A stretch of DNA of 19,024 nucleotides from Methanobrevibacter ruminantium (GTDB lineage: Archaea > Methanobacteriota > Methanobacteria > Methanobacteriales > Methanobacteriaceae). This document shows positions 1 to 19,024 of the stretch, in pieces (within the stretch, counting starts at the first letter, position 1; every line of letters begins with the position of its first letter). The position numbers and the translations under genes were made by a program. The stretch covers positions 1 through 19,024 of the forward strand of contig NZ_JAEDCO010000031.1 of NCBI RefSeq assembly GCF_016294135.1, written 5' to 3'. The notes under the pieces were generated by a model, which made no database searches, had not been told where the DNA came from, and was given only the letters and a program-made list of their open reading frames with translations.

Positions 1-344
1 ATCGGTTCAAGCAAGTTCTTTAAAGCTATATGATAATTCGCTTCCTTGCTCAATTCCACTTCAATACCGCTTAAGTCGATATTGCTTGGAAGTATGAACA
101 GGTTTTCGATTTTTGTAGGAATAGTAGCTTTTTGAACACTGCATTCGTTTACTAAAGCTGTGTATACAGTTTTCTTGATTTCAGTTTTATTTATTCCAAA
201 ACTTGTTGTAGCGTTAGCTTGCGGATCCATATCAACTACAAGAACTGCCTTTCCCATAGCAGCAAGTGATGTTGCCAAATTCACTACAGTTGTAGTCTTT
301 CCACATCCGCCTTTCTGATTCATTACGGCAATAGTTTCTCCCAT
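1..344 (-). CDS. ParA/Soj-family (SegA-like) partition ATPase, N-terminal 114 codons only; the gene runs off the left edge
   Basis: My own reverse-strand translation from ATG at 344..342 gives MGETIAVMNQKGGCGKTTTVVNLATSLAAMGKAVLVVDMDPQANATTSFGINK... It has the deviant Walker A KGGxGKT and the D-x-DPQ-x-N motif typical of ParA/Soj. An AAGGAG Shine-Dalgarno (plus-strand ctcctt at 355-360) lies 10 nt upstream. It is absent from the ORF track because it is truncated. Confidence 0.85.
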   Translation of the reverse strand, partial: MGETIAVMNQKGGCGKTTTVVNLATSLAAMGKAVLVVDMDPQANATTSFGINKTEIKKTVYTALVNECSVQKATIPTKIENLFILPSNIDLSGIEVELSKEANYHIALKNLLEP

Positions 345-416
345 TATATTAATTCTCCTTAGTATTTTTTCTTAAAATAAAGTGATTTTTCTTAAATTTT
401 TTAAATTATAATGAAT

Positions 417-640
417 TACTTAGAAGTTTTTTCTTAGCACTTATTAGTTATCACTTAGTAATTATTACTTCTCAGTTATTACTTATATATTATAATTTAT
501 AAGTTATACTATATAAGTTTTAAGTTATATCTTATTACTTTTACTTTATAATTTATCATTTATAAGTTTTTAGTTTTAAGTTATTTCTTATAATTTTATA
601 AGTTATTAGTTATAACTTATAACTTATAATTATAAATTAT
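417..640. repeat. Dense array of short TATAAGT / ACTTATA (TAAGTTAT) repeats upstream of the parA-like promoter
   Basis: TATAAGT occurs at 498-504, 512-518, 561-567 and 597-603. ACTTATA occurs at 481-487, 615-621 and 622-628 (tandem TAACTTA x2). TAAGTTAT occurs at 521-528 and 577-584. GTTATCACTTA at 447-457 is identical to the left arm of the palindrome at 731-741. Confidence 0.7.
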
Positions 641-643
641 CAT

Positions 644-723
644 AAAAAATAAGAAAAATATAAGAAAAAATACCTAAAAATAGACGAAAATATTAGAAAA
701 TATTAGAAAAAATTCATTAAAAA
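644..723. other. Eight helically phased A-tracts (predicted intrinsically bent DNA); they read as oligo-T tracts on the minus strand downstream of trpB2
   Basis: A4-A6 runs start at 644, 654, 665, 676, 687, 697, 707 and 719, giving spacings of 10, 11, 11, 11, 10, 10 and 12 bp. The region includes the tandem GAAAATATTA x2 at 686-705. Confidence 0.6.
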
Positions 724-730
724 GAGAGAA

Positions 731-752
731 GTTATCACTTATAAGTGATAAC
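731..752. repeat. Perfect 22-bp palindrome GTTATCACTTATAAGTGATAAC; either a trpB2 terminator hairpin or a dimeric protein-binding site
   Basis: The sequence is self-complementary over all 22 nt. It lies 78 nt downstream of the trpB2 stop and is followed on the minus strand by TTCTCTCTTTTT. Its half-sites are TTATCAC-N6-GTGATAA. Confidence 0.8.
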
Positions 753-829
753 AAGAGTTTTTGTTTGTATAAAATAAGTATTCTATGTAAAAATCAAAAA
801 AATATAAGAAAAAATAATGGAATGGAAAT

Positions 830-2131
830 CTATTTGGAGTTTTCCATAGATCCATCCATATAACTTGCGTAACCTTTGAAGTCCAATAAACCATGGCCAG
901 AGAAGTTAACAACAATAGTTTTCTCTTCACCAGTTTCCTTACATTTTTTAGCTTCATCAATAGCTGCCTTGATTGCATGGTTTGTTTCAGGTGCTGGAAT
1001 GACTCCTTCGCACATTGCAAACATTTTACCTGCTGCAAACACATCTCTTTGGTGAACTGCTACAGGTTTGATGTAGCCTAAGTCTCTAAGCAAGGATACT
1101 TGAGTGTTCATACCGTGGTATCTAAGTCCCCCTGCATGTACAGAAGGAGCAACGAAGTTGTGTCCTAATGTAAACATCTTCAAGAGAGGAGTGAATCCAA
1201 CTTCATCACCAAAGTCGTATCTGTATTCCCCTTGAGTCAATGTAGGACATGCAGAAGGTTCTACAGCAATGAATTCAGTATCGGAATTACCTTGGATCTT
1301 ATCCTTTATGAATGGGAACAAGGATCCACCGAAGTTACTTCCTCCACCAACACAAGCAATCATTGTATCTGGCTCTTCTTCAACTTTTTCAAGCTGCAAT
1401 TTAATTTCCTGACCGATTGTAGTTTGATGCAAGATAACGTGGTTCAATACACTTCCTAATGTGTATTTTACTTTATCATCGGTTAAAGCATCCTCTACAG
1501 CTTCAGAAATAGCTATTCCAAGGGAACCTGGAGTGTCTGGATGTTCTGCAAGAACTTTTCTACCCACTTCGGTATGTTCACTTGGGGAAGCATGAACCTC
1601 TCCGTCATACAATTGCATGATTGTTTTTCTGAAAGGCTTTTGATTATATGAAACCCTTACCATATAAACGGTACAATCGATTCCCATCATGGAAGCTGCA
1701 AGGGATAAAGCGGTACCCCATTGTCCTGCACCGGTTTCTGTGGTAATTCTTTCAATACCTTCCTTTTTAGCATAGTATGCTTGAGCTATTGCACTGTTTA
1801 ACTTGTGACTTCCGGTAGGGGATGTATCTTCCCGCTTATAATAGATTTTTGCGGGCGTATTAAGTTTTTCTTCCAATCCTCTTGCTCTAACTAAAGGAGT
1901 AGGTCTTCCTAATCTTTGGTAGAGTTCCCTTACTTCTTTTGGGATACTAATGTATCTGTCAGTAGCGAACTCTTGATTAAGACATTCGTTTACGAATATT
2001 TGAGGTAATGTGCTTATTTGATCTTTTCCTTCACTGTTTTTAGGAGCAGGAAGTTCTACAGGTAAATCAGCGTTAATATTATACCATTTGGTTGGTACTT
2101 CGTCATTAGATAAATCAATTCTGTATTGCAT
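830..2131 (-). CDS. trpB2: TrpB2-type tryptophan synthase beta-like PLP enzyme (433 aa)
   Basis: The ORF-track protein has the long TrpB2 N-terminal extension (MQYRIDLSNDEVPTKWYNINADLP...). It carries the PLP-lysine region (SPTGSHKLNSA) and the GGGSN glycine loop typical of the TrpB fold. It stands alone, not in a trp operon. Confidence 0.9.
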   Translation of the reverse strand: MQYRIDLSNDEVPTKWYNINADLPVELPAPKNSEGKDQISTLPQIFVNECLNQEFATDRYISIPKEVRELYQRLGRPTPLVRARGLEEKLNTPAKIYYKREDTSPTGSHKLNSAIAQAYYAKKEGIERITTETGAGQWGTALSLAASMMGIDCTVYMVRVSYNQKPFRKTIMQLYDGEVHASPSEHTEVGRKVLAEHPDTPGSLGIAISEAVEDALTDDKVKYTLGSVLNHVILHQTTIGQEIKLQLEKVEEEPDTMIACVGGGSNFGGSLFPFIKDKIQGNSDTEFIAVEPSACPTLTQGEYRYDFGDEVGFTPLLKMFTLGHNFVAPSVHAGGLRYHGMNTQVSLLRDLGYIKPVAVHQRDVFAAGKMFAMCEGVIPAPETNHAIKAAIDEAKKCKETGEEKTIVVNFSGHGLLDFKGYASYMDGSMENSK

Positions 2132-2198
2132 AATATCACTTTTTGTTTTTTAAATAATCTATTGTAAAAATTCTTAAAGAATGGAATCATAATCATTC

Positions 2199-2254
2199 TG
2201 TACTAATATTATGTATAATGTACTATATAAAGCTTTGTAGTACATATTTGTACA
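2199..2254. promoter_or_regulatory. Cluster of four TRP-box-like hexamers (TGTACA type) overlapping a TTTATATA box for trpB2; putative TrpY operator
   Basis: TGTACT occurs at 2199-2204 and 2219-2224, AGTACA at 2239-2244 and TGTACA at 2249-2254, spaced 20, 20 and 10 bp. The 8-bp inverted repeat ATGTACTA (2218-2225) / TAGTACAT (2238-2245) flanks a minus-strand TTTATATA (plus-strand tatataaa at 2224-2231). The cluster lies 68-123 bp upstream of the trpB2 ATG. Confidence 0.6.
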
Positions 2255-2410
2255 TTATAGTATTTAAATATTAATCTCTTTAAGTTATATTTCTACCATT
2301 ATTTTTAAGAAAAAAGAAATATTTAGCCATTATTTTTCAATTTAATGATTTTTATTCATTTTTTCATCAATTCAAAAAAATTTAAATATTTACAAAATAA
2401 ATAAAAAACT

Positions 2411-3472
2411 ATGAAAATTTTAGCTATTGATGTAGGAACCGGTACTGAAGACATCTTATTGTATGACAGTGAAAAAGAGATAGAAAATTCAATGAAATTG
2501 GTCATTCCGTCTCCCCATTTAACCATTGGCCAGATGATATCAGAATGTGAAAGTGACATTTACTTTGGTGGCGTCATCATGGGAGGGGGAAAGATCAAGG
2601 ATAGATGTCTTGAACATATGGAAAAAGGATATAAGGTCGTTTTTGAAGATTTGGCGGCAAGAACAATCCGTGACAATATAGATCAAGTAAAGTCTTATGG
2701 ATTTGAAATAGCAGAGGATAATGCATATGAAAATGATCCTACCTATTCCAATTATGCAAAAATTTCATTAAAAGACGTTGATGTAAACCATTTAATTGAC
2801 ATATTCTCTTCTTTTGACCTTGACTTGAGCGTGGATGAGCTCATTGTAGCTGTTCAAGATCATGGATACAGTGATGATATGGGAGATAGAGACTTCAGAT
2901 TCGAGAAAATCAAGGAAAAGCTTCCAGAACCTATGGAGCCGGAAACATTTGCAATGGAAGCTGAAGAAGTTCCTGAATACTTTACAAGAATGCAATCCGT
3001 CATCAAGTCATTAGCTAAAGAGAATCCTGAATTCAAGCCGGTTCTCATGGATACCAAGTTTGCATCAATCGCTGGAGTATGCTACGATAAGGAAGTTCTA
3101 AAGCTAAACAGCTTTGTTGTTATGGATATAGGCAATGGACATACTACTGTAGCATCAATTGAAGACGGTAAAATACAAGGAGTATTCGAGCACCACACAA
3201 GAGATTTAACCTCTCAAAGACTTGAAGAACTAGTCTTAGCCCTTGCTGACGGAACAATCAAGCATGAGGATGTCCATAGTGAAGGAGGGCACGGCGCATT
3301 TGCATTGAATCCTATATCTAAATTGGAAAAGGTAATTGTTGCTGGCCCAAAAAGAGCATTGATTGAAGGCACAGATCTTGACTATTATCATGCAGCTCCA
3401 GGTGGAGATGTTATGATGACCGGTACTGTTGGCCTTGTAAAGTCAATGGAATTCCTAAGAAAAAATAAATAA
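2411..3472 (+). CDS. DUF1786-family protein (ASKHA/actin-like ATPase fold; often annotated pyruvate formate-lyase activating enzyme-related)
   Basis: This is a 353-aa ORF. The N-terminal ILAIDVGTGTEDILLYD phosphate-1 motif and the later VVMDIGNGHT motif are typical of the sugar-kinase/actin fold. There is no Shine-Dalgarno site. An AT-rich TATA-like TTTAAATATT lies ~25 nt upstream, suggesting a leaderless or short-leader mRNA. Confidence 0.7.
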   Translation: MKILAIDVGTGTEDILLYDSEKEIENSMKLVIPSPHLTIGQMISECESDIYFGGVIMGGGKIKDRCLEHMEKGYKVVFEDLAARTIRDNIDQVKSYGFEIAEDNAYENDPTYSNYAKISLKDVDVNHLIDIFSSFDLDLSVDELIVAVQDHGYSDDMGDRDFRFEKIKEKLPEPMEPETFAMEAEEVPEYFTRMQSVIKSLAKENPEFKPVLMDTKFASIAGVCYDKEVLKLNSFVVMDIGNGHTTVASIEDGKIQGVFEHHTRDLTSQRLEELVLALADGTIKHEDVHSEGGHGAFALNPISKLEKVIVAGPKRALIEGTDLDYYHAAPGGDVMMTGTVGLVKSMEFLRKNK

Positions 3473-3901
3473 AAAAATAATAAAATATTAAATAAGATTA
3501 TAAATTATATAATTAAATTATTAATATAATTAGATTTAATAATTTTAAATAAATTTAAATAAATTAATTATAATTTTATTTATCTTATATATTTACACGC
3601 ATTTTTTCTTATTTTTCTATTTTTTTCAGTTACTTTTATCCTTTATTCGGTAATTTTTTTTCTAAAATTTCATCATTTCCCAGTTACTTTTTTATTTTTC
3701 CTTGCAACTTTTTTGAATATACAGTAAATTTTTTTTACAATATATTTTGAGTAGCAGTGAAATTTTTCATCGATATTATCATTGATATTTTCTTGATATT
3801 TGGGAATATATAAAAAAAGTTTATAATGGATTAATACTAATATAACAATTGATAATATTAATTAATAACAATTTTATTTTATACAATAAACGAGGCATAA
3901 T

Positions 3902-4567
3902 ATGAAATTTGATCCACATATCCATAGTGTTTATTCAGGTGATTCCCGTTCAGAAGTAATAGACATTCTAATAGAAGCTGAAAAGAAAGGGCTAGATGCT
4001 ATTGCAATCAGTGATCATAATGAAATTGAAGGTTCAAGACTTGCAAGGTCTTATGGCGGCAATATCATTGTAGTTCCATCTATAGAAATATCTTCTGACA
4101 AAGGCCATATTTTAGGATTAGGTGTGGATGAAATCATTCCAAAGGGACTATCTGCTGTAGAGACTGTAGACAGGATTCATGATGCAGGTGGACTTGCAAT
4201 TGTTCCTCATCCATTTTCATATTATAGGCATGGGCTTTTCTGCAATGTTGACAAGAATCTTGTTGTCGATGGTGTGGAAACAAAAAATGCAAGGTACATT
4301 TTCGGATACTCCAACAAGCAGGCAGAAACATTGGCATACAATAAAAGGCTTGCAACCTTAGGTGCTAGTGACTCTCATTTTCTAAAGTCAGTTGGAGATG
4401 CATTTACAGAAGTCAACACCAAGGGGGACGATTCTGTAGACGGTATCCTAAAAGCCATTAAGCATAGAAGATGCAAGGCTATGGGTCATAGAACAAGCAA
4501 TTTCCTGATAGCTAAGGAAGTCTTTGTAAAGAAAGTCCTTAGAAGATATCCAAAAAGAGAAGAGTAA
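3902..4567 (+). CDS. PHP-domain metal-dependent phosphoesterase (221 aa)
   Basis: The N-terminal FDPHIHSVYSGDS motif, plus ISDHN and SDSH motifs, are characteristic of the PHP (polymerase and histidinol phosphatase) fold. A GAGG Shine-Dalgarno lies at 3892-3895. Confidence 0.85.
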   Translation: MKFDPHIHSVYSGDSRSEVIDILIEAEKKGLDAIAISDHNEIEGSRLARSYGGNIIVVPSIEISSDKGHILGLGVDEIIPKGLSAVETVDRIHDAGGLAIVPHPFSYYRHGLFCNVDKNLVVDGVETKNARYIFGYSNKQAETLAYNKRLATLGASDSHFLKSVGDAFTEVNTKGDDSVDGILKAIKHRRCKAMGHRTSNFLIAKEVFVKKVLRRYPKREE

Positions 4568-4607
4568 TTATAAATTATCAAATTTTCAATGAGGTGTTGT
4601 TGATAAT

Positions 4608-5465
4608 ATGCCAACTGTAGACACTTTTCTTCCAGACATTATACAAAGCACTTTTTTCTCTGGATACACTGTTTTCAATACAGTGGTGTATACCTTGATT
4701 TTAGTGGTATTCATATTGGCAATTATCAAAATGTTTAAGAAGTTGGAGATTGACCCGCTATCAATTTTCTATTCAATCATCCCATTTATTTTTCTTGGAT
4801 CATCCACTCGCGCTTTAGTTGATAATGGAGTTTATCCAAAAACAGTTTTTCTAATTACTCCAGGACTTTATATTCTTGTAGGATTGATAACAATCCTGTC
4901 ATTCTTATTTTGCATATGCCTATTTACAAAAAAAGGGATTGATTACAGGTATTCGTTGTTTTCCATAGGAATAATTTTTTCATTGCCTAATATGATCTCA
5001 TTCTCAAATGTGAATTCTACAGCAATAATTCATGTCATATTGACATGGATATTCACATCTTTGATATTTATTGGGCTCGTGTTTTTAGTTTTATATATTA
5101 AGAACAATATTCTTGACAGTATTGATAAGATTGACCTTTCCAAGTTCATTGCAAAAATGAAAAAATATAAAATCAATTTTTCAATTGTGCTAGCACATTT
5201 GTTCGATGCATCAACAACATATGTTGCTGTAGAATACTTCAATTATTCAGAACAGCATGTTTTACCAAATGCTCTAAATCAGTTATTCGATACATATCTT
5301 ACTTTATTTCCTATGAAAATTATAGTAATCGTTGCAGTCTTATACATAATCGATCAATATTTCGATGACTTAACTATAAAAAATCTATTAAAATTAACAG
5401 TATTTGTATTAGGATTAGCCCCAGGTTTGAGGAATATTTTGACCATGGCTCTCGCAACAATATAA
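4608..5465 (+). CDS. Polytopic membrane protein, DUF63-like (285 aa)
   Basis: It has about 7-8 hydrophobic helices. A GAGGTG Shine-Dalgarno lies at 4591-4596. It starts 40 bp after the PHP gene on the same strand, so it is probably co-transcribed. The family assignment is from memory of archaeal DUF63 proteins. Confidence 0.6.
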   Translation: MPTVDTFLPDIIQSTFFSGYTVFNTVVYTLILVVFILAIIKMFKKLEIDPLSIFYSIIPFIFLGSSTRALVDNGVYPKTVFLITPGLYILVGLITILSFLFCICLFTKKGIDYRYSLFSIGIIFSLPNMISFSNVNSTAIIHVILTWIFTSLIFIGLVFLVLYIKNNILDSIDKIDLSKFIAKMKKYKINFSIVLAHLFDASTTYVAVEYFNYSEQHVLPNALNQLFDTYLTLFPMKIIVIVAVLYIIDQYFDDLTIKNLLKLTVFVLGLAPGLRNILTMALATI

Positions 5466-5579
5466 GTTAAAATTTAATAATTTTTTTTAATTATTTTATC
5501 CTTGAAAAAAAATAAAAGATAGAATTAGAAAAAAATTTTTTGTGATAAAAAAAGAAAATTTTTAAAATTAAAAAAAAGT

Positions 5580-7115
5580 TTAGCTATTTTTCTCAATAGC
5601 CAATAATCTGTTGATTGAGTTGATTACCGCAACTACACTTGAGATGATTACGTCCTCTCTTGTAGCTCTTCCTGTTGCCCTATGGCCCTCCTTGTCTGAA
5701 ATCACTACAAAGGTTTCTGCCAATGCATCGGTACCACCGCTTACAGCCTCAAGTCTGTACTCTTCAAGGTTAATGTCAACGGTTTCCTTTACAAGTGACT
5801 TGATTGCACCGATAGCAGCATCAACTGGACCCACTCCAATCTGAGAGGTTTCAATGACTTTTCCTTCAATTGAAAGCCTTACAGTTGCTGTTGCAGATAC
5901 AGATTCCCCAGTCATTACACTCATTCCAAGTAGCTTGATGTACTCTTTGCCACTTGTACTCAATTCTGTAATTGCAATTGATTTCAAGTCCTCATCTGTA
6001 ATGCATTTACCTTTATCGCCAAGTGTTTTCACTTGATTGTAAATGTTTTCGAATTGCTTAGGACTTACCTCTATATTGAACTCTTCCAATTTGGACTTTA
6101 TTCCAGCATGGCCGGTATGCTTTCCAAGGGCAATTCTTCTTTTGTGACCTACAAGTTCAGGGGGAATAGGTTCATATGTGGAACTGTTTTTCAATATTCC
6201 ATCTACATGGATGCCTGATTCATGAGCGAATGCATTTTCCCCAACTATAGGTTTTGTAGGAGGCATCTTTATACCTGTAATGGATCCTATGAAATTGGAA
6301 GTGTCATAGAGTTTAGTTGTATCCACACCGATATTTGCTTCATAAGCAATCTTTAAGCTCACTACAAGTTCCTCTAGAGAGGTGTTTCCAGCTCTCTCAC
6401 CGATACCGTTAATTGTACAATGAGCCTGATTTGCACCTTCTTCAATACCAATGATTGAATTTGATACTGCAAGTCCAAAGTCATTGTGGAAATGAAGGCT
6501 TATCGGAACATTGATTTTCTTTCTTAAAATCCTTATCAAATCTCTTGTAGTGGATGGAACTAGAATTCCTACAGTGTCGGGCACATTTATTATGTCTGCT
6601 CCTGCACCTTCAACACCTTTGTAGAATTCTATTAGGTAATTAAGTTCTGTTCTTGTAGCGTCTTCTGCTGAAAATTCCACAGTAAGGCCATGGTCCTTAG
6701 CATATTCAACCGCTTCAATAGCTTGATTCAATATTTCCTCTTTTGACTTTTTCAATTTATAGTCTCTATGAAGTGGGGAAGTTCCAATAAACAAATGTGC
6801 ATATGATAAGTCAGAGTCGATCACTGCATCGATATCCTTTTTCAATACTCTTGCAAGACCGCATAAATTGGATTTGAATCCTAATTCCACCATTCTTTTA
6901 GCAGCCTTTCTTTCACCTTCTGATACAGTTGGAAAACCCATTTCTATGGTGTCCACTCCAAGCTCATCCAGCTTTTGAGCTATCTTAATTTTCTCATCTA
7001 CTGTTAAAGCGATGCCTGGAGCCTGTTCCCCATCCCTTAAGGTTGTATCAAAGATTCTGATCTTATCAGGAATCTTCAATTCTTCCTTCACAACATCAAT
7101 GTTTATTGCATTCAT
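5580..7115 (-). CDS. leuA: 2-isopropylmalate synthase / (R)-citramalate synthase family enzyme (511 aa) with a C-terminal LeuA-type regulatory domain
   Basis: It has IRIFDTTLRDGEQAPG, HFHNDFGLAV and the ESGIH motif of the DRE-TIM HMGL-like aldolase family. The ~130-aa C-terminal domain matches the LeuA dimerisation/allosteric domain. LeuA and CimA cannot be separated by eye. Confidence 0.85.
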   Translation of the reverse strand: MNAINIDVVKEELKIPDKIRIFDTTLRDGEQAPGIALTVDEKIKIAQKLDELGVDTIEMGFPTVSEGERKAAKRMVELGFKSNLCGLARVLKKDIDAVIDSDLSYAHLFIGTSPLHRDYKLKKSKEEILNQAIEAVEYAKDHGLTVEFSAEDATRTELNYLIEFYKGVEGAGADIINVPDTVGILVPSTTRDLIRILRKKINVPISLHFHNDFGLAVSNSIIGIEEGANQAHCTINGIGERAGNTSLEELVVSLKIAYEANIGVDTTKLYDTSNFIGSITGIKMPPTKPIVGENAFAHESGIHVDGILKNSSTYEPIPPELVGHKRRIALGKHTGHAGIKSKLEEFNIEVSPKQFENIYNQVKTLGDKGKCITDEDLKSIAITELSTSGKEYIKLLGMSVMTGESVSATATVRLSIEGKVIETSQIGVGPVDAAIGAIKSLVKETVDINLEEYRLEAVSGGTDALAETFVVISDKEGHRATGRATREDVIISSVVAVINSINRLLAIEKNS

Positions 7116-7215
7116 TTTTCCCTATCCTTTTTTGATTTAATAAGTTAATATCTATAATAAGTATAATGTATACTCTTAATTTTTTATTTTTTAGTATTTA
7201 TTATTTTTAGTATTC

Positions 7216-8331
7216 TTAATAATTGTCTAAAGCTGACTGGTAGTTACCATCCAATTTAATGTATGGTTCAGCTCTTTTTACAACAACCCCAATTCTTTGA
7301 AGCTCTTCCAGTTTCTTGAATGGTTTGTTTTTGCGTATTGCCATAATTTTCCTTGCAGATTTAGGGCCGATTCCTGGCACTCGTATAAGTTTTTTATAGG
7401 AAGCGTAGTTAATTTCTACAGGGAAAATGTCCATTTCCCTTGCAGCCAATATCTTCGGATCTTCCTTTAAGGATAATTTGTCATTCTCATCAAATACAAG
7501 TTCCTTCACATCAAACTTATAATCGCTTATCAAGGCATCAGCATGATAGAGTTTTGCAGTTCTATCTGTATTGCAGGATTCCTTTTTCTCAAATTCTGTT
7601 CCTTCTACAGGTGAAAATGCACTGAAGTAGCTACGTCTCAAGTCCACTTTCTTATACAGGCTTTCCATTCTTTTAAGGATTTCAAGGTCTGTTTCATCAT
7701 TTGCACCTACAATCAATTGTGTGGTATGGCCGGATTTTGCAAAGCTTGGATTCTTTCTAGCTATTTCATTCATCCAATCAAGCCTTTTTAGAATATCCTT
7801 GTTGTAATCCTTTGTGCTTGTGATTTCATTAAGGCCATCTTTTGTAGCGGCTTCAATGTTTAGGCTTACCCTATTTGCCAAACTCATTGCCCTTTTGATG
7901 GAATCCTTTGATGCACCAGGAATGATTTTAAGATGTATGTAATCATCATATCCATAGTCCTTTCTTAGTATCCTTGCAGTCTCTATGGTCTTTTCCATCG
8001 TGTTGTCTATTGTATCTCCAATTCCGGAACTTAAAAATAGACCATTTACATAACCGTTGTTGTAGTAATGAAGGAATGCTCTTGAAAGCTCTTCAGGACT
8101 TAATTCAAGACGGGTGAAATTGCGTTTGCTTTGGTTTATGCAATATTTGCAGTCGTTTTTGCACTTGTTTGTCATCAATGTCTTAAAGAGGGGTATCTTG
8201 CATCCATTATGTCCAGTGGCATGATAAATCCCAGGGAGATTCACCTGTGAGCTCTTGCTATGGCTGACATAATCGCACAGATCATATTGTGCATTATCTG
8301 CCAAAACCTGCATTTTTTCTAATGTAGACAT
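7216..8331 (-). CDS. Putative DNA modification/repair radical SAM protein (TIGR03916-like) with a C-terminal helix-hairpin-helix
   Basis: It has the CxxxCxxC cluster motif (CKNDCKYCINQ), the N-terminal AQYDLCD motif and a C-terminal HhH (LIRVPGIGPKSARKIMAIR). The length is 371 aa. Confidence 0.75.
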   Translation of the reverse strand: MSTLEKMQVLADNAQYDLCDYVSHSKSSQVNLPGIYHATGHNGCKIPLFKTLMTNKCKNDCKYCINQSKRNFTRLELSPEELSRAFLHYYNNGYVNGLFLSSGIGDTIDNTMEKTIETARILRKDYGYDDYIHLKIIPGASKDSIKRAMSLANRVSLNIEAATKDGLNEITSTKDYNKDILKRLDWMNEIARKNPSFAKSGHTTQLIVGANDETDLEILKRMESLYKKVDLRRSYFSAFSPVEGTEFEKKESCNTDRTAKLYHADALISDYKFDVKELVFDENDKLSLKEDPKILAAREMDIFPVEINYASYKKLIRVPGIGPKSARKIMAIRKNKPFKKLEELQRIGVVVKRAEPYIKLDGNYQSALDNY

Positions 8332-8625
8332 AATTTCCCTCTTATTTTTATTTTTAAGTGCTGAAATTTTATTAAAAAAATTATTCTATTTTATAATTTT
8401 TATAAAGATGCTTTTTTATAAATCTTCTGATTATTAATATCTATAATTATTATCTTTATTTATATTAATAAATTTTAACAATGCAACTTATCGGTTTTTT
8501 TTAATTATCACTTTTTTTAAAAAATCCCTAATTTTTATTATTTTTATCAAAAATCAATTAAGATTTAAAACAATTCATTCTAGGGATAAGAAAATTATAT
8601 ATAAAATATATGCTAATTTAATATT

Positions 8626-10110
8626 ATGAAAGTCGTACTAGCTGGAACTGGAAGTGCTGTTGGAAAAACAACTATTTCTACAGGAATCATGAAAGCACTT
8701 CAAGATGAAAATGTTCAACCATTTAAGGTTGGCCCTGATTTTATTGACCCTTCTTACCATACAATTGCTACAGGCAATGTATCAAGGAACTTGGATTCAT
8801 TTTTCATGGATGAGTTTCAAATAATCAATTCATTTGAAAGGGCACTCAAGATATCCAAGTCCAATATGGGAATTATTGAAGGTGTAAGAGGCCTATATGA
8901 AGGTATCAGTCCTATCAGTGATATAGGTAACACTGCCTCAATTGCAAAGGCTTTAGATGCTCCTGTAGTACTTCTTATGGATTCAAGAAGCTTGGTGAAA
9001 AGTGCGGCTGCTGTTGTGTTAGGATTCAAGGCTCTTGACCCTGATGTACGTATAGAAGGAGTTATCTTGAATAAGGTCAAAGGCCAAAGGCATTTCCTAA
9101 AGGCAAAGGAGTCTGTTGAAAAGTTAGCAAATGTTCCAGTCATAGGAGGCATTCCAAGAAATGAAGAGATTGCAGTGGAAGAAAGGCATCTTGGTTTGGT
9201 TCCAGCTCTTGAAAAGGAAAAGATCAATAGGAATATTGAACTTTGGGGGCATATTGCTGAGGAATATATAGACCTGGATGCTCTAAAGGATATTATGAAA
9301 ACATCCAGCAAATCTGCTGTAAAAGACAATATGAATAAGTCCATTGAATCTATGGAAGATGATTATAATCAAGGCCATCGTGTAGATTTATCCATTCATG
9401 AGGATGAATTCAATAGGGAGCATAATGAGGCCATTAATCTTGAGGTCACCAATGGCTCCAAACCTGGAGAGCTGTGGAAAACAGGCAATAATGCACCTAT
9501 TAAGATTGGTGTAGCTATTGATGAAATCTTCACTTTCTATTATAAGGAAACATTGGAATCCCTTGAGGAAAATGGGGCTAAGATAGTTCCATTCAGCCCA
9601 TATAAGGATGAGGAAATTCCAGATGTTGATGCCCTTTACATTGGTGGAGGCTACCCTGAAGTGTTCAAGAAGGAATTGTCTGAGAATGAATCCATGCTAA
9701 AATCCATCAATAAGTTCCATAAGGAACATAGGCCAATATATGGTGAATGCGGTGGATTGATTTATTTATCAGAGTCTATTGACGGCTTAGGAATGGTTAA
9801 TGCAATCCCATACAGTGCAGAAATGACTCCTAGAGTTCAAGGATTGAATTATGTTGTAGCAAGATCAAATAAGGATAATCTCATATCTGAAAAAGGAGAT
9901 ATTTTCCGTGCACATGAATTCCATTACACCAAACTCAACATTGACAGAACTGATGAGCTTGTTTTTGATGTACTCAGAGGAAGAGGTGTATTGAATAATA
10001 TGGATGGAGTCAGCATTGGAAACACTTTAGCCAATTACATTCACATTCACGCTTGTTCATGTCCTAACTTTGCATATAATTTCACTAAGAACATAGCAGA
10101 GTTGGACTGA
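8626..10110 (+). CDS. cbiA: Cobyrinate / Ni-sirohydrochlorin a,c-diamide synthase family (CbiA/CfbB), 494 aa
   Basis: It has an N-terminal P-loop ([10 protein letters not shown]), DFIDPSYH, and a C-terminal GATase-like domain ([14 protein letters not shown] with the catalytic Cys). A TATA-like TTATATATAA lies ~25-30 nt upstream with no Shine-Dalgarno, suggesting a leaderless transcript. CbiA versus the F430 enzyme CfbB cannot be resolved by eye. Confidence 0.85.
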
Positions 10111-10677
10111 AATTTTATTTTTTCTTTAACTTTTTAATATTATTATTTCTATTTCTATTTTTTATTTCCATGAACTTTTTTTAAAATTTATTTTAGTATA
10201 ATGTATACGATTTTTTCTTAAATTTTTTTACAATATACAAAATTTTTGAATTTTTCATAAAATTTTTCTCATAAAAAAGTATTACTTTATGATCAATGAG
10301 GATTTTTTCCTTTTCAATTTTCAAATTTGAAAATCTATTTAAATTTATTATTTTATTTTGAAACTTGAGTTTTTTTAGCTATTTTTTTAAATAACTATAA
10401 TTAATCTTTATTTTTTTAAAATAATTATTTTAAACTATTTTTTATATCAATTTTTTCAATGCCTTTTGTAACTTTTTGTAGATACAACGTTAACTCAATG
10501 TTATTACATGCTATATTTTTGTACATTTATGTATATGGATTCAGTATTTTTTACTACTTTTTCTAAATTTTTAAATTATGGCTGGGATCTTCAATTTTTT
10601 CAATAAATCTTCATGATAATATCATTTGGGTTTCTGCAGATTTTTTGAAAATTTCATTTCACATTTTGTAACTCAAA

Positions 10678-10694
10678 TTTTACACTTGAAATGG
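10678..10694 (+). other. ORB-like element 1: TTTTACACTTGAAATGG, preceded by TTTGTAACTCAAA (10665-10677)
   Basis: The core TACACTTGAAAT lies at 10681-10692. It resembles the archaeal Orc1/Cdc6 mini-ORB (TCCAGTGGAAA type; a TACA-N-TTGAAA variant is recalled from Methanothermobacter). Confidence 0.4.
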
Positions 10695-10745
10695 CACCCG
10701 CTATTTTTTTCACCTTTTTTCAAATTTTCAGATTTTCTCAAAAAA

Positions 10746-10765
10746 GTGATAACTCAAATTATCAC
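10746..10765. repeat. Inverted repeat GTGATAA-N6-TTATCAC
   Basis: GTGATAA lies at 10746-10752 and TTATCAC at 10759-10765, separated by CTCAAA. These are the same heptamers and the same 6-bp spacing as the 731-752 palindrome, but in the everted orientation. The repeat overlaps a TAACTCAAA motif copy. Confidence 0.6.
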
Positions 10766-10991
10766 AGCTAAACTATTGATGTAATATCATTATGACTCCT
10801 CATCATTTTTTTATAATTTTTTTCAATTTTTTGAGTTACAAATTTATTTTTTTTATAGTTTTTTAAATTAAGTTTATATGCAATGAGCTAACATATATAA
10901 TAATGTTGATAATTTTTTATTTTATGATTATATTATCAATTTAAAAAAAATTTCTTTGATAATATCAATTTTTTCAATACGAAGGTATTTT

Positions 10992-11687
10992 ATGTTAGAA
11001 AAGGAAGTCAAACAATATAAGAGAGGAAACAGTTTCACTTATCGTATCGACCTATCAAAAAAAGATAATTTTGAAGGTGGGGAGAAAGTAATGATTCTTA
11101 GGATAAGTGAATATGAATCTTACCTAAATGAGATCGATGATCTTAAAGCAAAAATTGACGATAATAAAAATACCATTTCAGACTTGAAGCAATCACGCAG
11201 TGAAGCGGATTCTTCCATAAATGAAATTATAGAACAAAGGAATCAGGAGATTTCAGATAAGAATAAGGAAATCATGGACCTGGTTGAAGAAAACAAATCT
11301 GCCATTGCAAAATGCTATGAAATTATTGATGAAAAAGATCAGCTTATCAAACAGGCTAATGAAGAGATTAGGCTTGAAAGGGCTAAGTCAGATTTAGCGA
11401 TGCAAAAGGCTGAGGAAAATCTCCTTGAAGAGAGGAAAAGACATGATGAACTTGTTTTAGAAAAGGACAAGGAGTTGCATAATGTTAACCAGCAGCTTCA
11501 GGACAGCCTTAAAGAAATCGCTTATAAAGACCAATTGTTAACTGCTGATAGGCTTTTAATCGACAGATATAAAAACAGAAGCTTCATTGACCGTCTCTTA
11601 AACAGACAACCTGATGACAGTGACTTGCAAATTGACAGCAAGCCAAAGGAAACTTATGTCTTGGAAGCTGAAAAACAAGATGATTAA
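10992..11687 (+). CDS. Orphan coiled-coil protein (231 aa from ATG 10992) with a possible AbrB/MazE-like (SpoVT-AbrB) N-terminal domain
   Basis: A GAAGGT Shine-Dalgarno at 10981-10986 lies 5 nt before ATG 10992, so I prefer that start to the TTG at 10956 in the ORF track. Residues 7-40 (VKQYKRGNSFTYRIDLSKKDNFEGGEKVMILRI) resemble the MazE/AbrB VKxWGNSxAVRIP...V.I pattern. Residues ~45-200 are heptad-rich and E/K/D/L/I-rich, consistent with a coiled coil. Confidence 0.65.
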   Translation: MLEKEVKQYKRGNSFTYRIDLSKKDNFEGGEKVMILRISEYESYLNEIDDLKAKIDDNKNTISDLKQSRSEADSSINEIIEQRNQEISDKNKEIMDLVEENKSAIAKCYEIIDEKDQLIKQANEEIRLERAKSDLAMQKAEENLLEERKRHDELVLEKDKELHNVNQQLQDSLKEIAYKDQLLTADRLLIDRYKNRSFIDRLLNRQPDDSDLQIDSKPKETYVLEAEKQDD

Positions 11688-11694
11688 TTCAAGC

Positions 11695-11712
11695 TTTTTG
11701 ACTCGTCAAAAA
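11695..11712 (+). terminator. Palindrome TTTTTGAC-TC-GTCAAAAA followed by T-runs, 8 nt after the coiled-coil gene stop
   Basis: It has 8-bp arms. A further GTCAA-N5-TTGAC lies at 11705-11719, followed by CTTTTTTCTATTTTT. A protein-binding site is an alternative reading. Confidence 0.4.
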
Positions 11713-11926
11713 CCTTGACCAAACTTTTTTCTATTTTTAACTTATATTACTTTTTATTATTCTTTTTTCATTATCTTTTCATTATTTTTTTATTCTCTTT
11801 TTATTTCTCTTTTTATTATAAATATTGCATCTACTTTTCAATGTCATGTTATCTTCAATTCATATTCATTTTTGATCTATTGAGTTGCATTTTTTCACAT
11901 ATTTTCATTGTAACTCTTAGACATAA

Positions 11927-11938
11927 ATTTCAACTGTA
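11927..11938 (-). other. ORB-like element 2 (reverse strand TACAGTTGAAAT), with GTTAACTCA adjacent (reverse strand of 11942-11950)
   Basis: Plus-strand ATTTCAACTGTA lies at 11927-11938. The reverse complement of 11925-11953 is CAGGTTAACTCATTATACAGTTGAAATTT. This has the same two blocks as element 1 (TAACTCA + TACA-S-TTGAAAT). Confidence 0.4.
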
Positions 11939-12000
11939 TAATGAGTTAACCTGTTATTATCATTTTTTGCCAATTTTAGGGCCAGAAATTCCTTGACGTA

Positions 12001-12014
12001 AGTTTCAAGTGTAA
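12001..12014 (-). other. ORB-like element 3 (reverse strand TTTACACTTGAAAC)
   Basis: Plus-strand GTTTCAAGTGTAAA lies at 12001-12014. It is identical to element 1 over TTTACACTTGAAA. A degenerate fourth copy (reverse strand TGACATTTGAAA) lies at 12039-12050. Confidence 0.4.
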
Positions 12015-12513
12015 ATTTTTTTGCAATTTTTCAAATATTTTTCAAATGTCATTATCAAAACATAATCATGTTAATTTATTTTCATCATCATTTCAAATCT
12101 TTTGTAATAACATCTATTTTGAGGATTTTTTCCACTCAAAAATGATATTATCACGAAATTTTCATAAATTTTTCAATTTTTTTCAAGATCCTTATCAAAA
12201 TTTCATGATTTTTGTATTACTTGGCGATTTTTTTATCTATTGGAACATTTGTTTTATAGTTTTAAAATTATTTTCTAAAAAAAACATCTTTTTTTCAATA
12301 TCTTGTATACTTTTTATTTTCACAAAATATTTTTCGATACACTTTTTTCCTGTTCAATGGAAAAATTTTTCCAATTTTTTTTGAGTAAGATGATTTCAAT
12401 GACATTCAAAATCCTTAAGCTTGATTTAAAAATTTCTTAATTAATTTCCCATTTAATAAACTTATATAATAGTTTCAACAAACTCTAAAATAACGCTTAT
12501 ATAAGGGGTTTTT

Positions 12514-13659
12514 ATGAACTTTAATTTTAAAAACGGAAATTTTGATCTATTCAATCCACTGATAGTTGTAGTGATGGCAATATTGTTCCTCATCATAGCT
12601 ATGCCTATGTGGTATTTCTACCAGGAATTGCCTTCTCCCAATTTAGATTTGTATCTTTATATTGGATTAGGGCTCTTGTTCTTTATTTTTAGCGCTTTTG
12701 CATCTAACTACATCTTAAGTAAAAGCTTTAAAATCGATGTGGATTCAACCCCTAAAAAAATTTTCAGCACTGAGAAATTATCATTATTTGATTCATATTC
12801 AAAAAATGAATTGATTATTGTAGCACTGGTTTTATTAGGCATTTTGCTGCAGGTTATAAACATCGCTTTATTAGGTGGCATACCACTTTTCTCTGCTACA
12901 TTAAAGGCGAAGGCTGCAACAAAAATTTGGCTTGTATCCTACATTATTTTCCTGCCATCCATAAATGTTCTGCTTGCAAAATACAATAGAAAATCACATT
13001 ATCTATTATTGCTCATCGGCTTGGTCTTGTTTGCCCTAACTGGATATAGGACCACTCCTATTGCAATCATGCTATCTGCACTCATAACCTTGTACTATAC
13101 AAGGGATATTGATGTGAAATACATTATTTTAGCTATCTTAGCTATTGCAGTGGTGCTTTTGGCAGTTGGATTCATTGCAGTTCAAGCCATCACCTGGCAG
13201 CACTGGTCTTTAAATCCAATTGAATTGGTGTCTTATAGGGCAGCATTTACATTGAATATACTCTCAAAAGCCATCGAGAATCAATGTGCCACTATGGGCA
13301 ATCTATTCTACACAACATTGACAGGATTCTTTACACATTCAGATGCAAGAGTTTTGGTTGGCCAGGCTACATTAGGACAGGTTCATTCCATAACATCTAC
13401 AATTTTCGGCCCTGCATTGCTTGATTTTGGTATTGTGGGAATGATTCTGCAAATGTTTTTATTAGGCCTTATCCTAAAGACATTACACAGCATACAGAAT
13501 TACAAGAAAGAGATCTTTACAGCATTTTACGGAATTTTGCTTGCACAAACAATCATCTGGATAGAGACAGGCCCAACTGATATTGTTGTATGGCTATTCT
13601 ATTTGATTGGCATTTTCCTCATCATCCATTTCCTAAGGGGTGCAAATCATGAAATCTAA
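12514..13659 (+). CDS. Polytopic membrane protein (381 aa), Wzy / oligosaccharide-repeat-unit-polymerase-like
   Basis: It has about 10-11 hydrophobic helices and one larger loop (residues ~225-300). An LTGYRTTPIAIML segment is reminiscent of the Wzy_C/O-antigen-ligase S/T-R-G motif. An AAGGGG Shine-Dalgarno lies at 12503-12508, and a TATA-like CTTATATAAT at 12460-12469. The family call is tentative. Confidence 0.55.
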   Translation: MNFNFKNGNFDLFNPLIVVVMAILFLIIAMPMWYFYQELPSPNLDLYLYIGLGLLFFIFSAFASNYILSKSFKIDVDSTPKKIFSTEKLSLFDSYSKNELIIVALVLLGILLQVINIALLGGIPLFSATLKAKAATKIWLVSYIIFLPSINVLLAKYNRKSHYLLLLIGLVLFALTGYRTTPIAIMLSALITLYYTRDIDVKYIILAILAIAVVLLAVGFIAVQAITWQHWSLNPIELVSYRAAFTLNILSKAIENQCATMGNLFYTTLTGFFTHSDARVLVGQATLGQVHSITSTIFGPALLDFGIVGMILQMFLLGLILKTLHSIQNYKKEIFTAFYGILLAQTIIWIETGPTDIVVWLFYLIGIFLIIHFLRGANHEI

Positions 13660-14770
13660 AAATATAGCTATTGCAGGAGAGATCACTCCATCCAAAACAA
13701 TCATTCCAATCATTGAAAAGTTAAGGGAGATGGAGAATGAAGGTGAATTAAGCTTCAAGATCAATAAGATAATCGGGCTTTATCATGGAGAATCTTCAAG
13801 GGATTTCCTTGAACCTTATTGTGATGAAACATATTCTATTGGAGAAGGCAGAAGAGGGAAAAAGAATTCTCTTGGAAAATTGGCATATCTCATTTCAAAG
13901 GATATCCTAAAGGCATTCAATGCACTTAAGGGAGGGGGCATTGGTTTATTGATCACTGCAGGGAATGCAGGGGATGTTAGAAAAGCCATTGTAGCTGCAA
14001 TTATCTTGCAAATTCCGGTTTTGCATATTGAGCAGGATATCTACAATCCTATTGAAGTCATTTCACAAGCGAATCTTGTAACAGTTCCTTCCAAGGGATA
14101 TGAGGAGTATCTGGAGAAGAACTATAAGCTTAATAATGTTGTCAATATCAACGGTTATCCTATGGCGAAATATGTTGATGACTATATAAAAGAAAACAAT
14201 TTAATCGATAAGGATGAAATCTACGGAGAATATGGGATGAAGGAATTTGTCCTTGTTGTTCTTGGTGGAGATTTGAAGGATGATGATATTGAGCCATTGA
14301 TTAGGGCTGTTGAAGAGCTTAATCTAAAAGCCTTGATTGCACCTTACAGATTTGATAGGAATATGGTTAAGGAATTGGTCTTGTCACCAAACATCAAGGT
14401 TTTGCCTCAATATGTTGATATGTTAAGCTTCATGAATGCGGCATCACATTTGATATATGCTGCAGGTATGGGAATGACCATTGAAGCAGGAGTATTCAAT
14501 ATTCCATCATTAAAAATAGAAGGATTCCATAAAACTCATGGAAGTGTGGATTTGGCTAAGGAACTTAACATACCAATCGTAAAAATAGAAGAAATTTCTG
14601 AGGCATTTGAGAATCTACCAGACCAAAAGGAATCAGATCTTGTAAAAAATAGTGAGATAGCTATTGAAAGGGTAGTGGATTTGATAAATGATTTTGATGA
14701 AAAATCATTCAAAAGAAGCGGATTTAAATCCACTAAGCAAATTTGGAACAGTAGAAAAGTATACAGATGA
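13649..14770 (+). CDS. MurG-like (GT28/GT-B) glycosyltransferase (373 aa from ATG 13649)
   Basis: [32 protein letters not shown] parallels E. coli MurG [36 protein letters not shown] matches the MurG VLVVGGSQG segment. The C-terminal [34 protein letters not shown] matches the FIDDM...ADVVVCRSGALTVSE...GLPA region. An AGGGGTG Shine-Dalgarno precedes ATG 13649. The start overlaps the upstream stop by 11 nt (20 nt if GTG 13640 is used). Confidence 0.7.
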   Translation: [373 protein letters not shown]

Positions 14771-14819
14771 TTTTATCTTTCACTTTTCTTCTAATTTTTT
14801 TATTTTTCAATTTCTTTTT

Positions 14820-15143
14820 TTAATCAGCATCCTCATCCATGGTTTCAATCAAAAAACTTACAGGACGGAATCCATCGTTGCATGAGATCATTGCTGATTT
14901 CTTATTCTTCATCCAACCATCGTAAAGGTCTTCTGCTCCATTAGCCAAAGCCATTACAAATGGGGATAATACTTCCCATGCACTAGGGCAGAAATCTTCT
15001 GGCTTTTCCCAACCATTAGCTATGAAGACATCTCCACATTCAACATCGCATTCATGTTCCAATGGATTTTCATACTTTTCAATCAAGTCATCATGCCTTA
15101 CTTTCTTCATGACTGTAATCTTAACTTTTTTCAACTCATTCAC
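14820..15143 (-). CDS. TIGR04076-family small Cys-containing protein (107 aa)
   Basis: KVKITVMKK..., EDFCPSAWEVLSPFVMAL and SCNDGFRPVSF match my recollection of the TIGR04076 family signature. It has a GTG start at 15143. Confidence 0.7.
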   Translation of the reverse strand: MNELKKVKITVMKKVRHDDLIEKYENPLEHECDVECGDVFIANGWEKPEDFCPSAWEVLSPFVMALANGAEDLYDGWMKNKKSAMISCNDGFRPVSFLIETMDEDAD

Positions 15144-15315
15144 CTAAAAACTTTAGTCTGTTTTTAATTATTTTTTATCTCTTATCATTTAAATATTTTA
15201 AAAATCAAAACCAAATCAATACTTAAACTCCTCATCAAAAAATTTTAAATATCATAATCCCTTTAAATTTAAAATGGAATACTATTTTTTTTCAATTGAT
15301 AGGAAAGGTTTTAGA

Positions 15316-15957
15316 ATGGATAAAAAATTAATCATCAGATACATTTTACTTATTCTCGGGGTGACTATAATGTCTTTAGGCATTGCATTATCCCTTAAGT
15401 CCACTTTAGGCACTCCTCCTATATCATGCATTCCTGCTGTTCTAGCTGTTGCTTTTCCTTGGACTGTAGGAGAATTCACCATAGTTTTCAATGCGTTGCT
15501 TGTCATATTCCAAATGGTTCTTTTAAGAAAAATAACACTATCGCAAATAGCCCAAATGCTTGTATGCATTCTATTTGGCTATATGATTGACTTTAACTTA
15601 AGTTTTATTGATTTCATCAATCCAACAATGTATATAAGTCAATGGATCTTGCTTATAGTAAGCTGTCTTGTTCTTGCATTCGGGCTTGTCATTGAAGTAA
15701 AGTCAGACATTACAATGCTCCCTGGAGACGGTGCTGTAGTGGCAATAGGTGAAGTGCTTAACAAGGATTGGGGTAAGGTCAAGCCATTTTTCGATGTTAC
15801 AGTTGTAAGCATAGGTGTCATTTTGGCATTGGTATTCATAGGCCACCTTGAGGGGGTTCGTGAAGGAACCATTTTTTCAGCTATTACAGTTGGTTTCATC
15901 ATTCAGTTTTACAATAAGGCTTTCGGATACAAGCTAGATAATTACTTAGAGAAATAA
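15316..15957 (+). CDS. YczE/DUF6198-like integral membrane protein (213 aa from ATG 15316)
   Basis: It has about 5-6 TM helices and the N-terminal pattern RYILLILGVTIMSLGIALSLKSTLGTPPIS typical of YczE/YitT-like proteins. A GGAAAGG Shine-Dalgarno precedes ATG 15316, so I prefer that start to 15274. Confidence 0.65.
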   Translation: MDKKLIIRYILLILGVTIMSLGIALSLKSTLGTPPISCIPAVLAVAFPWTVGEFTIVFNALLVIFQMVLLRKITLSQIAQMLVCILFGYMIDFNLSFIDFINPTMYISQWILLIVSCLVLAFGLVIEVKSDITMLPGDGAVVAIGEVLNKDWGKVKPFFDVTVVSIGVILALVFIGHLEGVREGTIFSAITVGFIIQFYNKAFGYKLDNYLEK

Positions 15958-16192
15958 TCAATTTTTTCATAAAATTTTAACCTAAATTCTTTTAGATTTT
16001 CACTTAAATCTTTCAATTTCTTTAAAATCCTTAATCATTCTTTTTTCTTAAAAATAATCCTTATTTGCCCTTTATTTTTCATTGATTTTTCAGTAAATTC
16101 ACAAAACTCATATTCTATTATATAAATGTTTTGTTTTGATTTTTTACATTAACTTTATAATAAGTAAATAATATAAATATACTTGTGATATT

Positions 16193-17023
16193 ATGGTAGT
16201 TAAAATCGCTATATTAAGAAGTGGTAATATTGGTACTTCACCAATATTAGATTTATTATTAGACGAAAGAGCAGACAGACCAAACATCGACGTAAGAGTA
16301 TTTGGATCTGGAGCAAAAATGAACCCTGAACAAGTCGAAGACGTTGTACCTAAATTCAAACAATTCGACCCTGACTTCTGTATTTTCATTAGCCCAAACC
16401 CAGCAGCACCTGGTCCAGCTAGAGCAAGAGAATTATTATCTGCAGAAGATATTCCTGCTATTATCATCGGTGACGCTCCTGGTAAAGGTAAGAAAGATGA
16501 AATGGACGAACAAGGTTTAGGTTACATTATTGTAATGGCAGACCCAATGATCGGTGCAAAAAGAGAATGGTTAGACCCAACTGAAATGGCTATTTTCAAC
16601 GCTGACATCATTAAGGTATTAGCAGAAACCGGTGCTTTAAGATTAGTACAAAAAACCATTGACGGTGTAATCGAAGCTGTTGAAGCAGGTAACGAAATCG
16701 AATTACCTAAACTCATTGTAACTGCTGAAAAAGCTGTAGAAGCTGCTAAATTCCAAAACCCATACGCAAAAGCAAAAGCTATTGCTGCATACGAAATGGC
16801 TGGCGCTGTAGCAGGTTTAGACATGAAAGGTTGTTTCATGACCAAAGGTTTCGAAAACTTCATTCCTTTAGTAGCTGCTGCTCATGAAATGGCTGCATGT
16901 GCAGCTGCATTAGCAGATGAAGCAAGAGAAATTGAAAAATCCAACGACACTGTATTAAGAACCCCTCACATGAAAGAAGGTAACGTTGGTTGCAAAGTTG
17001 ATTTAATCAGCAAACCAGAATAA
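16193..17023 (+). CDS. mtd: F420-dependent methylenetetrahydromethanopterin dehydrogenase (276 aa)
   Basis: It shows full-length similarity to Mtd as I know it (MVVKIAILRSGNIGTSP...PDFCIFISPNPAAPGP...). Codon bias is strong (GGT, GCT/GCA, GAA, AAA, TTA), consistent with very high expression. A GTGAT Shine-Dalgarno-like element lies just upstream. Confidence 0.95.
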   Translation: MVVKIAILRSGNIGTSPILDLLLDERADRPNIDVRVFGSGAKMNPEQVEDVVPKFKQFDPDFCIFISPNPAAPGPARARELLSAEDIPAIIIGDAPGKGKKDEMDEQGLGYIIVMADPMIGAKREWLDPTEMAIFNADIIKVLAETGALRLVQKTIDGVIEAVEAGNEIELPKLIVTAEKAVEAAKFQNPYAKAKAIAAYEMAGAVAGLDMKGCFMTKGFENFIPLVAAAHEMAACAAALADEAREIEKSNDTVLRTPHMKEGNVGCKVDLISKPE

Positions 17024-17036
17024 GTGTCGAGGATTT

Positions 17037-17077
17037 AAGTAGCTCTTTAGCTACTTATTTTTCTTTTTTCTTTTTTA
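17037..17077 (+). terminator. Hairpin plus oligo-T terminator of mtd
   Basis: AAGTAGCT (17037-17044), loop CTTT and AGCTACTT (17049-17056) form a perfect 8-bp stem. It is followed by ATTTTTCTTTTTTCTTTTTT. Confidence 0.7.
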
Positions 17078-17085
17078 AAACAAAT

Positions 17086-17127
17086 TCAAATCAAATCAAA
17101 AAATCAAATCTCAAATCAAAATCAAAA
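17086..17127. repeat. Imperfect TCAAA(A) microsatellite, about 7 units
   Basis: The sequence reads TCAAATCAAATCAAAAAATCAAATCTCAAATCAAAATCAAAA. Confidence 0.7.
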
Positions 17128-17354
17128 TTTACTTTTTTTCTTTTATTTTAACTCAATTTTAAAATTTCCTGCCGGAATATTTAATTCGTTAAAATACTAA
17201 CATATTGTTTTTGAGTTTTTATTAAAAAAAAGTTAAAACAGTTTAAAAAAATAATTGTAAAAATTTGTAAATAATTATAAATAATTTAAAAATAATTTAT
17301 AAGTGATAATAAATAATTAAAAAAAAGAAAGAATAAGGTTCTATAAGTTTTAAC

Positions 17355-17945
17355 TTAAAGAACGCCTTTTGTACTTAAAATTTCATCATGCTCAATTTTA
17401 CAGCCATCATACAATGATTTTGCAAATGCCTTGAAAAGAGCTTCTGCCTTGTGGTGATCATTTGCACCTTTACAGGTTCCATAGACATTGATCTTACCAC
17501 TGGAAGCGAAGGATTCAAAGAAGTGAACTACAACATCACTGCTTAAGTCACCAATCTTGTCATGCTTGAAATCCAAGCCCATATTGCAGTAGCTGCGGCC
17601 GCTGATGTCTATTGCAACAGTTGCAACTGAATCATCCATAGGTACAATAGCGTGACCCATTCTTCTGATTCCTTTCTTGTCGCCAATCGCTTCTGTGAAA
17701 GCTTCACCTAACAATATGCCAACATCTTCTACAGTGTGGTGATCATCGATTTCAATATCACCAATTGCCTTTATCTTTAAATCCATAAAGCTGTGTTTGG
17801 AAAAGGATTCCAACATGTGGTTGAAGAAATTGACGCCGGTGTCAATATCATATTTTCCAGTTCCATCAATATTTAATTCTATTTCAATATCTGTTTCAGA
17901 TGTCTTTCTTGAAACTTTAGCTATTCTAGTCATTGAATCACTCAC
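17355..17945 (-). CDS. hisB: Imidazoleglycerol-phosphate dehydratase (196 aa; 192 aa if ATG 17933 is used)
   Basis: It has the conserved IGPD motifs [41 protein letters not shown]. The ORF-track start is GTG 17945. ATG 17933 (MTRIAKV...) is preceded by GAGTGAT and may be the true start. Confidence 0.9.
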
Positions 17946-18036
17946 TGATTAATTCTTAAGTATCATATAGTAAACATAGTAAACAATTTATGCTAAAATT
18001 TTAAACTATATTTAAATTAAAATAACGATTAATTAT

Positions 18037-18240
18037 TTACTCGTCTGGTGCATTTCTCATAATTTTAATTGCATCTGGACCGCATTTCATTGCACATAAT
18101 GTACAAACATGACAATAATCCAGGTTTGATACATGTGCAACAGTATCAATAGTCCAAATATATCCTCCTTTAGGACAAATCTCTTTACAATTTCCGCATG
18201 CAGTGCATTTGTCCTCATCAACTATAATCTTTAAAATAAT
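18037..18240 (-). CDS. Small 2x[4Fe-4S] ferredoxin-like protein (about 60-67 aa); start codon unresolved
   Basis: My own reverse-strand translation gives ...ILKIIVDEDKCTACGNCKEICPKGGYIWTIDTVAHVSNLDYCHVCTLCAMKCGPDAIKIMRNAPDE*. It has two CxxCxxCxxxCP motifs and a TAA stop at 18039..18037. A perfect GGTGAT Shine-Dalgarno lies on the minus strand at 18246..18241. There is no in-frame ATG/GTG/TTG between the upstream stop (18276..18274) and the first cluster motif, which explains its absence from the ORF track. Confidence 0.6.
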   Translation of the reverse strand: MILKIIVDEDKCTACGNCKEICPKGGYIWTIDTVAHVSNLDYCHVCTLCAMKCGPDAIKIMRNAPDE

Positions 18241-18331
18241 ATCACCATGAATAAATCTGTAAATAATCTTATTTTATTTAATCTATATAAAACTATGCTA
18301 AATCCTTAAAAATATTTTTCATTAAAATGAA

Positions 18332-19024
18332 TTATAATTTTAAGGTAGCTATTGACAATGCCTTAAATCCAATGTAAACTTCTTTTCCCAAACTTAAATC
18401 AAGGTCCTTACCAGCAGATAAGGTGATGTCTGAGAAGATGTCCACTCCACCAATGTCAATTCTTACACGAACCATCTCATCTTGAAGTCTCATTTCAGTG
18501 ACTTTTCCCTTGAAGATGTTTCTGATGCTGGATGCTTGAGGCTCCAACATAATGAAGATATTGTCATAGCTTATTAAAGCGAGAATCTTATCTCCAACTT
18601 TATATTCCTTTTTCAATGGGATAGTTATGACCAATTCATTCATTTGAATTTTCATAACTCCTTTTGTTTTGTCAACTTCAAGAATCTCCGCTTCAATCTC
18701 ATTTGTTTCGCTGTGAAGTTCCATGATTGCATTGATCTTTTTGCATTCCTTTAGAATCTGCAAGCCCTCTTCGGTAAGAGTGGTGCTGCCTCCACCACCG
18801 CTTCCTCCTTTTTTAGTGTTTACAATAGCTATGTCCAATGTTGATTCTATCTTGTCGATATAGTTTAAAGCAGTTCTGTAGGAAATTTTAGAACGCTTAG
18901 CAGCATCTGTAATTGATTCGCTTTCATTTATATAAACCAACAGATTGAATTTCTTTTGATCCAATAGAAAAGAATTTCCATCTATATTAATCTTATATTC
19001 TACTCCCGCTTTTACCTCAGTCAT
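18332..19024 (-). CDS. modE: ModE-like molybdate/tungstate-responsive transcriptional regulator (N-terminal wHTH + GGSGGGG linker + tandem TOBE/Mop domains), 230 aa
   Basis: SITDAAKRSKISYRTALNYIDKIE...KKGGSGGGGSTTLTEEG matches the ModE N-terminal domain signature. The C-terminal half has two TOBE-like repeats (IRNIFKGKVTEM...V.IDIGG). The ATG lies exactly at the window edge (19024..19022), so an upstream start cannot be excluded. Confidence 0.8.
   Translation of the reverse strand: MTEVKAGVEYKINIDGNSFLLDQKKFNLLVYINESESITDAAKRSKISYRTALNYIDKIESTLDIAIVNTKKGGSGGGGSTTLTEEGLQILKECKKINAIMELHSETNEIEAEILEVDKTKGVMKIQMNELVITIPLKKEYKVGDKILALISYDNIFIMLEPQASSIRNIFKGKVTEMRLQDEMVRVRIDIGGVDIFSDITLSAGKDLDLSLGKEVYIGFKALSIATLKL

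Follow-up and report, generated by a model that had tools for sequence, protein, structure and literature searches.

The window, by which we mean the whole stretch of 19,024 nucleotides of Methanobrevibacter ruminantium DNA that was analysed, contains a gene for a coiled-coil protein that is bracketed by three short elements, ORB1 upstream on the plus strand and ORB2 and ORB3 downstream on the minus strand, together with a set of companion motifs (Table 1). ORB1 (TTTACACTTGAAAT) and its minus-strand counterparts can be seen directly in the sequence, and the pattern TACASTTGAAA occurs exactly three times in the window, at 10681-10691 (+), 11928-11938 (-) and 12003-12013 (-), against an expectation of 0.06; three or more copies were reached in 0 of 200 shuffles. 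These counts bear out the first-pass annotation, which had placed three TACA(C/G)TTGAAA elements at the same sites and on the same strands, with about 0.06 expected.

Table 1. Features of the ORB trio, the coiled-coil gene and their flanks in the window.
Feature	Coordinates	Strand	Sequence and remarks
Conserved block, left module edge	10361..10378	+	AAACTTGAGTTTTTTTAG; 11-species alignment
Strongly conserved block	10490..10536	+	TTAACTCAATGtTATTACATGCTATATTTTTGTACATTTATGTATAT; motif A followed directly by a B-like site; conserved runs 10492-10500, 10502-10510, 10514-10519
Motif B, 11-bp palindrome	10614..10624	.	TGATAATATCA; conserved
Motif A	10668..10675	+	GTAACTCA; 5 nt upstream of ORB1; conserved run 10665-10676
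ORB1	10679..10692	+	TTTACACTTGAAAT; mini-ORB core, 13/13 positions as in the published consensus; column identity 0.97 (12 species)
Motif A variant	10748..10757	+	GATAACTCAA; conserved run 10750-10756
B-like site	10780..10789	+	TGTAATATCA; conserved run 10782-10789
Motif A, minus strand	10832..10839	-	GTAACTCA
Putative promoter of the coiled-coil gene	10870..10902	+	AAGTTTATATGCAATGAGcTAACATATATAATA; TATA-like TTTATAT at 10873-10879; conserved block
Motif B palindrome in 5' leader	10957..10967	.	TGATAATATCA; 25 nt before the ATG
Coiled-coil gene	10992..11687	+	231 aa; ortholog of mru_2149
Very AT-rich spacer	11688..11880	.	Unconserved, column identity 0.44; 105 to 461 bp depending on species
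ORB2 composite	11909..11949	-	Minus-strand reading GTTAACTCA-TTA-TACAGTTGAAAT-TTATGTCTAAGAGTTACA; conserved runs 11909-11922, 11927-11939
A-type block before ORB2	11949..11942	-	TTAACTCA; 3 nt before ORB2
B-like site	11952..11962	+	TGTTATTATCA
ORB3	12001..12014	-	TTTACACTTGAAAC; conserved A-tract before, TTACGTCAAGG after
B-like site	12048..12058	+	TGTCATTATCA; overlaps the 'degenerate ORB' of the first-pass annotation
Motif B palindrome	12143..12153	.	TGATATTATCA; conserved run 12146-12153

The core of these elements agrees with the published Methanobacteriaceae ORB consensus, TT[TA]CACTTGAAAT (PMC4164010), in line with the ORB/mini-ORB likeness that had been proposed earlier. All 13 positions agree in ORB1 and ORB3, and 11 of them in ORB2; on this 13-nt core the elements class as Methanobacteriaceae ORBs or mini-ORBs, single 13-bp copies of which are reported to be bound by Cdc6-1 of M. 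thermautotrophicus (PMC1904270). The Methanobacteriaceae oriC motif of Ori-Finder 2 adds a 3' extension, TT[TA]CACTTGAAAT[GTA]T[CT][CG]TC, to which ORB2 and ORB3 fit inexactly, their conserved NTAYGTC being similar to, but 1 nt longer than, the published [GTA]T[CT][CG]TC; the 3' extension of ORB1 reads rGTAC. Searching 252 kb of related Methanobrevibacter DNA for the exact core, we found 37 copies within the module and only 2 outside, both of which are one and the same coding site. Matches with two mismatches form a class that appears at chance frequency (11 observed versus 7.8 in shuffles). A supposed 'degenerate' fourth copy falls into this chance class; its position had been given one base off (12051..12040), and the motif conserved there is a different one, TGTCATTATCA. 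The extended published motif gave single, apparently random matches in metagenomes, with no ORB cluster and no orc1 among the matches listed, and 14 matches in viral contigs, which is chance level; a literature search with the motif yielded nothing but unrelated primers. Judged by consensus identity, the three ORBs are genuine copies of the Orc1/Cdc6 recognition motif. Recognition by Orc1 would be the simplest explanation for a 13-nt identity to an origin consensus that holds across the family.

Conservation of the motifs and of their orientation in other Methanobrevibacter genomes, a check that the first-pass annotation had suggested, was evident in every syntenic locus with enough flanking sequence. 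At species level these loci number 15, all from rumen Methanobrevibacter, and their CobQ identity falls as low as 57%. The order ORB1(+), coiled-coil gene, ORB2(-), ORB3(-) is constant across these 15 loci, and the starts of ORB2 and ORB3 lie exactly 75 bp apart in every one; the 121-nt block that spans the pair aligns without any indel although its central 30 nt diverge. The ORB cores form islands of conservation, with column identities of 0.89-0.97 versus a noncoding mean of 0.62, and the DNA from the CobQ stop (10110) to 10361 is unconserved and varies in length. Despite different right-hand neighbour genes (loci L013, L020, L023 and L032), and despite an inserted IS element in M. ruminantium M1, the module is unbroken, and every genome examined has one copy of it, in the syntenic position. 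The M1 locus is mru_2149, approximately 100 kb from the published oriC adjacent to cdc6-1; a distance of 209 kb for M. olleyae YLM1, which would hold if that record begins at cdc6, is not counted as evidence.

The ORBs are accompanied by two further motif types. As noted in the first-pass annotation, a second block lies upstream of two of the copies (GTAACTCA before ORB1 and TTAACTCA before ORB2), and these A-type motifs keep fixed distances from ORB1 and ORB2; the ORB2 core (11927-11940) is itself flanked by inverted A half-sites (TAACTC...GAGTTA). Motif B, with the palindromic consensus TGATAWTATCA, gave 9 matches at no more than one mismatch versus 1.5 expected, 5 of the 9 lying in the locus. 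From its likeness to the archaeal TATA consensus, we infer that the block at 10870..10902 is the promoter of the coiled-coil gene, in which case an A-type motif would sit between the TATA-like box and the expected start site.

Among the chromosomal orthologs aligned, the N-terminal 31 residues of the coiled-coil protein are 100% invariant. The protein has an N-terminal beta-hairpin domain, a single long helix over residues 38-194 and a conserved C-terminal motif, YRLLIERYKSRSFIDRLLNR; an AF2 model of the N-terminus likewise shows a beta-hairpin followed by helices, with a pLDDT of 80. It has no family match in Pfam, NCBIfam or PHROGs and no sequence match in the PDB, and the family has zero matches in IMG/VR, PLSDB and INPHARED. 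In a comparison aimed at AbrB/SpoVT-type swapped-hairpin DNA-binding domains, Foldseek returned nothing at E<1 with the model as query, several AbrB-type VapB antitoxins being among the weak top matches. All named matches of the family belong to the M. ruminantium/olleyae group or to unclassified relatives.

Apart from these orthologs, relatives are confined to short paralogs carried by integrative or plasmid-like elements: four loci adjoin an integrase (L172, L174, L178 and L179), one is a circular 7.8-kb element (L175), and one is an element that encodes a D5-like primase-helicase (L176). On L176, an ORB(-) at 7007 and an ORB(+) at 7323 stand in canonical polarity just upstream of two coiled-coil paralogs, and on L175 a core with one mismatch lies approximately 70 bp before the paralog ATG, immediately upstream of a TATA-like box. 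The ORB core was not found at the four other paralog-bearing mobile-element loci.

Archaeal origins have the canonical polarity ORB(-)/DUE/ORB(+) (preprint 10.64898/2026.08.15.744077), which we confirmed on a real orc1-adjacent origin, L177. The locus shows the reverse of this oriC architecture, ORB(+), then 1.25 kb that include a gene, then ORB(-)ORB(-), and neither flank holds a conserved, oppositely oriented partner ORB; an inverted repeat had pointed to a reverse, degenerate ORB at 10309-10330, which was rejected as not conserved. Adjacency to an initiator gene, which is usual though not universal for oriC, is likewise absent: Pfam searches of all 14 larger ORFs detected no orc1/cdc6 gene in the 19-kb window, which bears out the first-pass annotation on the neighbourhood of the elements, and none was present in any 20-kb syntenic locus examined. 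In 6 of 6 loci, third-codon GC skew keeps a positive strand component to the left and to the right of the site, with no inversion and hence no skew inflection of the oriC type, in a low-power test with few genes per side that are shared across species. For M1, the predicted oriC has been published at cdc6-1. The Methanobrevibacter origin adjacent to cdc6-1 was not among the 120 matches listed to an Orc1 query (a Methanosarcinales-like sequence with E = 1e-115 to PDB 2QBY_A), all of which were of Methanosarcinales or Methanoperedens types. Because the polarity is reversed, a gene is bracketed and the skew does not invert, a replication-origin reading of the locus is not supported. The first-pass annotation had proposed either an origin or a regulatory or relic Orc1-binding site; the former loses ground to the polarity, the missing partner ORB, the skew and the M1 oriC some 100 kb away, and the latter fits better.

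Compared with the oriC mini-ORBs of M. thermautotrophicus and other Methanobacteriaceae, ORB1 and ORB3 have the same 13-nt core, ORB2 is two positions off, and ORB2 and ORB3 are followed by a brief conserved 3' stretch with a terminal GTC, similar to the published one. The trio differs in that this extension is in another register, that it comprises only three copies and does not lie beside orc1/cdc6, and that the polarity around the bracketed region is the reverse. In Pyrococcus and Thermococcus, a cluster of ORBs and mini-ORBs inside dp1 is bound by Cdc6/Orc1 in vivo (PMC1904270). The trio resembles this type of non-origin cluster, with at least two ORBs outside an unwinding region and an organisation conserved within the order or genus, whereas the Pyrococcus cluster lies at most 5 kb from oriC and orc1 and the M1 trio is approximately 100 kb off, intergenic and arranged around an unrelated gene.

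In E. coli, initiator activity is modulated away from oriC by the datA and DARS loci, where DnaA boxes cluster together with a site for an accessory protein. Our locus likewise has a small number of regularly placed initiator boxes, their spacing fixed, beside putative sites for other DNA-binding proteins, and it lies off the origin yet on the chromosome's origin-proximal part; the likeness is an analogy only, the initiator families being DnaA in one case and Orc1 in the other. Archaeal origins have also arisen by capture of extrachromosomal elements, as for Sulfolobus oriC3/WhiP and the accessory or dormant origins of haloarchaea. These share with the trio a lineage-restricted module, initiator boxes and a neighbouring gene with mobile-element relatives, but the trio lacks an adjacent initiator gene and the canonical inverted-ORB/DUE architecture.

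Taken together, the locus is perhaps best read, with a confidence that falls slightly short of even, as a conserved module, distant from orc1 and probably descended from a mobile element, that would bind Orc1/Cdc6 for regulation or titration and not act as an origin. Consistent with this are the three motifs where 0.06 were expected, the published consensus core, the geometry fixed over 15 loci, the reversed polarity, the uninverted skew, the position of the M1 oriC elsewhere, the survival of the module beside differing neighbour genes and an IS element, the set distances of the A-type motifs and the invariant N-terminus; the inexact 3' extension of ORB2 and ORB3 speaks against it, as do the ORB-like cores beside the L176 paralogs, which would equally fit an operator of the paralog family or a plasmid-type origin. 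In such a module, the three mini-ORBs, together with sites of the GTAACTCA and TGATAWTATCA types, would nucleate a protein-DNA complex of fixed geometry around the coiled-coil gene, whose product may be a DNA-binding protein derived from a mobile element. Cdc6-1 would occupy ORB1 upstream of the gene and the phased ORB2/ORB3 pair downstream, with the AAA+-contacting 3' extensions of all three directed inward to the gene, and the adjacent RTAAC-type sites, one of which lies within the gene's own predicted core promoter, would be occupied either by the coiled-coil protein, with its invariant N-terminal hairpin domain making the contact, or by a different factor. Combined occupancy could tie expression of the coiled-coil gene to the presence of initiator on the DNA and thereby to the state of replication or of the cell cycle, and the module may also keep initiator close to the origin, or titrate it there, in a datA-like manner. 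A bolder and rather improbable version is that a plasmid or provirus cassette for replication control was domesticated here, in which case the coiled-coil protein would be a new ORB-associated factor acting with or against Orc1/Cdc6 at a titration or timing site or a conditional secondary origin; if true, the M. ruminantium/olleyae lineage would possess an archaeal counterpart of datA/DARS or a conditional secondary origin.

To our knowledge, replication control in vivo is almost unstudied in methanogens, and the single Methanobacteriales origin is reportedly known from skew analysis and from binding in vitro. With its deeply conserved, fixed geometry and its position 100 kb off the origin, around a gene of mobile-element ancestry, the present cluster of initiator boxes offers a concrete test locus. 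It raises the question of whether archaeal Orc1/Cdc6, like bacterial DnaA, has off-origin regulatory or titration sites, and of whether methanogen chromosomes carry captured accessory origins. Motif-based origin predictors may, moreover, be misled by genuine ORBs that do not belong to an origin.

The main rival to the regulatory or titration module, which we consider unlikely, is an origin, whether accessory, secondary or dormant, that was taken over from an integrative plasmid or a virus; its ORBs would attract Orc1 and MCM of the host, with the coiled-coil protein serving as an origin-associated accessory factor. Genuine ORB cores, long, AT-rich noncoding flanks (approximately 630 and 830 bp) and a family found elsewhere only on mobile elements would suit such an origin, as would the canonical ORB pair upstream of the L176 paralogs, and the restriction of the family to the M. 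ruminantium/olleyae group and unclassified relatives is consistent with capture. On the chromosome, the polarity is opposite to the canonical one, the flanks hold no conserved partner ORB, the ORBs bracket a gene, the strand skew continues through the locus (a weak test), and the published M1 origin lies elsewhere, all of which argue against it. The imperfect inverted repeats of approximately 25 bp (A+ORB1 versus A+ORB2), 1.23 kb apart, and the rigid 75-bp spacing might instead mark a structured RNA gene or a non-autonomous transposon, a reading that is very improbable and largely refuted. RNAalifold predicted 0 pairs on either strand in 12 species, and Rfam gave no credible match, its sole one being below threshold and inside the coiled-coil gene, so a structured RNA was rejected; a TIR-bounded transposon or MITE was rejected on the grounds that the repeat ends carry no target-site duplication and that the module is single-copy and syntenic.

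It is also doubtful, to about the same degree as a captured origin, that the TTACASTTGAAA core is an operator of the coiled-coil family or of another transcription factor, its likeness to ORBs being coincidental or due to competition with Orc1. This would explain the recurrence of the core upstream of the L176 paralogs, the one-mismatch core that lies ahead of the L175 paralog and its TATA-like box, and the joint invariance of the protein's N-terminal domain and the ORB cores, but the core is missing from the four other paralog-bearing elements and Orc1 recognition is the simpler account of the 13-nt identity. A better operator candidate for the coiled-coil protein is another repeated motif, RTAACWY, a pattern picked post hoc from the data, repeats of which are enriched upstream of the mobile-element paralogs.

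The pattern TACASTTGAAA, the core of the three mini-ORB-like elements ORB1, ORB2 and ORB3, has three exact matches in the 19,024 bp of the window against an expectation of 0.06 (mean of dinucleotide-preserving shuffles), and three copies were reached in 0 of 200 shuffles. The pattern search bears out the number and positions of the elements reported by the first-pass annotation, and a second conserved block, described there as lying 3–5 nt upstream of two of them, was likewise seen. The fourth, 'degenerate' element that it had listed is one base off (12051..12040) and is one of the matches with two or fewer mismatches, whose count of 11 is in line with chance (7.8 in block shuffles); the conserved sequence at that position is a different motif, TGTCATTATCA. 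ORB1 and ORB3 match perfectly the 13-nt core of TT[TA]CACTTGAAAT[GTA]T[CT][CG]TC, the Ori-Finder 2 motif from DoriC origins of Methanobacteriaceae (PMC4164010), and ORB2 (ATACAGTTGAAAT) differs from it at two positions, this comparison being with the published family consensus. The ORB consensus given in the first-pass annotation is thus in essence correct. Agreement with the published motif is poorer in the 3′ extension than in the core, with a conserved NTAYGTC at ORB2 and ORB3 and rGTAC at ORB1.

Features of the module in the window, and paralogs of the coiled-coil protein on mobile-element loci
Feature	Position	Strand	Remarks
ORB1	10679-10692	+	reads TTTACACTTGAAAT; exact core 10681-10691
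ORB2		-	exact core 11928-11938
ORB3		-	exact core 12003-12013
Second block GTAACTCA	5 nt upstream of ORB1		read from sequence
Second block TTAACTCA	3 nt upstream of minus-strand copy at 11938 (ORB2)		read from sequence
Motif A (GTAACTCA and variants)	10490, 10668, 10748, 10832(-), 11911, 11942(-)
Motif A copy in TATA-containing block	10870-10902		putative promoter of coiled-coil gene
Motif B, palindrome TGATAWTATCA	10614, 10957, 12143
B-like copies	10780, 11952, 12048
Integrase-adjoining paralogs	L172, L174, L178, L179
Paralog on L175	contig WRMT01000138.1, 7951 bp		127-bp terminal direct overlap; circular, ~7.8 kb
Paralogs on L176			contig with D5-like primase-helicase and PIN toxin

To sample syntenic loci, we used the neighbouring CobQ gene as an anchor with one genome per species and added the contexts of the coiled-coil protein itself, which gave 15 species-level loci with enough flank, at CobQ identities down to 57%. 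The conservation of motif and orientation that the first-pass annotation had proposed to check held throughout: ORB1(+) precedes the coiled-coil gene and ORB2(-) and ORB3(-) follow it in 15/15 loci, and the start-to-start distance from ORB2 to ORB3 is exactly 75 bp, about seven helical turns, in every one. At one locus (L170) ORB2 carries one mismatch, yet stands at the expected position. In a 12-species alignment, the 121-nt block over ORB2 and ORB3 contains zero indels, its central ~30 nt being freely divergent. The three ORB cores have column identities to the window of 0.97, 0.93 and 0.89, compared with 0.62 for noncoding columns as a whole, 0.59 for the stretch separating ORB2 from ORB3 and 0.44 for the post-gene spacer. 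Across 252 kb of these loci, 37 exact cores fall within the module and two outside, both at the same coding position of a LeuA-like gene. The module persists where the right-hand neighbour gene differs (L013, L020, L023 and M. ruminantium M1), and in M1 a DDE_Tnp_1 IS element (L032:11003-12511) has come to lie between the coiled-coil gene and an intact ORB2/ORB3 pair with 75-bp spacing. The position, orientation and exact 75-bp spacing of the ORBs are under selection, and since conservation covers the whole species set, the original observation is much stronger than could be known from one sequence.

In the window, the match in the LeuA-like gene has one mismatch (5634-5644 (+), in the 3′ part of the gene), and it is exact in M. 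ruminantium (L032:2195) and M. olleyae (L034:4118); it is probably conserved for its coding role. The segments directly 3′ of the CobQ and coiled-coil stop codons are unconserved and variable in length, growing by short T-rich repeats, dispersed or in tandem, such as TTTTTCAATATATTTTTTATACTATTTTTT units in ~1.1 kb after CobQ (L013:11500-12350) and TATATTCTATTA repeats 3′ of the coiled-coil gene (L009, about 5450-5520).

Further conserved blocks lie within the ~630 bp before and the ~500 bp after the coiled-coil gene and include motifs A and B, putative sites for other factors interleaved with the ORBs. A conserved composite of 41 bp has ORB2 in its middle and inverted A half-sites on both sides (TAACTC...GAGTTA). 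B-type matches number nine in the window versus 1.5 expected, five of them at the module locus. One-mismatch B palindromes also lie upstream of the PHP-domain gene (CGATATTATCA at 3771-3781 and TGATAATATTA at 3850-3860), so the putative B-site factor may regulate other genes too.

The 231-aa coiled-coil product has no sequence relative in Pfam, NCBIfam, PHROG or PDB, and searches of 5.8 billion proteins recovered its family only from Methanobrevibacter-like sources. Residues 1–31 (MLEKEVKQYKRGNSFTYRIDLSKKDNFEGGE) are invariant among aligned chromosomal orthologs, even where the remainder is only 50% identical. For the N-terminal domain modelled alone, AlphaFold predicts a beta-hairpin and a short helix (pLDDT 80), and for residues 38–194 one long helix (pLDDT above 90). 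Foldseek gave no significant match; among its weak top matches AbrB-type VapB antitoxins come up repeatedly, which is only a hint.

More distant family members are short paralogs of 141–177 aa on mobile elements, and the coiled-coil gene is of mobile-element ancestry. The 740-bp stretch immediately before two tandem paralogs on L176 contains three ORB-like cores, one at 6897(+), one with a single mismatch at 7007(-) and one at 7323(+), and L175 has a one-mismatch core ~70 bp before the paralog ATG. RTAACWY repeats, similar to motif A, show enrichment ahead of the paralogs in 4/6 mobile-element loci as well as in the flanks on the chromosome, an enrichment that is only suggestive because the pattern was picked after inspection of the data. 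The L176 paralogs (7440-8100; 141 and 160 aa) each follow a near-identical ~90-bp upstream sequence and look like a recent tandem duplication on the element. L175, from a Methanobrevibacter MAG, is circular as judged by its terminal overlap and also encodes a 700-aa protein of unknown function; neither PLSDB nor INPHARED gave a match to this contig, so it may represent a small plasmid or virus not described before. On L179, six copies of TTAGATAAC / GTTATCTAA in the 300-bp integrase–paralog intergenic region (3773-4073; paralog divergently transcribed) are candidate operator or arm-type sites.

The first-pass annotation had proposed a replication origin as one possibility, a reading that is not supported, with four tests speaking against a canonical origin. 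The canonical minimal archaeal origin has the order ORB(-)/DUE/ORB(+) (preprint 10.64898/2026.08.15.744077), and we fixed the polarity convention empirically on a real orc1-adjacent origin of Methanosalsum type (L177), in which an ORB(-) at 3310 and an AT-rich stretch (3351-3447) are followed by four ORB(+) leading to orc1, with the 5′ TCCA end of each ORB toward the unwinding element and the G-string away. The Methanobacteriaceae motif is collinear with this ORB motif, and by that standard the order in the window is reversed, the coiled-coil gene lying on the 3′-extension side of all three ORBs. Neither outer flank has a conserved partner ORB in the opposite orientation, and the third-codon GC-skew strand component, a weak test, keeps a positive sign to the left and right of the locus in 6/6 estimable loci, showing no strand inversion. 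In M1, oriC is placed directly upstream of cdc6-1 (mru0001, base 1) on the basis of skew and of homology with the origin of M. thermautotrophicus (PMC2812497), ~100 kb from the ortholog mru_2149 (~2.837 Mb of 2.937 Mb). An accessory or dormant origin gained by capture is still conceivable, as the gene family and ORB-like cores occur together in mobile-element relatives; we regard it as unlikely.

The reversed polarity, the distance from the predicted origin and the mobile-element ancestry of the gene, together with true ORB cores, selected geometry and interleaved sites, are best fitted by a putative off-origin Orc1/Cdc6-binding nucleoprotein complex that regulates, or is co-regulated with, the coiled-coil gene, a reading we hold tentatively, at somewhat less than even confidence. 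Such a module may also sequester the initiator. The cores could instead be the operator of the coiled-coil protein itself, which seems to us improbable to the same degree as a captured origin. The alternative offered by the first-pass annotation, an Orc1-binding regulatory or relic site, describes the locus better than an origin does, with the addition of mobile-element ancestry.

Two other classes of element were rejected. RNAalifold gave 0 base pairs on either strand of the ORB2–ORB3 block, which speaks against a structured RNA; Rfam gave only a sub-threshold match within the coding region of the coiled-coil gene, and the window contains no tRNAs. A transposon was dismissed as the module is single-copy and syntenic, with no target duplication visible at the inverted-repeat ends.

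Pfam searches of all larger ORFs in the window found no Orc1/Cdc6 domain, in agreement with the earlier statement that no orc1/cdc6 gene lies nearby, and identified ordinary methanogen housekeeping genes, among them those for a PLP enzyme, DUF1786, a PHP protein, DUF63, a LeuA-like synthase, a radical-SAM/HhH protein, CobQ, a PF01901 polymerase-like membrane protein, Mtd, HisB and a ModE-like regulator. A 497-kb contig of Methanobrevibacter MAG GCA_004553595.1 contains a stretch identical to the window. The radical-SAM and helix-hairpin-helix gene (7216-8331 (-)) adjoins CobQ in all syntenic loci, and its product matches TIGR03916 ('putative DNA modification/repair radical SAM protein') slightly under the curated NCBIfam cutoff. 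Another long noncoding stretch, of 15% GC, lies at the left end (400-830), beyond the PLP-enzyme gene. On L177, a full ORB with G-string (TCTCCAGTGGAAATAGTGGGGT, 7824-7845 (+)) sits within a wyosine radical-SAM gene just downstream of the PolD small-subunit gene, ~2.6 kb from orc1, recalling the Pyrococcus dp1 ORB cluster.
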